Shown here: positions 1-64,000 of the stretch, one piece after another
How positions within the stretch are numbered: the first letter of the stretch is position 1
Layout of the letters: every line of letters begins with the position of its first letter
The notes under the pieces: model-generated
Seen by the model: the letters and a program-made list of their open reading frames with translations, nothing else
What the model was told of the DNA's origin: nothing
Database searches by the model: none
Sequence record: OP172784
Length of the DNA: 64,000 nucleotides
Direction: 5' to 3' (one strand)
Source: Escherichia phage ECO07P1
Position numbers and translations under genes: made by a program

Positions 1-396
1 CAGGCCTTTAATTTCGACTTCTTTTGTTACGGTTTTAGCGTCACGAGCATATTGGCGAACAACAGCGCTCTTTTTATACTCTGCTGGTTTTCCACCAGTA
101 ATTTCGTTCCCTTGCCCAGCAGCAATGCTTTGCCAGTCAACAAACTTCTGGCGAGCATCATGTGCCTCATCGTTCATTACTGTAACAGTCCAGTCATCGA
201 ATGTACGATCGCCTGCTACGTTAATTTTACGGTTCATAAATCCGACTGGAATTTTTTCTACAATACCAGCTGGTAAAGCAGTGGCTTTACATTGAAACGT
301 AAAATTTTGTCCAAGATAAGAAATTTCTACTTGGAATAAGTTAGGTCGAGCAAAATCACCAGATTCAAACGCTCGTGTTACATCATCTACAAACAT
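1..396 (-). CDS. 19: tail tube protein gp19, N-terminal ~132 codons (rest of gene outside window)
   Basis: Minus-strand translation from ATG at 396 reads MFVDDVTRAFESGDFARPNLFQVEISYLGQNF; frame open to window edge; TATAAATA late motif upstream. Confidence 0.85.
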   Translation of the reverse strand, partial: MFVDDVTRAFESGDFARPNLFQVEISYLGQNFTFQCKATALPAGIVEKIPVGFMNRKINVAGDRTFDDWTVTVMNDEAHDARQKFVDWQSIAAGQGNEITGGKPAEYKKSAVVRQYARDAKTVTKEVEIKGL

Positions 397-410
397 ATTA
401 GCCTCTGTAG

Positions 411-418
411 TATTTATA
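411..418 (-). promoter_or_regulatory. T4 late promoter motif TATAAATA (gene 19)
   Basis: Minus strand reads TATAAATA followed by GAGG Shine-Dalgarno and gene 19 ATG. Confidence 0.6.
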
Positions 419-469
419 TCCCTATGTTTAACCTAGGGCATATAGAATTAAAGAATTAAGGATATAGTG

Positions 470-477
470 TATTTATA
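470..477 (-). promoter_or_regulatory. second TATAAATA late-promoter-like motif
   Basis: Minus-strand TATAAATA just downstream of the HNH ORF and its hairpin. Confidence 0.4.
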
Positions 478-478
478 T

Positions 479-496
479 GGCCTGCCGAAACAGGCC
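479..496 (-). terminator. hairpin downstream of HNH ORF (terminator or RNA-stability element)
   Basis: GGCCTG-CCGAAA-CAGGCC inverted repeat; no clear T-run. Confidence 0.35.
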
Positions 497-503
497 TTTA
501 GAA

Positions 504-1121
504 TCATTCTAGTAAATCCCAAAGATCTACGCTATTTCTTTTTGACTTTTCTCGGTTAGATTCCCAAGTGATTATTTCTAAATTATTAATACCGCCAATT
601 ATTTTAGCAGGAATTAAATTATCAAAACCGTATTTGATAGATACCTTATGATCAAGTTGGTAAGCACCTTCTGTACCACACACTCCTATCTTATCAGCAT
701 TTGGCCATTTTGACCAAATTTTCTTATGCTTACGAGTTTCTCTATATACCGATGAAATATATTCACGCATTTCAGATTTATTTGGGTTCCATCTTGGATG
801 ATTTACGCCATGCATACATTCTACGGTTTTTCCTTTATTCGCTGAACCATATGAATTATTATGCATTTTATCTTTATGACGGCAATCACAACAAATATCA
901 GTGTTTCTTCCAATGCGTTGATTATATTCAATTCCACATTTATCGCAACGACATTTTACATACGCAGTACTACCTTTAATGTCTTCAACTTTAACATCAA
1001 TTTCATAATACTTAAATCCGTGTTTAACCGCTCCAAGAGGTGTTAATTTATATCCCTTTGACTGATAATGTTTAAAATTTGATGGTACAATTTTTACTTT
1101 AATGAATTTAGAAATAATCAC
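504..1121 (-). CDS. HNH-family homing endonuclease-like protein with Cys-rich N-terminal region
   Basis: 205 aa ORF; CxxC...CxxC cluster (CRCDKCG, CCDCRH); C-terminal HNH-like signature QLDHKVS...IGGINNLEIITWESNREK; sits between genes 18 and 19. Confidence 0.5.
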   Translation of the reverse strand: MIISKFIKVKIVPSNFKHYQSKGYKLTPLGAVKHGFKYYEIDVKVEDIKGSTAYVKCRCDKCGIEYNQRIGRNTDICCDCRHKDKMHNNSYGSANKGKTVECMHGVNHPRWNPNKSEMREYISSVYRETRKHKKIWSKWPNADKIGVCGTEGAYQLDHKVSIKYGFDNLIPAKIIGGINNLEIITWESNREKSKRNSVDLWDLLE

Positions 1122-1138
1122 TTGATTCCTCGAGAACA

Positions 1139-1152
1139 GGGGCCGAAGCCCC
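1139..1152 (-). terminator. hairpin after gene 18
   Basis: GGGGCTTCGGCCCC (UUCG loop) on minus strand after gene 18 stop. Confidence 0.45.
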
Positions 1153-1159
1153 TTATCAA

Positions 1160-3139
1160 TTAACCTGCAAGACCAGTTAACTCATCGAAATCTGCACCAG
1201 TAGCAGTTGCGACGAAATTCAAAGTAATATAATTTATACTGCGCGCCGGTTGGATGTAGAATGTTGCAACAAACTCATTTCTATCAATTACTGACGGAGT
1301 GTTATTTGTTGTATCGCAAACTACACGATATTCATAAATTCCACCGAGAGCTTTAATTCCCTGCAAGTACTGGGAAGTTTCTGTGCGGAACGATGAACGA
1401 GTAAACGCGTTGTTTAATTCGAACAAACGATATTTTGAACTACGTCCGATATTCGTTTTCAACATATTAAACAGACGACGAACGTTAATACGATCAAATG
1501 GAGAAGGAACAGAAGTAGCTGTTTTATCACCATACAATACGTAACCATCACCACCTGTACCAGTTACTGGGTTGATAGCTTCTTGGTATAAACGGTCGCG
1601 CTGCGCCTGGCGAGTTTCAATAGCAAGTTTAATAACGTTAAGAATCTGGCCACGATTATAACCAGCTGGAGACATCCAAGTCTGAGAAACGTTATCAGTT
1701 CTTGCGCATAAACCAGCAATATCAGCTGCTAATGGAACCCAACGATTCACATCATTATATTTGTCATACTGATACTTGTAGTTACCATCAATTGCTGCAT
1801 AGGTTGAACTGATATTAAAGTTATTATCAGTGTATGAACCTGCTGCAGTTCTCCAATTGACTAAGTTATCAACAGCACGAGTTACAGGAATTCCAACCAC
1901 AGTTTCACGCGGTGGTGAGCACAATACCAAGCAATCTTGGCGAGCATCACCAATTGAAACAACATGTTTTTGGACAGTAGATGCTGTTTCAAGAGATTCA
2001 CCGGCACAAGAACCAGCAATAAACAACTGAACGTCAACAGATTCACGGTCAGCAAAGAAGTCCCAGGCTTCCATCAAATCTCCTGCTGTTACTTCAGCAT
2101 TTGACGATAATCCACCAGACAGAGTTAAAATTCCGGAGAAGCCTTCTGGCCAGTTTTGTGCAGTTGCGAAAATATATTCTGAACCGCCTTTTGCGAAAAA
2201 GTCATCAATATAGATGTTACTATCGTAAATATCTTTTTCACCACGCTTTGTTGAAAGAACAACGCTTTGAACAATAGCATCATTGCGACGAACTATAATA
2301 GCGTATTGTGAATCAGTTTGTGGTCCATATCCAAACACTGCTTTGGCAGTAGATGCGCGTGTTCCGCCACCTGGATAAATTGGTAGTAATGCAGAAGCAC
2401 CTTTTGCGTAGTCAGCTTTAGATACGATTTCAATTTCGATTTTATCGCCCAACTCGCCTGGATAAAGAGCTACTACTCCTGGAATTCCATATTTTTCGAG
2501 ATTTGTTTGAAAGTCAACAGCTGTCATGGCAGCTTCGGCATTTTCAATTTCAGCTAATAAAATACCAGAATCAGTAATAATTTTTCCAAGAGTTATTACT
2601 GCAGCTAAACCAGAGGAAGACGAAGAAATTTCTGCGGTCCAGTTAGAACCTAGTGCTGGATATTCGCCTACTTCTTTCGCTTTAGCGATAATTTTTGCGG
2701 TAGGAATATTAATTTTCTTAATTTTTCCATCAGCATCTACTTCGGTAATTTTACATTCTGTTTCAATGTCTTCTGAAACATACTTAACCGTGATTTTATC
2801 TCCAACCGCGTAGTTACTACCTGGGGTAGAAATAGTGTATTCAATATTACCGGCAATCGGAGATGAGTTTTTAGCGGTATCTCTATCGACAGCACGCACA
2901 ACTCGCAAATCATTTCCGTATTGTAAGAAATTCATTGCAGACATAAAATAGTCAGCAGTTTCAGCTGTAGGTTGACCAAAAGTATTAACTAAATCTACTT
3001 CATTTGTAACCTGTTTAATTTGAAAAGCAGGACCCCACTGGAATTTACCGGCCAGAGCTGCTGTACCAGTAGAGTTATTAACCACGGTGCTTTGAACCGT
3101 AGTTTCTTTGAGCTCAATGCCCGGAGATAATAAAGTCAT
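1160..3139 (-). CDS. 18: contractile tail sheath protein gp18
   Basis: 659 aa, same length as T4 gp18; position between 17 and 19. Confidence 0.92.
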   Translation of the reverse strand: MTLLSPGIELKETTVQSTVVNNSTGTAALAGKFQWGPAFQIKQVTNEVDLVNTFGQPTAETADYFMSAMNFLQYGNDLRVVRAVDRDTAKNSSPIAGNIEYTISTPGSNYAVGDKITVKYVSEDIETECKITEVDADGKIKKINIPTAKIIAKAKEVGEYPALGSNWTAEISSSSSGLAAVITLGKIITDSGILLAEIENAEAAMTAVDFQTNLEKYGIPGVVALYPGELGDKIEIEIVSKADYAKGASALLPIYPGGGTRASTAKAVFGYGPQTDSQYAIIVRRNDAIVQSVVLSTKRGEKDIYDSNIYIDDFFAKGGSEYIFATAQNWPEGFSGILTLSGGLSSNAEVTAGDLMEAWDFFADRESVDVQLFIAGSCAGESLETASTVQKHVVSIGDARQDCLVLCSPPRETVVGIPVTRAVDNLVNWRTAAGSYTDNNFNISSTYAAIDGNYKYQYDKYNDVNRWVPLAADIAGLCARTDNVSQTWMSPAGYNRGQILNVIKLAIETRQAQRDRLYQEAINPVTGTGGDGYVLYGDKTATSVPSPFDRINVRRLFNMLKTNIGRSSKYRLFELNNAFTRSSFRTETSQYLQGIKALGGIYEYRVVCDTTNNTPSVIDRNEFVATFYIQPARSINYITLNFVATATGADFDELTGLAG

Positions 3140-3167
3140 TTTTAATCCTCTTTAATATGCTTTAATA

Positions 3168-6308
<3,141 letters not shown>

Positions 6309-6349
6309 GATTTCTCCTAATCTGGGCTTTAATTAGTTTATAATATTTA

Positions 6350-8051
<1,702 letters not shown>

Positions 8052-8081
8052 TTAAAATCCTTTGGGGCCTTGCGGCCCATG

Positions 8082-9545
8082 TTATGCTGGTGATAAAAAG
8101 GTAGAAAGCAATACCCATTCGCCGTCTTTACGAACGTAAGCTTGGCCATCTTTTGGAGCTTCAGGAATATAACCTGCTTCTTGTAGAGCTTGAACATCAC
8201 CTTGCAGAGAAGATATACTGCCTTTGGCTGTATTCACTTCTTGTGTAACTGATGCAATGTTGGTTTCGTTAGCTTTTATTGAATTGGTTAATCCACGTTC
8301 TTCGACAGTTGAACCGTTTGGATTAGTTCCATTTACTAAAGTATTTAACGCTACAACTTGCCCTTTAATTCCTGTGCTGTTATTACCAATCTCTACTTGT
8401 AGGTTTTGAACATCATTATTCAAGCCTGAAACAGAAGTTTCAATTGTAGAAACTCGGTTTAAAAGAGACCCAGGAGGAGAAGGTTGTCCACCGCTAGAAT
8501 CAGTTCCAACAATTTGGTTTAACCATGAAACATTCGCTCTTAAACCGGATGAAGTGTTTTCACCTACAATTCCGTTTAGAGCTTCGATTGAAGTTGTATT
8601 ATCTTTAATTTGTCCTTTAATACTCGAAGGAATATCATCTGAACCGATAGAAGTTTCTATAGCGGTTAAACGCTGTTTAATACCTCCACTTTGATTTAGC
8701 TCTAAATTAATAGATGCAATATTATCAGTGTTTGTATTAACACTCGTGATAATCGAATTATTTCCTGGATATCCTATTGAGGTCTTAATAGCACTAATGT
8801 CAGATTCAAATGTTGTCTGTTTAGTGTCAATTTCATTTAAACGACTATAAACGTTTTGTGAAAATGATGGCGGTTTCGGTCCAAGCTCTTCACGAAGATT
8901 ACCAACTTCAATAGTCAAAGAACCTACATCAGATTCAATAAATTTTGTTTCTAATTCGCTTAAACGTATTCCCTGTGAAGTAATGGCATCAGTATTATTA
9001 ATAATGCGATGCTTCATTCCACTACTAGGATTTCCTACAACAGGAAGACCATTAATATCTTGACCTGCGTATTGTCCAAGTTCACGCTTTATCCACAGTA
9101 AATCATTTCTGATTGTTCTGTATACAGAGTTGGCCTCAGAGTTAAATGGACCAATATCAGCAAGAATACTGTCAACCGTACTATTAGTTCCATTTAATAT
9201 TTCTGTATGTTCACTGGTTAGCGTTTTGAGGTCAGAAATATCCTTTTTATTGATACCTATTTGGGCCAAAGCTTCAATATCACCAGATACATCTAAGATG
9301 CCCTGAATTGTTTTAATATCACTATTTGCGGTTTCTAAAGATGTTTTAAGTATTCCAATATTTTTATCAAGAACTTCAACATTTCTTAGTACAGAAACTG
9401 TAGGTCTATTCATTGAACCTTCGCTTCCATACTGCGTGTCAGCTCCTAATATTTCTTCGCCGTTTTTAATCCAGGAAATGCGGCTCTGGCCCTCTGCAGG
9501 AGAGCCGTCAACGAATGGTAAGTCATTCAGTACAATATCTGTCAT
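8082..9545 (-). CDS. wac: fibritin (whisker antigen control)
   Basis: 487 aa; repetitive coiled-coil body; C-terminal foldon [27 protein letters not shown]. Confidence 0.92.
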
Positions 9546-11125
9546 TCTTTTACCTTAATTATGTAGTTTAAAGAAATGTTCCATGGACGTGTTTCATTTC
9601 CAATTAATTCAGGACGATTTAGTGTATATTTGGAATTTCGTTGTGATGCTGGGTCAATTTCATATCCGTCATTGGTGAAGTATGAATGGTTATCCCAGTC
9701 AAGTCCTTTACGTGTACCAACAAAATTTGATCTACGAGTATTACCGAATGCCCCAGAATCATCAGCCTCACCAAATCCGCCAGCGTGTTTATGATAAGAC
9801 ATCTGCTGTTTTTGTACTTCACCGACATATCCACCGGTACAACCTACACCTAATCTAGGCTTACCAAATTGGTCATTACCATTAACATTTGGATTCGTTA
9901 AGTGAGAGCCACGACCAGAGCCACGAACAAAAAGACCACGCATGTCAGGCAATCCAGGATTTGATGAGCTTCCGCCATATCTTGTTCCAATTCTAGAAGC
10001 ATATAATGGGCAATCTGACGCAGAAACAGTTCCACCATGACAGAAGCGCCAAGCATCACTAGGAAGACTATCTGCCGCCCACATCATAATAGCTCCGACA
10101 GGAATAGTTCTATCTATTTCATTCTGCGTTACAACACGCTTACCTTGAATATAACCACCGGTCATGTTAACTGTTCCGGTAATATTTGCTCCGCCTGAAG
10201 CTATTGTAAGCGTATTATTAATACGAAGTGTTCCATTAATCGTTTGACCACCTCTTTGGTGGATAACGTCAGCATTCCAAGCTAGTGCTGATGAAGCATC
10301 ACCTCCGCTCTGTGAACCGGCGGTTGTAGTTAATTTAACCACGCCTCTCATTGACGTTGTAGAACCACGACCATTAAGAGTTGCGCCAGTAACCGCAACA
10401 GAAGCATTATTTGAGTTAACTTCTGATTGTGTTCCTAATTTAATTACGCCTTTATATTCTTCAGTAGCAGTAGAATTCATTAGCGTATAAGGAGAAATTG
10501 CATAGCCTTCTCTTAAGGTTCCTTGACGAACTTGAGCTACTGTCGCTAATTGAACAACGCCTTGGTCCGATTCGGTAGCTGTGGTTTCAGAAGGAGCGAT
10601 TTGCGCAATTAGTTTAATAGCTAACTGCTGCGTTTTTAATGGAGTCATTGCAGTAGTATCATCTGCGCCAGCTAATGCTTGCGGTAGAGATGAAATTTTA
10701 ATAACACCATTCGAGGATTCAGTTGAAACACGAGTTTCAAACGCATTATTAAGAGCAACAGTAAATTTAGCTGGAGTTATAGAAGATTCGTTATTAACTC
10801 CGGCAATGGCTTCATCATTGGTTGAATATCTTGTTAATCCGTAAACAGTTTCAGTTGCATTTGGATAAGATAATCTTGTTGCCAACGTTGCTGGTGTAAC
10901 TGCTTTGGTATTATTAGTTCCATCTATAACTTCCTGTTCAGTGGCAAGAAATAAAATTCCCTTTGTTGTTGACGATGCATCAGGAACTCCATTTACGCCA
11001 GCAGGAGAAATGGCTGCTATAGCAGCCTGAACATCAGTAATCTCTGGTGGAAAATTCGTATCGGTAGGATCAAATTTTACATAACGAGATTCATTAGAAA
11101 CGTGTTGATATGTATTATTACTCAT
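9542..11125 (-). CDS. 12: short tail fiber protein gp12
   Basis: 527 aa matches T4 gp12; Gly/Thr/Ser-rich fibrous composition; synteny. Confidence 0.88.
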
Positions 11126-11781
11126 GCTGTTCTCTCAAAATGATAAAATACTGTAGGAGTATGCTGATTATCTAAAGTTACCGTTTGTGCGCCTAATAAA
11201 TTCCATGTACCGTAGCCAGGTTTAGACTCAGAAATAATTTCCTGCGAAATAGTTATTCCATATGTAGAATATGTGCTTAATACATGTTTTTGATTATCTA
11301 AATAAGTAACTTCTAATTTACTACCATCTGTTGGATGGTCTTTATATGAGTTGATAGCAGTAAATGACGCAATAGCTTCTTGAAGGGCAACACGAACTTT
11401 GGCGACAAACTCAATAGCTGTCATTCCAGTTGTTGCTGAAACTGGAAGACCGAATACTAATACAGTAACAGGAGAACCAGGAGGAAGCGAATCATCTGTT
11501 ACAGTTCCCGAAAATGCCCAATAATCAGTTTGAGAAACACCCTCAGGAGAAACACCAGTTTTATTAGTAATAATTGTACCAACGTCTTTTATAGAAAAAT
11601 TATGAACATCATTAATAGCTGATTCTACGTTTGGTTCATAAAATCCTTTCGCTAATTGAGAAATTGTCACTGACCCAACTGATTGACGATTCATTACATC
11701 GATGTCACCAGTTTTAGGTCTAAAACCAAGAAAATCGGCTAAGCGGGAAATAACTCCCGCTTTATTATTAAGTAAACTCAT
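11122..11781 (-). CDS. 11: baseplate wedge protein gp11
   Basis: Start set at [20 protein letters not shown] (219 aa, matches T4 gp11) rather than the longest ORF; start overlaps gene 10 stop. Confidence 0.85.
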
Positions 11782-13589
11782 TATGCAATCCTTATCCAAC
11801 GATAAACTGTAATATATGGTTGAATGTTAGTTATTGATGTTGGCGGAGTGTGAGTAGAGTTAGTAGATGCTTTAGCTTCACGGTATTTCGTGTAAACTGG
11901 ACCGGATTCATCTGGATCGTATTGACATCCACCAACAATGACTGATCCATTTTCATCAACTATTAGAACTTCTTCATCTGTTTCAGTTGCAGGAAGATTA
12001 GCATTTTCCAATGTAACAGAAGTAGAACCGCCTGTTCCACCTGCAGTATGTGAAGGATTTCCACCCGAATCTAAATCGTTGTTATTTAGAGCAAAGTTAG
12101 GGTCCGAAATATCTTCATTCCATCCAACTAAAACTTTTCCTTGCCCAAATAATTTCCATGAGCCGAATCCCATATATGTAACAGGGTTATTTGGATTAAC
12201 AGCGTTTTCATATATAGTTCCAATAGGATAAATCGTATCAAAGATATTTGAAACAGCATTAAATTCGCGTTGATAGGATTGAACTGCTTCTACATTTGGC
12301 CAACCAATTTTATCGAAGTCTGTTAAATTTACATCACCTGAAATATCTACTCCCGGTCCTTGCGATACATAGAGATTATCAGTTTCATCAATAATCTCAT
12401 CTTTTGTTAATAATGTACCTAAATCATTATTAAACCAGGTGATATTGATAATGTCACCATGCTCAAATACTCTATCGAAATGTAAAATTTCCGGTATGCC
12501 GTTTTCGTCAGTTTCAACTGAATAGTCGGTATGAGACTGTTCCCAAGTTCCACCTAAAACAGAGCATTCTACTTCATCGTCTGAATCGGCACCAACACAA
12601 TGAAATAATGGCATTCCAACTGTTCCAGCCAATTCTTGTAAAATTCCATTAAAACGAACCTCAAGAGAATTAGGATTAATAGGTTCACCTGGAATTAATC
12701 CAAAAGCTGAAAATGGAATTGATTTCATTGTTGATAAATCAGTAACGTAAATGCTTCCTTCTAAAGAAGTTTTTGACGTTAATTTTGAATCTAACAGTCT
12801 AATTTGGCGTCTTGTATATGAACTTCTCCATTGTGATACACCATCCATAAATGTTTCAATTTGAACAGTGTCGCCAATATTACAAGGCTGTCTTAATCGA
12901 ATATTAAATCCATCAAGAGGAACTAATTCGCCTTCATTTTCGCCCGGAGAGCCAAAATCACTGTTTTCACTAAATACATCGCCGTAATACAATTCGTTAC
13001 CACGATGTTTTACTCTGATGTTATTTACATTATAACTAGTTCCACGGAAAACATCTAAAAAGTCTGTTTGTCCTTGGACTTCGACTAAAAATTCTTTACG
13101 AGCTACATTACTAATGTCTGAACTGGTAATTTTGTCAATTTGTTTATTTTTGACATATTCCCAACGTCCTGGGGCGCAATACACTAATTCCAAATCGCTG
13201 AATTGAACATTAATTTCAACTGGTACTGCAGAACCTTTAATCGTATCGCCGGAAGCAGCTACTAGCGTAACTGGGTTAACGTTCCATGTAGCAAATACGT
13301 CTCTAGCTCTAATTACTTTGTTGTAATCATTGACAGTTCCTTTTGGAAGATTTATAGTTACTCTTCCAGAAGAGGTATTAATAGCGTATGATTTTCCCCA
13401 TTCGGCTTTTAGTGTTTGGCCAGATGAAGCATCATAAGTTTTCCAGGCACCGGCTGAATATGGAACATCTCCATCACCGAGCTCGTAATAAAGCTCATCA
13501 AAGTTTTCATTTATTTTTATACCACCTTTACGCAGGTAGTCACCGGTACCATCATCAACAACATTACCGATATTAATATTTTGTTTCAT
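11781..13589 (-). CDS. 10: baseplate wedge protein gp10
   Basis: 602 aa matches T4 gp10; synteny. Confidence 0.88.
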
Positions 13590-14455
13590 TATTGAGCCAC
13601 CCCGATTTTCTGCGTAGCGATAACTTTAACTGCTGCTCTCATACCGACAGTTGAAGAACTTATAGTCGCCGTTACATAATTTTCTTTAATACTAAATGCA
13701 ATATTAGCGATTTCGTCTTCTTCGGTTTCATTCCCAACTCGCATGACAGCATATTCAGAAGAAATGACCTCTGAATTAACAGTATCCACAAGAATATTTA
13801 TTTCTGCCGTTTTAATTTTTCTTCCATCTACTGATTGGCATGTAACTAACAATTTAGCCATGTTATATTCAGTACGATGAAATAGTGGAATATCAACTGA
13901 TCCGGATGTAGAAATATTCCATGTACCTTCAGCAGGTGATTCCTTTTGACCAAACATACTTTCAATAGAATAATTCCACACCGATGTAGAATTATCAGAT
14001 GAAATACAACGTAAAGTTACTTTACTATATGGGCTAGTTACTACTAAATTACCTGAAACACCTTTAATTGAATCAATGGCTTGAATTGTTAAAGGATTAG
14101 TAACTGATATTGATCCATTTGAGTTAATAAATTCAACACAATCACCAAGTTCGCCTCTTTCAATGATAACTTTAACACCTACAGTAGAGGTATCAATATC
14201 ATGTCTAGTGCCAACTTTCACTGGAGTTGCGTACTCTGCAATAGAGTGTTTTTGATAATATCCAGTAGCATGGATAATTTGACCATCTGCTCCAGTGCCA
14301 TTTGCTACTGCCATTTTGCGCTGATCGCCAAACGCATTATAAATTGCGTTAAAATCACTATTAATTTTATTACCACCGTCGAATAAGATATCACCAGTAG
14401 AAGCGTTACCAATTTCGCCGGTATCAATCAATTTCTTTGGTTCTTGAATGAACAT
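13589..14455 (-). CDS. 9: baseplate wedge protein gp9 (long tail fiber socket)
   Basis: 288 aa matches T4 gp9; TATAAATA late motif upstream on minus strand. Confidence 0.88.
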   Translation of the reverse strand: MFIQEPKKLIDTGEIGNASTGDILFDGGNKINSDFNAIYNAFGDQRKMAVANGTGADGQIIHATGYYQKHSIAEYATPVKVGTRHDIDTSTVGVKVIIERGELGDCVEFINSNGSISVTNPLTIQAIDSIKGVSGNLVVTSPYSKVTLRCISSDNSTSVWNYSIESMFGQKESPAEGTWNISTSGSVDIPLFHRTEYNMAKLLVTCQSVDGRKIKTAEINILVDTVNSEVISSEYAVMRVGNETEEDEIANIAFSIKENYVTATISSSTVGMRAAVKVIATQKIGVAQ

Positions 14456-14479
14456 AGCGGTTTCCTTATGAGTTTATAG

Positions 14480-14487
14480 TATTTATA
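14480..14487 (-). promoter_or_regulatory. T4 late promoter motif TATAAATA (gene 9)
   Basis: Minus-strand TATAAATA between gene 8 terminator hairpin and gene 9 start. Confidence 0.6.
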
Positions 14488-14490
14488 AAG

Positions 14491-14513
14491 AAAAAGGGAG
14501 CCCATGGGCTCCC
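14491..14513 (-). terminator. rho-independent terminator after gene 8
   Basis: Palindrome GGGAGCCCATGGGCTCCC followed on minus strand by TTTTT. Confidence 0.65.
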
Positions 14514-14518
14514 TCAAT

Positions 14519-15523
14519 TTAAAATGTAAACAGAATATTGATTTCTTCTGTTTGATCCATTGCCATGATAATAGGTGGCCTATTTTCCATATAAATCATT
14601 TCGCCCGAATGCCTCATTAAATCTTCCGGATCATAATAATCCTTTTCAGCTTTAACGTTTGGGTCATTTGGATGAGCTTTAGCTTCAAGAGGATTCGTGA
14701 TTATTGATATTTGTCTAAATCCTTTATTTCCTGGCAATGCAGCTTCAGGAAAATAAACTGAATCTAAATATGCTTTAAAACGGATAGTATTTGCCTTAAC
14801 CCGATAAATTAATCCAAAATCATCTTGTTGCCAAGTGAGATTATCTTCATACCCCCATCTAGTCGGGTCTTCTTTTAATTCCTCAGGCCAAGGAACCACA
14901 ATATATTCATTCGTGCATCTATTTATAGATACATCGGGCGGAATCTCAAAAAGATATTCCCATACATATCCGTCTCCAGGTTCAATTGTTCCTTCCGCGT
15001 CTCCTCGACCTTCAGGAGGAGTCATTGACCTAGCAGAAGGAGTCCATTTTCCACCTAACTTAAGGCATTCATCTTTATCAGTTAAAGATGCTATTGAACA
15101 CATTCCGGTATCAGGAACATCTAAACAACGATATACTAACCAGCCTGCGCCTGATTCGGTAGCATTGTAAGGAGCTGAGTTACACACTACAATATCGTTA
15201 ATTCTAAATGTGTATGGATCCGGATATCTAGTATCTCCCCAATCTCGACGAGGAATAACTGCATCAAGCATAGATGGAAGAACCTTCACGGTTCCCATCA
15301 TATGAGTCCACATGTCAGTTACACCTAATACAGAATCGGTGGGATAAGGTGGGGCAAATCCCACCTCATTTTCATTTGATGACCATGGTTCTGATCTTCC
15401 AAATGTGATAAAGATAGTGTTTTTATCCGGACCACTTCCAATTGAATTATAAAAATTCAACATTTTTTCTGTTCTAAATTTTGAAGTAACTATCGCACGA
15501 TAGATAACACTTGAATCATTCAT
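14519..15523 (-). CDS. 8: baseplate wedge protein gp8
   Basis: 334 aa matches T4 gp8; synteny. Confidence 0.88.
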   Translation of the reverse strand: MNDSSVIYRAIVTSKFRTEKMLNFYNSIGSGPDKNTIFITFGRSEPWSSNENEVGFAPPYPTDSVLGVTDMWTHMMGTVKVLPSMLDAVIPRRDWGDTRYPDPYTFRINDIVVCNSAPYNATESGAGWLVYRCLDVPDTGMCSIASLTDKDECLKLGGKWTPSARSMTPPEGRGDAEGTIEPGDGYVWEYLFEIPPDVSINRCTNEYIVVPWPEELKEDPTRWGYEDNLTWQQDDFGLIYRVKANTIRFKAYLDSVYFPEAALPGNKGFRQISIITNPLEAKAHPNDPNVKAEKDYYDPEDLMRHSGEMIYMENRPPIIMAMDQTEEINILFTF

Positions 15524-18500
15524 CTATTTTAACCTGTGTTGGATTTTCAGGGTCTCTTGGATTTCCTATATTATCTTTTAGACGTTTATTAACTAAATCT
15601 CTAAATTGTGCAAATGTTGTTCCAGATGCGTCAAATAGAGGACTCATTAATTTACGTCGTTCAGATGGCAATTGACCTTGAAATATTGAATTATTATTTT
15701 CAGCATTATAGTCATCAGGAAGAGGATATTTTACACCAGCCATTGGGCCAGGTTCATAAATTGCTTCGCCTGTTACCGAATCATGCTCAATTTCACCGGT
15801 TGGAGTCAATTTAGCTACTCTATCAGCATATTCAGTAGGCAATCCAGAATCCCATTTATAGTTTTTGTATTTATTAATTATAGTCTCTGTGTGTTTAAGA
15901 GTTAAACCAACATTAATAAACATTGTTAAAAGAGTAATTGCTATAAATCCAAATCCTACCGGATGAACAAAACGAATAACGTCAGATTTCCAGCGGGAAG
16001 AAGGTAAATTGGATTTAATTTTCATTACATAATATGATCGACTTCTATTAATATAGTCTATATTATTTTGAAGCAAATCCTTTCCTTTAACCCCGCGAAT
16101 AATTTCGCCTTCAAAACTAGGGAGTCTTTCTGCTTTAACTTCTTGACCGGCAATTAATCTTCCTAAAAGATTATGAATAGTTACAGTCCATTGCAATTTA
16201 CCATTAGAATAGCTTCTTTCTATATAAGTAACATTACATCTTCCTGTAGCTGTATAAATTGTTTGTCCTACTAAGTCTTCAGTCAAAGAATCAGATTGAA
16301 CGATTATATCATATTCAGTACCAGCCCCAGATTCAATTTCAATTTCAACTTCTTCATTATAAAGAACTTTAAAAAGAAATTTGTATGATGCTTCAATTCC
16401 TTTAGTGGAATAAAAATCATAGCTGCGTGATTCGAAAAATCTTGCAACAGCATCGCGTTTGTCAGCATTCAAATAAATGTTTCTTTTATATATCTCTGAC
16501 CACAAATATTCCCATGCATGCTCTTCTCGTGGATATTTGTTACGAATTAAATTTCGTAAATTGTTATACTGAGTTCCATATCCATCAGAGAGATACTGAA
16601 TATATGCTTCACAAAATGCCTCAAAATTCGAATCCTGTAACAAATAAGAATCAGGCATCATTGTGCCAATCAATGGTCTTAAATCAGGGTCAGCTAATCC
16701 ACGCTCTTCTTCGGGCGACCAAGGAGTTTCATGCTCTTGGTTTTGTAAAAATGCTTTTAAAAATACTTCAGTTGGCTTCCAAATAATTTCGACAGTGTCT
16801 CTAACACGATAGTTAAAATCATAGTAAGAAATTATTTCACCGGAGGCTTTATAGAAAAGCATCCCAGATGCATATTTTTTAAATCCAGTGAATTTAACAT
16901 TTGGCATTACTATAGTGCAATCGCCATCATCCCAGTATTCATGAACTAATCTATCTGGTGATGTTTCAGGAATATTTTCTATAACTTTAGTGTATTTTAA
17001 ATCAGCATAAACTACTACAACCCTGTCAGAGTTGTTTATCCAACAGCGTGTGTTAGATTTTTTAGACCAGTTAAAGAATGGTTCAGCGTAGTATTTCATC
17101 GGCTGAGGAGTAAAAGTTTCCCAATCAGACTTTTCATCTGCTATAAATGCCATCATATGATAATGCTTATCAGCTAACCATTCACGAGGAAATTCATATT
17201 TAACAGCACCGATTAACTGATATTTTGCTGCAGTTTCAGGGTCATTAACAACATTATCACTTAAAAATTTAAAATTACTCGATGATAGAGAAACTAATTT
17301 ACCATCAGTTGACATATTCGCATACCCTGGTTGAATACGTCTTCTTTCTTCTTCAGTGTTGCCAAAAACTCTTTTCCATGTTTTTGTGTCATGATTTAAA
17401 ACATATATTCCTTTATCAGCAGAATCAATTATTTTTGATGTTCTAGGATTAGCATTTAATGTTTCAACTTCACCAATAATAAGAGCAAAAACTTTATCAC
17501 CGACAGAATCCATTTTATAGCATACTGCTTTAGGATTTCCAGTTATAGTCATAGTATCAGGTTCAAAAAGCCTTTCCGAATATGTCGGAGATAATGGATC
17601 AGAATCTATAGGTGCATTACTCGTTTTTATGTATCTAACTTTATCTCTGGCGACAACGTAAATGTAATCATCGGTGCAAGTAATAGCTTCTGCAATACGG
17701 TATACATTAGCTGGTAAAGTCGCGTAAGTGGCAAAAATTTCTACATCAAATCCTAGATGTAATTGGTCACCGAGTTTAGCGAATGTTATATCCTGAGAAC
17801 TAAATCTGACATCATCAGCTGACCATCTAACATCAGTCGATTTGCGGCCATAGAAAATCTTGTCGTATCCTAGAACGTATGTTGTGTTCGCAGATTGGTA
17901 ATATACTGTCTTAGATAAAGGATATCCTACGCGGTCATTGAAGAGCTTTACAGCTTTCCAGGTTTGTCCTTTATCATTGGATACTTTAACTACAGGTTGA
18001 TAACGCTCAAAAAGATATAGAATCCCTTCTGATTCCATCAAATAAACTCGGTTAATATCCTTACATACTTGCTGAATAGAACCTTGTATTTCATGATACT
18101 CATTTTCACCAATAATAAAATTACTTATTGATGAAACGTCAACATATGATGGGCTGAACTGAAATGATTCATTCATTAATGCAGCCATTATAGTGTCATT
18201 ATTAAAATTAACATAATCAGAATTATTAAGAGTAAATTTTTCCTGAATGAATTTATTAGCTAATTGCATTTCAATCATGTTTTGAAATGTATAAGCATTT
18301 GTAGCAAAAGTTTCAAACTCTTCGGTATAAATCCAATCAGACTGCTCAAAATCTTGTGCAGCTGTAGCTACTCTAATAACGTATGATGTCAATGGGTCAG
18401 CATCATCAAAAAAGAAGCTGTTATTTGCAGTATATCCTAAGTTAATCCATCTGTATTGATTACTCGGGAGATTTTTCCCCGAGTTTGTTTTTGTCTCAGC

Positions 18501-18614
18501 GATTTCTACAAAATAGTAGAAATTAGCACCAACGTCATCCCAGCGTACTTGCACCTGATTTGCGGATAACTTGGAAATTCTGAGACTAGTGACTGAAGGT
18601 GCTTTTACTGTCAT
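15516..18614 (-). CDS. 7: baseplate wedge protein gp7
   Basis: 1032 aa matches T4 gp7. Confidence 0.9.
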   Translation of the reverse strand: MTVKAPSVTSLRISKLSANQVQVRWDDVGANFYYFVEIAETKTNSGKNLPSNQYRWINLGYTANNSFFFDDADPLTSYVIRVATAAQDFEQSDWIYTEEFETFATNAYTFQNMIEMQLANKFIQEKFTLNNSDYVNFNNDTIMAALMNESFQFSPSYVDVSSISNFIIGENEYHEIQGSIQQVCKDINRVYLMESEGILYLFERYQPVVKVSNDKGQTWKAVKLFNDRVGYPLSKTVYYQSANTTYVLGYDKIFYGRKSTDVRWSADDVRFSSQDITFAKLGDQLHLGFDVEIFATYATLPANVYRIAEAITCTDDYIYVVARDKVRYIKTSNAPIDSDPLSPTYSERLFEPDTMTITGNPKAVCYKMDSVGDKVFALIIGEVETLNANPRTSKIIDSADKGIYVLNHDTKTWKRVFGNTEEERRRIQPGYANMSTDGKLVSLSSSNFKFLSDNVVNDPETAAKYQLIGAVKYEFPREWLADKHYHMMAFIADEKSDWETFTPQPMKYYAEPFFNWSKKSNTRCWINNSDRVVVVYADLKYTKVIENIPETSPDRLVHEYWDDGDCTIVMPNVKFTGFKKYASGMLFYKASGEIISYYDFNYRVRDTVEIIWKPTEVFLKAFLQNQEHETPWSPEEERGLADPDLRPLIGTMMPDSYLLQDSNFEAFCEAYIQYLSDGYGTQYNNLRNLIRNKYPREEHAWEYLWSEIYKRNIYLNADKRDAVARFFESRSYDFYSTKGIEASYKFLFKVLYNEEVEIEIESGAGTEYDIIVQSDSLTEDLVGQTIYTATGRCNVTYIERSYSNGKLQWTVTIHNLLGRLIAGQEVKAERLPSFEGEIIRGVKGKDLLQNNIDYINRSRSYYVMKIKSNLPSSRWKSDVIRFVHPVGFGFIAITLLTMFINVGLTLKHTETIINKYKNYKWDSGLPTEYADRVAKLTPTGEIEHDSVTGEAIYEPGPMAGVKYPLPDDYNAENNNSIFQGQLPSERRKLMSPLFDASGTTFAQFRDLVNKRLKDNIGNPRDPENPTQVKIDE

Positions 18615-20593
18615 TGTGATATAGGCTCCAAATCGATAGTTAAGTATTGTGGACGTAAGTCATTTTCAAATACAATCAGTGAACCATCGCGAGTAAAGAT
18701 AACATCATCTGTTGGGTCAGAATATAATTCAATAGTCTGAACTTCAAATTTTTCAGATGTTAAATTAATTTTAGCGATATTCCAATAAATCACATCAGCT
18801 GGATAATTTATTTCACCGATAACATAGTATTTGTCGCGTCCATCAGAATTTGCTAATTTGTTAAAATCGTTGCCTGTATACGGCTGAATATTTTCATTTT
18901 CTGTAACATCACCAGAAGCAAATGGACCAATAATAACTTTACCAATTCCTTTAGAATCTCGGTCTGTTGATACTATGCGAACGTCATATAATACATCTTC
19001 TTCTAAACCAGTATCAGGATTTACAACCTTTCGTCCAGAATTAAATGAAAACGTATTAGATTCCATAGAACGGTCTTTTATTTGATTATTGTATTTAATA
19101 CCTGCTTCAGGTGTTTTATAGAAGTTTTGTACTTCACGTACTATTTGAATTGTCGCCGATGAGCCAATGATAGAATGATCTGCATCATCTACATATGTCA
19201 ACATCTTAGATTTAGCGAAAGATGAGTTAAAAATTTCTACATCTTCGGTATAATAACGATCAATTTTATCAATTATTTGACCTTCGAGCCACTGTTCGGA
19301 TTCTTGCAGCTTATTTAAAGCATATGTGACTTTTAAATTAGTCTTAATAAAAAGATAATTAGGAGAAATAATTGATGGCGTAATAGGAGCTAAATTATAG
19401 TCTTTGAGATAATTTTTAATATCTTCGCGTTGTACAGTAGTTAAATACAACCCTGATTTAGGTTTAGCAGCAATAAATGCATAACCAGGTTTAGTAGAAT
19501 CAGTGAAAGTCTGAACTGCTTGAATAATAGAACCAAATCTCTCTGAAACGAATGTATCATAGTCAGTCGCAGTTACGCAGCGTTGCTGGGTTTCACGTTT
19601 AATAGTACCCAATTCGCGAATACGTTCAATATCTTCTGGGTCACCGCCGCCATCTGCCCCAACAAAATCTGGGTCATCGTTTGGATTTTCATTAATGTTG
19701 ATGACAGTTATATTTGTTAATGTATCTGCGTATGAAAATCCGACTGCGCCATTCGCATCGGCACCGTTAGTACTGATGTACTCAATAACAATCGTAGAGT
19801 TCTGGGTAGGTTTAAGACCTCCAATGTAATTAGCGGTCAATGCTCCTTCTGCCGCATTAACAGAAATCTCACCTTCACCAAAATAAAATTCAGTATTTCC
19901 ATCAATAGTTTCACGCATGTAGTAAATTGTTGATGTAGAACCAGCATGAACCATTGACTTTCTTGTCCAGTTAATCCATTCTGCTCCATCAACATACAGC
20001 TTAACTTGGTTTCTATCTATATTTTTGTCATAAATGATAATAGGTGTTAATTTATCATAAATGATTTCAGTTCTTACTATACGTCCCTGGGCTAATTTTA
20101 AACGCGGAAAATATTGGTTATTTTTATCGCGAATAGCAATAACATCTTCGGTAGAGACAAAGTTATATGGATTAACAGAAGTATCTTTTGCATATGCTAA
20201 AAAGCGAGTACCACGAGGAATAGTAATGTAATTTCTATTCAATGCATCTGTACACGTTAGCATAATTTCAGTTTGAGCAGCTGATTTTGAAGTAGGTAAA
20301 TATCCATTATCTTGTGCAGCTTGAACTACTGAACTACGCAAATTAGCAGTACGCATAAAGCTTTCATACACGGCAGCATTACCAAACTGCTGAATGTATA
20401 ATGTGTTATAAGCCAAAAGGTCACACAGAACGTTTAATCTTGAGCCTTCAAAATCATAATCCAAAAATTCATTTTGACCATTAAGCCATTCAATGAGGTT
20501 TTGTTTTATTTCAGCAAATGTACCCCCGACGAATATCTCGGGAATAGCATTTGCTGTTCTTGTTAATTGATAATTTACAGGGGTATTTGCCAT
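18611..20593 (-). CDS. 6: baseplate wedge protein gp6
   Basis: 660 aa matches T4 gp6. Confidence 0.9.
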   Translation of the reverse strand: MANTPVNYQLTRTANAIPEIFVGGTFAEIKQNLIEWLNGQNEFLDYDFEGSRLNVLCDLLAYNTLYIQQFGNAAVYESFMRTANLRSSVVQAAQDNGYLPTSKSAAQTEIMLTCTDALNRNYITIPRGTRFLAYAKDTSVNPYNFVSTEDVIAIRDKNNQYFPRLKLAQGRIVRTEIIYDKLTPIIIYDKNIDRNQVKLYVDGAEWINWTRKSMVHAGSTSTIYYMRETIDGNTEFYFGEGEISVNAAEGALTANYIGGLKPTQNSTIVIEYISTNGADANGAVGFSYADTLTNITVININENPNDDPDFVGADGGGDPEDIERIRELGTIKRETQQRCVTATDYDTFVSERFGSIIQAVQTFTDSTKPGYAFIAAKPKSGLYLTTVQREDIKNYLKDYNLAPITPSIISPNYLFIKTNLKVTYALNKLQESEQWLEGQIIDKIDRYYTEDVEIFNSSFAKSKMLTYVDDADHSIIGSSATIQIVREVQNFYKTPEAGIKYNNQIKDRSMESNTFSFNSGRKVVNPDTGLEEDVLYDVRIVSTDRDSKGIGKVIIGPFASGDVTENENIQPYTGNDFNKLANSDGRDKYYVIGEINYPADVIYWNIAKINLTSEKFEVQTIELYSDPTDDVIFTRDGSLIVFENDLRPQYLTIDLEPISQ

Positions 20594-20601
20594 TTTAAAT
20601 C

Positions 20602-20895
20602 CTATTTAATGAATACTTTAGATGATGCCTGAGCCACAGTATCACCGCATGATATTGGATCAGCCATTTGAACAGCTTTCTTTCCAGTGACATATACCTT
20701 AGAAGTTCTAGGTTGTGTCACTCCGCCATGTGTTTCATATGGCTTTTTAATTTCTGTATGTTCTGTAATTGGATCACCTGCTACGAGAACAGCAATTCCT
20801 CCAGTGAATACTTTACTTTGTGTAGCATTCACAACTGTTGGAGGCCACGCTTCATGGCCGGCAGTAACACACTTATCATAGCTTAATCCTGACAT
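20602..20895 (-). CDS. 5.4: PAAR-like spike tip protein gp5.4
   Basis: 97 aa as T4 gp5.4; Gly-rich PAAR-like repeats; between 5/5.1 and 6. Confidence 0.8.
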
Positions 20896-21450
20896 TTATG
20901 GCCTCTCATACACGTAGCTTCTCAATTTATTAGCCCAGCGACTCCAATTTCCAACTATAGTTTTTGTATAATTTTTAACAAGAGTTTTTCTTATTGGAGC
21001 AGGAGGATCAGTTGGTTCAGTAGTATCAGAAGATGACCTAGAATTACTGCCAGAACCTCCAGATTCACCTTGTTCTTGGTAGTCATATATTAATGTTACT
21101 TCGTAAGTGAATGTCTTCTGGAGGTTCTGAGGAGCTTTCCATAGATATAACTGAGTATTAGAATCAGTTGGAAGGTCTTCCCATGAAGCAGCGGTTTTAA
21201 ATTCATTATCTAAACGATATTTCAACGCATCATTTCCAAATCCAAATACAGATTCATACGTTCCATATAAACGATTTTCTTCTACTAAAACCCCAGGAGT
21301 TTTTTCGTAACTAGTTATATTTATAGATACTAACGTTTCACCCGTTTCTAATTGAGCGGTAAAGGTGACGTCGATAGAAGAACCTTCCATGGATTCTCCT
21401 AAATCAGCGCTCATTGGAAGTATATTAGCCAATGTCAATCCTCGATCCAT
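20896..21450 (-). CDS. gp5.1-like baseplate-region protein (start uncertain)
   Basis: About 185 aa ORF between gene 5 and 5.4; start overlaps gene 5 end; no recognisable motif. Confidence 0.55.
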
Positions 21451-23152
21451 CAATTGTGTATTGACCAGATGAAATAGAACTCATAGATGCCATTTTTTCT
21501 GTCCAATCACCACCAACGTCCCAATCAACTGTCCCAGCAACTTTCCAAGAAAGATTTCCATTTACTGTATTAGTTTGATTTCCTTCAACTAAAGTAGTAG
21601 CATCCCCTTTAACTGTAATGTCAGCATTACCTTCAACTACAATAGTAACATTACCTTTAACTAGGATAGTTCCATTACCTTCAACTGTCTTAGTTTCATC
21701 GCCACGCACAAATATTGTGTTGCTTCCATCTATTTGGTGAAGACGATTATCCATGTTGTAATAAATTTCTGATCCACCGACGTTAGTCTTTTTATCACCG
21801 GCTACCAAAAAATTACCATCGGCATTTGTTATATCATACAAATTATCAATAGTTTTTCTTGTTCTTCTTCCTGATGGTGATACTTCCTCATACGTTCCAG
21901 TCGGATGAACTAATCTGTATCGTTCTTGCCCAGGGGTATCGTCAAATTCCTGAATATGACCGCTTTCAGTTTCCATTGTGTGAACATACGGATATTCACC
22001 TTTATATGAAGAAACAGGTTCTTTGAATAAAATTCTTGAATCATTCGGAATAGGAGGGTCAGCCGGGTCAGAAGACTTTGCTACAGTAGCAGCCATTGCT
22101 GACAAAGACCTGGCTGGCGTTTTCACTTCAATACCGTATGATTCCAAATTCCCTGTAAGAATAATCATGGTAACACGGGATGCACGGCCTTTTGTTTGTT
22201 GATACCACAATGAATCACGGCCGGCTTTATATGCTTTTTCCCAATCTCCGGCTAACATAGCAGTTAACATTGTGTTAAATTTAGCTACGCCGCCAACGCC
22301 CATCTGAAATGCCATATTTTCTAATGCCATTTGACGAGAACGATTAACTGCTTTCCAAACTGGGCCAACTTTAGAATGTGATTTAATGTCACGTTGCATA
22401 TCAGCTAAATCACGTTCAAATAAAGTTACCGCTTCTTCCATTGTAATAGAACCTGGATTTCCGGTAATTTCACGTCCAACTTGTTTTGATAAAACTTTAT
22501 TAATTTGGGTCATATCACGAACTGGCTGCTTCATGATAAGATGACCAATACCAATTGTCGGATATCCTTCAGTATCCCAATAAACTTTTAGTCTTAATCC
22601 TTCATCACGGCGAAGCATTTCAGCCATTGACATATTTGGATTATCATCAGTTGGAATCTCTGATAGCGGTCTATCATCGGGATTTATTGCAGTATCTAAA
22701 TTACTGTCTTGGATAATGTTAGAAGACGAATCATATCCTACTTCTCCGCCTTGGTTTAATACGTTAGTATCATTTCCTAGACGTCTAGGATACTGTCCAG
22801 TCGGGTCAGAAAATCCTTCAAGTCTATTAGGCTTTTCGCGAACTATTCCACCATACGTGCCAAGGACAATTCCGTTAGTTTTCCATTTGTCTAAAAAATG
22901 ACCATAAACTCTAGTTCCTTCTACCGGACCAGTAACGGAGCCTCCAATTCCAGACATTGCTGCAGAAGTTATAGGTTGAATAACTGACATCCATGGCAAT
23001 TTATCGGTTGGAATACCCATTACGTCGCCTTGCGCTCTTTGGGGTGGATGCAGACCAACTACACGAACACGAACACGACCTAATTTTAATGGGTCCATTC
23101 TATCTTCAACAACACCAACAAACCAATTAAGGTTATTACTTATCATTTCCAT
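21425..23152 (-). CDS. 5: baseplate hub / cell-puncturing protein gp5 with lysozyme domain
   Basis: 575 aa; N-terminus MEMISNNLNWFVGVVEDRMDPLKLGRVRV; internal lysozyme segment EMLRRDEGLRLKVYWDTEGYPTIGIGHL paralogous to gene e. Confidence 0.92.
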   Translation of the reverse strand: MEMISNNLNWFVGVVEDRMDPLKLGRVRVRVVGLHPPQRAQGDVMGIPTDKLPWMSVIQPITSAAMSGIGGSVTGPVEGTRVYGHFLDKWKTNGIVLGTYGGIVREKPNRLEGFSDPTGQYPRRLGNDTNVLNQGGEVGYDSSSNIIQDSNLDTAINPDDRPLSEIPTDDNPNMSMAEMLRRDEGLRLKVYWDTEGYPTIGIGHLIMKQPVRDMTQINKVLSKQVGREITGNPGSITMEEAVTLFERDLADMQRDIKSHSKVGPVWKAVNRSRQMALENMAFQMGVGGVAKFNTMLTAMLAGDWEKAYKAGRDSLWYQQTKGRASRVTMIILTGNLESYGIEVKTPARSLSAMAATVAKSSDPADPPIPNDSRILFKEPVSSYKGEYPYVHTMETESGHIQEFDDTPGQERYRLVHPTGTYEEVSPSGRRTRKTIDNLYDITNADGNFLVAGDKKTNVGGSEIYYNMDNRLHQIDGSNTIFVRGDETKTVEGNGTILVKGNVTIVVEGNADITVKGDATTLVEGNQTNTVNGNLSWKVAGTVDWDVGGDWTEKMASMSSISSGQYTIDGSRIDIG

Positions 23153-23726
23153 AAGATTTCTCCATTATACGTATAAGGTCGTTCATAAATGAATTGATGT
23201 CTGATTTTGCTATTATTTTTATTTGACGAAGTTTTTCATTTTCAAGAACAGCAGCTTCATACGTATCGACCGCAGCAAGTGCTCCTTCATATTGAGGATA
23301 TTTTCTGGCTTTATCGCCTTTGTCATACCAAACATATGGGTTATCATCATATGATATTAAATTATAAAATTTTTCACCGTTCTCATTCACATGATATACT
23401 ATTTGGTCTCCACCTATGTTTTTGTATTTTTGTATAGATGCTTGATAAGCAGCTTCTTGCGAAGTAATCCATCCATAATACGGATCATAATTATCATTAC
23501 ACATCAATAAAACCCAATACAACTGCGGATTTCCATATATAGCATTTGCTAATTCTTCCGGGCGTGGTGAACCTTTAATATAATAAGTACGTAAGCGATA
23601 TCCCGCAAGAGCGCGTTTGAAATAGTCTTTATAGTTTCTAAAAATATCTGTCATAGGAATAGTCGGCGCGTTTTTATTCACCGTTTTGGCCGCATATTCA
23701 ATCGGATCAAAAAATGTAAAGAGCAT
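23136..23726 (-). CDS. 53: baseplate wedge protein gp53
   Basis: 196 aa matches T4 gp53; upstream of and overlapping gene 5. Confidence 0.82.
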   Translation of the reverse strand: MLFTFFDPIEYAAKTVNKNAPTIPMTDIFRNYKDYFKRALAGYRLRTYYIKGSPRPEELANAIYGNPQLYWVLLMCNDNYDPYYGWITSQEAAYQASIQKYKNIGGDQIVYHVNENGEKFYNLISYDDNPYVWYDKGDKARKYPQYEGALAAVDTYEAAVLENEKLRQIKIIAKSDINSFMNDLIRIMEKSYGNDK

Positions 23727-23739
23727 GGGCCCTCCTGTT

Positions 23740-23747
23740 TATAAATA
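23740..23747 (+). promoter_or_regulatory. T4 late promoter motif TATAAATA (gene 4)
   Basis: Plus-strand TATAAATA 26 nt upstream of gene 4 ATG. Confidence 0.55.
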
Positions 23748-23754
23748 TATTATC

Positions 23755-23762
23755 TATTTATA
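23755..23762 (-). promoter_or_regulatory. T4 late promoter motif TATAAATA (gene 53), divergent
   Basis: Minus-strand TATAAATA about 29 nt upstream of gene 53 start. Confidence 0.5.
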
Positions 23763-23773
23763 AGGAGAATCCA

Positions 23774-24226
23774 ATGGCATATTCTGGAAAATGGGTTCCT
23801 AAAAATATATCAAAATATAGAGGTGACCCTAAAAAAATTACGTATAGATCAAATTGGGAAAAATTCTTTTTTGAATGGTTAGATAAAAATCCAGAAATTA
23901 TTGCATGGGGTAGTGAAACAGCAGTAATTCCTTATTTTTGTAATGCAGAAGGGAAAAAACGTAGATACTTCATGGATATTTGGATGAAAGATTCTTCTGG
24001 GCAAGAATTTTTTATTGAAATAAAACCTAAAAAAGAAACACAACCACCAGTTAAACCAGCACATCTAACAACTGCGGCGAAGAAAAGATTTATGAATGAA
24101 ATTTATACATATTCCGTTAATACCGACAAATGGAAAGCAGCACAATCTTTAGCTGAAAAGCGTGGAATAAAATTTAGAATTCTAACAGAAGATGGATTAC
24201 GAGCTCTTGGCTTTAAGGGGGCATAA
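23774..24226 (+). CDS. 4: head completion protein gp4
   Basis: 150 aa matches T4 gp4; divergent from gene 53; TATAAATA upstream. Confidence 0.82.
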
Positions 24227-25050
24227 TGGCTATTTTTCAAATAATTAATGAAAGCACTCCCCAAGTTCCAAAGGTTAAGCAATCATTAAACGAAAAGAAA
24301 TGGATTCAGATAGGTCTTGAATACAAAAAGGCCAAAGCAAAAGGAATGACAGGAAAGCAATTTGCTGAAGAAAGAGGAATCAAATACTCTACGTTTACTT
24401 CGGCAATGTCAAAATATGCTTCAGGAATTAAAACAGCTGAAAAGATTCAAAATCTTGAATCAAAACCAATGAATAAACTCAATAAGCAAGAAAGACAACT
24501 GCTTATGATAAATTCATTCAGGCAAACGTTGCGTGATAAAATTCGTAATGAAGGTGCAGCAATTAATAATAAAACCAGAAAGTGGTTTGCTGAAACTATT
24601 AAGCAGGTAAAAGGACATAAAGTTGTTCGCCCGCAGCCGGGACGAATATATGCTTTTGCTTACGATGCTAAACACAAAGAAACTCTTCCTTATTGGGATA
24701 AATTTCCTTTGATAATTTACCTTGGTTTAGGTAAACATAATTTAATGTACGGATTGAACTTGCACTATATTCCACCTAAAGCTCGTCAGCAATTTCTAGA
24801 AGAGCTTTTAAAGCAATATTCAAATACACCTACTATTACTAATAAAACGAAATTAAAAATTGATTGGAGTCAAGTGAAAGGATTTAGGGGTGCAGACCAA
24901 ATGATTAAGGCATATATACCTGGTAATATCATGGGTAGTCTTGTTGAAATCGCCCCGAAAGACTGGGCGAACGTTGTGTTAATGCCACTTCAGCAGTTCG
25001 TTTCAAAAGGAAAACGTTTCTCTGCAAACAAAGTCTGGTCAAATATCTAA
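24226..25050 (+). CDS. 2: DNA end protector protein gp2
   Basis: 274 aa matches T4 gp2; order 4-2-3-1. Confidence 0.82.
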
Positions 25051-25156
25051 TTCTATTATCTTCCATTCTTTTCTATTGTTTGTTCTAATTGGAATTGAAT
25101 GGAAGGGACTTAGACCCATTATACCACCAACACTTATAAAGCATTATGAGGAATAT

Positions 25157-25687
25157 ATGTCGCAAGCATTGCAACAAATTTTTAACCAAGCAAATACAAC
25201 TAACTTTGTAGTATCAATACCGCATAGTAATACTACATCTGCTTTTACTTTAAATGCTCAGTCAGTTCCTATTCCGGGAATTAGGATACCTGTTACTGAT
25301 ACCGTGACTGGGCCGTTTGGACTAGGCCGAGCACAGCGTCCAGGAGTTACATTTGAGTACGATCCACTCATCGTGAGATTTATAGTTGATGAAGAGCTTA
25401 AGTCATGGATAGGAATGTATGAATGGATGCTAGGAACTAGTAACTATCTTACAGGCGAAAATACTGCCCAAAAAACAGGTCCTGAATACATTACGCTTTA
25501 CATTTTAGATAATAGTAAAACTGAAATCGTGATGTCAATAAATTTTTATAAGCCTTGGGTTTCTGACCTGTCTGAAGTAGAATTTAGCTACACGGAAGAT
25601 TCAGACCCAGCTTTAGTATGTACAGCAACGATTCCTTATACGTATTTTCAAGTAGAAAAAGATGGCAAAATTATAGCAGAAGTTTAA
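25157..25687 (+). CDS. 3: tail tube terminator / tail completion protein gp3
   Basis: Start chosen at MSQALQQ (176 aa as T4 gp3) with GAGGAA Shine-Dalgarno; the longest ORF begins at 25076. Confidence 0.78.
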   Translation: MSQALQQIFNQANTTNFVVSIPHSNTTSAFTLNAQSVPIPGIRIPVTDTVTGPFGLGRAQRPGVTFEYDPLIVRFIVDEELKSWIGMYEWMLGTSNYLTGENTAQKTGPEYITLYILDNSKTEIVMSINFYKPWVSDLSEVEFSYTEDSDPALVCTATIPYTYFQVEKDGKIIAEV

Positions 25688-25711
25688 TGCTTCAGTTTCA
25701 TGTGTTATAAT
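25688..25711 (+). promoter_or_regulatory. MotA-dependent middle promoter (gene 1)
   Basis: MotA box TGCTTCA, 11-nt spacer, TATAAT. Confidence 0.55.
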
Positions 25712-25736
25712 CTTAACTAAATTTGAGGAGAAACAT

Positions 25737-26461
25737 ATGAAACTAATCTTTTTAAGTGGTGTAAAGCGTAGTGGAAAAGATACTACTGCAGATTTTATCA
25801 TGGAAAATTATTCTGCAGTTAAATATCAACTTGCTGGTCCTATTAAGGATGCATTGGCTTATGCATGGGGTGTATTTGCAGCAAACACTGACTATCCTTG
25901 CTTAACTCGTAAAGAGTTTGAAGGAATTGACTATGATCGTGAGACTAATTTAAATCTGACTAAATTAGAAGTAATTACGATTATGGAACAAGCATTTTGC
26001 TATCTTAATGGTAAAAGCCCAATTAAAGGTGTGTTTGTTTTTGATGACGAAGGACAAGAATCAGTTAATTCCGTAGCATTTAACAAGATTATTGACGTTA
26101 TAAATAATATTGAAGATCAATGGTCAGTCCGTCGTCTGATGCAAGCCCTAGGTACGGATTTGATTGTTAATAACTTCGACCGCATGTATTGGGTAAAATT
26201 ATTTGCTTTAGATTATCTTGATAAATTTAACTCAGGTTATGATTATTATATCGTTCCTGATACTCGTCAAGATCATGAAATGGATGCGGCTAGGGCGATG
26301 GGTGCTACAGTAATTCATGTAGTTCGTCCTGGTCAAAAATCCAATGATACTCATATTACAGAAGCTGGATTGCCAATTCGTGATGGCGATTTAGTAATTA
26401 CAAACGATGGTTCTCTTGAAGAACTTTTTTCTAAAATTAAAAATACACTAAAGGTACTATA

Positions 26462-26462
<1 letters not shown>
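25737..26462 (+). CDS. 1: deoxynucleoside monophosphate kinase gp1
   Basis: 241 aa as T4 gp1; P-loop-like GVKRSGKDT; MotA-type middle promoter upstream. Confidence 0.85.
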
Positions 26463-27159
<697 letters not shown>

Positions 27160-27171
27160 TTTCACAAAGTT

Positions 27172-27201
27172 GTTTACACGGGGTTTTAGTTGTGATACTA
27201 T
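27172..27201 (+). promoter_or_regulatory. T4-type early promoter
   Basis: GTTTAC-N18-TACTAT with A-rich upstream element. Confidence 0.6.
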
Positions 27202-27237
27202 TACCCTATCAAAACAAATGAGTGATTGGAGAATAAA

Positions 27238-27510
27238 ATGAAAACATTTAAAGAATTTATCAATGAAGCTGCTTTTAACGAAAAAGTAAAAATTAGCAAA
27301 GCTGTCAAGACTATGATTGATAACATCAATTACCTATATGGTATTGATTTAACTGACTATGTAACAGTTGGTAACAAACGTAACTATTTCGTGTTTGACA
27401 TCTCTGAACTTGACCAGAATCAAATTAACAACATTGAGCGTTTTGCTAATGATAAGGGTCTTCGTCATGAGTCAGCGGGTTATAAAAAATACGCAATTTA
27501 TTTAAAATGA
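27238..27510 (+). CDS. internal-protein-like protein with capsid targeting sequence (ipI-locus cassette 1)
   Basis: N-terminus MKTFKEFINE-A matches the T4 IP capsid-targeting sequence with gp21 L/I-x-E cleavage site; own early promoter and GGAG Shine-Dalgarno. Confidence 0.65.
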   Translation: MKTFKEFINEAAFNEKVKISKAVKTMIDNINYLYGIDLTDYVTVGNKRNYFVFDISELDQNQINNIERFANDKGLRHESAGYKKYAIYLK

Positions 27511-27540
27511 GTTTACTTTTAAATAGGGTTGTGGTACTAT
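27511..27540 (+). promoter_or_regulatory. T4-type early promoter
   Basis: GTTTAC-N18-TACTAT. Confidence 0.6.
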
Positions 27541-27570
27541 TATCTCATCAAAATTAATTAGGAAAATAAA

Positions 27571-27879
27571 ATGAAAACATTTAAAGAATTTATCAATGAA
27601 GCGGCTGCACCAAAGACATTCATTATTTATACTCAAGCGGGTCTTGATGATGAGTATGCGGAAGCAATTCTGAGGTCACTTGCTAAGAACGGTGTTGAAG
27701 TAATTGCTTCGGACTTTAAGAAAGGGGCTTCCGAGATGTTTATTTCTATAACTAAAGGATCTAAAGCTAAAATCAAATCATCATTCGGTGTTGCTCGTAC
27801 CGATCAAATCGACAATCATGACTTTAAACAAACTGGTGCTAAACGACAGAATACAATTGCATCACGCGGAATAAAATAG
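27571..27879 (+). CDS. internal-protein-like protein with capsid targeting sequence (cassette 2)
   Basis: N-terminus MKTFKEFINEAA, nucleotide-identical over ~29 nt to the cassette-1 start; own early promoter. Confidence 0.65.
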   Translation: MKTFKEFINEAAAPKTFIIYTQAGLDDEYAEAILRSLAKNGVEVIASDFKKGASEMFISITKGSKAKIKSSFGVARTDQIDNHDFKQTGAKRQNTIASRGIK

Positions 27880-27891
27880 TTTATAAAAACC

Positions 27892-27921
27892 GTTTACTTT
27901 TAGATAGGGTAGTGATACTAT
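27892..27921 (+). promoter_or_regulatory. T4-type early promoter
   Basis: GTTTAC-N18-TACTAT. Confidence 0.6.
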
Positions 27922-27949
27922 TACCCTATCAACTACTGAGGAGAATAAA

Positions 27950-28174
27950 ATGAAAACATGTAAAAAATTTATTGTAGAAGCTAAAAGACACGAAGACGAA
28001 CTGCCTTTTGTTTCAAAAACCTTTGATGGAACATTGGCTGATTTTAAAAAAATTCCTAATGATAAACTTGCTAAATTGGTTGGTTCTATTAGTGAAAAAG
28101 ATGGCAAGGTCACATTTTCTGCTCAAGGCGTTGCCAATCTCAAGAAACTTTTGAAAGCCGCTGGTGTTGAATAA
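27950..28174 (+). CDS. small basic protein with degenerate CTS-like N-terminus (cassette 3)
   Basis: MKTCKKFIVE-A N-terminus; own promoter/RBS module GAGGAGAATAAAATG. Confidence 0.55.
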   Translation: MKTCKKFIVEAKRHEDELPFVSKTFDGTLADFKKIPNDKLAKLVGSISEKDGKVTFSAQGVANLKKLLKAAGVE

Positions 28175-28177
28175 ATT

Positions 28178-28207
28178 GTTTACATAGGGTTTTAGTTGTG
28201 ATACTAT
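28178..28207 (+). promoter_or_regulatory. T4-type early promoter
   Basis: GTTTAC-N18-TACTAT. Confidence 0.6.
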
Positions 28208-28235
28208 TACCCTATCAACTACTGAGGAGAATAAA

Positions 28236-28418
28236 ATGAAACGTTGTGAATTAATTCGAAATGTTGCTATTGCAATTTCTGCTTCTGCTTTTAGTTTTTC
28301 AATGTTTGTTGGATTTATATGCGGATTATTGACTACAGCAGAAAATGTTTTTTCACTTGTAGTAGCATTTTTAATTGGTTTAATTGCTATCGTTATGGAT
28401 AAAATTTCTAAAGGTTAA
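28236..28418 (+). CDS. small two-helix membrane protein (cassette 4)
   Basis: 60 aa with two hydrophobic segments; same promoter/RBS module as cassette 3. Confidence 0.5.
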   Translation: MKRCELIRNVAIAISASAFSFSMFVGFICGLLTTAENVFSLVVAFLIGLIAIVMDKISKG

Positions 28419-28420
28419 TA

Positions 28421-28708
28421 ATGATTCTTTATGCGAAAGTATCGTCCGTTGAAAATGGATATAAATATGATCAAGATGCGGCTAAAGCCTTGATTGATGA
28501 TTATGGCATTTTAACATGTTTTGAAGTTGAAAAGGTTTACATTGACCGTTCATCTTCTCAAGTTAAATTAGTAAAGGAAGACCGTAAATTTAATACAGTA
28601 AATTTTGATTTCTTTATTGAAACAGAAAAAGGTCCTCTTGAATATGATATTTTCAAGAATCCTTTGGGTCTTGAATGCATCGTAAACATGTATTATCATA
28701 AATGGTAA
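28421..28708 (+). CDS. hypothetical protein
   Basis: 95 aa ORF starting at TAATGA overlap with preceding ORF stop. Confidence 0.5.
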   Translation: MILYAKVSSVENGYKYDQDAAKALIDDYGILTCFEVEKVYIDRSSSQVKLVKEDRKFNTVNFDFFIETEKGPLEYDIFKNPLGLECIVNMYYHKW

Positions 28709-28805
28709 ATATGCTTTAAGAATTATTTGTTATTATTAACTCATATCACACTGATTAATACCCTCTATCATCAAGGGTTCTTGCTTGAGAGCCTTTGTTA
28801 ATAAT

Positions 28806-28878
28806 TGGGAATTAGCCAAGTTGGTAAGGCACTGGATTTTGATTCCAGGATGCAAAGGTTCGAGTCCTTTATTCCCAG
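28806..28878 (+). tRNA. tRNA-Gln (anticodon UUG)
   Basis: Cloverleaf by eye: acceptor TGGGAAT/ATTCCCA, anticodon loop TTTTGAT, T-arm GGTTCGAGTCC. Confidence 0.85.
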
Positions 28879-28879
28879 C

Positions 28880-28966
28880 GCGAGAATGGTCAAATTGGTA
28901 AAGGCACAGCACTTAAAATGCTGCGGAATGATTTCCTTGTGGGTTCGAGTCCCACTTCTCGCACCA
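28880..28966 (+). tRNA. tRNA-Leu (anticodon UAA), long variable arm, CCA encoded
   Basis: Acceptor GCGAGAA/TTCTCGC, anticodon loop CTTAAAA, T-arm GGTTCGAGTCC, 3' ACCA. Confidence 0.85.
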
Positions 28967-28971
28967 AATTT

Positions 28972-29045
<74 letters not shown>

Positions 29046-29055
29046 ATTTAATTTA

Positions 29056-29129
29056 CTCCGTGTAGCTCAGTTTGGTAGAGCGTCTGCTTTGGGAGCAGAA
29101 TGTCGCAGGTTCAAATCCTGCCGCGGAGA
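29056..29129 (+). tRNA. tRNA-Pro (anticodon UGG)
   Basis: Acceptor CTCCGTG/CGCGGAG, anticodon loop CTTTGGG, T-arm GGTTCAAATCC. Confidence 0.85.
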
Positions 29130-29131
29130 CT

Positions 29132-29221
29132 GGAGGCGTGGCAGAGTGGTTTAATGCACCGGTCTTGAAAACCGGCAGTCGCTCCGGCGACTCATAGGTT
29201 CAAATCCTATCGCCTCCGCCA
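29132..29221 (+). tRNA. tRNA-Ser (anticodon UGA), long variable arm
   Basis: Acceptor GGAGGCG/CGCCTCC, anticodon loop CTTGAAA, T-arm GGTTCAAATCC, 3' GCCA. Confidence 0.85.
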
Positions 29222-29226
29222 GTTTT

Positions 29227-29302
29227 GCTGATTTAGCTTAGTAGGTAGAGCAACTCACTTGTAATGAGAAGGTCGGCGGTTCGATTCCGTCAATCAGCAC
29301 CA
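29227..29302 (+). tRNA. tRNA-Thr (anticodon UGU)
   Basis: Acceptor GCTGATT/AATCAGC, anticodon loop CTTGTAA, T-arm GGTTCGATTCC, 3' ACCA. Confidence 0.85.
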
Positions 29303-29303
29303 A

Positions 29304-29378
29304 GGCCCTGTAGCTGGAAGGTTCAAGCAAGCGACTCATAATCGCCAGATGGTGGTTCAATTCCACCCAGGGCCACCA
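29304..29378 (+). tRNA. tRNA with CAU anticodon (Ile2 lysidine-type by T4 analogy, or Met)
   Basis: Acceptor GGCCCTG/CAGGGCC, anticodon loop TCATAAT, T-arm GGTTCAATTCC, 3' ACCA. Confidence 0.75.
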
Positions 29379-29391
29379 AATTAAGAATTAA

Positions 29392-29478
29392 GGGGAGTTA
29401 TCCCGTAGAGGTAGCGGTGTGGACTGTAAATCCATTGTCATTGCGACTCGGGTGGTTCGACTCCATCACTCCCCACCA
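29392..29478 (+). tRNA. tRNA-Tyr (anticodon GUA), class II long variable arm
   Basis: Acceptor GGGGAGT/ACTCCCC, anticodon stem GTGGA/TCCAT with loop CTGTAAA, T-arm GGTGGTTCGACTCCATC, 3' ACCA. Confidence 0.75.
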
Positions 29479-29482
29479 ATTT

Positions 29483-29557
29483 GGATGTGTAGCTCAATGG
29501 CAGAGCGATCGCCTGTTAAGCGATTGGTTATAGGTTCGAATCCTATCACGTCCGCCA
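29483..29557 (+). tRNA. tRNA-Asn (anticodon GUU)
   Basis: Acceptor GGATGTG/CACGTCC, anticodon loop CTGTTAA, T-arm GGTTCGAATCC, 3' GCCA. Confidence 0.8.
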
Positions 29558-29561
29558 AATC

Positions 29562-29637
29562 CGAGGCATAGCTCAGAAGGAAGAGCAAGGACCTTCTAAG
29601 TCCTAGGTCGTAGGTTCGATCCCTACTGCCTCGACCA
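29562..29637 (+). tRNA. tRNA-Arg (anticodon UCU)
   Basis: Acceptor CGAGGCA/TGCCTCG, anticodon loop CTTCTAA, T-arm GGTTCGATCCC, 3' ACCA. Confidence 0.85.
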
Positions 29638-29653
29638 ATTAAGTGAGGAAAAT

Positions 29654-30004
29654 ATGAAAGGTAATGTTTATTTAGTAGTTCATGATTTAACATTCTATTT
29701 TAATCATAATGACACTGTTATTTCTGAACGCGTAATTAATTTGCTTTATCAGCACGCAGATTATGTTTATGTCGAAAACGAATACGGTCATTGGCAATTT
29801 CTCAAAAATCGTTCATTTGGTTTAGATGGTTACGAATACTTTGAACGTAAAGACCTTTTAGATAAAATTCCATTATCTACACAATATCAAAATCACAAGT
29901 CTTTACATAAATGCCGTCCAATTCGAAATGTTGAATCTGCGTATGAAGCAATTGATTTGTGGCGTAAACGCCGTGAACAGATTGATGCTTTAAAAGAATA
30001 TTAA
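29654..30004 (+). CDS. hypothetical protein
   Basis: 116 aa ORF directly after tRNA-Arg with GAGGAA Shine-Dalgarno. Confidence 0.55.
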   Translation: MKGNVYLVVHDLTFYFNHNDTVISERVINLLYQHADYVYVENEYGHWQFLKNRSFGLDGYEYFERKDLLDKIPLSTQYQNHKSLHKCRPIRNVESAYEAIDLWRKRREQIDALKEY

Positions 30005-30355
30005 GAAACCGGGTCGCTACCGGTAAGTCGTCGGACTGATGTTCCCTGGGTAAGGACTGGCATTAACAAATCTTTACGATTTGTTAATGTCCCCTTACAT
30101 CACAGCAGAAACGGCGCACCGAATTATCGATTCGAGGAAATATCTTTGCCGTAAGCCGAGTAGCGTTTTTGACGGAACGTTCGGATATGGTCGAGATATG
30201 GCCTTTTAAAAATATTAAGTAGCGTCAACTGCTTAATAACCGGGTTCGAATCCCGGCGTTTCGTACAAACACTTGCCTTAGCAGGTGGAACCCCGACAAG
30301 GTTGCCGCAAGGCTTAGCCCCGACCGAAAGGTTGGGGCTTTTTAGTTTGAATCAC
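30005..30355 (+). ncRNA. putative stable small RNA region (T4 rnaC/rnaD-like)
   Basis: No ORF; higher GC than surroundings; hairpins (TTAACAAATC...GATTTGTTAA), tRNA-like T-arm CCGGGTTCGAATCCCGG, ends in 10-bp GAAA-tetraloop hairpin plus T-run. Confidence 0.4.
30326..30353 (+). terminator. rho-independent terminator
   Basis: 10-bp stem AGCCCCGACC/GGTTGGGGCT, GAAA loop, then TTTTT. Confidence 0.7.
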
Positions 30356-30433
30356 TCGGATAACGCTGTTACGGATAATAACAAAGTAATAAATAATTAA
30401 TAACCAACCGATAGATTATTTCAAGGATTTTAA

Positions 30434-30997
30434 ATGAAAACTTATGCCGAATTTTTAACCGAAGCAGCAAAATTACCATCTGAAGCAGAACTTACTAAAG
30501 TATTCTTCCAATTGGACCCAAAAGACCGTGGCGATTTTCTTAAGTGGAAAGCTAAAGCTATTGAAATGTATAACATTGATAATAGTTCTTTTACGATGAG
30601 TCAAGAAAATAAATTCAATAAAGCATTTTTCAAAATTTCTAAGAAACTGGCATCTGGCGCTCAGGTTCCTAAATCTGCCTTAGCTACTCCTGAACGTGCG
30701 CCTGTTAAAATTTCTAAGAATATGTTCGACACTAAAAAATACGTTAATGCTTTGAATAAAGCTCTTGATGCATTGGATGATGCAAAGAAGGCAGCCCGTG
30801 ATCTTCAAGACGTGTACATCGATTTTGATCGTAAAACTAAAGGTTCTATTTCAAATAGCGAACGCAATAGTGTAAGCGTTTATTCTGATAGCCTTGACGT
30901 TCTTGGCGATGCGTATACTGAAATTAAAAATCGTATTAACACCGCATCTAAACTAAAAGCTGCCGCAGAAGCTATAATAGCTAAACTAGATAAATAA
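30434..30997 (+). CDS. capsid-targeting-sequence protein, candidate novel internal protein
   Basis: 187 aa; N-terminus MKTYAEFLTE-A (CTS with L-x-E cleavage site); Lys/Ala/Asp-rich; terminator follows. Confidence 0.6.
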   Translation: MKTYAEFLTEAAKLPSEAELTKVFFQLDPKDRGDFLKWKAKAIEMYNIDNSSFTMSQENKFNKAFFKISKKLASGAQVPKSALATPERAPVKISKNMFDTKKYVNALNKALDALDDAKKAARDLQDVYIDFDRKTKGSISNSERNSVSVYSDSLDVLGDAYTEIKNRINTASKLKAAAEAIIAKLDK

Positions 30998-31005
30998 TTT
31001 TAAAT

Positions 31006-31030
31006 CCCTATCTAAATGATAGGGCTTTTT
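31006..31030 (+). terminator. rho-independent terminator
   Basis: CCCTATCTAAATGATAGGG hairpin then CTTTTT. Confidence 0.6.
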
Positions 31031-31164
31031 GGTATCTAGGCCTTTCTGGACCTCTCTAAGAATCATTTAGTTTCTACCCTTTATAATATATTATCCTATC
31101 CTTTAATTGCCCCTCCCTGTCCTAGAATTCCCTAAAACTTTTTAAAAAATTTTTTCACAAAACT

Positions 31165-31194
31165 GTTTACATCCCCGTTCTTCCATGGTACTAT
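31165..31194 (+). promoter_or_regulatory. T4-type early promoter
   Basis: TTTTCACAAAACTGTTTAC-N18-TACTAT. Confidence 0.6.
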
Positions 31195-31238
31195 ACAACT
31201 ATCAACTACTGATACAGAAAAACAACTTGGAGAATGAA

Positions 31239-31502
31239 ATGGATAATTACGGCGAACTGTTCAACTTCTTTATGAAATGCGTTTCAGAAGATTTCGGTCG
31301 TACAGTGAATGATATTAAAGTCATCGGTCCTGACCATCCGATGTTTGAAACTTACGCAGTAATGGGTAATGAAGACGGTCAGTGGTATACTGTAAAAGTT
31401 GTGATTAATATGTTCACTGCTGAAGGTTATGTTAAACTGTCTTCTAAAGTTTACCACGATAACGATGAAATCGCAGAAGAATATTTCAATAATATGAAAT
31501 AA
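31239..31502 (+). CDS. hypothetical protein
   Basis: Start chosen at MDNYGELFNFF after GGAGAA Shine-Dalgarno; longer ORF start at 31185 lies inside the promoter. Confidence 0.55.
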   Translation: MDNYGELFNFFMKCVSEDFGRTVNDIKVIGPDHPMFETYAVMGNEDGQWYTVKVVINMFTAEGYVKLSSKVYHDNDEIAEEYFNNMK

Positions 31503-31570
31503 GTGTGTACAAACACCAAGGATGGTGTTATTATAGACTTATCAAAACAATCACAGAAGCGGAGAAATAA

Positions 31571-31747
31571 ATGACTACTTTAACTATTTGGTTTGACGAA
31601 AATGAAGAAACATACTGTGTGAACATTGATGAAAGTCCAATGCCAGAATTTGAATCTTCAGATAAAAACTCGGTTGTATCTTGGGCTGAAGGTTATAAAG
31701 CAGCAAAAGGCGATGTTGAAATAGTTTACAAACTATCCGGAGTATAA
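31571..31747 (+). CDS. hypothetical small protein (58 aa)
   Basis: ATG after GCGGAGAAATAA; MTTLTIWFDENEETYCVN...; below the ORF-track size cutoff. Confidence 0.4.
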   Translation: MTTLTIWFDENEETYCVNIDESPMPEFESSDKNSVVSWAEGYKAAKGDVEIVYKLSGV

Positions 31748-31790
31748 TACTCTCATGGATTTTAAATCTTAATTAACCTAAGGAAATACT

Positions 31791-32384
31791 ATGAACACAC
31801 TGAAGAAAATTGTTGATTTTATTCGCACTAAACTTGGTTCTGCAATGGCTAAAAATCTATCTGTTGAAGAACAGTATACTGCTGCAGCAGCAAAACTGCT
31901 TGATAAAATTAAAGACCTAAAAACTGCTTCTGTTAAATCTATTAATGAAGAAAAACGTATTCGTGAACTTATTGTTGAAAAGAATAAACAGGCTGAATCA
32001 AAAGAGCGTGAAATTCGCAAGCTTCTTTCCGAAGGTCAAGATGTAACAATGCATGCTAAACTTGGCTTGCTATATCGTCGAACAGCTGAACAGCTGACTA
32101 CTAAAGCTGATGGGTATGCTGAAATGCGAATTGAAATCGCCAAGAAAGTAGTTGAGTTAGATGATGCTCGTCAAGAACTTGCAGTTAAATTGGAATATAT
32201 CCGTGAAACTCGTGCGGCAAATGCCCTTGGAATTAGTACTGCTGATGATGTAGTTGAAATCGCAGCGCTAACTAAGGTTGATATTGAAGATACTCTTGCT
32301 CGAGTTGAAACCTTTAACGGTAATATTTCCGGGGTTGAAACCACCTCTGCCGATGTCCAGGAATATATTAATTCTCTGAAATAA
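31791..32384 (+). CDS. coiled-coil protein (possibly PspA/IM30-like)
   Basis: 197 aa predominantly helical, heptad-rich; followed by GGGGCTTCGGCCCC hairpin. Confidence 0.5.
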
Positions 32385-32389
32385 TGATA

Positions 32390-32405
32390 AGGGGCTTCGG
32401 CCCCT
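32390..32405 (+). terminator. terminator-like UUCG hairpin
   Basis: AGGGGCTTCGGCCCCT after the 31791 ORF; weak T-run. Confidence 0.45.
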
Positions 32406-32425
32406 ATTACTTGGAGTAAATAGGA

Positions 32426-33034
32426 ATGAAAATGCAAAGTGATTTCAATTCAATGTTTGAAGAGTTCCAAAGACAGGTTGATGTTCCAGACCAATTACTA
32501 AATGCTCTTAAACGTATGGCAGAAGGACGTAATTATTATTGGGGGTCTTCATATGAAACTGATGAAAGTCTTTCTGGAAGATTTTCTAGAGGTAAAAAGT
32601 CTTTAATACGTCCTGGAATACTCATTAAAAGTATTGAATCAATTCATTCATTGACGTGTGATTTTGATGTTGAATTTACTGATTTCATTTCTCCTGAATG
32701 GACAGTTTGTTATTTAAATGACGATTATGATTATCTTGGCGTTTATAGTTTAAGTGACGCATGGTTTAAACGTAATTTACAAAAGTCAAATTTGTTCTAT
32801 ATTGATACTACGGTAAAATTTCAGGGAAAGAAATATTTCTTTACTCTTATAGTTGACTCTGAAACAAAATATGAAAATAAGCGTATTCTTAGTAAAAAGA
32901 ATATCTTAACTATCGTTGATGATCTTTTTGATAAATTCGTGGAAAATCCTAATTTTGAAAGCGATTTATTATTAGAAAAATTTGTTAAGGAATGTAGAGA
33001 ATATGTCAAAGCCATCACTATACCTTCCAAGTAA
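32426..33034 (+). CDS. hypothetical protein, paralog family member 1 (soluble)
   Basis: 202 aa; C-terminal motif LLEKFVKECREYVK shared with the next three ORFs. Confidence 0.6.
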   Translation: MKMQSDFNSMFEEFQRQVDVPDQLLNALKRMAEGRNYYWGSSYETDESLSGRFSRGKKSLIRPGILIKSIESIHSLTCDFDVEFTDFISPEWTVCYLNDDYDYLGVYSLSDAWFKRNLQKSNLFYIDTTVKFQGKKYFFTLIVDSETKYENKRILSKKNILTIVDDLFDKFVENPNFESDLLLEKFVKECREYVKAITIPSK

Positions 33035-33395
33035 ACCTGTGAAGTATGAACTAAAGCGTCAGCTAATTCCTACTGATGTATTAATAGGTCCTGTGACAGC
33101 TATATCATTTGTAATTCTATTGATTGTTGGAATGGTTATAGACTTTATGACTGATATTGAATCTGGCGTAATATTTTTGTTAATATTAATTCTTCCATTA
33201 GTAGTTCCATTTTTATTGGTACCTGTAAATTGGGTAGGATATTGGTATCAAGGAAGGCATTATCGTAAACGTGTACGTGAATGGAAAGCTCAGTGTAAAA
33301 AGATTAAAAAGGAACACCAGCTTAAACTAAATATGTATGAATTTAATGAAATTATGAAATTTGTTAAGGAATCACGATGCAAAAGCCAAAACTAA
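33003..33395 (+). CDS. small two-TM membrane protein, paralog family member 2
   Basis: Two hydrophobic helices then basic tail ending FVKESRCK; start MSKPSLYL chosen. Confidence 0.55.
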   Translation: MSKPSLYLPSKPVKYELKRQLIPTDVLIGPVTAISFVILLIVGMVIDFMTDIESGVIFLLILILPLVVPFLLVPVNWVGYWYQGRHYRKRVREWKAQCKKIKKEHQLKLNMYEFNEIMKFVKESRCKSQN

Positions 33396-33751
33396 ATAAA
33401 GTCAAATATTCTTTTTCTGAGTCATTTTTAATTTTTGCTGTGGCGTTGGCTGCAGCTCTTGCTGGTAGTCTTATTGGATTAATGATTGACTGTATTATTT
33501 TAAACATCCGCAGTAACGTCAGCGGTATAGTAGATATAATAGAAGTTTGGAGTGAACTTCATTATACTATAGCAATTTCATTATTTTCATTCTTTAGTAT
33601 CATTTTATATTTTCATTATGATAATTTTAAAATAAATTGGCAAAGAAAAAAGGATTACAAAATACAATTAAAAGAATATAATAACTACATGTCTTATATT
33701 GAAAATGAATCAATGGAAGAGTTTGTGAGTGATTGCAGGAAAATCAAATGA
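33377..33751 (+). CDS. small two-TM membrane protein, paralog family member 3
   Basis: 124 aa; two hydrophobic helices; C-terminus EEFVSDCRKIK. Confidence 0.55.
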   Translation: MQKPKLNKVKYSFSESFLIFAVALAAALAGSLIGLMIDCIILNIRSNVSGIVDIIEVWSELHYTIAISLFSFFSIILYFHYDNFKINWQRKKDYKIQLKEYNNYMSYIENESMEEFVSDCRKIK

Positions 33752-34236
33752 TTTTAAAAACTCGCTGGTATGATTTAGATGACGGGGATGATGGCATTTC
33801 AGTTGATAGAGTTGACTGGAATGGCTGTTCCGAAGATATGAAAAATTTGCTGATTAGGGAGTTTAGAATGGGATATCAACCAGTTAAGCCATCTACTGCA
33901 ACAGATGATAAGTTTGTATGTATTCAAAATGGCCGCGCTAAGTTAACGAACGCTGATTGGTTCACAGATAAGAAGGTTATTCTGTGGTATATCATTAGTT
34001 TTCCTGTGACATCATTTGTATTTTGCTTCTTTGGAGAAAGTCCAGTAGGCAGAACGGGAGATTGGATTCTTTTAACCATACTTGTTAATATTTTTACAGC
34101 AGCAATATTATCTGGGATATGGTACATGTTCATTGAAATGCCATGGCGGTTACGTAGGCAGCAAAAGATTTTTGATGAAAAGAAATATACTCAAAATTTA
34201 AATAACTTTATCACTGAATGCAGGAAATTAAAATGA
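33748..34236 (+). CDS. two-TM membrane protein, paralog family member 4
   Basis: Start MILKTRWY at ATGA overlap; two hydrophobic helices; C-terminus NNFITECRKLK. Confidence 0.55.
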   Translation: MILKTRWYDLDDGDDGISVDRVDWNGCSEDMKNLLIREFRMGYQPVKPSTATDDKFVCIQNGRAKLTNADWFTDKKVILWYIISFPVTSFVFCFFGESPVGRTGDWILLTILVNIFTAAILSGIWYMFIEMPWRLRRQQKIFDEKKYTQNLNNFITECRKLK

Positions 34237-34673
34237 AAACATTATCAGCTGGTATTATCTTTATGACAGAAGATAAAGATTTATTTATGGGACGAGTTAC
34301 TGGTTCTCGTAAGCCCGGAATGATGGCACATCGCTGGGATATTCCAAAGGGCCGCGTAGAAAGTTTTGATTTGAATGCACTGGAAGCTGCAAAAAGAGAA
34401 TGCTCAGAAGAGACTGGTTTTAGCAATTATAATCCAGACCTTCTAGAAGACCTAGGTGTATTTAAATATTCTAGTAATAAAGACTTACAGTTATTTTATT
34501 ATACGATTCCAGTAGAGCATGAGATGTTTAGAAATTGCCATTGCGAGTCTTATTTTGAAAATAAAGATGGCGTTATGATTCCAGAGATGGATGCTTTTGC
34601 TCTTATTCCTCGTACTCAGTGGCAATATGTGATGGGTCCTTCACTTTACCGAATAATGAACAACCTCTTTTAA
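34233..34673 (+). CDS. nudE: Nudix hydrolase
   Basis: Nudix box GRVESFDLNALEAAKRECSEETGF; upstream of e as in T4; alternative start at 34218. Confidence 0.75.
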   Translation: MKTLSAGIIFMTEDKDLFMGRVTGSRKPGMMAHRWDIPKGRVESFDLNALEAAKRECSEETGFSNYNPDLLEDLGVFKYSSNKDLQLFYYTIPVEHEMFRNCHCESYFENKDGVMIPEMDAFALIPRTQWQYVMGPSLYRIMNNLF

Positions 34674-35476
<803 letters not shown>

Positions 35477-35477
35477 T

Positions 35478-35507
35478 GTTTACTTCCTCCAAGGACTTTG
35501 ATACTAT
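35478..35507 (+). promoter_or_regulatory. T4-type early promoter (denV)
   Basis: GTTTAC-N18-TACTAT. Confidence 0.6.
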
Positions 35508-35534
35508 ACATTCATCAACTACTTGGAGGAAATT

Positions 35535-35948
35535 ATGACTCGTATCAATTTAACACTTGTTTCTGAACTGACCGACCAACATCTTATGGCTGAGTATCGT
35601 GAATTACCACGCGTATTTGGTGCAGTCCGTAAACATGTTCAAAACGGTAAACGTGTAAAGGATTTTAAAATCTCTCCAACATTTATCTTAGGCACAGGTC
35701 ACGTAACATTCTTTTACGACAAACTCGAATTTTTACGTTTACGTCAAATCGAGCTAATCGCTGAATGCTTGAAACGTGGTTTCAAAATCAAGGACACGAC
35801 TGTCCAGGATATTTCCGACATCCCTGTCGAATTTCGTAATAATTATGTCCCGTCCGAAGCGTCCATTGCGATAAGTCAAGCTCGCTTAGATGAAAAAATT
35901 GCTCAACGCCCTACTTGGTACAAATACTATGGTAAATCAATTTACTAA
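35535..35948 (+). CDS. denV: endonuclease V, pyrimidine-dimer DNA glycosylase
   Basis: [35 protein letters not shown]..., near-identical to T4 DenV; early promoter upstream. Confidence 0.92.
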
Positions 35949-35954
35949 GGAAAA

Positions 35955-36213
35955 ATGAAAATGTATCAAGAATTTATCGCTGAAGCAGATGCCAAAGGCC
36001 CCAAATTTAAAGTTAAAGCTTTCGTTGGTGATGCGGAAGACTTTGGCTCATTAAAACGTAATGGGTATTTTTCCTAGGCGGCGATGGTAGAGAAATAAAC
36101 ACCTATGCAAAACGTAGTGAATTGCTTATGTTGCTGCAAGTCCTAAAGTAGATGTTGACGATATTGGATACGATTTTAACAACTTCGGAATTATTTCTGG
36201 CGGTGAAGCTTAA
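35955..36213 (+). pseudogene. decayed internal-protein gene remnant
   Basis: Starts MKMYQEFIAEADAKGP (CTS-like), stops after 40 codons; remaining sequence has short ORFs in other frames. Confidence 0.45.
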
Positions 36214-36216
36214 ACG

Positions 36217-36246
36217 GTTTACGCTTAAGTATTAATATGGTATAAT
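36217..36246 (+). promoter_or_regulatory. T4-type early promoter (ipIII-like)
   Basis: GTTTAC-N18-TATAAT. Confidence 0.6.
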
Positions 36247-36276
36247 TACTCTATCAAAACAAACAAGGAAACAAAA

Positions 36277-36855
36277 ATGAAAACGTATAAAGAATTTATT
36301 GCTGAAGCTTCTGTGGAAAAGGCCAAAGGCATTAATAAGGACGAGTGGAACTATCGTGGTGGAAACGGCTTTGACCCTAAAACTGCTCCACTTGAACGAT
36401 ATCTAGCCACAAAAGCTTCTGACTTTAAAGCTTTCGCTTGGGAAGGACTTCGCTGGCGTACCGATCTAAATATTGAAGTTGATGGGCTTAAATTTGGCCA
36501 TATTCAAGATGTTGTTGCTAGTAACTTGGATGCAGCTTTTGTTAAAGCTGACGGTGACCTTCGTCGCTGGAATTTAAAACTATTCTCTAAACAGAAAGGC
36601 CCGGTGTTTGTGCCTAAAGCTGGTAAATGGGTTATTGATAATAAATTAGCTAAGGCTGTCAACTACGCTGGTCTTGAATTCGCCAAGCACAAATCATCAT
36701 GGAAAGGTCTGGATGCAATGGCTTTCCGTAAAGAATTTGCTGATGTTATGGCTAAAGGCGGCTTTAAGGCAGAAATAGATACCTCTAAAGGTACGTTTAA
36801 GGACGCTAATGTTCAGTACGCTTATGCCGTTGCTAACGCAGCCCGTGGTAATTAA
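36277..36855 (+). CDS. ipIII: internal protein III-like
   Basis: 192 aa; MKTYKEFIAE-A CTS; length and N-terminus match T4 IPIII from memory. Confidence 0.7.
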   Translation: MKTYKEFIAEASVEKAKGINKDEWNYRGGNGFDPKTAPLERYLATKASDFKAFAWEGLRWRTDLNIEVDGLKFGHIQDVVASNLDAAFVKADGDLRRWNLKLFSKQKGPVFVPKAGKWVIDNKLAKAVNYAGLEFAKHKSSWKGLDAMAFRKEFADVMAKGGFKAEIDTSKGTFKDANVQYAYAVANAARGN

Positions 36856-36896
36856 TAAGGCCGATACTTAGGCTTATTTACATTTAAAGGAAACAT

Positions 36897-37199
36897 ATGA
36901 AAACATATCAAGAATTTATTACTGAAGCTCGAGTGAGTGCAGGTAAATTAGAATCCGCTATAAATAAAAAGGCCCATTCATTTCATGATTTGTCCGATAA
37001 AGACCGTAAGAAACTTATAAGCCTTTATATTGACAAAGAGCGTATTCTCGCTCTTCCTGGCGCTAATGAAGGTAAACAGGCCAAGCCTTTGAATGCTGTC
37101 GAAAAGAAAATTGATAACTTTGCTTCTAAATTCGGTATGTCTATGGATGACCTTCAGCAAGCGGCTATCGAAGCAGCTAAAGTAATTAAAGGTAAATAA
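36897..37199 (+). CDS. ipII: internal protein II-like
   Basis: 100 aa; MKTYQEFITE-A CTS; length matches T4 IPII. Confidence 0.65.
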   Translation: MKTYQEFITEARVSAGKLESAINKKAHSFHDLSDKDRKKLISLYIDKERILALPGANEGKQAKPLNAVEKKIDNFASKFGMSMDDLQQAAIEAAKVIKGK

Positions 37200-37342
37200 C
37201 ATGGGAACAACCTGGACCTCATGATTCTATGAGGGATTCCCGCCAACCTGTAATAAGGGTCGAGCCCAAGTGCGGTAATGGGTAAACACAGAAATGGACA
37301 ATTCATGCGCCACGGAATGGCCCAACCTAAAAGAGAAACTAA

Positions 37343-37882
37343 ATGAGAACATTTTTAACTGGTCCTTATCTATCCCTGATGAATGCTTTTACACACCATT
37401 CTGATGCTAGAGTAGAAGAAATTTGTAAGAATGATTATGTCCCACCATTTGAAGACTTACTCAAACAGTATTGCACACTTCGACTAGATGGTGGACGTCA
37501 ATCCGGTAAATCAACTGCAGTAACTAATTTTGCCGCTAATTGGTTGTATGATGGCGGAACAGTTATTGTTCTTTCTAATACTTCAGCTTACGCTAAAATT
37601 TCTGCAAATAACATTAAAAAGGAATTTTCGCGTTATTCTAATGATGATATACGTTTTCGTTTATTTACTGATTCTGTCCGTAGTTTTATCGGTAATAAAG
37701 GAAGCAAGTTCAGAGGTTTATCGCTTTCGCGGATTTTGTATATAATCGATGAGCCTGTTAAATCTCCTGATATGGATAAAATTTACGATATTCATATTGA
37801 AACTGTGCACCACTGTTGCAATAGTAAATGCTGCATTGGTGGTATTATTCGTCCACAGTTTTTCATAATCGGAATGCAATGA
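37343..37882 (+). CDS. small P-loop NTPase-like protein
   Basis: Walker A-like DGGRQSGKST and Walker B-like ILYIIDEP; C-terminal Cys cluster. Confidence 0.5.
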   Translation: MRTFLTGPYLSLMNAFTHHSDARVEEICKNDYVPPFEDLLKQYCTLRLDGGRQSGKSTAVTNFAANWLYDGGTVIVLSNTSAYAKISANNIKKEFSRYSNDDIRFRLFTDSVRSFIGNKGSKFRGLSLSRILYIIDEPVKSPDMDKIYDIHIETVHHCCNSKCCIGGIIRPQFFIIGMQ

Positions 37883-38061
37883 TGACAGACACGCAACTTT
37901 TCGAATATCTTTATTTTTCGCCAAAAACTGTTAAAAATAAATTGGTGAATCATTTTGAAATTTTGGCAAATAACAACGTCTTGAGCGAATTTTATCCTAA
38001 GCAATACAAATTACAAAAAAGGCGTATTCAAAGGATGCAGAGTTTTGTGCACTGCTCCTAA
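37879..38061 (+). CDS. hypothetical small protein
   Basis: ATGATGA overlap with upstream stop; about 60 aa. Confidence 0.4.
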   Translation: MMTDTQLFEYLYFSPKTVKNKLVNHFEILANNNVLSEFYPKQYKLQKRRIQRMQSFVHCS

Positions 38062-38217
38062 TGCAAGATTAATGAATAAAATTCCATATTTTACCATGGA
38101 ATTTATTGATGGGCCTTTTAAAGGACTAATCACGCAGAGTTTAATGGCATATGATTCTGAGCCATTTTTAATTAAAGAACAATCTTGGATAAATTTATTT
38201 TCTAATTGAGAGGTTAT

Positions 38218-38580
38218 ATGAAAGCATATCAAATTCTTGAAGGCACGCATAAAGGTACTATTTATTTTGAAGATGGTATTCAAGCACGAATTATTGTCTC
38301 TAAAACTTTTAAAGAGGACTCTTTTGTAGACCCAGAAATTTTCTATGGTTTGCATGCCCGTGAAATTGAAATTGAAACACAACCTACAGTTAAAATTGAA
38401 GGTGGTCAACACCTGAACGTTAACGTTCTGCGTCGCGAAACTCTGGAAGATGCAGTTAAGCATCCGGAAAAATATCCGCAGCTAACCATCCGTGTATCCG
38501 GTTATGCAGTTCGCTTTAACTCTCTGACTCCGGAACAGCAGCGCGACGTTATCGCTCGTACCTTTACTGAGAGTCTGTAA
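38218..38580 (+). CDS. autonomous glycyl radical cofactor (GrcA/YfiD-like)
   Basis: C-terminal half carries the glycyl-radical signature [25 protein letters not shown]; 3' half uses host-like codons (CTG, CGT, CCG); GAGAGG Shine-Dalgarno. Confidence 0.85.
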
Positions 38581-38801
38581 TGGCAAAGATAATTATTGAA
38601 GGTTCTAAAGATGTGCTAAATGCTTTCGCCGAATGGTTTAGTAATTCAGGCGAACAGCAATTTAATGAAGCGTGGAATATGGGTGATATTGATGGAATTT
38701 ATCCTACGACAGAAATTTCTGTTCAAGGATATGGAATTCATGAGCCTATTCGTTTAGTTGAATATGATTTAGGTACTGGTGAGGAAGTAAAATATGATTG
38801 A
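38580..38801 (+). CDS. hypothetical protein (vs.5 position)
   Basis: 73 aa; TAATG overlap with upstream stop. Confidence 0.55.
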   Translation: MAKIIIEGSKDVLNAFAEWFSNSGEQQFNEAWNMGDIDGIYPTTEISVQGYGIHEPIRLVEYDLGTGEEVKYD

Positions 38802-39060
38802 AGATATTAAGGGTTATAAGCCACATACTGAAGAGAAAATCGGTAAAGTGAATGCTATTAAAGACGCTGAAGTTCGTTTAGGACTTATCTTTGGTGCTTT
38901 ATACGATGAATTCTGGGAAGCACTAGATAATTGTGAAGACTGTGAATTCGCGAAGAATTATGCTGAAAGCCTTGATCAGTTAACTATTGCTAAAACTAAA
39001 CTCAAAGAAGCCAGTATGTGGGCTTGTCGTGCTGTGTTCCAACCAGAGGAAAAATACTAA
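38794..39060 (+). CDS. small protein at vs.4 position (possible Acb2-like cyclic-nucleotide sponge)
   Basis: 88 aa; position between GrcA-like gene and regB corresponds to T4 vs.4; call by synteny and size only. Confidence 0.4.
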
Positions 39061-39338
39061 TGGCTCAATTAAGCGCAGGGTTTGGTTATGAGTATTATAC
39101 TGCCCCTCGTCGTGTATCTGTTGCTCCTAAGAAAATTCAAAGTCTTGATGACTTCCAGGAAGTAGTTCGTAACGCTTTCCAGGACTATGCACGTTATCTT
39201 AAAGAAGATTCACAGGACTGTCTCGAAGAAGATGAAATTGCTTACTATGAGCAGCGTCTTGAACAGCTTAAAAACCTACATGAGGTTCGTGCAGAAGTTA
39301 CAAAGTCTATGAATAAATTGATTAGATTTAAAGAATAA
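39060..39338 (+). CDS. hypothetical acidic protein
   Basis: Start [13 protein letters not shown] at TAATGG overlap; 92 aa. Confidence 0.5.
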
Positions 39339-39340
39339 CT

Positions 39341-39370
39341 GTTTACTTTTCCTCTTGACTGTGGTATAAT
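39341..39370 (+). promoter_or_regulatory. T4-type early promoter (regB)
   Basis: GTTTAC-N18-TATAAT preceded by TGG. Confidence 0.65.
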
Positions 39371-39397
39371 TTTTCTATCAGTTAAGAGGAGAATAAC

Positions 39398-39859
39398 ATG
39401 ACTATCAACACAGAAGTTTTTATCCGTCGAAATAAGCTCCGTCGTCACTTTGAGTCGGAGTTTCGTCAAATTAACAATGAGATTCGTGAGGCATCAAAAG
39501 CAACAGGAGTCTCATCGTTTCATCTAAAATATTCTCAGCATCTTCTTGATCGTGCAATTCAGCGGGAGATTGATGAGACATATGTTTTTGAATTATTCCA
39601 CAAAATAAAAGACCATGTTTTAGAAGTTAATGAATTCCTGAGTATGCCTCCACGCCCTGATATTGACGAAGATTTTATTGATGGTGTTGAATATCGTCCT
39701 GGACGTTTAGAAATCACAGATGGAAATCTTTGGCTTGGATTTACAGTTTGTAAACCTAATGCGAAGTTCAAAGACCCGTCGCTTCAATGTAGGATGGCAA
39801 TTATCAACAGTCGTCGTTTACCAGGAAAGGCTTCTAAAGCAGTAATTAAAACTCAATGA
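39398..39859 (+). CDS. regB: RegB site-specific endoribonuclease
   Basis: 153 aa; MTINTEVFIRRNKLRRHFESEFRQINNEIREASKA..., near-identical to T4 RegB; early promoter upstream. Confidence 0.9.
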   Translation: MTINTEVFIRRNKLRRHFESEFRQINNEIREASKATGVSSFHLKYSQHLLDRAIQREIDETYVFELFHKIKDHVLEVNEFLSMPPRPDIDEDFIDGVEYRPGRLEITDGNLWLGFTVCKPNAKFKDPSLQCRMAIINSRRLPGKASKAVIKTQ

Positions 39860-39866
39860 GGTAAGC

Positions 39867-40412
39867 ATGAGAAAAGCACTACTCGCTGGTCTATTGGCCA
39901 TTTCTATGATGGCACATAGCTCCGAGCATACTTTCAGTAATGTCCAACTCGATAACATGCGTTACGCGTATCAATTCGGGGAACAATTTTCTAAGGATGG
40001 AAAATATAAAACACATAAAAATATCCACAAGAGCGGATTAGGTCATATAATGGCTGCTATTTTATGGCAAGAAAGCTCTGCCGGAGTTAATTTAAAATCT
40101 AAACCAAAGCATCATGCCTATGGAATGTTCCAAAATTATTTGCCGACCATGCGAGCAAGAGTTAAGGAACTTGGTTATAATATGACCGATGCCGAAATAA
40201 AAAGAATGTTGAATAAACGGTCCAATTCAGCTTCCTGGGCGTACATTGAACTTTCTTATTGGTTAAATATACATAAGGGTGATATAAGAAAGGCAATATC
40301 CTCTTATAATTCGGGATGGAATGTTAAAGCAGGTTCTAAATATGCTTCTGAAGTCCTAGAAAAGGCTAACTACCTTAAAAATAATAAACTGTTGGAAATA
40401 GTAAATGACTAA
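39867..40412 (+). CDS. secreted lytic transglycosylase-like protein (vs.1 position)
   Basis: Signal peptide MRKALLAGLLAISMMAHS; SLT-like motifs WQESSAG, YGMFQN, SYNSGWN. Confidence 0.6.
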   Translation: MRKALLAGLLAISMMAHSSEHTFSNVQLDNMRYAYQFGEQFSKDGKYKTHKNIHKSGLGHIMAAILWQESSAGVNLKSKPKHHAYGMFQNYLPTMRARVKELGYNMTDAEIKRMLNKRSNSASWAYIELSYWLNIHKGDIRKAISSYNSGWNVKAGSKYASEVLEKANYLKNNKLLEIVND

Positions 40413-40746
40413 AATTTTGGTTTTATGTGTAGGATTAATTTCATTTTCTGCGTTAGCAAATACATCATACACTGAAATTAGAGAGTATGCAAACCGTACT
40501 GCCGCGGATTATTGTGGGAAAAATAAAGCATGCCAAGCTGAATTTGCACAGAAATTAATATATGCATATAAAGACGGAGAAAGAGATAAATCAAGCAGAT
40601 ATAAAAATGATACTTTATTAAAACGATATGCTAAAAAGTGGAATACTTTAGAATGTTCAGTTGCGGAGGAGAAAGATAAAGCCGCTTGTCATTCAATGGT
40701 TGACCGTTTGGTAGATTCTTATAATCGAGGATTGAGTACTAGATGA
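40405..40746 (+). CDS. vs: secreted small protein at vs position (valyl-tRNA synthetase modifier-like)
   Basis: 113 aa with signal peptide MTKILVLCVGLISFSALA; position between vs.1-like and tk.4-like genes. Confidence 0.4.
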   Translation: MTKILVLCVGLISFSALANTSYTEIREYANRTAADYCGKNKACQAEFAQKLIYAYKDGERDKSSRYKNDTLLKRYAKKWNTLECSVAEEKDKAACHSMVDRLVDSYNRGLSTR

Positions 40747-41222
40747 TTGTAAAATATATCAAGGGCGATATTGTCGCCCTATTTCTTCAAGGAAATATTA
40801 TTGCGCACGGGTGCAATTGTTTTCATACTATGGGTTCAGGTGTAGCGGGTCAATTAGCAAGGGCCTATCCTAAAATTTTAGAAATAGATAAAACCACTAC
40901 CGAGTACGGTTCTCGTGATAAATTAGGCGATATGTCTATTGTTTTTAAGCATAGTCCTACGGGATTTGGTATATGCTATAACCTGTATACGCAATACGAA
41001 CCGGGTCCTAATCTTGATTATGGTGCTTTAGTAAATTGCATGATAGAATTAAATCTACAGGCAGAAACCCTTTTGTTTAAACCAGTAATTTACATTCCAC
41101 GCATAGGTTGCGGTATTGCTGGAGGCGATTGGGATAAGGTTTCTAAATTAATCGACATGTTTACTCCTGATATTGATTTAATAGTGGTGGATTATGAAAG
41201 CACATTACCCGCATCCGTTTGA
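40743..41222 (+). CDS. macro-domain-like protein (tk.4 position)
   Basis: Macro-like motifs NIIAHGCNCFHTMGSGVAGQLA and PRIGCGIAGGDWDKV. Confidence 0.5.
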   Translation: MIVKYIKGDIVALFLQGNIIAHGCNCFHTMGSGVAGQLARAYPKILEIDKTTTEYGSRDKLGDMSIVFKHSPTGFGICYNLYTQYEPGPNLDYGALVNCMIELNLQAETLLFKPVIYIPRIGCGIAGGDWDKVSKLIDMFTPDIDLIVVDYESTLPASV

Positions 41223-41406
41223 CCCTAAAAATAAAGCGGAAATTATTCGTCAATGGGAACGCATTTGCCGTACTAAATGCCCAATTAATAGTCCACATGA
41301 TGTAGATAAAGACTATATTGGAACATTCGTTGAATATACCTTTATTGATAAGAAAGGTCGTAAACAACATGTAGAAGAATATTGCTTAAAGGTTACATGG
41401 TTATGA
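41194..41406 (+). CDS. hypothetical protein
   Basis: 70 aa ORF with Cys/His residues; overlaps upstream gene end. Confidence 0.45.
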   Translation: MKAHYPHPFDPKNKAEIIRQWERICRTKCPINSPHDVDKDYIGTFVEYTFIDKKGRKQHVEEYCLKVTWL

Positions 41407-41588
41407 GTCTGAGTAAAGAACAAAAAGACAGACTGTTTTCTCTTATTCACGAAGTTATGGATAAAAATAGTGAATTGGAAAAAGTTTGCGATGAATGCGG
41501 TCCTTTTAATACCGACGAATACGAAGAACTGTGTAAAGATTTCGACGATAAAGAACAAGAACTTATTGATTATATAAATTCCTTATGA
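41403..41588 (+). CDS. hypothetical acidic small protein
   Basis: ATGA overlap start MSLSKEQKDRLF. Confidence 0.45.
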   Translation: MSLSKEQKDRLFSLIHEVMDKNSELEKVCDECGPFNTDEYEELCKDFDDKEQELIDYINSL

Positions 41589-41773
41589 TTACTCGCGAAC
41601 AAAAGAATGAAATACGATTTTTAATCAGCGAAATTACTAGTTTAGAACGAGATTTATCTTTTGAATTGGCTTCGGATTATGGAGATGCTGAAACATACTA
41701 CGAATTAGTAAAATCTATCGATAAAGCTGAAAATGATTTAGAAACATATTTAGAAAATTTAACTAAGGACTAA
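41585..41773 (+). CDS. hypothetical small protein
   Basis: 62 aa; overlapping-start arrangement. Confidence 0.45.
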   Translation: MITREQKNEIRFLISEITSLERDLSFELASDYGDAETYYELVKSIDKAENDLETYLENLTKD

Positions 41774-41774
41774 G

Positions 41775-42356
41775 ATGGCGAGTTTAATTTTTACTTATGC
41801 AGCAATGAATGCTGGAAAATCTGCTTCTCTTTTGACTGCTGCGCATAATTATAAAGAACGTGGAATGAGTGTATTAGTTCTTAAGCCTGCTATTGATACT
41901 CGCGATTCTGTCTGTGAAGTCGTTTCTCGCATTGGAATTAAGCAGGAAGCGAATATTATTACGGATGATATGGATATTTTTGAGTTCTATAAATGGGCTG
42001 AAGCACAAAAAGATATTCATTGCGTATTTGTAGATGAAGCCCAATTTTTAAAAACTGAACAGGTGCATCAATTAAGTCGAATTGTTGATACATATAATGT
42101 TCCTGTTATGGCTTATGGTCTAAGGACTGATTTCGCTGGAAAATTATTTGAAGGTTCTAAGGAACTTTTGGCGATTGCAGATAAACTTATTGAACTGAAG
42201 GCAGTTTGTCATTGCGGTAAAAAAGCGATTATGACAGCTCGATTAATGGAAGATGGAACACCAGTTAAAGAAGGTAATCAAATCTGTATTGGTGATGAAA
42301 TTTATGTTTCTTTGTGTAGAAAACATTGGAACGAATTAACTAAAAAGCTCGGTTAG
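41775..42356 (+). CDS. tk: thymidine kinase
   Basis: 193 aa as T4 Tk; P-loop NAGKSAS; C-terminal CHCGKKA...CIGDE zinc motif. Confidence 0.9.
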   Translation: MASLIFTYAAMNAGKSASLLTAAHNYKERGMSVLVLKPAIDTRDSVCEVVSRIGIKQEANIITDDMDIFEFYKWAEAQKDIHCVFVDEAQFLKTEQVHQLSRIVDTYNVPVMAYGLRTDFAGKLFEGSKELLAIADKLIELKAVCHCGKKAIMTARLMEDGTPVKEGNQICIGDEIYVSLCRKHWNELTKKLG

Positions 42357-42398
42357 TGCAAAAGTTATAAATAGGTTTATCTAACTAAAGGGGTATAT

Positions 42399-42611
42399 AT
42401 GCTACAATTAACTGAAAAGCAACTTCGCAATCTTACTGTTCTTCAATTAGATGAAATTCGTAGGGAAGTTGGAAATATCATTTCAGCTTTGCGTCGAGAA
42501 GTATCGCTCAACCAATCTCCGGCAGACTATACTAGATTGCGAAATTTTGAAAAATACCTTGATAAAGTTAAGGCCGTACATCGGCATAAAGTAAATACAG
42601 GACAAAAATGA
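42399..42611 (+). CDS. hypothetical protein (rI.1 position)
   Basis: 70 aa between tk and rI. Confidence 0.5.
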
Positions 42612-42623
42612 TAGGAGGCCTTT

Positions 42624-42917
42624 ATGGCCTTAAAAGCAGCGGCACTATTCGCCATGCTAGGATTAGCGTTTGTTTTATCTCCGCCGATTGAAGCGAATGT
42701 CGATCCTCATTTTGATAAATTTATGGAATCTGGTATTAGACATGTTTATACGCTTTTTGAAAATAAAAGCGTAGAATCATCTAAACAGTTCTATAGTTTC
42801 ATGCGAACGACCTATAAAAATGACCCGTGTTCTTCTGATTTTGAATGTATAGAACGAGGCGCGGAGATGGCACAATCATACGCTAGAATTATGAACATTA
42901 AATTGGAGACTGAATGA
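42624..42917 (+). CDS. rI: lysis inhibition regulator rI
   Basis: 97 aa; MALKAAALFAMLGLAFVLSPPIEANVDPHFDKFMESGIRHVY matches T4 RI. Confidence 0.88.
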   Translation: MALKAAALFAMLGLAFVLSPPIEANVDPHFDKFMESGIRHVYTLFENKSVESSKQFYSFMRTTYKNDPCSSDFECIERGAEMAQSYARIMNIKLETE

Positions 42918-43300
42918 AATTCAGCGACTTTTCACAAAGTGGAAAACCTTCAAAGGCAGATGAATACTTAGGTTTATTAATGGCTGCGCAAGCTTATTTT
43001 CATTCTGCGCATTTTGAAACTAAAAGTTATGCTAGACACAAAGCATACGATTTTATTTTTTCCGAGTTGCCAGATTTGATTGATAAATTTGGTGAGCAAT
43101 ATTTGGGGTATTCTGGTAGAAAATACACACCTTCAATTCCAGATGCTAGTAAACTTCCTACCGACACAATTAAAATGATTGATCGTATACTAGACCAATC
43201 TAACAGCATTTACAAAGAAATGCCTCCAGCCATTCAAAGCACGATAGATGATATTACTGGAATGTTTTATCAAAGTAAGTATCTTCTTTCCCTCGAATAA
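42914..43300 (+). CDS. hypothetical protein (rI.-1 position)
   Basis: 128 aa; overlap with rI stop; terminator follows. Confidence 0.55.
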
Positions 43301-43304
43301 CATT

Positions 43305-43328
43305 AGTCTCCTTCGGGAGACTTTTTTC
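43305..43328 (+). terminator. rho-independent terminator
   Basis: AGTCTCCTTCGGGAGACT then TTTTTT. Confidence 0.7.
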
Positions 43329-43337
43329 ATTTTACCG

Positions 43338-43367
43338 GTTTACTTTCCATTTGAGCTGTGATACTAT
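43338..43367 (+). promoter_or_regulatory. T4-type early promoter
   Basis: GTTTAC-N18-TACTAT. Confidence 0.6.
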
Positions 43368-43395
43368 ACAACCATCGGATAAAGAGGAGAACATC

Positions 43396-43584
43396 ATGAA
43401 AATTGAAGCACTTAATCAAGAAGGAAATATCTACGTCATCATTAATGGTGATTTTTTCGTCGACATGGATGAAGTTACCAGTGAAGAGCTTGTAGAACTT
43501 CTTAAGAAACGTTATGATATGTGTGATGAAGCTGCAACTCATATGGCGTGTGCAATGTTCTCTCTTTCATATGTGGTGGAATAA
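43396..43584 (+). CDS. hypothetical small protein
   Basis: Start MKIEALNQ after AAGAGGAG Shine-Dalgarno; early promoter upstream. Confidence 0.5.
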
Positions 43585-43787
43585 TGATTAGTATAGAACA
43601 AGCAGATAAAATTAAAGAATTGATAGCTTTAATTCGCAAAGCAGACGAGGAACTTAGTGACTTTGCTTGGTTTTCGGCAGGCATTGCAAATAAAGGCGCT
43701 GAAGAACTTGAAGCTAAAGTTGATAATGCTGTAGAAGCTTTAGATATGTTTCTTGATGAAATTATCGATCACAATACGAGAGTTTAA
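43584..43787 (+). CDS. hypothetical acidic small protein
   Basis: TAATG overlap start [13 protein letters not shown]. Confidence 0.5.
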   Translation: MISIEQADKIKELIALIRKADEELSDFAWFSAGIANKGAEELEAKVDNAVEALDMFLDEIIDHNTRV

Positions 43788-43789
43788 GT

Positions 43790-43984
43790 ATGCTAACACG
43801 TGAACAGTTTGAAAAAATCATTAAATTAGCACGTGATATTGAAATAGATTCATACCAATTGGCAGTTGAGCATTGTGAAGGATATTCATACGATGGTATA
43901 GAAGCGGCTAAAAAGGATTTGGATAAATCCAAAGCTAAGTTAGTTCAATATCTTGAAATGATTAGGTGGAATAATGAAAACTGA
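43790..43984 (+). CDS. hypothetical small protein
   Basis: 64 aa; compact operon spacing. Confidence 0.5.
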   Translation: MLTREQFEKIIKLARDIEIDSYQLAVEHCEGYSYDGIEAAKKDLDKSKAKLVQYLEMIRWNNEN

Positions 43985-44147
43985 AAAGCAGATGTTTTTA
44001 ATGAAGCTAATTGAAGAATATGCTAATGCAGTTTCTGACTACGATTATTCTTCTCGTGAAAGAGGTACAGCTTTCGCAAAGGAAGAAATGAAAATCATGG
44101 TTGATGCTCACACAAAACTCCAGAATTTTATTGAAAACGTCATTTAA
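43974..44147 (+). CDS. hypothetical small protein (57 aa)
   Basis: ATG overlapping upstream stop; MKTEKQMFLMKLIEEYANAV...; below ORF-track cutoff. Confidence 0.4.
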   Translation: MKTEKQMFLMKLIEEYANAVSDYDYSSRERGTAFAKEEMKIMVDAHTKLQNFIENVI

Positions 44148-44149
44148 CG

Positions 44150-44179
44150 GTTTATAAGTTGGCAAGGTTATGGTATAGT
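44150..44179 (+). promoter_or_regulatory. T4-type early promoter variant, -10 inside a palindrome
   Basis: GTTTAT-N18-TATAGT; -10 lies in the loop of inverted repeat GTTGGCAAG...CTTGCCAAC. Confidence 0.45.
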
Positions 44180-44207
44180 AATCTTGCCAACTGCCAGGGA
44201 GAAGAGA

Positions 44208-44312
44208 ATGAAAGTTTTGTTTGTTGTGTATGTGATGATTCAATATTATCATCCGATGTTTACTTATAATCTGGTGAACAACATTATTGATATTATTCAA
44301 AGGAGTATGTAA
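44208..44312 (+). CDS. hypothetical hydrophobic peptide (34 aa)
   Basis: GGGAGAAG Shine-Dalgarno then MKVLFVVYVMIQYYHPMF...; downstream of early promoter at 44150. Confidence 0.3.
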   Translation: MKVLFVVYVMIQYYHPMFTYNLVNNIIDIIQRSM

Positions 44313-44314
44313 TT

Positions 44315-44872
44315 GTGAGTGAGTCGAAGAGAATCAATATGAAACGATTAGTATTAGAAGTTAGTCCGCTTTTTGGTGAATTGGCTATAGAAAAAGTAAA
44401 TAACATGTATCGTTTGACGCAAGAAGACGATATGCTATATTTTACGCCTAGTGAAATCATTCATTTAACCCAAATTGAAAATCCTTATACTGATAAAATT
44501 GTAAGCATTAATGATGAGCATAAAATTCATTTTTATTCTTTATGCCCAGGATTTAATATTGAAAGCGAGTCAATATGCTTATCAATTAATAATTGGGATA
44601 ATTTTATAACTTACATTAAATATTTTTATTATTCTAATGAAAGAAAACATAGTTTAAAATGGCTTAAAAATTGCAATGCTATTATTACTAACGCTTGCGA
44701 TCAGAATGATGAAACTGTTTTAAGTGTATCAAAATGTTATGAAGAAGGAGATGTCTTAACTATTCGTCAAATTGATGATTTTCGAGCGCATATTGTCACA
44801 TTTACCAAAGATGAAGCTATTGCGTTAAAGACTTATCTTGATTCTGTCATTCCAACTATGATTTCAAAGTGA
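44315..44872 (+). CDS. hypothetical protein, tandem paralog A
   Basis: 185 aa (GTG start after AGGAG; alternative ATG at 44339); shares GFNIE and C-terminal motifs with the next ORF. Confidence 0.55.
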   Translation: MSESKRINMKRLVLEVSPLFGELAIEKVNNMYRLTQEDDMLYFTPSEIIHLTQIENPYTDKIVSINDEHKIHFYSLCPGFNIESESICLSINNWDNFITYIKYFYYSNERKHSLKWLKNCNAIITNACDQNDETVLSVSKCYEEGDVLTIRQIDDFRAHIVTFTKDEAIALKTYLDSVIPTMISK

Positions 44873-45402
44873 GGAAATATGTGTTTATTTCAAGTGAAAG
44901 CGGTTTAATTCGTGTTGAATTTAAAAATGACATCTTCCTTATTCAAGGAGATGATATTATTAAAATGAGTTATGACGAAATCAAGAAAATTTGCCGTGCT
45001 CTTGAAAGTCATGGAAAAGTAAATGCTACTATCGATATAGGTGATTTATGGGTGACACTTTATGAAGTATCCGAAGGATTTAACATTGAAGATGAAAACA
45101 ACATCTTAGCTATTGATAAAAGAAGTGATTTGTTTGATGTGTTAAAAGTTTATGAACAGTCAAACGGTGGAAGAAAAGCTGCATTGATTTATCAAAAACC
45201 ACATTCATGTGGAACTGCTTCAATCATTTCAAATATTGAAGATGAAACTGATACTTATATGTGTGTTTTAAAGGCTGGCGGTGATCGTCATCCGGATTTT
45301 ATTTCTATTCGTCAAAACAATGGAGAAATTTCATTATCAAAATCAGAAGCTGAAGCTATGATTAAGTATTTAACAACTGTTACACCTTCAATGAAAGGAT
45401 AG
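44869..45402 (+). CDS. hypothetical protein, tandem paralog B
   Basis: 177 aa; shares GFNIEDEN and SEAEAMIKYLTTVTPSM with paralog A. Confidence 0.55.
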   Translation: MRKYVFISSESGLIRVEFKNDIFLIQGDDIIKMSYDEIKKICRALESHGKVNATIDIGDLWVTLYEVSEGFNIEDENNILAIDKRSDLFDVLKVYEQSNGGRKAALIYQKPHSCGTASIISNIEDETDTYMCVLKAGGDRHPDFISIRQNNGEISLSKSEAEAMIKYLTTVTPSMKG

Positions 45403-45404
45403 TT

Positions 45405-45866
45405 ATGATTATTAATGAAAGCTCTTGGCACTATAAATTATTCAAAATGTTTAATGATGAATGGAAACGACCTAAGACACTGTGCGCGTATTTTTGGTCT
45501 ATTGTTATTCCTACATTTTTCGTTTCTTTTTTCGGATGTACTATACTCGCAGGTCTAACTATCATCTGCGCAGAAATTATGCAGAAATGGCTTATTTTTG
45601 GTAGTTTATGGACTCTTATTCCATCAGCATTTATACTTGCCATTTTGCTTGTTTTACTTATTATTGGTTCATTTGTTATTCCTGCACAACTGCGTGAAAA
45701 ATATAAAGATTATAAATGGAAAAAGGATTATGCTTTACATGTAGAAAATATTGATAGGGCGTATAAAGGTTTACCTCCTATTCAACCCAAGAAATCTATT
45801 ATCGTCGAATTTTTAAAAACGCGTAAAGCTAAAGTATGTCCTGTTATTGAATATAAGGCTGAATGA
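45405..45866 (+). CDS. two-TM membrane protein
   Basis: 153 aa with two long hydrophobic segments and basic C-terminus. Confidence 0.55.
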   Translation: MIINESSWHYKLFKMFNDEWKRPKTLCAYFWSIVIPTFFVSFFGCTILAGLTIICAEIMQKWLIFGSLWTLIPSAFILAILLVLLIIGSFVIPAQLREKYKDYKWKKDYALHVENIDRAYKGLPPIQPKKSIIVEFLKTRKAKVCPVIEYKAE

Positions 45867-46876
45867 TGAAAACTGTAGTTAAGTCTTATTTTGGTAGTCA
45901 TCTTTATGGAACTTCTACTCCAGAATCTGATGTAGATTTTAAAGAAATCTTTGTTCCTCCTGCTCGCGATATTCTTATCGGAAATGTTAAAGAGCATATG
46001 AGTAAAAATACTAACAACACATCATCTAAAAACACTAAAGATGATATTGACCATGAACTATACAGTCTTAAGTATTTCTTTAAATTAGCAACAGATGGTG
46101 AAACCGTAGCATTGGATATGCTCCACACTCCACCTGAACTGGTAGTTAAATCTGATTTGCCTGATGTATGGAAGTTTATTCAAGACAATCGTTCTCGTTT
46201 TTATACGACTAACATGAAATCCTATTTAGGATATGTCCGCAAGCAAGCTTCTAAATATGGTGTTAAGGGTTCTCGTTTGGCCGCATTACGTGATGTATTG
46301 AAAGTAGTTAATCAAATCCCCGATCAGTGGGTTGATTACCGAGAAGATGGAACACAAGGACAACGTCGTACTAAAATTGCAGATATTAAGCATCGTCTTC
46401 CAGAAAACGAGTTCTGCGAATGGGTATTCCATAATCATGAGAAAACGGGCCCGCAAACGTTCTATACTGTGTTGGGTCGTAAATATCAAACAACGCTTTC
46501 TCTTATTGAGCTTAAGCAGTCTTTGAATAAACTTGATGCTGAATATGGTGAACGTGCTCGTAAAGCTGAAGCTAATGAGGGCATTGACTGGAAAGCACTG
46601 AGTCATGCTTGCCGAGGTGGACTCCAACTATTGGAAATTTACAAAACTGGTGACTTAGTCTATCCACTCCAAGACGCTCCATTTATTCTCGACGTGAAGT
46701 TGGGTAAACATCCATTTAAAACTGTTCAAGAGTTTTTGGAAGATGTGGTCGATCAAGTAGAAGCAGCATCCATTGAAGCTTCTAAGAACGGTATGCAGCA
46801 AAAAGTAGACATGGGTTTCTGGGATGACTTCCTTGAGAGGGTTTATCTTGAAAACCACCGAAGTTATTATAAATGA
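45863..46876 (+). CDS. nucleotidyltransferase-fold protein (Pol-beta-like)
   Basis: 337 aa; N-terminal GS...DxD signature GSHLYGTSTPESDVDF; terminator follows. Confidence 0.55.
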   Translation: MMKTVVKSYFGSHLYGTSTPESDVDFKEIFVPPARDILIGNVKEHMSKNTNNTSSKNTKDDIDHELYSLKYFFKLATDGETVALDMLHTPPELVVKSDLPDVWKFIQDNRSRFYTTNMKSYLGYVRKQASKYGVKGSRLAALRDVLKVVNQIPDQWVDYREDGTQGQRRTKIADIKHRLPENEFCEWVFHNHEKTGPQTFYTVLGRKYQTTLSLIELKQSLNKLDAEYGERARKAEANEGIDWKALSHACRGGLQLLEIYKTGDLVYPLQDAPFILDVKLGKHPFKTVQEFLEDVVDQVEAASIEASKNGMQQKVDMGFWDDFLERVYLENHRSYYK

Positions 46877-46878
46877 TA

Positions 46879-46902
46879 GGGAGCCTTCGGGCTCCCTTTT
46901 TT
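46879..46902 (+). terminator. rho-independent terminator
   Basis: GGGAGCCTTCGGGCTCCC then TTTTTT. Confidence 0.75.
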
Positions 46903-46925
46903 GTTTAAAATGACGTCACAAAGTT

Positions 46926-46955
46926 GTTTACTTCTATCGCAAAGCATATTATAAT
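46926..46955 (+). promoter_or_regulatory. T4-type early promoter
   Basis: CACAAAGTTGTTTAC-N18-TATAAT. Confidence 0.65.
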
Positions 46956-47001
46956 ATATGTGTAGTTAATTAATTGCTCTTTAAAAATTGAGGAGAATAC
47001 A

Positions 47002-47487
47002 ATGCATATTTTAATGCAATGCCTTGGCAACAAAATTAATGATTTTAATCATAAGCGTGTTAATGATTACATTAAAGACAAACTTGAGATTAAAGACATA
47101 CTTTTTAGAGGACTTACAATAGAGGAAGTGCTATCTTATAAGTTTGAAGTTAATAGGAGAATCAAATTTAAAAGAATAACTTCCTTTAGCAGTGAGTCTC
47201 ATATAGCTGAAACGTTTGCTGCAGAACGCTATATGACTAATATTTTAGTAGTGTTAAAAAATGCAAACGTTTTTGACTATTCGACTGCTATGATTGACAT
47301 TTTAGAAAATTTAATCGCAATTGAAGAATCTGGCCAAACTGACGATGATAAGCTTAACAAGCTTTATGATAATCTTTGCATGGTAGATTATGAAAGAGAG
47401 TTTTTACTGCCAATTAATTCTGAGTTAATAGTTAAAAACATATATTTTGATAGCAAAAAGAACATGCATATAGTAGAAATGGAATAA
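47002..47487 (+). CDS. hypothetical protein, stand-alone early unit
   Basis: 161 aa between its own promoter and terminator; weak FRG / SFS / ERE pattern reminiscent of ADP-ribosyltransferases, speculative. Confidence 0.5.
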   Translation: MHILMQCLGNKINDFNHKRVNDYIKDKLEIKDILFRGLTIEEVLSYKFEVNRRIKFKRITSFSSESHIAETFAAERYMTNILVVLKNANVFDYSTAMIDILENLIAIEESGQTDDDKLNKLYDNLCMVDYEREFLLPINSELIVKNIYFDSKKNMHIVEME

Positions 47488-47498
47488 ATCAACACAAA

Positions 47499-47522
47499 GG
47501 GGACCCTAGAGGTCCCCTTTTT
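47499..47522 (+). terminator. rho-independent terminator
   Basis: GGGGACCCTAGAGGTCCCC then TTTTT. Confidence 0.75.
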
Positions 47523-47548
47523 ATTTCAAAAAATTTTTTCACAAAACG

Positions 47549-47578
47549 GTTTACAAGCATAAAGCTTTATGGTACTAT
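47549..47578 (+). promoter_or_regulatory. T4-type early promoter
   Basis: TTTTCACAAAACGGTTTAC-N18-TACTAT. Confidence 0.65.
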
Positions 47579-47615
47579 ACAACTATCAACTACTGATACA
47601 GATTTGGAGAATAAA

Positions 47616-48584
47616 ATGAAAACTGTAACTATCAATAAGGGTATCTACTTCGGTAAAGAAATCTCTGGAACTTTTGAGCTCTTAGGCGAATGGTTCCCAG
47701 ATAATGCTCCGGTAGATGCACAAGGAGATGGTAAAGTTTTTGTTGAAATTGACGGTAAACGTCGCGGTGTTTGGGTTTACAAATCAGATATTTCATATGA
47801 TGGTGTAAAAGTTGAAGAAGTTAAAGAATCATATGAAGATATGAAAACCCGCATTAATAAAAGATTTAATGTTATGGGAATGATGACGAATGGTATTATT
47901 AATGGAAATATTCGTTCATTAATTATCTCTGGCGCAGCAGGTATTGGTAAAACGTATTCTTTAGATAAAGCTTTAAATAAAGCAAATGATAATGGATACA
48001 TTGAATATAAAAGCATTAATGGTAAAATCTCTGGTATTGGTCTTTATGAGCAGCTTTGGAATAATCGTGAAGAGAACTCTGTCCTTTTGATTGATGATGT
48101 GGATGTTTTCTCTGATATGGACATTCTTAATCTTCTAAAAGCTGCTCTGGACACTGGAGAGACCCGTAAAGTCTGCTGGAGCACTGCATCTTCTTACTTA
48201 GAAGAAAAAGGCATTGACCGTGAGTTTGAATTTAAAGGAACGATTGTTTTTATCACAAACGTTGACATTGACCGCGAATTAGACCGTGGTACTAAACTTG
48301 CTCCACACTTACAAGCATTGGTGTCCCGCTCAGTTTATTTGGATTTGGGTGTTCACACTAATGAAGAAATTATGGTCAGGGTTGAAGATGTTATTCTTTC
48401 AACTGACATGATGCAAAAGCGCGGTCTTTCTGATGAAGAAACTTATAAAGCATTATCATGGATGAAAGTCAATGTTAATCGTTTACGCAATGTTTCACTG
48501 CGTACTGCTCTTTATCTTGCTGACTTTATTATGACCGACAAAAACGGTTGGGAAGAAATTGCTGAGGTTACTCTTCTGAAATAA
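47616..48584 (+). CDS. P-loop ATPase
   Basis: Start MKTVTINKG after GGAGAA; Walker A GAAGIGKT, Walker B LLIDDVD. Confidence 0.6.
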   Translation: MKTVTINKGIYFGKEISGTFELLGEWFPDNAPVDAQGDGKVFVEIDGKRRGVWVYKSDISYDGVKVEEVKESYEDMKTRINKRFNVMGMMTNGIINGNIRSLIISGAAGIGKTYSLDKALNKANDNGYIEYKSINGKISGIGLYEQLWNNREENSVLLIDDVDVFSDMDILNLLKAALDTGETRKVCWSTASSYLEEKGIDREFEFKGTIVFITNVDIDRELDRGTKLAPHLQALVSRSVYLDLGVHTNEEIMVRVEDVILSTDMMQKRGLSDEETYKALSWMKVNVNRLRNVSLRTALYLADFIMTDKNGWEEIAEVTLLK

Positions 48585-48685
48585 TTCATAAGAGGACTTC
48601 TATGACAAAAAGGCAGTTCAGAAATAGATTATATGGACTGCCATCAAAAAGATGACTAGAATTAAACTGGTGAATGGAGGTAGTG

Positions 48686-48988
48686 ATGTTATACTCAAAG
48701 GCTCGTGAAATTTACGAAACTAAGATTAAAGAAGCTGTATTTCAATTCGCAACGACAATGCGATGGACAAATGACTGGGAGTATTCAAAAAATCATAAGA
48801 AGCCCATGGTGACAAGAAAGGCTCATATGTTAGTGTTAATAGACCGTGAGCAGATTAAAGCCCGAGAAGCCCTCCAGAATCATAAAAAGGCTGCCTTTGA
48901 ATGGTTTATGGATAACACTGCTCCTGAGACTAAGAAAGCAGTGAGCGCATGGTTCAGTGGAAAAAATTGTGAAAGAAGTTTCTTTTAG
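48686..48988 (+). CDS. hypothetical basic protein
   Basis: Start MLYSKAREIY after GGAGG Shine-Dalgarno. Confidence 0.5.
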   Translation: MLYSKAREIYETKIKEAVFQFATTMRWTNDWEYSKNHKKPMVTRKAHMLVLIDREQIKAREALQNHKKAAFEWFMDNTAPETKKAVSAWFSGKNCERSFF

Positions 48989-48990
48989 TG

Positions 48991-49020
48991 GTTTACAAGA
49001 CTGTTCCTCTGTGGTACTAT
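48991..49020 (+). promoter_or_regulatory. T4-type early promoter
   Basis: GTTTAC-N18-TACTAT. Confidence 0.6.
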
Positions 49021-49048
49021 ACAACTATCAACTACGGAGGAACAGAAA

Positions 49049-49576
49049 ATGAACGCTAAAGATATTTTCAACTTGGTAAATTACAATGATGGTAAATTTA
49101 AATCTGAAGCACAAAGCAAGTTCTTTAACGACATCTCAATCGGAGGTGAAATCACTGTTGATGGAGGACAAATTTACAAATCCCGTTGGAATTGGATCGT
49201 TATTATTGATGAGATTGGTATTGTAGAAATTTACAAGAATACGAATAAAAATCGTACATTACATTGGTCTCGTGATACTAACGAACAGTACAAAAAGGAT
49301 AAAGCATCTAAATTATCTCGTGTAACTCAAGAAGATATTGAGTTTATCAAGAAAGATATTTTAATGTATGATAACTTAATTGCTGAAGAACAAGCTGTTA
49401 TTGATAAATTTGATGAGATTAAAGCTTCTCGTGAAATTCCTGATTTTATGAAAGAATCAGTAAATGAACGATACTCTCTCATTTCAGAGCGTATTGAAAC
49501 TTACAAAAAGCAAAGAGCTGAACGCCAAAATACTCTTCGGAAGTTTGAAGAACGGTTAAAGACGGTACTCGCATAA
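49049..49576 (+). CDS. hypothetical protein
   Basis: 175 aa; early promoter upstream; C-terminal helical basic tail. Confidence 0.55.
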   Translation: MNAKDIFNLVNYNDGKFKSEAQSKFFNDISIGGEITVDGGQIYKSRWNWIVIIDEIGIVEIYKNTNKNRTLHWSRDTNEQYKKDKASKLSRVTQEDIEFIKKDILMYDNLIAEEQAVIDKFDEIKASREIPDFMKESVNERYSLISERIETYKKQRAERQNTLRKFEERLKTVLA

Positions 49577-49577
49577 C

Positions 49578-49602
49578 CGCTTTATACCAAGGATGGTATA
49601 AT
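49578..49602 (+). promoter_or_regulatory. MotA-type middle promoter candidate
   Basis: CGCTTTA (MotA-box-like), 12-nt spacer, TATAAT. Confidence 0.4.
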
Positions 49603-49631
49603 GGTTCTAAGCCCTTTTAATTGAGATTATT

Positions 49632-50039
49632 ATGAAACAGTTGATAATTAAAAGATTGAATTTATTGATATGTTGTTTATGTGTAGTAGTTGCATACGGT
49701 TATTACGCAATTAATGATTATATGCATTATAAAGATTATGATGTTACTGTAGTTAATACCATTACAGGAACACAAGGAAAAGGGTCTAGTTTATCGTTTA
49801 TTGCCGTATATGAACTTAAAGACGGTTATAGATTTAGTGAATATATTTCCCCAGAGATGTATTCTTCAATAGAAAAAGGTGATAATATTACTGTAAGTTT
49901 ACGTCCTTTCGACGTAAAACAGACAATGTTTGATAATATTGTTTGGTTCTTTGGGATGGTATTAGTTCAATCCGTGTGTGGCGCTTATGTAGTCTGTTCA
50001 ATCATATTCTGTGTATTTAGTAAAATTGAAATTGAGTGA
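49632..50039 (+). CDS. membrane protein (N- and C-terminal TM segments)
   Basis: 135 aa; hydrophobic LLICCLCVVVAYGYYAI and WFFGMVLVQSVCGAYVVCSIIF; MotA-type promoter upstream. Confidence 0.55.
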   Translation: MKQLIIKRLNLLICCLCVVVAYGYYAINDYMHYKDYDVTVVNTITGTQGKGSSLSFIAVYELKDGYRFSEYISPEMYSSIEKGDNITVSLRPFDVKQTMFDNIVWFFGMVLVQSVCGAYVVCSIIFCVFSKIEIE

Positions 50040-50046
50040 GGAAAAT

Positions 50047-50937
50047 ATGTCAGTGGTAATTAATAATGTCAATGCAGTAATTAAATCTTTAGTTAATAAA
50101 AAAATGATGAATGAATGGACTGTATTTCGTCGTGGAGAGCCAGATAAATTTTTTCATAGATTTAACCCAACTTTGGATTTGAATGTTATCGACAAAGATG
50201 TTCATGCAGAAATTTTAGATAAGTTTAAAGTTGATATTGGATTTGGATTAGAAAAACATTTACAGCGAACAAGCGGATCTGGAATGAGTTTATCTAATCG
50301 CATTATGAAAGCCCTTAATAAAATTGGAGCATTGTCTCGTATTAATGCGAGTGAAATTCTTCGTAATTATAATAAAGGATATGACCTTTATGGTCGACTA
50401 ATGCCGAAATTATCATTCGATCAAATGATTGCGGATTTGTGGGAAAATCAACGACGATTATTAGCATTAGGCGCTCGATTAGCTAAAGGTCTAGATAAAC
50501 AAATGATTTTTAAGACCAATAATACAGAAGACCTTAAATGCTTTAAATTTAGTATTCGTGGAGATGATTATTACATCAGAGCTCACTCTACAGATTATGT
50601 CAATATGGGGCATCATCTCTGTTTAGCTTTTGAAGTTTTAAAAGAAGCTGGAACATTAGAATATTCATCTGGTGCTAAATGCCCTATTGGTTCAAGTTGT
50701 ATTTTAATTTATCGCCCGGATGAATTCAGTTCAACTAAATTGCCTACAAAACCTGTACCGGTTCGTAGTAACGAAAAACATTCTGAACAAATTGATTATT
50801 TTAATAAGCAGATTGAAGAGCTGAATATTTCTATTCAACAATATGACGATGAAATTTTCAGACTATCTGGATTGAGTAGTAAAGCTAAATCTGAGCGTGA
50901 AAAGTTAATTAAAATTGTTGATTTACTTAAATCTTAA
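50047..50937 (+). CDS. hypothetical protein with C-terminal coiled-coil tail
   Basis: Start MSVVINNVNAV after GAGTGAGGAAAAT; last ~45 aa heptad-like. Confidence 0.55.
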   Translation: MSVVINNVNAVIKSLVNKKMMNEWTVFRRGEPDKFFHRFNPTLDLNVIDKDVHAEILDKFKVDIGFGLEKHLQRTSGSGMSLSNRIMKALNKIGALSRINASEILRNYNKGYDLYGRLMPKLSFDQMIADLWENQRRLLALGARLAKGLDKQMIFKTNNTEDLKCFKFSIRGDDYYIRAHSTDYVNMGHHLCLAFEVLKEAGTLEYSSGAKCPIGSSCILIYRPDEFSSTKLPTKPVPVRSNEKHSEQIDYFNKQIEELNISIQQYDDEIFRLSGLSSKAKSEREKLIKIVDLLKS

Positions 50938-50945
50938 GGAACACT

Positions 50946-51974
50946 ATGAAAACTCGTTCTCAAATTGAAGATATGGTTCGTAATGCCAGCTATACTCGTG
51001 ATGTTATGACATTTTTGTGTGAAAATAATTTAGACCCTGATAAAGTTAATCGTGTTATTCATCACTTTAAGTATACGAATAGCAGTGAATGGGTGCGTAA
51101 TTTTAGTAAAGCAGGGTATATTACACAAATGACGGCTCGTGAGCAGCTCACCGATTTCTGTAAAACTATTGATTATAAAAATCCTCTATTTGTTCAAGGC
51201 GTTGGTCAAAGTAAGGTCGATTTATCATCTGGATTTTTTAATCCAAATCATTATCGTATTGAATGGAGATTTATTGCTCTGTTCCGTAAACAATTAAAGC
51301 AAATTTTGTCTACTGCTAGTCGATTAAAAGGCTCTGATATTAACTTAAAGAACCTGAAATTTGATGGTTATACTCTTCAGATGGAAGTAAGACCATTAAA
51401 AGAAAATAATAGAACTGCACGAATTAGCTTTAAACCTAATACAAAAAATTCTCTTTCAATTTGCGAATGCCTTAAATCACAGTTAACAGAAGCATTTAAG
51501 TATATGGATGTTGTTGCCGCTGTTCAGTCTAAGATTTTACCTCGTTTTGAGCGAAATTGGGAACATACAACAACGTATGAACTTGATATGATCGTTTCAT
51601 TTAAATACGATTTTTTGAGAAAGGACGAAGTCACGCAAGAGAAAAAGCAGGAAGTGCAAGATAACTTAAATTTAAATTTATCCAATTACTCATCAAACGA
51701 TCCTAAATTTTGGATGTATAGTTCAGGTAATAAGGATGCATGGAAATTCAATAAAGTGAATTTTCTTCCTGATGAAAATCCGAGTCTTAAACCTGTTGAA
51801 AAATGGCATGCTGATGCGATTGAGAAGTCTCTTAAGGCAGTAGATGATGAACTCGTTAAAGCAACTAATGAAGTGTTAGAAGCTGAAAAGATGCTAGAAA
51901 AAGCTCAAGAAAAAGTCAAAAATCTTACGAAGCAACGTTCTAAACTGAACAATGCACTAAATGCACTAAACTAG
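50946..51974 (+). CDS. hypothetical protein with C-terminal coiled-coil tail
   Basis: 342 aa; C-terminus ...EAEKMLEKAQEKVKNLTKQRSKLNNALNALN. Confidence 0.55.
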   Translation: MKTRSQIEDMVRNASYTRDVMTFLCENNLDPDKVNRVIHHFKYTNSSEWVRNFSKAGYITQMTAREQLTDFCKTIDYKNPLFVQGVGQSKVDLSSGFFNPNHYRIEWRFIALFRKQLKQILSTASRLKGSDINLKNLKFDGYTLQMEVRPLKENNRTARISFKPNTKNSLSICECLKSQLTEAFKYMDVVAAVQSKILPRFERNWEHTTTYELDMIVSFKYDFLRKDEVTQEKKQEVQDNLNLNLSNYSSNDPKFWMYSSGNKDAWKFNKVNFLPDENPSLKPVEKWHADAIEKSLKAVDDELVKATNEVLEAEKMLEKAQEKVKNLTKQRSKLNNALNALN

Positions 51975-52004
51975 TTTACTTTGCCACAAGGATGTGGTAT
52001 AATG
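51975..52004 (+). promoter_or_regulatory. T4-type early promoter
   Basis: GTTTAC-N18-TATAAT. Confidence 0.65.
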
Positions 52005-52031
52005 TTCTTACTTTCTACTGAGGAGATTAAT

Positions 52032-52958
52032 ATGACTCGTAAACATTATATTGATTATTTTGATAGTCTTATTACTAAACATCGTAATTATCAGATAGGA
52101 CACAGAGCAGTAATCAATAATATTCTTCGTGATTTTTTAGACTATATTGGGTGGGAAAACCATATTTGTAAAGATACACAAAATGCATATTCACATTCTC
52201 TTGGTTCTTTGCTAGAGTGGTTCAAACGTTCCCGATTACTATCTTCTGTGATAGCTCGTGATAACATTAAAAACTTTATGAAGCCGAGCTTTATTAAATC
52301 TGAGACATCTATAACTGATTTGGTTGAATTTACTATTGTTAACGATGTTAAAAAGACCCGTTTGGCTGATTGGTTATCTACCATTCCTGAAACTAAATTT
52401 GCTGATAAATTTGCTTGTCAATTCAATGACCAAGTGAATATGCTTTTTAAGCATGCTCGCAAACTATTTACCGCAGGCGATGATCGTACAAATAAAGTTC
52501 ATGTTAAAGATTGGGTTACTGCAGTATTCAAACCAACCGGTAATGGTAACGCATCATTATCAATTGATATCCAGGTTCCTTATTATTACTCACGTAATCT
52601 CGGCACCATGACAGCTAGAGAAATTAATAAGCATAACAAAACTATTCGTTCGTTGTCTTATAAACTCTGCACGATGGTGGAGATGATGGACGTAGTGGAA
52701 ATGTATGATGAAACCGAAGATAATAGTTCAATGTTATACAGTTCACGCATTTTAATTAAACTGAAGAATCCTAATACATATAAGCCAGTTGTAAAAGAAC
52801 CTAAAGTAGAAAAGGTTGATAACTTGAGCGAAGAACGTGAATACCTCAAATCTCGACTAGTTGAAGTTGAAGCCCAGATTGCCGAACACACCAAATTGTT
52901 AAAAGCTCTTAATGCAAAAGCAAATGGTTTACGCAATGCTATTGAGGTATTGAAATGA
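52032..52958 (+). CDS. hypothetical protein with C-terminal coiled-coil tail
   Basis: Start MTRKHYIDYF after GAGGAG; C-terminus ...[30 protein letters not shown]. Confidence 0.55.
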   Translation: MTRKHYIDYFDSLITKHRNYQIGHRAVINNILRDFLDYIGWENHICKDTQNAYSHSLGSLLEWFKRSRLLSSVIARDNIKNFMKPSFIKSETSITDLVEFTIVNDVKKTRLADWLSTIPETKFADKFACQFNDQVNMLFKHARKLFTAGDDRTNKVHVKDWVTAVFKPTGNGNASLSIDIQVPYYYSRNLGTMTAREINKHNKTIRSLSYKLCTMVEMMDVVEMYDETEDNSSMLYSSRILIKLKNPNTYKPVVKEPKVEKVDNLSEEREYLKSRLVEVEAQIAEHTKLLKALNAKANGLRNAIEVLK

Positions 52959-53272
52959 AAAAGCGTCTATTAGAAGATATTGCAGCTTCAAGTAATTCCA
53001 GTCTAATTAAAATTATTATGGCTGGTGAAGAAGACGATATGGAAATGCGTGGAAAGATTCATGGTTGCGATGATTTAGACTTTAAACCTCCAGCCTGGGA
53101 TGCCATTATGGTTATGGTTGAACGCCGCGAAAGGGCTTCTAAGAATGTTCCGAACTGCCCAAAATGTGGTACTGAACAGGTTCAATTAATTCATTGGCAG
53201 ACTAGTAATCTTCGTTATAAATGTCGTCATTGCAAACACCGATTTAACCGAGAAGAAAATGACCAAGCGTAA
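52955..53272 (+). CDS. zinc-ribbon protein
   Basis: 105 aa; CPKCG...CRHCKH four-Cys ribbon. Confidence 0.55.
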
Positions 53273-53501
53273 AGAATATATGGAGATTGCTGAAAAGGCA
53301 GTCCGTGAATTAGCAATAGCGTATTATAATGAACATGGTAAATTTCCTGATAGATACAGCGTGCTTAAATCTGCTTTAACTCGTTCATATAAAAATATGC
53401 TATCAGAAGTAAGTGATATTATATACAAACATAAAGAACAAACGGGCCAAAGTCTTGATTACGACGAGACTTTTAAACAAGTACTAGGAATTAAGGAATA
53501 A
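53259..53501 (+). CDS. hypothetical protein
   Basis: 80 aa; overlapping start. Confidence 0.5.
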
Positions 53502-53502
53502 T

Positions 53503-53766
53503 ATGTTTAAAGTATATGGTTATGATAGCAACATCCACAAATGTGTGTATTGCGATAATGCAAAACGTCTCTTGACTGTGAAGAAACAGCCGTTTGAATT
53601 TATCAACATTATGCCTGAAAAAGGTGTTTTTGATGATGAGAAAATTGCTGAGCTTCTGACGAAACTAGGTCGTGATACTCAAATCGGATTGACGATGCCT
53701 CAGGTATTTGCTCCTGATGGAAGTCATATTGGTGGATTTGACCAATTGCGGGAATACTTTAAATGA
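53503..53766 (+). CDS. nrdC: glutaredoxin / thioredoxin NrdC
   Basis: 87 aa as T4 NrdC; active site CVYC near N-terminus. Confidence 0.85.
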   Translation: MFKVYGYDSNIHKCVYCDNAKRLLTVKKQPFEFINIMPEKGVFDDEKIAELLTKLGRDTQIGLTMPQVFAPDGSHIGGFDQLREYFK

Positions 53767-53978
53767 TGCTTGAAGGAACTGATTATATCCATGACTACCG
53801 CGGAAGCGCGGTATATGTGGGTGATGAGGTTGCAGTTTATTATGGATATGGAACTTTGATGACAGCAAAGGTTATTCAAATTAAAAATGGCCGCGCTAAA
53901 CTCGAAGTTTATTATTCTAATGGTGAAAAGTCTATTTCTAAATGGAAATATGGCGATTGCATGGTCAAACTGGGGTAA
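53763..53978 (+). CDS. hypothetical protein
   Basis: 71 aa; ATGA overlap with nrdC stop. Confidence 0.5.
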   Translation: MMLEGTDYIHDYRGSAVYVGDEVAVYYGYGTLMTAKVIQIKNGRAKLEVYYSNGEKSISKWKYGDCMVKLG

Positions 53979-53980
53979 AT

Positions 53981-54289
53981 ATGATTTACGATGTTGATGC
54001 AGTTCTGAGTGAAATCATCGAAGACCATGATGCATTTTCAGAAAACTATGATTTCGATTTTTCGGATTATCTTAAACCTATCGAAATAGAAGACTGGGTA
54101 CAAGATGGCAAATGCCAATATCGGCAGTGTGTTTATTTTAGTCCAAAACATAACGTTCATGTGTCTGTAAATGAATCTCGCTCAGGTTCTTACCATTCTG
54201 ACTGGTATTATGCAGTTCCGACTGTTGAACTAGTTGAGCCCCGTGAACGTGTAGTAACTCAGACAATACGAGAATGGATTACGCTATAA
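53981..54289 (+). CDS. hypothetical acidic protein
   Basis: Start MIYDVDAVLSEII after GGGGTAAAT. Confidence 0.5.
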   Translation: MIYDVDAVLSEIIEDHDAFSENYDFDFSDYLKPIEIEDWVQDGKCQYRQCVYFSPKHNVHVSVNESRSGSYHSDWYYAVPTVELVEPRERVVTQTIREWITL

Positions 54290-54412
54290 AACCTTGGTGG
54301 GCGGCTAGATGGGAAACAGTAGAGCCAGAGCCGGAAGAACCGGTTTACACTGATGAAGAAACAGTATATAATGAACCAACGATAAATGACTTAATTGATA
54401 TGGAGATGGGAC

Positions 54413-54859
54413 ATGATTACAGTAGATAAGTGGTTTAGAATTAATCGTGCTGATATAGGGCTGTGTAATTACTGGCCGGAACTTAGTGCAGGTACTGTCT
54501 TTAAAGTTCGTGAACTTGCAAAAGAATGTGAAGATGATATAGAACCTGATACTGGAATTATTGAAATTGAACTTTCTGGCGGAAAGGTTATTAACATTTA
54601 CGATAAGCCAATTACGTATTGGTGCTTGTGGAATACTGAATCAGTAGAAAATGGCGAAATTGAAGAAATCGTAGAACGAGTTGATCAAGCTATTCATAAA
54701 CCTAAAGCCGCTTTTCAAGGTGAACGTATTTCATATGCATTAGCTAAATTAGCTGCACAAGAAAATAACGATGGTTATGAAGGAAATTTGATGCAAGCTG
54801 CGGCAGAATATATTGAATGGCTTGAAACTCAAATTTCTTTTTCTGACCGAGCGTTTTAA
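54413..54859 (+). CDS. hypothetical protein (possibly pin, Lon protease inhibitor, by position)
   Basis: About 148 aa immediately upstream of gene 49; assignment by synteny only. Confidence 0.35.
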   Translation: MITVDKWFRINRADIGLCNYWPELSAGTVFKVRELAKECEDDIEPDTGIIEIELSGGKVINIYDKPITYWCLWNTESVENGEIEEIVERVDQAIHKPKAAFQGERISYALAKLAAQENNDGYEGNLMQAAAEYIEWLETQISFSDRAF

Positions 54860-54877
54860 TACTTGAAAATAATAAAT

Positions 54878-54906
54878 ACCCTTATCTATTCAAGGTAAGG
54901 GTTTTA
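54878..54906 (+). promoter_or_regulatory. hairpin immediately upstream of gene 49 start (terminator and/or RBS-occluding structure)
   Basis: ACCCTTA-N11-TAAGGGT then TTTTATT, ending 3 nt before the gene 49 ATG. Confidence 0.45.
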
Positions 54907-54908
54907 TT

Positions 54909-55382
54909 ATGTTATTGACTGGCAAATTGTACAAAGAAGAAAAACAAAAATTTTATGATGCACAAAACGGTAAATGCTTAATTTGCCAACGAGAACTAAA
55001 TCCTGATGTTCAAGCTAATCACCTTGACCATGACCATGAATTAAATGGACCGAAAGCTGGAAAGGTGCGTGGATTGCTCTGTAATCTTTGCAATGCTGCG
55101 GAAGGTCAAATGAAGCATAAATTTAATCGTTCTGGCTTAAAGGGACAAGGTGTTGATTATCTTGAATGGTTAGAAAATTTACTTACTTATTTAAAATCCG
55201 ATTACACCCAAAATAATATTCACCCTAACTTTGTTGGAGATAAATCAAAGGAATTTTCTCGTTTAGGAAAAGAGGAAATGATGGCTGAGATGCTTCAAAG
55301 AGGATTTGAATATAATGAATCTGACACTAAAACACAATTAATAGCTTCATTTAAGAAGCAGCTTAGAAAGAGTTTAAAATGA
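54909..55382 (+). CDS. 49: endonuclease VII (Holliday junction resolvase)
   Basis: 157 aa; MLLTGKLYKEEKQKFYDAQNGKCLICQRELNPDVQANHLDHDHELNGPKAGKVRGLLC matches T4 gp49. Confidence 0.92.
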   Translation: MLLTGKLYKEEKQKFYDAQNGKCLICQRELNPDVQANHLDHDHELNGPKAGKVRGLLCNLCNAAEGQMKHKFNRSGLKGQGVDYLEWLENLLTYLKSDYTQNNIHPNFVGDKSKEFSRLGKEEMMAEMLQRGFEYNESDTKTQLIASFKKQLRKSLK

Positions 55383-57196
55383 CAATTGAAAAAGAAATTG
55401 AAGGATTGATTCATAAAACTAATAAAGACCTTTTAAACGAGAATGCTAATAAAGATTCTCGTGTTTTTCCAACTCAACGGGACCTTATGGCTGGTATTGT
55501 GTCTAAACACATTGCCAAAAATATGGTCCCGTCTTTTATTATGAAAGCGCATGAAAGCGGAATTATTCATTTCCATGATATTGATTATTCCCCTGCTCTT
55601 CCATTTACTAATTGCTGTTTAGTAGATTTAAAAGGAATGCTTGAGAACGGATTTAAGCTCGGTAATGCACAGATTGAAACTCCTAAATCAATCGGTGTTG
55701 CTACTGCAATTATGGCACAAATTACTGCACAGGTTGCTTCCCATCAATACGGTGGAACGACTTTTGCGAATGTAGACAAAGTACTTTCTCCTTATGTTAA
55801 ACGCACATATGCGAAACATATTGAGGACGCAGAAAAATGGCAAGTCGCTGATGCGTTGAATTATGCCCAATCTAAAACAGAAAAAGACGTATACGATGCA
55901 TTCCAAGCTTATGAATATGAAGTAAATACTCTCTTTAGTTCAAACGGACAAACGCCTTTTGTAACAATTACATTTGGTACGGGAACTGACTGGACTGAAC
56001 GAATGATTCAGAAAGCAATTCTGAAAAATCGTATTAAAGGTCTTGGTCGTGACGGGATAACTCCTATTTTCCCTAAACTTGTTATGTTCGTTGAAGAAGG
56101 TGTTAATCTTTATAAAGACGATCCGAACTATGATATTAAGCAGCTTGCTCTAGAGTGTGCAAGCAAAAGAATGTATCCTGACATCATTTCGGCTAAGAAC
56201 AATAAAGCTATCACTGGTTCATCTATTCCTGTTTCTCCAATGGGTTGTCGTAGTTTCTTGGGCGTATGGAAAGATTCGACTGGTAATGAAATTCTTGATG
56301 GACGTAATAATCTTGGTGTTGTAACACTGAATCTTCCTCGCATTGCGCTAGATTCTTATATTGGAACACAGTTCAATGAACAGAAATTTGTTGAGCTATT
56401 TAATGAACGAATGGATCTGTGTTTTGAAGCCTTGATGTGTAGAATTAGTTCCTTAAAAGGAGTTAAAGCAACTGTAGCTCCTATTCTTTACCAAGAAGGT
56501 GCATTCGGGGTTCGTCTTAAACCTGATGACGATATAATTGAGTTATTTAAAAACGGTAGAAGTTCAGTGTCCCTAGGATACATTGGTATTCACGAATTGA
56601 ATATTCTTGTCGGTCGTGATATTGGACAAGAAATTTTAACTAAAATGAATACTCGTCTTAAGCAGTGGACTGAAAGAACCGGATTTGCTTTTAGTTTGTA
56701 TTCTACTCCTGCTGAAAACCTGTGCTATCGCTTCTGTAAACTTGATACCGAAAAATATGGAAGTGTAAAAGATGTTACTGATAAAGGCTGGTACACTAAC
56801 AGTTTCCACGTTTCAGTAGAAGAAAATATTACTCCATTTGAAAAGATTTCTCGCGAAGCCCCATATCATTTCATTGCAACAGGCGGTCACATTTCTTATG
56901 TTGAACTTCCTGATATGAAAAATAACTTAAAAGGCCTTGAGGCTGTATGGGATTATGCTGCACAACATTTAGATTATTTTGGTGTTAATATGCCAGTAGA
57001 TAAATGTTTTACGTGTGGAAGTACCCATGAAATGACTCCTACTGAAAACGGATTTGTTTGTTCTATTTGTGGAGAAACTGATCCTAAAAAGATGAACACC
57101 ATAAGAAGAACATGTGGCTATTTAGGAAATCCGAACGAGCGCGGATTTAATCTTGGCAAAAATAAAGAAATCATGCATAGGGTTAAACACCAATGA
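55379..57196 (+). CDS. nrdD: anaerobic ribonucleoside-triphosphate reductase
   Basis: 605 aa; C-terminal glycyl-radical motif RRTCGYLGNP and Cys cluster CFTCGS...CSICG; uninterrupted ORF. Confidence 0.92.
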   Translation: MTIEKEIEGLIHKTNKDLLNENANKDSRVFPTQRDLMAGIVSKHIAKNMVPSFIMKAHESGIIHFHDIDYSPALPFTNCCLVDLKGMLENGFKLGNAQIETPKSIGVATAIMAQITAQVASHQYGGTTFANVDKVLSPYVKRTYAKHIEDAEKWQVADALNYAQSKTEKDVYDAFQAYEYEVNTLFSSNGQTPFVTITFGTGTDWTERMIQKAILKNRIKGLGRDGITPIFPKLVMFVEEGVNLYKDDPNYDIKQLALECASKRMYPDIISAKNNKAITGSSIPVSPMGCRSFLGVWKDSTGNEILDGRNNLGVVTLNLPRIALDSYIGTQFNEQKFVELFNERMDLCFEALMCRISSLKGVKATVAPILYQEGAFGVRLKPDDDIIELFKNGRSSVSLGYIGIHELNILVGRDIGQEILTKMNTRLKQWTERTGFAFSLYSTPAENLCYRFCKLDTEKYGSVKDVTDKGWYTNSFHVSVEENITPFEKISREAPYHFIATGGHISYVELPDMKNNLKGLEAVWDYAAQHLDYFGVNMPVDKCFTCGSTHEMTPTENGFVCSICGETDPKKMNTIRRTCGYLGNPNERGFNLGKNKEIMHRVKHQ

Positions 57197-57663
57197 ATTA
57201 TGATAGATTTTATCCTTGCGATTTTGTGAATGGCCCTGGATGCAGGGTCGTTCTTTTCGTTACAGGTTGTTTGCATAAATGCGAAGGGTGTTATAATAAA
57301 TCAACATGGAATGCTAGAAATGGCGTTCCATTCACTGGTAAAACACTAGAACAATTAATTGAATGTTTGAATAATGATTATATAGAAGGATTAACTATAA
57401 CTGGAGGAGACCCTCTTTATCCTGATAACCGAGATGATGTTCATTGCATTGTTCAAACGGTAAAAAATCTTTATCCGAATAAAAGCATTTGGTTGTGGAC
57501 AGGGTACAAGTTTGAAGATATTAAACAACTAGAAATGCTTAAATATGTTGATGTTATTATTGATGGGAAGTATGAGAAAAATCTTCCGACCAAAAAGCTG
57601 TGGCGAGGTTCAGATAATCAGCGACTTTGGTCAAATACCGATGGGGTGTGGAAACATGATTAA
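57193..57663 (+). CDS. nrdG: anaerobic RNR activating enzyme (radical SAM)
   Basis: 156 aa; Cys cluster CLHKCEGC; ATGA overlap with nrdD. Confidence 0.9.
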   Translation: MNYDRFYPCDFVNGPGCRVVLFVTGCLHKCEGCYNKSTWNARNGVPFTGKTLEQLIECLNNDYIEGLTITGGDPLYPDNRDDVHCIVQTVKNLYPNKSIWLWTGYKFEDIKQLEMLKYVDVIIDGKYEKNLPTKKLWRGSDNQRLWSNTDGVWKHD

Positions 57664-57777
57664 ACTGAATTATATTATTGATACTATAAATGATATGATT
57701 TTTCATTTTGGTCCAGAATTTTATTCGCAGTATAGTTTAGTACTTATCAATGCTTGGTTAATCAATTAAGGGTAAAT

Positions 57778-57993
57778 ATGTATAAATTTCGTAAAGGTTT
57801 AGCTGATTTTCTTACAACTGTAACGTTCTTTTTGTTTATGGCAGTTGGTGCTATTTTTCTTATTCCTTTTATTGCTATATTTTTCGTGATTAGCTTAATT
57901 TCTCCAGAAAAAGGCTTATCTTCTAGCGAGTTCAATGAGCGTCTGGATAAAATTACTAACAAACTGAATTCTGTTCTTGACAAAAAGGCTTAA
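57778..57993 (+). CDS. small membrane protein
   Basis: Start MYKFRKGLADFLTTVTFFLFMAVGAIFLIPFIAIFFVISL; one or two TM helices. Confidence 0.5.
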   Translation: MYKFRKGLADFLTTVTFFLFMAVGAIFLIPFIAIFFVISLISPEKGLSSSEFNERLDKITNKLNSVLDKKA

Positions 57994-57995
57994 TT

Positions 57996-58307
57996 ATGAT
58001 TAGTTTTGAGCGGTATGTGGTAGAGAGTTGGAAGGGTTTTGATATGTTCGGTAATGACTATTATTTCTATGAATGTAGTCTAAATCCTAGTTTTTGGGCT
58101 GGACGAGAACGAGAACTCGAAGAAATTAATAACCGTGCTGAATTGTTAGGTGAATTACCTACGGTGTATTTTACCTTTGACGCATCTGGATTTGTTATCC
58201 AGGTTTATTTTCCTGAAGAAAATTCTGGCGATGATTCTGTTAACCCGCCATACTGGGCTTATCAAGGAATTATTTCTCGTGGAACAAAACTCGAACTTAA
58301 AGAATAA
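57996..58307 (+). CDS. hypothetical protein
   Basis: 103 aa; start 2 nt after upstream stop. Confidence 0.5.
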   Translation: MISFERYVVESWKGFDMFGNDYYFYECSLNPSFWAGRERELEEINNRAELLGELPTVYFTFDASGFVIQVYFPEENSGDDSVNPPYWAYQGIISRGTKLELKE

Positions 58308-58602
58308 GATTGAAGTCTATGGAATTCCAGATGAAGTAGGTCGTTGTCCTGGATGTCAATCAGTTACAAAACTTCTAAAGGAGCTCAATGCTCCTTTTAC
58401 TTTCTATAAAGTTCTTACAAATAATGGTAAGATTGAGTATGATCGCCCACTGATTGTATCTCTTGCTAAACGCGCTGGATTCACATCTCTTAACATTCGT
58501 TATCCAGTCATTTTCATCAATGATTCTAGACAAAAGAACATTAAACACTTCAAAGAAACTCTCATTTCACTTGGATATGATAGAGATATCATAGAAGACT
58601 AA
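58279..58602 (+). CDS. NrdH-like glutaredoxin-fold redoxin (start uncertain)
   Basis: KIEVYGIPDEVGRCPGCQ thioredoxin-fold CxxC; no ATG near domain start, GTG at 58279 after AAGGA chosen; ORF-track GTG start at 58150; overlaps upstream ORF in +1 frame. Confidence 0.55.
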   Translation: MEQNSNLKNKIEVYGIPDEVGRCPGCQSVTKLLKELNAPFTFYKVLTNNGKIEYDRPLIVSLAKRAGFTSLNIRYPVIFINDSRQKNIKHFKETLISLGYDRDIIED

Positions 58603-58611
58603 GACGGGCCC

Positions 58612-58630
58612 TCTGGGCCTTTCTTTCTCA
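58612..58630 (+). terminator. weak terminator-like hairpin
   Basis: GGGCCCTCTGGGCC then CTTTCTTTCTC. Confidence 0.35.
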
Positions 58631-58699
58631 CATTCTGTATATTACCATTCTAACTATCATTCACTTCTTATCATTCCCTAAAATAATTTTCACAAAGTT

Positions 58700-58729
58700 G
58701 TTTACAAGAAGTTCAAACTGTGGTATTAT
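58700..58729 (+). promoter_or_regulatory. T4-type early promoter
   Basis: TTTTCACAAAGTTGTTTAC-N18-TATTAT. Confidence 0.6.
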
Positions 58730-58759
58730 TAACATATGAATTGCCTTTGAGGATTTGAT

Positions 58760-58936
58760 ATGGTTGATAAAGAGATTAAAAGGAAACAGTATTATCGTGT
58801 TAACGGACATATTGTTATTGTTACAGCAGTAGATGATCTAGATGTTCATTATACTGTACTTAAATGGAACAAACACATGATTTGTGACCGTGCTGTATTT
58901 AGTTCAGTTGCTAAGGAAATTAAACTCCATGGGTAA
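58760..58936 (+). CDS. hypothetical small protein (58 aa)
   Basis: ATG after GAGGAT; downstream of early promoter at 58700. Confidence 0.4.
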   Translation: MVDKEIKRKQYYRVNGHIVIVTAVDDLDVHYTVLKWNKHMICDRAVFSSVAKEIKLHG

Positions 58937-59222
58937 AACGTATCGTCGTAAAGATTTAAAAGTGCGTGATTATGACTATTTCGGAAAGCGTAAAGCTCCT
59001 GATGGTGTAAGTCATAAAGATATGGTTGAAAACATTTTTCGCTCTGATAAATGGCGTAGAATGAAAGGCATTGATTCAGAAGTTAAAGATGAGCTAAACC
59101 GTCAATTGCGTAGTGAAGTAAGAAAGTTGAAAAAATCAGTTTACATTGACGATGATTTTGATTATAATACTTCTCAACGAGTTGCTAAACGTAAATCAAA
59201 CGAGTGCTATCGTTACAGCTGA
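58929..59222 (+). CDS. hypothetical basic protein
   Basis: Start MGKTYRRKDLKVRDYDYFG, overlapping upstream stop. Confidence 0.5.
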   Translation: MGKTYRRKDLKVRDYDYFGKRKAPDGVSHKDMVENIFRSDKWRRMKGIDSEVKDELNRQLRSEVRKLKKSVYIDDDFDYNTSQRVAKRKSNECYRYS

Positions 59223-59229
59223 GGAAAAT

Positions 59230-59430
59230 ATGAATCCTGAATCTAAATTATCGCAACGAATTGCCGAAGCTCGTCGTCAGTTCTTTGAAAATATGATAGC
59301 CCAGGGTATTGATGACGAAGTTTTTCTAAACTGGTTTTGGAATCACAAATATTCAAGTTGCTCAGGAGCAATATTAATATCAGCTGCAATGATGTATGAA
59401 GGCTGGAAAGGTGCCAAACAGTTTAGCTAA
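59230..59430 (+). CDS. hypothetical small protein
   Basis: Start MNPESKLSQRIAEARRQ after GAGGAAAAT; terminator follows. Confidence 0.5.
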   Translation: MNPESKLSQRIAEARRQFFENMIAQGIDDEVFLNWFWNHKYSSCSGAILISAAMMYEGWKGAKQFS

Positions 59431-59447
59431 GGGCTTCGGCCCTTTTT
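59430..59447 (+). terminator. rho-independent terminator
   Basis: AGGGCTTCGGCCCT then TTTTT. Confidence 0.7.
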
Positions 59448-59482
59448 GGATAATAAAATTTTAACGCAATTGAGGATAATGT

Positions 59483-59809
59483 ATGACTATTCAAATTAAA
59501 AACGCCATCAATTCTTATGCATATGATAAAGTAGTTTCTCTGCTAGAAAAAGGCGATATTGTAACTCCTCAAATTTTGGATAAATGGGAAAAAGAGCTTC
59601 ATCAGACGATGAAACAGAATGATCAGAAGATTGGACGAAATACTGTCCGTGAATTGTTGGTTCAATATATCCTGTCAGAATTTGATGTTAAAGCTTTTGG
59701 TGTAGAATCTAAAGCTTATCAAAAACATGAAATTTCCGATAAAACTATTCGTCGTATGAAAAATCAACGCAAGAAAAAATTTGCTGACCTGAAAATTACT
59801 AAGGCATAA
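59483..59809 (+). CDS. hypothetical protein
   Basis: 108 aa; GAGGATAAT Shine-Dalgarno. Confidence 0.55.
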   Translation: MTIQIKNAINSYAYDKVVSLLEKGDIVTPQILDKWEKELHQTMKQNDQKIGRNTVRELLVQYILSEFDVKAFGVESKAYQKHEISDKTIRRMKNQRKKKFADLKITKA

Positions 59810-59811
59810 TT

Positions 59812-60027
59812 ATGAACGAAGCTCTTATTAACGATTTACGTCTTGCCGGATATGAAGTAAATATAAACGGCGTTGGTTTAACTCAAATTGAAGGAAATGG
59901 ATTCATCCTTGAGTATGAATTTAGCCAATGGTGGTTATATGCTAATTATGGCGAATTAATTGAATATGTCGATCAATTTGATTCACTAGATGCAGCTCTC
60001 GAAGCGGCTAACTTAATGAATGCGTGA
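59812..60027 (+). CDS. hypothetical acidic protein
   Basis: 71 aa; 2-nt spacing from upstream stop. Confidence 0.5.
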   Translation: MNEALINDLRLAGYEVNINGVGLTQIEGNGFILEYEFSQWWLYANYGELIEYVDQFDSLDAALEAANLMNA

Positions 60028-60109
60028 AATTGATTCATCCTCTATGCTTTAAGATAGATCTTCAAATATTATGATATAATAGATCTATGAATTGAGCTAA
60101 GAGGTGAAA

Positions 60110-60667
60110 ATGTCAGAAACTAAGCCTAAATATAATTACGTAAACAATAAAGAGCTTTTACAAGCTATTATTGATTGGAAAACAGAATTAGCAAATAATA
60201 AAGACCCAAATAAAGTAGTTCGTCAGAATGATACTATCGGATTGGCCATTATGCTTATTGCAGAAGGCTTATCTAAACGTTTCAACTTTTCAGGATACAC
60301 CCAATCTTGGAAACAAGAAATGATTGCAGATGGTATAGAAGCTTCTATTAAGGGGCTTCATAATTTTGATGAAACGAAATATAAAAACCCACATGCGTAT
60401 ATAACTCAAGCTTGTTTTAATGCATTCGTCCAACGTATTAAAAAAGAACGTAAGGAAGTTGCAAAGAAATATAGTTACTTCGTTCACAATGTCTATGACA
60501 GTCGTGACGACGATATGGTTGCGTTAGTAGATGAAACTTTTATTCAAGACATCTACGATAAAATGACGCATTACGAAGAATCAACCTATAGAACACCGGG
60601 GGCTGAAAAGAAAAGTGTTGTAGACGATTCTCCTAGTTTGGATTTTTTATATGAGGCTAACGATTAA
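60110..60667 (+). CDS. 55: late-transcription sigma factor gp55
   Basis: [32 protein letters not shown]...; 185 aa as T4 gp55; GAGGTGAAAATG Shine-Dalgarno. Confidence 0.9.
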
Positions 60668-60869
60668 CCTCTCCGGATTCTTGGAAGAAATACCTGAAGT
60701 TGAAGCTATTCCCTATTTACTTAAAATGTATCTCAGGGAAGTTTTAGCTCTTGACATTGATATTGATCCAGAAAATCCGTATGATACCGCTTTTAAATCT
60801 AATGGTGTAGAATTAAACTATCGGTATCATTTAACAGATGATGATTTTTATTTTATATTAGAGAAATAA
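60651..60869 (+). CDS. hypothetical protein
   Basis: 72 aa overlapping gene 55 end. Confidence 0.45.
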
Positions 60870-60870
60870 T

Positions 60871-61188
60871 ATGACTGATAAACCCGAAATTAATGATGAA
60901 GTGGAAAAGCTTATTTCTTCTATTGAAGAAAAGAACCGTCTTGAAGCAGAAAGAAAAGCAAATAAGTTATTGTCTAAAAATAAACGCGAACTGAACCGTC
61001 TTTATAAACACGCTCAGATTGCAGCTGAAAACAATAATTTTGCTCAATACGAATATGCTATCAAGAAAAGTCGGGATATTCTAAAACAGCCATATAACGA
61101 TGAACTCATTAGTATTCTTTGGAAGACTACTAGATCGCAGATTGAGGATATGATTGATGCTTACACACGTAAAATTCAAGCGTCTTAA
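60871..61188 (+). CDS. hypothetical protein
   Basis: 105 aa; helical Lys/Glu-rich. Confidence 0.5.
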   Translation: MTDKPEINDEVEKLISSIEEKNRLEAERKANKLLSKNKRELNRLYKHAQIAAENNNFAQYEYAIKKSRDILKQPYNDELISILWKTTRSQIEDMIDAYTRKIQAS

Positions 61189-61360
61189 AATTAATGCAGG
61201 ATTTACTGAATCTTTGAACGGTCATCTTTGTGTGAAAATTTCTGAAAAAGAATACCATGATAGTTCAATTAAAGAAGTTAATCCTCCTATTGTAAGAGCA
61301 GACCCTAATATGAAAGTGTGGGTTGATTCTTATCAAGTCAAAAAATGGTGGCAACTGTGA
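61154..61360 (+). CDS. hypothetical protein
   Basis: 68 aa; overlaps upstream ORF end. Confidence 0.4.
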   Translation: MMLTHVKFKRLKINAGFTESLNGHLCVKISEKEYHDSSIKEVNPPIVRADPNMKVWVDSYQVKKWWQL

Positions 61361-61363
61361 AAG

Positions 61364-61537
61364 ATGAACACCCAGACTTCTGAAATAGATTATAATAAAA
61401 TTCGTTCCTCTAAAGTAGAAATGATGAGACGCTTTAAAGAGTCTCATGATAAAGCTAAAGCAGAAGGAACTATAACGTATAAGCGCATAAAATTTAGAAG
61501 CTCTAATGAGCCTCTGTATGGTGTATTATGCGGATAG
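61364..61537 (+). CDS. hypothetical small protein (57 aa)
   Basis: MNTQTSEIDYNKIRSSKVEMMRRFKESHDKAKAEG...; ends at GGAGCTTCGGCTCC hairpin. Confidence 0.35.
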   Translation: MNTQTSEIDYNKIRSSKVEMMRRFKESHDKAKAEGTITYKRIKFRSSNEPLYGVLCG

Positions 61538-61552
61538 GAGCTTCGGCTCCTA
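61535..61552 (+). terminator. UUCG hairpin (terminator or RNA-stability element)
   Basis: TAGGAGCTTCGGCTCCTA; no T-run. Confidence 0.4.
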
Positions 61553-61555
61553 TAT

Positions 61556-61580
61556 TGCTTTATAAATTTTTTTGTAAAAT
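61556..61580 (+). promoter_or_regulatory. MotA-type middle promoter candidate (a-gt)
   Basis: TGCTTTA, 12-nt spacer, TAAAAT. Confidence 0.35.
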
Positions 61581-61604
61581 AAACCAAAACAATGAGGATA
61601 TTAA

Positions 61605-62807
61605 ATGAAAGTATGCATTTTTCTGGCTCGGGGTCTTGAAGGTTGCGGTGTAACTAAATTTTCTCTTGAGCAGCGTGATTGGTTTATTAAAAATGGTCAT
61701 GAAGTAACTTTGGTTTATGCTAAAGATAAATCATTTACTCGTACAAGTTCTCATGACCACAAATCATTTTCAATTCCAGTTATTTTAGCTAAAGAATACG
61801 ATAAAACGCTTAAGCTGGTAAATGATTGTGATATTCTAGTTATCAATTCAGTTCCTGCTACTTCAGTCGAAGAAGACACAATTAATAACTATAAAAAAAT
61901 TATTGATAACATTAAACCTTCGGTTCGTGTTGTAGTTTATCAGCATGACCATTCTTCTCTTTCTTTGCGTCGAAATTTGGGATTAGAAGAAACTGTTCGT
62001 CGAGCTGATGTTATTTTTAGCCATTCTGATAATGGCGATTTTAATAAAGTTCTGATGAAAGAGTGGTATCCAGAAACTGTTTCTCTGTTTGATGATATTG
62101 AAGAAGCACCGACCGTATACAACTTTCAGCCTCCTATGGATATTGCGAAGGTTCGGTCAACTTATTGGAAAGATGTTTCTGAAATTAACATGAATATCAA
62201 CCGTTGGATTGGTCGTACGACTACATGGAAAGGTTTTTATCAGATGTTTGATTTTCATGAAAAATTCTTAAAACCTGCTGGTAAATCCACTGTATTGGAA
62301 GGTCTTGAACGTTCCCCTGCTTTTATTGCAATTAAGGAAAAAGGTATTCCGTATGAATATTATGGTAATCGTGAGATTGATAAAATGAATCTCACGCCGA
62401 ATCAACCGGCACAAATCCTAGATTGTTATATTAATAGCGAAATGCTTGAACGAATGAGTAAATCTGGCTTTGGATATCAGTTGAGTAAACTTAACCAGAA
62501 ATACTTACAACGTTCACTCGAATATACTCATCTTGAATTAGGTGCTTGTGGTACAATTCCTGTTTTCTGGAAATCAACAGGTGATAATTTGAAATTCCGT
62601 GTTGATAATACTCCTTTGACCTCGCATGATAGCGGTATCATTTGGTTTGATGAAAATGACATGGAATCAACATTTGAGCGTATTAAAGAACTGTCATCTG
62701 ACCGAGCTCTTTATGACCGTGAACGCGAAAAAGCTTATGAATTTTTGTATCAGCATCAAGATTCAAGCTTCTGCTTTAAAGAACAGTTTGACATTATTAC
62801 AAAATAA
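61605..62807 (+). CDS. a-gt: DNA alpha-glucosyltransferase
   Basis: 400 aa as T4 AGT; MKVCIFLARGLEGCGVTKFSLEQRDWFIKNGHEVTLVYAK. Confidence 0.9.
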   Translation: MKVCIFLARGLEGCGVTKFSLEQRDWFIKNGHEVTLVYAKDKSFTRTSSHDHKSFSIPVILAKEYDKTLKLVNDCDILVINSVPATSVEEDTINNYKKIIDNIKPSVRVVVYQHDHSSLSLRRNLGLEETVRRADVIFSHSDNGDFNKVLMKEWYPETVSLFDDIEEAPTVYNFQPPMDIAKVRSTYWKDVSEINMNINRWIGRTTTWKGFYQMFDFHEKFLKPAGKSTVLEGLERSPAFIAIKEKGIPYEYYGNREIDKMNLTPNQPAQILDCYINSEMLERMSKSGFGYQLSKLNQKYLQRSLEYTHLELGACGTIPVFWKSTGDNLKFRVDNTPLTSHDSGIIWFDENDMESTFERIKELSSDRALYDREREKAYEFLYQHQDSSFCFKEQFDIITK

Positions 62808-62822
62808 AGGGCTTCGGCCCTT
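62807..62822 (+). terminator. terminator-like UUCG hairpin after a-gt
   Basis: AAGGGCTTCGGCCCTT then TTAGCTTTA. Confidence 0.5.
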
Positions 62823-62846
62823 TAGCTTTATACGGAGTTTGATATA

Positions 62847-62987
62847 ATGATATTTCTTGGATATGTGATACTTTTTCTTGCATTTTATCTATTCACCAAA
62901 GCATGCTGGATTGGGTTCTTTAGCACTCCAGATGGGTTTATTTCAATAATTTTATTTTGCATTTCAATGACGGTTCTTGATATATGA
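62847..62987 (+). CDS. small hydrophobic protein (46 aa)
   Basis: MIFLGYVILFLAFYLFTKACWIGFF...; stop overlaps gene 47 start. Confidence 0.35.
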   Translation: MIFLGYVILFLAFYLFTKACWIGFFSTPDGFISIILFCISMTVLDI

Positions 62988-64000
62988 AAATTTTAAATTT
63001 AGGTGATTGGCATTTAGGTGTTAAAGCCGATGATGAGTGGGTTCAATCAATCCAGTTGGATGGAATTAAGCAGGCGATAGAATATTCTAAGAAAAATGGA
63101 ATTACTACATGGATTCAATACGGTGATATTTTTGATGTGCGAAAAGCAATCACGCATAAAACTATGGAGTTCGCACGTGAAATAGTTCAAATGCTTGATG
63201 ATGCTGGTATTACCCTACATACTGTTGTAGGAAACCATGATATGCACTTTAAAAATACTTTAACTCCAAATGCTTCTACTGAGCTTTTAGCTAAATATCC
63301 TAATGTTAAAGTATATGATAAGCCTACTACAGTAGATTTTGACGGATGTTTGATTGATTTAATTCCTTGGATGTGTGAAGAAAATACTGGTGAAATTCTT
63401 GAACACATCAAAACTTCATCTGCTTCTTTTTGTGTTGGTCACTGGGAACTGAATGGATTTTATTTTTATAAAGGAATGAAATCTCACGGTCTTGAACCTG
63501 ATTTCCTTAAGACTTATAAAGAAGTGTGGTCTGGTCACTTCCATACTATCTCTGAGGCTGCTAACGTCAGATATATTGGGACACCATGGACACTAACTGC
63601 AGGTGACGAGAATGACCCTCGTGGGTTCTGGATGTTTGATACAGAAACAGAACGAATGGAATTTATTCCAAACAACACTACCTGGCATCGTCGAATTCAA
63701 TATCCATTTAAAGGAAAAATTGACTATAAAGATTTTACAAATCTGTCAGTACGTGTTATAGTAACTGAGGTAGACAAAAATCTGACAAAGTTCGAATCTG
63801 AACTAGAAAAAGTTGTGCATTCATTACGAGTTGTGTCAAAGATTGATAACTCTGTCGAGTCAGATGATAGTGAAGAAGTTGAAGTTCAATCTCTTCAGAC
63901 GTTGATGGAAGAATACATTAATGCAATTCCAGACATCACTGATTCTGACCGTGAAGCACTTATTCAATATGCAAATCAGTTATATGTAGAGGCAACACAA
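62984..64000 (+). CDS. 47: recombination endonuclease subunit gp47 (Mre11-like), 3' end outside window
   Basis: MKILNLGDWHLGVKADDEW...; phosphoesterase motifs GDIFD and GNHD; open to window end (339 codons). Confidence 0.9.
   Translation, partial: MKILNLGDWHLGVKADDEWVQSIQLDGIKQAIEYSKKNGITTWIQYGDIFDVRKAITHKTMEFAREIVQMLDDAGITLHTVVGNHDMHFKNTLTPNASTELLAKYPNVKVYDKPTTVDFDGCLIDLIPWMCEENTGEILEHIKTSSASFCVGHWELNGFYFYKGMKSHGLEPDFLKTYKEVWSGHFHTISEAANVRYIGTPWTLTAGDENDPRGFWMFDTETERMEFIPNNTTWHRRIQYPFKGKIDYKDFTNLSVRVIVTEVDKNLTKFESELEKVVHSLRVVSKIDNSVESDDSEEVEVQSLQTLMEEYINAIPDITDSDREALIQYANQLYVEATQ

What the first reader, a model, noticed from the sequence alone, without database searches (positions are those of the whole stretch)
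47002..47487. Isolated 161-aa early gene with a weak R / S-x-S / E-x-E pattern (possible ADP-ribosyltransferase-like enzyme)
This ORF is a self-contained unit between a terminator plus early promoter upstream and a terminator downstream. It contains FRG, SFSS and YEREF motifs in the order expected for R-S-E-clade ADP-ribosyltransferases (T4 Alt/ModA/ModB class), but the spacing is atypical and the protein is small, so this is speculative. Stand-alone early units of this kind often encode host-modifying or anti-defense enzymes.
Basis: inference. Interest (0 to 1): 0.4.

Follow-up and report, generated by a model that had tools for sequence, protein, structure and literature searches.

The report
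Extra Mod-family ADP-ribosyltransferase early gene
This small early gene of a T4-like phage encodes a shortened third relative of the T4 enzymes ModA and ModB, which tag host proteins with ADP-ribose; the gene is real and probably active, but databases already annotate it this way and nobody has tested it.

The parts
46878..46903 (+). Intrinsic terminator (hairpin AGGGAGCC-TTCG-GGCTCCCT plus T-run) that ends the nrdC.11-homologue transcript. It forms the left boundary of the cassette.
   Evidence: Terminator scan. This sequence is identical to the left half of the single T4 nrdC.11-nrdC.10 intergenic region.
46916..46955 (+). T4-type early promoter of the ART gene: TCACAAAGTT-GTTTAC (-35 at 46926-46931), 18-nt spacer, TATAAT (-10 at 46950-46955).
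   Evidence: Promoter scan, 10 of 12 matches. The extended motif occurs 5 times exactly in the window against 0.02 expected. It aligns with other early promoters in the window. Assignment to the T4 early class rests on the published consensus, cited from my own knowledge.
46990..46995 (+). Shine-Dalgarno sequence GAGGAG, 6 nt upstream of the ATG.
   Evidence: Read from the sequence.
47002..47487 (+). CDS of a 161-aa Mod-family ADP-ribosyltransferase paralogue. The exact protein is GenBank WAX12978.1.
47107..47112 (+). Codons for R36-G37, the catalytic Arg of the R-S-ExE motif. It aligns with ModB R73-G74 and ModA R72-G73.
   Evidence: Alignments. The positions are invariant in 36 sequences. 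ModB R73A is catalytically dead (PMC10468400).
47182..47190 (+). Codons for S61-F62-S63, the equivalent of the STS motif on strand beta-2.
   Evidence: S61 is invariant in 36 sequences. It aligns with the TSTS of the solved arginine-specific ART Vis. The model places it in strand 60-63.
47392..47400 (+). Codons for E131-R132-E133, the ExE catalytic motif at the end of the ARTT loop.
   Evidence: E131 and E133 are invariant in 36 sequences. They align with EQE of ModA and ModB and with the ExE motif of Vis (printed as KEAEV).
47496..47525 (+). Intrinsic terminator of the ART gene (AAAGGGGACC-CTAGA-GGTCCCCTTT plus T-run). It forms the right boundary of the cassette.
   Evidence: Terminator scan. 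T4 has no counterpart. From the T-run onwards the sequence becomes collinear with T4 again.
47539..47578 (+). Early promoter of the downstream nrdC.10 homologue (TCACAAAACG-GTTTAC ... TACTAT). It is not part of the ART unit but forms the right-hand composite terminator/promoter junction.

Best explanation
The gene encodes an active mono-ADP-ribosyltransferase of the phage Mod family (R-S-E clade). It is a third lineage beside ModA and ModB. Host RNA polymerase transcribes it from its own T4-type early promoter in the first minutes of infection. Inferred mechanism: the protein binds NAD+ in the cleft formed by R36 (beta-1), S61-x-S63 (beta-2) and the F91-D-Y93 aromatic motif. E133 then catalyses transfer of ADP-ribose, and E131 (ExE rather than QxE) directs it to arginine side chains of one or more host proteins. 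The gene is an accessory module. It is a promoter-gene-terminator cassette inserted between nrdC.11 and nrdC.10, bounded by composite terminator/early-promoter sequences of the PeSL type, and it is present in only a minority of T-even relatives. Shown here: homology, fold, conservation of the catalytic residues, purifying selection, and the cassette structure and its distribution. Inferred: enzymatic activity, arginine specificity and early timing. Unknown: the target.
For: Sequence: BLASTP gives 30% identity and E 5e-15 to T4 ModB, and 27% and E 8e-10 to ModA, over residues 1-150. PHROG 832 'RNA polymerase ADP-ribosylase' matches at E 1.8e-23. hhalign of this clade against ModA/ModB-like proteins gives probability 99.8% and E 4e-28. 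Homologues carry Pfam PF26816 Mod_ADP_RT.

Catalytic residues: in a 36-sequence family alignment that includes T4 ModA and ModB, the only invariant columns are R36, G37, S61, E131 and E133. A family profile aligns these to the YRG / TSTS / ExE motifs of the solved arginine ART Vis (4xzj, E 0.0046). ModB R73, equivalent to R36, is required for activity (PMC10468400).

Selection: dN/dS is 0.13-0.23 between orthologues. The catalytic motifs are kept in relatives only 52-62% identical.

Expression unit and cassette. T4 has only a 114-bp intergenic region at this site. That region equals the window's upstream terminator joined to the window's downstream promoter.
Against: No biochemical or genetic data exist for this protein or any orthologue (literature searches). 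It lacks the roughly 36 N-terminal residues of ModA and ModB, and this could change or weaken substrate binding. The gene is dispensable: the coding sequence is absent from T4 and was found in only 43 phage records (about 92% of the 523 records sharing its flanks lack it). One carrier, BW-1, has a 1-nt deletion in an A-run that splits the ORF. The structure model rests on only 5 sequences, and the other four models scored pLDDT 72-75. The local Pfam and NCBIfam libraries gave no hit, but they also miss T4 ModA and ModB themselves, so this is uninformative.
Confidence: 0.8

Rival explanations
1. Counter-defence effector. The enzyme is an active ART, but its selected target is a host immunity or toxin protein rather than RNA polymerase or translation factors. 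That would make the cassette a mobile anti-defence module. This rivals the best explanation on biological role, not on chemistry.
For: The distribution is sporadic (43 records). The gene is a self-contained cassette in a hyperplastic region. A 61%-identical homologue sits in a different slot, between regA and gene 43, in another T4-like contig. The lineage is distinct, with its own invariant ARTT-loop residues V128-D129-Y130. There is precedent: T4 Alt is involved in Mokosh type I evasion, the screen's volcano plot labels the ModA orthologue, and nrdC.1 in the same region inhibits Septu (bioRxiv 10.1101/2025.11.20.689424). AcrIF11 is an ART anti-CRISPR (PMC12421852, listed).
Against: No direct evidence exists. 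No association with a host or a defence system was tested. Carriers infect ordinary E. coli, Salmonella and Citrobacter hosts. There is no PADLOC-related signal.
Confidence: 0.3
2. Redundant or dosage paralogue. It modifies the same targets as ModA or ModB (RNAP alpha; S1, EF-Tu, trigger factor) and only reinforces host takeover.
For: It belongs to the same family and has the same catalytic signature. It is slightly closer to ModB than to ModA. Databases name it 'RNA polymerase ADP-ribosylase' by transfer.
Against: Identity to ModA and ModB is only 27-30%. It is a separate lineage in the tree. It lacks the N-terminal segment. Carriers EP01, HY01 and ACG-C40 already keep intact modA and modB, so a pure duplicate would be expected to decay. 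Instead dN/dS is about 0.15-0.2.
Confidence: 0.3
3. Different chemistry on the same fold. It acts mainly as an NAD+ glycohydrolase, as an RNAylating enzyme that uses NAD-capped RNA like ModB, or as a nucleic-acid ADP-ribosyltransferase.
For: ModB accepts NAD-capped RNA (PMC10468400). Some R-S-E-fold enzymes modify DNA or hydrolyse NAD+ (my own knowledge).
Against: The ExE motif is typical of arginine-specific protein ARTs (my own knowledge). The closest solved sequence match is the arginine ART Vis. Nothing in the sequence points to nucleic-acid binding.
Confidence: 0.1
4. Inactive remnant or pseudo-enzyme: an N-terminally truncated, decaying copy of a Mod gene.
For: It is shorter than ModA and ModB by about 36-45 aa. 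It is frameshifted in BW-1. Most relatives lack it.
Against: All catalytic residues are intact. dN/dS is 0.13-0.23. The 158-162-aa length is conserved in relatives only 52-57% identical (P0003, P0004); the 61%-identical P0002 is called at 181 aa only through a probably spurious upstream start. The gene has its own strong promoter, RBS and terminator. The model is a complete ART core with confident geometry. Other family members also have short N-termini.
Confidence: 0.05

Closest known systems
T4 ModB (NAD--protein ADP-ribosyltransferase and RNAylating enzyme; targets S1, EF-Tu, trigger factor, L2)
   Same: It is the best pairwise match: 30% identity, E 5e-15. It shares the R-S-ExE residues with nearly identical spacing (R73/S99/E171-x-E173 against R36/S61/E131-x-E133). 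It has the same predicted fold. Both are small cytoplasmic phage enzymes.
   Different: The window protein lacks ModB residues 1-36. It belongs to a separate lineage. It lies in a different locus, nrdC.11/nrdC.10 rather than srd-modA-modB. It has its own promoter and terminator rather than sharing an operon with modA. Its targets and any RNAylation ability are unknown.
T4 ModA (ADP-ribosylates both RNA polymerase alpha subunits)
   Same: 27% identity, E 8e-10. The R72-G73, S96-x-S98, F127-N-F129 and E163-x-E165 motifs align with R36-G37, S61-x-S63, F91-D-Y93 and E131-x-E133.
   Different: The differences are the same as for ModB. The database label 'RNA polymerase ADP-ribosylase' on this gene is transferred from ModA and is not demonstrated.
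Solved R-S-E-clade mono-ARTs: Tre1 (6drh), Vis (4xzj), C3 exoenzymes, VIP2/iota-like toxins, Certhrax, HopU1
   Different: Identity is only 11-19%. The phage protein is smaller, and the region between beta-4 and the ARTT loop forms a two-helix hairpin (residues 93-131). It has no secretion, translocation or immunity partner.
PeSL (promoter-early stem-loop) cassettes of T4-like phages (Arbiol et al. 2010, PMC2839356; Comeau et al. 2014, PMC4122927)
   Same: A composite terminator plus early promoter flanks the gene on both sides. The indel relative to T4 has its junctions exactly in these elements. The slot also holds further small ORFs in phage 215Ecol030PP.
   Different: Recombination through these elements is inferred from comparison and was not observed. 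The papers' own PeSL consensus was not compared base by base.

Membership tests
Mod family of phage ADP-ribosyltransferases (Pfam PF26816 Mod_ADP_RT; PHROG 832) | Significant sequence similarity to ModA and ModB over the whole catalytic domain | tested here: met
   BLASTP E 5e-15 to ModB and 8e-10 to ModA. PHROG 832 E 1.8e-23. hhalign probability 99.8%, E 4e-28. Four homologues at 52-92% identity carry PF26816 as a precomputed label.
Mod family of phage ADP-ribosyltransferases (Pfam PF26816 Mod_ADP_RT; PHROG 832) | Conserved R-G, S-x-[ST] and E-x-E catalytic residues | tested here: met
   R36, G37, S61, E131 and E133 are the only invariant columns among 36 family members. Position 63 is S or T throughout.
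Mod family of phage ADP-ribosyltransferases (Pfam PF26816 Mod_ADP_RT; PHROG 832) | NAD+-dependent ADP-ribosyl transfer to protein | not testable with these tools
   This needs a biochemical assay. It was shown only for T4 ModA and ModB (PMC10468400).
Orthologue of T4 ModA or ModB specifically | Same lineage, same srd-modA-modB locus, and an architecture of about 200 aa with an N-terminal extension | tested here: not met
   It forms a separate clade in the NJ tree. It lies between the nrdC.11 and nrdC.10 homologues. It is 161 aa and starts at the position equivalent to ModB residue 37. Carriers have canonical modA and modB as well. It is therefore a paralogue, not ModA or ModB.
R-S-E clade of the ART superfamily (C3/VIP2/Alt-like) | ART beta-sandwich fold with Arg on beta-1, Ser motif on beta-2 and catalytic Glu after the ARTT loop | tested here: met
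Arginine-specific ARTs | E-x-E rather than Q-x-E in the ARTT motif | tested here: met
   E131-R-E133 is present and aligns with the ExE of the arginine ART Vis. That ExE implies arginine targeting is established knowledge, not a test; the actual acceptor residue cannot be tested here.
T4 Alt / VIP2 family (head-packaged ART) | Large protein (about 680 aa in T4) that is packaged in the capsid and injected | tested here: not met
   The protein is 161 aa and consists of a single ART domain. It is expressed from an early promoter, not in a late or head-gene context. Packaging itself cannot be tested here.
PeSL-type mobile regulatory cassette | Gene flanked by composite terminator/early-promoter motifs, with presence/absence polymorphism whose junctions fall in those motifs | tested here: met
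   Terminators at 46878-46897 and 47496-47520, and early promoters at 46916-46955 and 47539-47578. The T4 intergenic region equals the left terminator joined to the right promoter. The gene is present in 43 records, against 523 records that share the flanks.

The most novel reading that the evidence does not exclude
The shortened Mod paralogue may have a target set distinct from ModA and ModB. For example, it could ADP-ribosylate, or RNAylate, a host immunity or toxin protein. The promoter-gene-terminator cassette would then be a horizontally shuffled counter-defence module that helps set the host range of T2-like phages.
Probability: 0.25. Interest if true: 0.6.

Novelty: new member of a known kind. 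Interest (0 to 1): 0.27.

Why it matters
T4 is usually described as having three ADP-ribosyltransferases (Alt, ModA, ModB). This gene shows that a subset of T-even phages, including the classic T2, carries another Mod-type enzyme of a separate lineage. It is delivered as a mobile early-gene cassette. Mod and Alt enzymes are now linked to RNAylation and to evasion of host defences. A compact 161-aa paralogue with intact catalytic residues is therefore a convenient candidate for finding new ADP-ribosylation targets, and possibly a minimal scaffold for engineering. The identification itself is not new, because public annotation and Pfam already place it in the family. The open questions are the target and the biological role.

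Tried and rejected
1. Compensation hypothesis. I asked whether the extra gene replaces a decayed modB, after seeing modB frameshifted in T2 record NC_054931. I rejected this. Carriers EP01, HY01 and ACG-C40 have intact modA and modB. Another T2 record, MH751506, has intact modB, while AP018813 shares the frameshift, so this is a stock polymorphism or a sequencing artefact.

2. Direct sequence search of PDB with the single protein gave nothing. Only the family profile reached Vis, and weakly.

3. The local Pfam-A and NCBIfam libraries gave no hit. This is uninformative because T4 ModA and ModB also get none. The relevant Pfam model, PF26816, appears only as a precomputed label.

4. The word-indexed homologue search found only 4 clusters, even with profiles and E <= 10. 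As a result the AF2 alignment had only 5 sequences.

5. The PADLOC scan found no relation to defence-system proteins.

6. The Rfam scan of 46000-48600 found nothing near the gathering scores; the weak hits sit on the terminators.

7. Literature searches for a characterised third Mod enzyme in T2 or Tequatrovirus found nothing. Tiemann et al. 2004 (PMC523198) is not held.

8. The loose promoter motif count with 2 mismatches was not significant: 6 matches against 3.2 expected. The exact motif count is significant.

Full report
**Observation.**
A GAGGAG ribosome-binding site lies 6 nt upstream. The three motifs are present: F35-R36-G37, S61-F-S63-S64 and Y130-E131-R132-E133-F134. Terminator-like hairpins with T-runs lie at 46878-46897 and 47496-47520. 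The scan found four strand-sites against 0.7 +/- 0.9 in shuffles. A promoter-like site, TTTACT-17-TATAAT, lies at 46927-46955. That promoter belongs to an extended motif, TCACAAANNNGTTTAC, found five times exactly. All five copies are on the + strand, against 0.02 expected. The copies align further, sharing an A/T-rich tract and a TAnnAT -10 hexamer. This matches the T4 early-promoter class, whose consensus I cite from my own knowledge. The description of a stand-alone early unit is therefore confirmed.

**Context.**
The window comes from a T4-like phage (Tequatrovirus). Upstream is the nrdC.11 homologue, an RlaP-type nucleotidyltransferase at 45863..46876. Downstream is the nrdC.10 homologue, a P-loop/AAA-like protein whose real start is probably the ATG at 47616. 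T4 itself has only 114 bp between these two genes. An alignment shows that the T4 spacer equals the window's upstream terminator joined to the window's downstream promoter. Relative to T4, the window therefore carries a ~625-bp insertion consisting of early promoter, gene and terminator. The junctions fall in the T-run/A-tract between a terminator and an early promoter. This is the architecture described for PeSL-mediated modular shuffling in T4-type phages (PMC2839356 and PMC4122927).

The coding sequence occurs in 43 of 50,697 phage records, all in Tevenvirinae. They include T2, HY01, ACG-C40, Citrobacter phage Moon and Salmonella phage STML-198. By contrast, 523 records share part of the flanking sequence, so roughly 8% of close relatives carry the gene. 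The slot is polymorphic. Phage 215Ecol030PP has two further small ORFs after the gene. A 61%-identical homologue sits between regA and the DNA polymerase gene in another T4-like contig, and a 52%-identical one lies downstream of an nrdC.11-like gene.

**What the protein is.**
BLASTP gives 30% identity to T4 ModB (E 5e-15) and 27% to T4 ModA (E 8e-10). The match covers almost the whole query and residues ~37-180 of ModA and ModB. PHROG 832, 'RNA polymerase ADP-ribosylase', matches at E 1.8e-23. A profile search of 1.84 billion representative proteins found only 34 relatives at E <= 1e-3, so the family is small. I aligned 36 members, including T4 ModA and ModB. The only invariant columns are R36, G37, S61, E131 and E133, which is the R-S-ExE signature. 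F72, Y77 and Y93 are nearly invariant.

A profile-profile comparison of this clade with ModA/ModB-like proteins gives probability 99.8% and E 4e-28. The family profile also reaches the solved arginine-specific ART Vis (4xzj, E 0.0046). It aligns LYRG with AYRG, TSFS with TSTS, and ExE with ExE. ModB R73, the counterpart of R36, is required for ADP-ribosylation and RNAylation (PMC10468400). The motif spacing is R36-S61 = 25 residues and S61-E133 = 72 residues. In ModB the values are 26 and 74, counted from the sequence.

**Fold.**
AlphaFold2 on a five-sequence alignment gave a top model with pLDDT 88.1 and pTM 0.80. The other four models scored 72-75. In the model, R36 ends strand 29-37, S61-S63 lie in strand 60-63 followed by a helix, and E133 opens strand 133-136. 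A two-helix hairpin (residues 93-131) precedes the ExE motif.

**Is it functional?**
Nei-Gojobori dN/dS between the window, EP01, 215Ecol030PP and T2 copies is 0.13-0.23. The catalytic residues, and a length of 158-162 aa, are kept in relatives at 52-57% identity; the 61%-identical P0002 is called at 181 aa, probably through a spurious upstream start. One carrier, BW-1, has a 1-nt deletion in an A6 run that splits the ORF. This is a pseudogene or a homopolymer sequencing error. Either way the gene is accessory and not essential.

**Relation to ModA and ModB.**
A rough NJ tree places the protein with P0001-P0004 in a clade of its own. That clade is sister to a group of 175-189-aa metagenomic proteins and is separate from the ModA clade and the ModB-like clade. 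The protein starts where ModB residue 37 aligns, so it lacks the N-terminal segment of about 36 residues. Some other family members also have short N-termini.

The extra gene does not replace the canonical genes. EP01 carries a copy 99.6% identical to the window's gene, and EP01, HY01 and ACG-C40 all keep intact modA and modB at the usual srd-modA-modB locus. Moon has one ModB-like gene there. A modB frameshift in two T2 records is absent from a third T2 record, so I dropped the compensation idea.

**Mechanism (inferred).**
Host RNA polymerase transcribes the gene from the early promoter. The protein binds NAD+ through R36, S61-x-S63 and the F91-D-Y93 aromatic motif. E133 catalyses ADP-ribosyl transfer. 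The ExE form of the ARTT motif predicts arginine acceptors, which rests on established knowledge of R-S-E ARTs and not on a test here. The target is unknown.

Three readings of the role remain open:
- **Redundancy.** It may hit the same targets as ModA or ModB.
- **Distinct target.** It may modify something else, possibly in counter-defence. This is made plausible by the cassette's mobility and sporadic distribution, the clade-specific ARTT-loop residues V128-D129-Y130, and recent evidence that T4 Alt is involved in Mokosh evasion (with the ModA orthologue labelled in that screen) and that nrdC.1 in the same region inhibits Septu (bioRxiv 10.1101/2025.11.20.689424).
- **Variant chemistry.** It may carry out RNAylation or act as an NADase.

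None of these can be separated with sequence tools.

**Comparison with what is known, and novelty.**
The exact protein is already in GenBank as WAX12978.1, 'NAD--protein ADP-ribosyltransferase [Escherichia phage ECO07P1]'. Orthologues are labelled ADP-ribosylase, ModA, modB_2 or 'RNA polymerase ADP-ribosylase' by annotation transfer. Homologues carry Pfam PF26816 Mod_ADP_RT. The Mod family of the R-S-E clade is recognised in the comparative literature (PMC9503650). I found no paper that characterises this paralogue.

It is therefore an uncharacterised member, from a separate lineage, of a known family. It is not ModA or ModB itself and it is not a new kind of system. Interest is modest. The open value lies in the unknown target.

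**Negative and uninformative results.**
- The single-sequence PDB search was empty.
- The local Pfam and NCBIfam libraries gave no hit, but they also miss T4 ModA and ModB.
- PADLOC gave nothing.
- Rfam gave nothing near the gathering thresholds.

Noticed in passing
L006 (T2 NC_054931.1) 3152-3773; L017 (AP018813.1); L016 (MH751506.1): modB is frameshifted near codon 135 in two T2 records (split into 429-bp and 129-bp CDSs, which removes the ExE motif from the long product). It is intact (624 bp) in a third T2 record. This is a laboratory-stock polymorphism or a sequencing error.
   Followed up: partly
L002 (phage BW-1) 3205-3689: The orthologue of the ART gene has a 1-nt deletion in an A6 run (window position ~47255) and is annotated as two CDSs. 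This is a pseudogene or a homopolymer error.
   Followed up: yes
L012 (phage 215Ecol030PP) 1313-1722: The same nrdC.11/nrdC.10 slot holds two additional small ORFs (150 and 264 bp) after the ART gene. The intergenic site is therefore a hot spot for cassette accumulation.
   Followed up: no
L013 4001-4546 and L014 2946-3491 (Logan contigs): A 61%-identical homologue of the ART gene lies between regA (Translat_reg) and the gene 43 DNA polymerase in another T4-like phage. This is a different genomic slot from the one in the window.
   Followed up: partly
window 27162, 31155, 46916, 47539, 58690 (+): Five exact copies of the extended early-promoter motif TCACAAANNNGTTTAC occur, against 0.02 expected. 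Three of them share the identical variant TCACAAAGTTGTTTAC.
   Followed up: partly
window 47604-48584: The mechanical ORF for the nrdC.10 homologue starts at TTG 47604. Alignment with T4 and T2 and the GGAG at 47606-47609 indicate that the real start is ATG 47616 (322 aa). The protein has only weak P-loop/STAND-like NTPase hits and no known function.
   Followed up: partly
window 44869-45402: This ORF (GTG start) encodes a two-domain y05I-like putative transcription factor (Pfam T4_y05I_N E 1e-32 and T4_y05I_C E 1e-23). T4's mobD homing endonuclease, which lies just upstream of nrdC.11 in T4, is absent from this window.
   Followed up: no
window 45863-46876: The nrdC.11 homologue is an RlaP-type (RNA-repair-pathway DNA polymerase beta family) nucleotidyltransferase, Pfam E 7e-11. 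Some GenBank records mislabel it and its neighbours as 'thioredoxin'.
   Followed up: no

Follow-up and report, generated by a model that had tools for sequence, protein, structure and literature searches.

The window analyzed here, a stretch of 64,000 nucleotides from Escherichia phage ECO07P1 (sequence record OP172784), contains a small membrane protein gene followed by three genes for proteins of roughly 300 residues, each with a C-terminal heptad-repeat tail. Why should three neighboring proteins with seemingly different bodies end so much alike? The original prediction held that the tails dock three unrelated bodies onto a shared partner, or join them as a hetero-oligomer. The explanation we favor, at a probability of roughly 0.6, is that they are diverged tandem paralogs of one family confined to the Straboviridae, early and dispensable accessory genes in which nrdC.5 (as shown for the T4 ortholog) serves against the Dsr1 defense and the roles of the others are presumptive.

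The source of the window is a Tequatrovirus (T4-like) genome, with 97% DNA identity to Tequatrovirus genomes. The four open reading frames were confirmed at their predicted positions, 49632-50039 (135 aa), 50047-50937 (296 aa), 50946-51974 (342 aa), and 52032-52958 (308 aa), on the plus strand like every feature below, and have one-to-one protein matches in T4 nrdC.7, nrdC.6, nrdC.5, and nrdC.3. By sequence comparison, the locus is the nrdC.7-nrdC.6-nrdC.5-nrdC.3 segment of a T4-like phage. The genes are already catalogued as T4 ORFs and the function of T4 nrdC.5 is published, and the locus itself is no discovery. The product of nrdC.7 (49632..50039; 90% identity to T4 NrdC.7; PHROG 2547, E 2e-67) had been called a membrane protein with transmembrane segments at both ends, and it is indeed hydrophobic at approximately residues 4-28 and 103-134 (Kyte-Doolittle 19-residue mean >1.6), with a domain of about 70 residues between the two. 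We regard it as a neighbor of the nrdC.3-6 family rather than an established functional partner. Its other neighbor, nrdC.8 (49049..49576; 175 aa; 98% identity to T4 NrdC.8; PHROG 2274), likewise has a helical, heptad-rich C-terminal tail, whose best heptad window (residues 145-172) was equalled by 3 of 200 shuffles. As a candidate short member of the family on account of that tail, nrdC.8 was rejected because its matches to the family profiles were at noise level only.

The coiled-coil character of the three tails is borne out by our own 28-residue heptad scan, run with 200 shuffles per sequence. The best window lies in or overlaps the tail in every case, at residues 246-273 of nrdC.6, 314-341 of nrdC.5, and 278-305 of nrdC.3, with scores reached by 1, 0, and 2 of the 200 shuffles, respectively. 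Each tail keeps a single register for seven to eight uninterrupted heptads, with Leu, Ile, Val, or Ala at positions a and d, while the b, c, e, f, and g faces are highly charged, as in soluble coiled coils. Both tail strings originally quoted are found, one in nrdC.5 and one in nrdC.3, although the tails measure some 50-60 residues rather than about 40. For nrdC.5 and nrdC.6, AlphaFold2 (AF2) likewise predicts the heptad-bearing C-terminal domain as long helix following a low-confidence linker. The nrdC.6 tail (residues 235-296; 50749..50934) runs from a KPV motif to the C-terminus, is among the best-conserved parts of its family, and is modeled after the linker as helices 242-273 and 278-295 (block pLDDT 80-89); it contains a break with a Gly. 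The nrdC.5 tail (residues 282-342; 51789..51971), which reads KPVEKWHADAIEK...KLNNALNALN and holds its heptad register, is a single AF2 helix from 283 to 341 (block pLDDT 78-93). That of nrdC.3 (residues 251-308; 52782..52955), supported by heptad scan and register, starts with KPVVKEPKVEK. A linker rich in Pro and Lys, as had been described for all three, precedes the tail in nrdC.6 and nrdC.3, but the nrdC.5 linker is a stretch of about 60 residues rich in Asn, Ser, Asp, and Lys. When genera are compared, conservation is highest in the tail and the central core and lowest in the N-terminal region. Such a tail would make each protein oligomeric.

The bodies had been judged to lack obvious similarity. 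This is true of plain BLAST, where direct BLASTP among the paralogs, T4 nrdC.4 included, detects only nrdC.3 versus nrdC.4 (E 6e-7), which share a PHROG, but it fails at the profile level. The program hhalign scores nrdC.3 against nrdC.4 at 97.7% (E 1.6e-12). Direct family-to-family comparisons for nrdC.5 and nrdC.6 were collinear and weak, with at most 17% probability (P ~1e-3), and merged profiles were therefore needed. A merged profile of nrdC.3/4 with Klebsiella and Enterobacter sequences matched nrdC.5 at 95.6% (E 1.1e-8) over 149 body columns, and the same profile extended with nrdC.5 matched nrdC.6 at 87.5% (E 3.6e-6) over 115 columns; four unrelated proteins of 320-350 aa, used as controls, all scored 0.6% or less. 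In a local hmmsearch, all five nrdC.6 orthologs ranked right after the training set, and PHROG cross-matches connect the families. An unsupervised MAFFT alignment brought the same helix motifs and a C-terminal L..hh.hLK into line in 15 of 15 representatives. The order of secondary-structure elements is identical in the AF2 models of nrdC.5 and nrdC.6, the former being poor as a whole (pLDDT 50.6) because its alignment is shallow. A Foldseek search with the nrdC.6 model found full-length proteins of 300-375 aa in seven other T4-like phage groups (E 4e-7 to 2e-3), with T4 nrdC.3, nrdC.4, and nrdC.5 absent from its best 50 matches. Proteins of phages Mineola and Cronus (BFVD) were matched by both the nrdC.5 and nrdC.6 models, of which only the latter is usable. 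In the shared core, a helix in which an Ala and a Leu are conserved is followed by a second helix of hL....+ type (for most members R/K-L..G.D), then by a beta hairpin, an M..h helix, and beta strands. Across the 15 aligned representatives, the columns conserved family-wide are only Ala, Leu, Met, and the terminal Leu-Lys, and no catalytic-looking residue is conserved. Judged on these profiles and alignments, nrdC.3, nrdC.4, and nrdC.5 appear to belong to one family with nrdC.6 as remote paralogs, the membership of nrdC.6 being probable, not certain. In the databases, NrdC.3/NrdC.4 (PHROG 1435, PF26897) and NrdC.6 (PHROG 2257, PF26899) stand apart as families without an assigned function; that they belong to one superfamily is our inference.

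Searches further afield returned little. PDB sequence searches with nrdC.5, nrdC.3, and nrdC.6 gave nothing better than E 0.2, no solved structure resembling the body was found, and an NCBIfam search produced sub-threshold noise only. The nrdC.5 profile, searched against 1.84 billion representatives, had 13 matches, several being fragmentary or artefactual, and none of them led to another family. Foldseek matches of the poor nrdC.5 model were weak, and we distrust the many among them to "tail completion" or "terminator" proteins of about 130 aa. One protein, P0201, carries the exact nrdC.5 tail on a body without a phage match and was considered as a possible case of a modular tail; it occurs on a single 803-bp metagenome contig, which may be an assembly chimera.

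Each member would combine an N-terminal region that is helical and variable, a conserved core made of one helix and a beta-beta-alpha-beta-beta unit, and a flexible linker with an amphipathic helix of about 50 residues at the C-terminus, its seven to eight heptads reaching the last residue. This plan is modeled in nrdC.6 (50047..50937), a full-length profile match to the NrdC.6 family (PHROG 2257, E 2e-151) whose homologues carry PF26899. Its AF2 model (pLDDT 78, pTM 0.64) has a helical N-terminal domain, the beta-beta-alpha-beta-beta core, a low-confidence linker at 227-243, and the coiled-coil tail. T4 reference nrdC.6 has lost its tail through a 1-nt frameshift, whereas nrdC.6 of the window retains it.

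The last gene, nrdC.3 (52032..52958), is a full-length match (residues 1-308, E 8e-113) to PHROG 1435, the T4 NrdC.3/NrdC.4 family, and all its close homologues carry PF26897. It is a rare allele: no phage record matches it at 95% identity or above, and it is only 63% identical to T4 NrdC.3, a Mosigvirus allele being nearer (81%). T4 has nrdC.4 as a fourth copy, which the window lacks. Alignment places a deletion junction at 52032..52042, where the start codon and 5' UTR of nrdC.4 are fused to nrdC.3 coding sequence; it falls within a shared ACTCGTAA (52035-52042), and about 1056 bp holding nrdC.4 are gone. Relatives match a 4601-bp query as two segments that extend across about 5657 bp, and the gene table of BMB16 agrees with a deletion of nrdC.4. 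As read from this alignment, nrdC.4 was removed when its 5' end recombined precisely with that of nrdC.3.

The genes had been said to be driven by middle and early promoters, and inspection by eye is consistent with this. Early-type sites stand upstream of nrdC.8 (48992..49020; TTTACA, 17 nt, TACTAT, preceded by TG) and of nrdC.3 (51975..52003; TTTACT, 17 nt, TATAAT, preceded by TG); we take both to be T4 early promoters, matching by eye the T4 early consensus (GTTTAC, 17 nt, TGGTAyTAT or TATAAT). The second is predicted to drive nrdC.4 in T4 and BMB16 and nrdC.3 here, and the first likely reads through into nrdC.7, nrdC.6, and nrdC.5. A putative middle promoter upstream of nrdC.7 (49577..49602) consists of a MotA-box-like CCGCTTTA, 12 nt, and TATAAT, its CGCTTTA having one mismatch to the TGCTTtA box. 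A generic sigma-70 scan, however, showed no enrichment over shuffles (35 sites versus 28 +/- 5).

An experimental phenotype is available for nrdC.5 only. The published account (Srikant, Guegler and Laub, eLife 2022; PMC9391042) reports that T4 nrdC.5 counteracts the Dsr1 sirtuin defense and that plasmid-borne nrdC.5 restored infection by a T4 deletion clone on Dsr1-bearing cells, and describes Dsr1 as likely depleting cytoplasmic NAD+. The ortholog in the window (50946..51974) matches Pfam DUF7235 (PF23882) over residues 1-342 at 427 bits against a cut-off of 30 (E 6e-128). It is 95% identical to T4 NrdC.5 over its full length, with the same neighbors, the same tail, and no substantial difference, and that identity suggests that it too has anti-Dsr1 activity. 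A literature search found no published mechanism, direct binding or otherwise, for the action of nrdC.5 on Dsr1. In outcome nrdC.5 resembles DSAD1 of phage SPbeta, which inhibits the DSR2 sirtuin defense (PMC10973363, PMC11087589); in both cases a phage protein disarms a SIR2-domain, NAD+-depleting defense.

The distribution of the genes is that of an accessory set. Phage records number 741 for nrdC.6, 581 for nrdC.5, 554 for nrdC.4, and 653 for nrdC.3. The three-part plan, a body and a linker that lead to a coiled coil at the C-terminus, also occurs in T4 nrdC.4 and in single-copy relatives from other T4-like genera, distant genera having one or two members. Copies have been lost independently in natural phages, chimeras or remnants are found in phages Manna, ACG-C40, and Pinarejo and in protein P0056, and nrdC.1-6 were lost spontaneously during T4 genome reduction (PMC9825161). 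The anti-OLD factor gp49.2, whose gene follows nrdC at a distance of a few genes (PMC13096335), TifA, AdfA, and the internal proteins of T4 are likewise early or accessory, dispensable in the laboratory, variable between relatives, and clustered. They are, however, unrelated in sequence, and are small single-domain proteins rather than a paralog array of coiled-coil-tailed proteins of about 300 aa.

Under the favored explanation, nrdC.6, nrdC.5, nrdC.3, and the nrdC.4 that T4 has and this phage has deleted would be tandem copies, since diverged, within one family restricted to T4-like phages (Straboviridae). The family would act by binding, not catalysis, its variable parts giving specificity and the conserved tail an oligomer, and nrdC.3, nrdC.4, and nrdC.6 may be counter-defense or host-range factors directed at other host proteins; for these three, anti-defense roles are presumed. 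We offer only tentatively, as somewhat improbable, a bolder version in which nrdC.3-6 and their single-copy relatives are immune inhibitors oligomerized by their coiled coils, the variable regions of each paralog facing a different defense sensor (Dsr1 for nrdC.5) and the tail supplying avidity against oligomeric defense proteins.

Docking of three unrelated bodies on one partner, or as a hetero-oligomer, is now doubtful. The shared architecture on which the original prediction built is real: the tails are alike in length, register, and ending (R..L..A[LI]..LK) and within each family belong to the best-conserved stretches, an nrdC.5-like protein has a tail that matches one from another family (phrog_26858) at E 4e-7, and nrdC.7, nrdC.6, and nrdC.5 are packed operon-like, 7-8 nt apart. 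The bodies, however, appear homologous, so common descent explains the common tail without a shared docking partner, and outside positions a and d the tail sequences of the paralogs are distinct from one another. The tail was most simply inherited from a common ancestor rather than acquired by convergence on one partner. Obligate hetero-oligomerization of the nrdC.3-6 proteins is unlikely, since copies are lost singly in nature, some genera have just one or two members, T4 reference nrdC.6 is frameshifted ahead of its tail, and nrdC.5 rescues infection on Dsr1 cells from a plasmid, as the published account (PMC9391042) relates; a shared partner, or facultative mixing of the tails, is conceivable. 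Less probable still is a membrane-associated complex, serving perhaps to exclude superinfection or to modify the envelope, in which the tails of nrdC.3, nrdC.5, and nrdC.6 bind nrdC.7 or the membrane. Although nrdC.7 lies directly upstream and is apparently co-transcribed, and an Enterobacter Karamvirus has an nrdC.7-family gene (phrog_2547) about 250 bp downstream of its only member of the family, past one small gene, loci of Gaprivervirus, Dhakavirus, and Mosigvirus have family members without nrdC.7 at that position, where the first two encode an unrelated 71-aa membrane protein. The charged outer faces of the tails are those of soluble coiled coils, and the published nrdC.5 phenotype concerns Dsr1, a defense described as a likely depleter of cytoplasmic NAD+. 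The "thioredoxin" label that many GenBank records give these genes, with "Mur ligase domain" for nrdC.7, is a widespread misannotation, and a thioredoxin-like or nucleotide-metabolism identity deserves almost no credence: it is backed only by database names, which derive from the "nrdC.x" locus labels, and position beside nrdC, nrdD, and nrdG, and is refuted at sequence and model level by the lack of any thioredoxin, glutaredoxin, or Mur-ligase Pfam match at E <=0.01, by a sole such NCBIfam match (FolC, to nrdC.7) of 16 bits against a cut-off of 163, and by an nrdC.6 model topology that differs from the thioredoxin fold.

What is added here is the family link. The anti-Dsr1 gene nrdC.5 appears with three adjacent paralogs, and with relatives across T4-like phages, that have a coiled-coil tail in common, and the putative superfamily yields modest, testable predictions. 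If the members do face different host defenses, then host-range adaptation would be directly readable from the copies that the array has gained, lost, or fused into chimeras.

Between positions 49000 and 53600, the window is 97% identical at the DNA level to genomes of Tequatrovirus (T4-like phages), and its open reading frames correspond one-to-one with the T4 annotation. The array consists of already known T4 genes, namely nrdC.7 (49632-50039; 90% identity to the T4 copy), nrdC.6 (50047-50937; 97% over the first 259 residues), nrdC.5 (50946-51974; 95%) and nrdC.3 (52032-52958; 63%). Upstream lie nrdC.10, nrdC.9 and nrdC.8; downstream are nrdC.2, nrdC.1 and nrdC, with endonuclease VII and nrdD farther on. 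Gaps of 7-8 nt separate nrdC.7, nrdC.6 and nrdC.5. Inspection by eye found T4 early-type promoters ahead of nrdC.8 and nrdC.3 and a MotA-box-like site ahead of nrdC.7, which would agree with the early and middle promoters proposed for the array. Pfam family DUF7235 describes nrdC.5 (E 6e-128), the newer families PF26897 and PF26899 cover homologues of nrdC.3 and nrdC.6, respectively, and the PHROG matches (2547 for nrdC.7, 2257 for nrdC.6, 2351 for nrdC.5, 1435 for nrdC.3) are all of unknown function. The GenBank labels "thioredoxin" (nrdC.3 to nrdC.10) and "Mur ligase domain-containing" (nrdC.7), present in many phage records, are naming artefacts backed by no family search. Both seem to have spread from "nrdC.x" locus names, and a spurious FolC match, of the kind seen here at 16 bits, is possibly another source.

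Among the neighbors, nrdC.10 (47604-48584) encodes a P-loop NTPase, for which the AAA and STAND-like Pfam matches are weak, and is conserved far more widely than the genes around it: its 1311 phage records extend to jumbo phages and to phages of Vibrio, Aeromonas and Acinetobacter. Just upstream of its early promoter, a perfect GC-rich hairpin at 47496-47520, AAAGGGGACC...GGTCCCCTTT, is bordered on both strands by T runs and resembles a terminator acting in both directions. The 105-residue nrdC.2 product (52955-53272) carries a C-terminal CxxC...CxxC zinc-ribbon signature, for which Pfam zinc-ribbon matches are sub-threshold.

The original prediction described a membrane protein followed by three large proteins with coiled-coil tails, and this feature is real and was correctly described. 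The nrdC.7 protein has two hydrophobic segments, near its N-terminus (residues ~4-28) and C-terminus (~103-134). In nrdC.6, nrdC.5 and nrdC.3 alike, the top-scoring 28-residue window of a heptad scan falls inside or overlaps the tail, with scores equalled by shuffled sequences in only 0-2 of 200 trials. Each tail keeps a single register for 7-8 heptads, with Leu, Ile, Val or Ala at positions a and d, that run to the last residue or adjoin it. AlphaFold2 models nrdC.5 residues 283-341 as one helix (block pLDDT 78-93) in an otherwise poor model (mean 50.6). Its nrdC.6 model, which is usable (pLDDT 78, pTM 0.64), places helices at 242-273 and 278-295 behind a low-confidence linker (227-243).

The bodies of these proteins had been described as lacking obvious similarity to one another, but profile comparisons connect them. 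T4 and most relatives carry nrdC.4 (333 aa), a gene of the same kind, between nrdC.5 and nrdC.3. The nrdC.3 and nrdC.4 proteins align by BLASTP over ~270 residues (E 6e-7), belong to the same PHROG, and match by hhalign at 97.7% (E 1.6e-12). Direct profile comparisons with nrdC.5 and nrdC.6 are collinear yet weak (P ~1e-3). Through PHROG cross-matches, the nrdC.3/nrdC.4 family is tied to proteins that occur as single copies in T4-like phages of Klebsiella and Enterobacter; one of those from Klebsiella phages, Kle_324, matches phrog_31182 (9e-6), phrog_26858 (2.6e-5) and phrog_1435 (3.4e-3), in each case collinearly and in the body. A profile merging these four groups (nrdC.3, nrdC.4, Klebsiella and Enterobacter) scores 95.6% (E 1.1e-8) against the nrdC.5 family, with 149 body columns aligned. 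Adding the nrdC.5 family and one Yersinia-phage member gives a profile that scores 87.5% (E 3.6e-6) against the nrdC.6 family, with 115 columns aligned; four unrelated proteins of similar length score no higher than 0.6%. In a local hmmsearch, all five of five nrdC.6 orthologs rank right behind the training sequences and ahead of noise.

Aligned without supervision, 15 representatives share the same features throughout: a helix with invariant-like Ala and Leu residues, a second helix (in most members with R/K-L..G.D at its end), a beta hairpin, a helix with M..h (MDVV in nrdC.3 and nrdC.5), and a common ending, L..hh.hLK. A [KE]P[VI] motif occurs 54-62 residues before the C-terminus in most family members. 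The AlphaFold2 model of nrdC.6 and the poor one of nrdC.5 show the same order of helices, beta-beta-alpha-beta-beta, linker and long helix. The case that nrdC.3, nrdC.4 and nrdC.5 are paralogs is well supported, and nrdC.6 is probably a member of the same family.

Searched against BFVD, the nrdC.6 model finds full-length matches (E 4e-7 to 2e-3, 10-16% identity) to uncharacterized proteins of 300-375 residues from T4-like phages of Enterobacter, Pectobacterium, Acinetobacter, Erwinia, Yersinia and Klebsiella. Loci retrieved from such phages encode similar-sized proteins, with helical tails of ~50 residues, between nrdC.10 and nrdC. Across genera, conservation is highest in the tail and central core and lowest in the N-terminal region. 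The family of nrdC.5 proper is small: a search of 1.84 billion proteins gave 13 representatives. Arrays in Gaprivervirus and Dhakavirus combine nrdC.6 and nrdC.4 with an nrdC.5-like gene and lack both nrdC.3 and nrdC.7; one Mosigvirus has just an nrdC.6-like gene and nrdC.3. Phage records number 741 for nrdC.6, 653 for nrdC.3, 581 for nrdC.5 and 554 for nrdC.4.

The array is dynamic. At 51975-52045 of the window, the promoter, 5' UTR and ATG of nrdC.4 run into nrdC.3 through an 8-bp sequence common to both genes, ACTCGTAA (codons 2-4), with nrdC.4 precisely deleted. The window nrdC.3 protein therefore begins MTRK, versus MKTRK in T4, and has an early promoter directly ahead of its gene. The query aligns with LYE-01 and LF73P3 without interruption, so at least two database phages share this arrangement lacking nrdC.4. 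The window nrdC.3 allele is rare, with no phage record at 95% identity or above (best, 93.5%). Its identity to a Mosigvirus allele is 81%, versus 63-64% to that of T4, against which the window allele is mosaic (90-100% identity over residues 1-60; 33-60% over residues 90-270).

Phage Manna (L013, 3215-4252) encodes an in-frame chimera, nrdC.6(1-269)::nrdC.4(251-333), joined at a "DEI" microhomology, and database protein P0056, encoded on a phage-sized (167-kb) contig, is an in-frame nrdC.5::nrdC.3 chimera. ACG-C40 keeps only nrdC.6, plus an out-of-frame nrdC.5::nrdC.3 remnant (L012, 3805-4216); in Pinarejo (L014, 3939-4152), the nrdC.6 body is gone and the tail is left behind. A 1-nt deletion in nrdC.6 of the T4 reference, GAGCTGAATATT to GAGCTGATATT (T4 locus L001 from NC_000866, positions ~12000-12160, minus strand), stops the annotated protein at 275 residues, and a different reading frame retains the coding sequence of the tail intact. 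The deletion is either an error in sequencing or a mutation that arose recently in the laboratory strain. In Shigella phage Sf25 (MF327009), the nrdC.5 and nrdC.4 matches (H64 and H88) come in two pieces with ~250 extra bases each, and nrdC.6 (P0092) is annotated at 378 residues, which suggests that the array carries internal insertions. A 173-residue reading frame, P0201, on an 803-bp metagenome contig (L011, 120-641) joins a 120-residue N-terminal part, which matches none of 50,697 phage records, to an nrdC.5-type tail nearly identical to that in the window and 100% identical to the BMB16 allele. Either a new body has acquired the tail here, or the contig is chimeric through misassembly.

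A role in counter-defence has been published for the T4 ortholog of nrdC.5. On ECOR17, the Dsr1 sirtuin defence blocks a T4 clone with deletions, and infection of MG1655 carrying dsr1 is restored when the "uncharacterized early gene nrdC.5" is expressed (Srikant, Guegler and Laub, eLife 2022, PMC9391042). The Dsr1 sensor recognizes the phage major capsid protein, according to a 2026 preprint (PMC12803255). Genes nrdC.1-6 were spontaneously lost during T4 genome reduction (PMC9825161), hence T4 can do without them in laboratory hosts. The OLD defence is inhibited by gp49.2, whose gene lies a few genes downstream of nrdC (PMC13096335). A literature search found no paper on nrdC.3, nrdC.4, nrdC.6 or nrdC.7, nor on the mechanism of nrdC.5.

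The common tails had been read as docking the three proteins onto one partner or joining them in a hetero-oligomer. Four observations weaken that model: the bodies are homologous, copies are lost independently, some genera have only one or two copies, and plasmid-borne nrdC.5 rescues infection on Dsr1 cells. Outside Tequatrovirus and Karamvirus, synteny lends no support to a functional link of the nrdC.3, nrdC.5 and nrdC.6 proteins to nrdC.7, adjacent in the window.

The family members would be binding proteins rather than enzymes, because family-wide conservation is confined to hydrophobic structural positions. Variable regions may set target specificity, the conserved C-terminal coiled coil would confer the oligomeric state, and different paralogs may target different host factors. 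To the published role of nrdC.5, the present analysis adds a superfamily link and a conserved tail, and on these grounds the neighbors of nrdC.5 are candidates for counter-defence testing.

Follow-up and report, generated by a model that had tools for sequence, protein, structure and literature searches.

In bacteriophage T4, nrdH is gene 55.7 (NP_049686; NC_000866, 41805..42113 on the minus strand), which directly follows gene 55.8 and encodes a protein of 102 aa. The T4 gene is annotated from a GTG codon preceded by an AAGGAA Shine-Dalgarno sequence, within a sequence that begins ...agtAAGGAAtagttGTGaaacaaaatAAGATTGAAGTCTATGGA, and the annotated start of nrdH in T4 and T2 is the homologous GTG, aaggaatagttGTGaaacaaaatAAGATTGAAGTC. 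In both phages, an in-frame TAA lies four codons upstream of this GTG. The putative glutaredoxin-type redox activity of the T4 gene product is based on an annotation note in NC_000866. A GTG start of T4-type nrdH is already known from its annotation in T4, and the explanation that we offer here for a related locus is an ordinary one. In the searchable literature we came across no experiment that directly determined where NrdH begins, whether in T4 or in the phage studied here; the literature on T4 ribosome profiling, on GUG starts and on nrdH proteomics likewise yielded nothing on this N-terminus.

We analysed the nrdH locus of Escherichia phage ECO07P1, in which a preliminary description had noted that an NrdH-like redoxin gene lacks an ATG at its expected position and overlaps the preceding open reading frame (ORF) in the +1 frame. 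The readings it offered were a GTG or ATT start, a programmed frameshift fusing the two ORFs, and a frameshift error or pseudogenisation.

Results

Organization of the nrdH locus

The window (the whole 64,000-nucleotide stretch of DNA that was analysed) derives from a T4-like (Tequatrovirus) phage. The ORF map places nrdD at 55379-57196 and nrdG at 57193-57663. Downstream, at 57778..57993 on the + strand, is a 71-aa homolog of T4 gene 55.8, a predicted small membrane protein, which matches phrog_1930 (E = 3e-36) and aligns with T4 55.8; in T4 and T2, 55.8 is the direct upstream neighbour of nrdH. Some annotators also call a 37-aa ORF, similar to RB32ORF074c, at approximately 57656-57769 (457-570 in locus L002; 351-464 in locus L014), which overlaps the end of nrdG and precedes 55.8.

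In the window, 55.8 is followed by ORF103, which encodes 103 aa (57996..58307, + strand; ATG at 57996, TAA at 58305-58307) and matches phrog_2749 (E = 1e-48). The nrdH coding sequence (58279..58602, + strand) specifies 107 aa with a thioredoxin/glutaredoxin fold and a CPGC motif, and its 5' end overlaps the 3' tail of ORF103 by 29 nt in the +1 frame (58279..58307, + strand). Directly after nrdH, an intrinsic-terminator-like hairpin, GGGCCCTCTGGGCC (58606-58620), is followed by a T-rich run; the whole element (58606..58630, + strand) is conserved in T4 and closes the unit nrdD-nrdG-55.8-ORF103-nrdH. Further downstream, a sigma-70-type promoter of early type (58701-58729; TTTACA, 17 nt, TATTAT, with an upstream TG; 10/12 matches), graded strong and also conserved in T4, precedes the 55.6 homolog.

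The redoxin frame, which is +1 relative to ORF103, runs through AAG at 58306, ATT at 58309 and GAA at 58312 into KIEVYGIPDEVGRCPGCQ, where AAG-ATT-GAA-GTC-TAT-GGA encodes KIEVYG. From 58150 to the stop at 58602, the sole in-frame ATG is that at 58231, 25 codons before the Lys of this motif. Because the redoxin protein contains no internal Met, its start must be either ATG 58231 or a non-ATG codon. The observation from which the preliminary description had set out was confirmed in all its coordinates: the redoxin ORF has no ATG after 58231, and it overlaps ORF103, which stops at TAA 58305-58307, in the +1 frame.

Base for base, the same junction recurs in loci L001-L003 and L005-L008, and in L012 it is identical from the Shine-Dalgarno sequence through the first domain codons; there is therefore no indel peculiar to the window. 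A 1-kb query around the junction matched 684 phage records. Coverage of the query reached at least 80% in 421 of them, with an identity of 80% or higher in nearly every case, and these well-covered records are almost all Tequatrovirus-like coliphages. The layout is common to at least 420 independent genomes.

Identity of the redoxin

The redoxin gene is the ortholog of T4 nrdH. In tblastn searches, NrdH of T4T and T2 matched the domain beginning at 58306 with 100% identity over 98 aa. The protein matched the phrog_22 thioredoxin domain (E = 5e-16) and passed the Pfam Glutaredoxin model (PF00462) only marginally, with 23.8 bits against a cut-off of 22.9; the CPGC motif was present. The nearest solved structure was that of T4 glutaredoxin NrdC (1ABA/1AAZ; E = 5e-4). 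Residues 12-83 of the query align to NrdC residues 3-73, with the EVYG strand at NrdC residue 3.

Bacterial NrdH-redoxins carry a C(V/M)QC active site and a WSGFRP motif. We considered membership of the window protein in this family and rejected it: an NCBIfam scan (E ≤ 1) returned no match to an NrdH model, only a sub-threshold match to a YruB-family model (16 bits vs 88.6), the active-site motif is CPGC, and WSGFRP is absent from the sequence. The name nrdH as used here reflects T4 nomenclature and not membership of the family, and it overstates the relationship.

Conservation of the GTG and its Shine-Dalgarno sequence

Our alignment of the junction comprised 19 sequences, namely the window, three near-identical phages from GenBank, nine contigs from IMG/VR, T4, T2, JQD51, RZ, JS10 and Q7622. 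A scan of IMG/VR for loci with NrdH had given nine. Besides the IMG/VR contigs, the alignment spans the genera Tequatrovirus, Gaprivervirus (RZ), Dhakavirus (JS10) and Kanagawavirus (Q7622). The GTG was invariant in all 19 sequences, and each of the 19 had a purine-rich Shine-Dalgarno sequence upstream of it, mostly AAGGA(A/G), with AAGGTGG in Q7622 and GGGGG in L013. Between the GTG and KIE, both the number of codons (3-8) and their sequence varied (EQNSNLKN, GQNST, DQKLT, ENQSL, KQN). RZ has a TGA in frame two codons ahead of the GTG, so that the GTG is the only canonical start in that phage.

In the window, the Shine-Dalgarno sequence AAGGAA (58264..58269, + strand) lies inside ORF103, in its codons Q-G-I, and is followed by the GTG start codon (58279..58281, + strand), the sequence reading ...tatcAAGGAAttatttctcGTGgaacaaaactcgaacttaaagaatAAGATTGAAGTCTATGGA. 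Alignment with T4 nrdH and its upstream gene, a check that had been suggested for this locus, revealed the same GTG and the same AAGGAA in T4, where ORF103 is absent. In the closest genomes, those of REP4, P922 and Ge15, nrdH is likewise annotated from this GTG (58279 in the window). The duplex with the 16S 3' end amounted to -5.4 kcal/mol for the GTG, -1.0 kcal/mol for ATG 58231 and -0.9 kcal/mol for ATT 58309, and neighbouring genuine starts had Shine-Dalgarno duplexes of -2.4 to -6.0 kcal/mol.

We also aligned the codons of ORF103 from five lineages, which provided 98 third codon positions. Across the five lineages 18 of these were invariant, with the protein conserved. In the 9 codons that begin at the Shine-Dalgarno sequence and end shortly after the GTG, 5 third positions were invariant, compared with 13 of 89 elsewhere (Fisher p about 0.01). 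The T of the GTG is among them, though the ORF103 codon to which it belongs switches between CGT (Arg) and TGT (Cys). Such a pattern marks a second constraint, imposed by the nrdH initiation region in addition to the coding of ORF103. Part of the conservation of the GTG could, however, stem from the overlapping (R/C)-G codons of ORF103. Two features count against a GTG start: the Shine-Dalgarno sequence and the GTG are 10 nt apart, near the upper limit of usual spacings, and the annotators of Kanagawavirus Q7622 (L018, 665) preferred to call nrdH from an ATG that lies in frame six codons ahead of the conserved GTG.

More distant homologs start differently. In eight further genera, represented by Jiaodavirus JD18, Gelderlandvirus STML-198, Slopekvirus KLB10, Lazarusvirus Berthold, Pseudotevenvirus RB16, Karamvirus PG7, Krischvirus MIZ6 and Marfavirus EK29, nrdH has an ATG start 0-8 codons before IE(I/V)YG, often overlapping an unrelated upstream gene, for example by ATGA; in JD18 the ATGA overlap is with an ORF unrelated to ORF103. 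The contrast between ATG in these genera and GTG here indicates that the start codon turned over in evolution. GTG characterizes the clade formed by T4 and its closer relatives and is no defect. The preliminary description had pointed to homologs with a canonical ATG at the equivalent position as evidence that would speak against its account; such homologs do exist in the distant genera, but only there, and the close relatives all have GTG.

ORF103 and its natural deletions

ORF103 was detected by tblastn in 526 phage records, in 418 of them at 90% protein identity or more. It is also found in Gaprivervirus, Dhakavirus and Kanagawavirus, and is missing from T4 (L004) and T2 (L014). ORF103 had no match in Pfam or NCBIfam. 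Its AF2 model is confident (pLDDT 81.6 overall) and beta-rich, with a single long helix; a disordered tail at residues 93-103 scores below 60, and a structure search returned no informative structural neighbour. ORF103 is a real, conserved gene, but a dispensable one, because T4 and T2 are without it. It is probably ancestral, since it is present in Gaprivervirus, Dhakavirus and Kanagawavirus, and T4 and T2 would be deletion derivatives.

The Shine-Dalgarno sequence and the GTG are kept in three arrangements: full ORF103, a partial deletion in Shigella phage CT01, and the deletion in T4 and T2. In CT01 (L027, 512-775), a deletion of 266 bp runs between direct repeats of 8 bp, ATTCTGTT (at 57968-57975 and 58234-58241 in the window), and joins 55.8 in frame to the final 24 codons of ORF103 to give 87 aa. 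The T4/T2 deletion takes out everything up to the AAGGAA. Because all three arrangements retain the Shine-Dalgarno sequence and the GTG, expression of nrdH is independent of ORF103. Taken together, the three are a clean series of natural deletions, from which the limits of the nrdH translation-initiation region can be read.

A further variant of ORF103 was seen in P0002 (Logan assemblies, 4 members), where it ends ...YQGNYFSWNKTQT, the third frame of the overlap region. Such an ending implies that 1 nt was gained or lost close to the AAGGAA, whether naturally or through an assembly error.

Discussion

We put the probability at roughly 90% that nrdH has its own initiation site, at GTG 58279 via the AAGGAA at 58264-58269, and simply overlaps ORF103. 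Comparative evidence and the reference annotation make use of this GTG in vivo most likely. Among the starts that had been suggested for this gene, it is the one that agrees with the T4 nrdH annotation and that is invariant across genera and gene arrangements. Initiation there would produce a 107-residue NrdH beginning MEQNSNLKNKIEVYG... The ribosome-binding site of nrdH would be situated inside ORF103, and the first nine nrdH codons would fall within the last 29 nt of ORF103. Because the ORF103 stop is only 26 nt past the GTG, we propose that the two genes are translationally coupled: ribosomes that are translating or finishing ORF103 probably also help initiation of nrdH. Such coupling is plausible in light of the fact that an upstream stop lies near the GTG in every arrangement, 26 nt downstream of it here and 2 nt upstream of it in T4. 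The overlap between ORF103 and nrdH in other lineages is 20-35 nt. In the window, the 29-nt overlap would be cheap for ORF103, because it encodes the low-confidence and probably disordered C-terminal tail of the modelled protein.

A programmed +1 frameshift near TAA 58305, which would fuse ORF103 to the redoxin domain in a protein of ~200 aa, is suggested by the position of the redoxin frame, +1 of ORF103 in this window and in every lineage that has ORF103, and by an ORF103 stop that falls exactly at the domain boundary. However, the +1 relation is automatic, because the GTG sits in nGT-GGn. The stop region is neither slippery nor conserved; the junction codons vary (GAA TAA G in the window, GAA CAA GAT TGA in JQD51, GAC TAA G in RZ, AAC TAA A in JS10 and GAT TGA G in Q7622), and the stop moves by up to two codons. 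We found no conserved shift site, no RNA fold in 58235-58330 more stable than shuffled sequence (z -0.42), and only a chance snoRNA match in an Rfam scan of 57600-58800 (E ≤ 1). In addition, there is no fused homolog, and the ORF103 relatives are all 97-105 aa. T4 and T2, which lack ORF103, have a free-standing nrdH in a different frame relation to 55.8, and JD18 nrdH follows its unrelated ORF with an ATGA overlap. We therefore abandoned the frameshift, which we regard as highly improbable. Equally improbable is a start at ATG 58231, which would add a 25-residue N-terminal extension, MILLTRHTGLIK..., to give a 123-aa protein. This is the only in-frame ATG in the ORF, but it reads AGG in L005, L012 and L015, which have the same gene arrangement, its Shine-Dalgarno duplex reaches only -1.0 kcal/mol, and the site is deleted in CT01, which keeps the gene. 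An in-frame stop separates the site from the domain in RZ, and in T4 and T2 a TAA lies just upstream of the GTG.

Somewhat less remote, yet still very unlikely, is a start at ATT 58309, or termination at TAA 58305-58307 with reinitiation right after it, either of which would yield a 97-aa protein from the Ile of KIEVYG. All close relatives retain the ATT, which is located 2 nt past the ORF103 stop. Its conservation, however, is explained by the residue it specifies, the conserved Ile in beta-strand 1 (IE[IV]YG), and in the distant homologs this Ile comes after the ATG start and is not itself the start. The ATT has no Shine-Dalgarno match (-0.9 kcal/mol), and in JQD51 and Q7622 the ORF103 stop lies after it. 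ATT starts are very rare in E. coli, where infC and pcnB are examples. Finally, a sequencing or assembly indel, or pseudogenisation, could be imagined to have destroyed an original nrdH ATG, as the gene has no ATG where the distant genera have one. Against this, the T4 reference has the same GTG, the NrdH domain is intact, with its CPGC, and 100% identical to that of T4T and T2, and hundreds of genomes that were sequenced independently carry this junction. The sharing of the layout by so many genomes leads us to exclude sequencing error and pseudogenisation, the least credible of these explanations.

Returning to initiation at the GTG, we considered whether its embedding in ORF103 serves a function of its own. 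ORF103 could be a partner of NrdH in an anaerobic ribonucleotide-reductase module, with the embedded start enforcing coupled, stoichiometric translation; we think this unlikely. If it were true, the deletions that spare the Shine-Dalgarno sequence and the GTG would show selection on the coupling site. Against a requirement for such a partner, T4 and T2 can dispense with ORF103, and no fold is recognisable in it.

The finding matters mainly for annotation quality, and no new biology is implied. Because nrdH has a GTG start and no in-frame ATG, gene callers that accept only ATG truncate or miss it. In the RefSeq record of JS10 (L017; NC_012741, 734-1000), nrdH is annotated from an internal ATG, and strand 1 and most of the N-terminus are lost. 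In several public records nrdH is unannotated, unnamed or called hypothetical, and the annotation of its start, as with the upstream ATG chosen for Q7622, is inconsistent.

Compared with known systems, the locus shares with prfB-type +1 frameshifting a downstream ORF in the +1 frame and a stop at the junction. It differs in that a slippery P-site codon, a conserved shift site and a stimulatory Shine-Dalgarno sequence at the proper spacing are all lacking, and nrdH has its own conserved initiation site and exists without ORF103. With coupled, overlapping phage genes the locus has in common that the ribosome-binding site and start of the distal gene lie inside the 3' end of the proximal gene, and homologs have ATGA or longer overlaps at the same junction; the differences, none of them notable, are an overlap of 29 nt, slightly above the 1-4 nt that is common, and the GTG start in the window. 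With bacterial NrdH-redoxin, the class Ib ribonucleotide reductase (RNR) reductant with a CVQC active site, the window gene shares its name, a thioredoxin-like fold and RNR gene neighbours, but it has CPGC and its neighbours are the class III (anaerobic) genes nrdD and nrdG. T4 NrdC has the same fold, in which strand 1 (KVYG) is followed by the CxxC motif. That relationship is remote (E = 5e-4); NrdC has CVYC instead of CPGC, and its ATG start lies two residues before the strand. T4 nrdH itself is the ortholog, within the same syntenic order nrdD-nrdG-55.8-nrdH-terminator-55.6, with the same GTG, the same AAGGAA and the same downstream terminator. The window differs from T4 in the additional ORF103 between 55.8 and nrdH, in which the nrdH start is embedded, in an N-terminal extension that is 5 codons longer (MEQNSNLKNK vs MKQNK in T4), and in a Shine-Dalgarno-to-GTG spacer of 10 nt rather than the 6 nt of T4.
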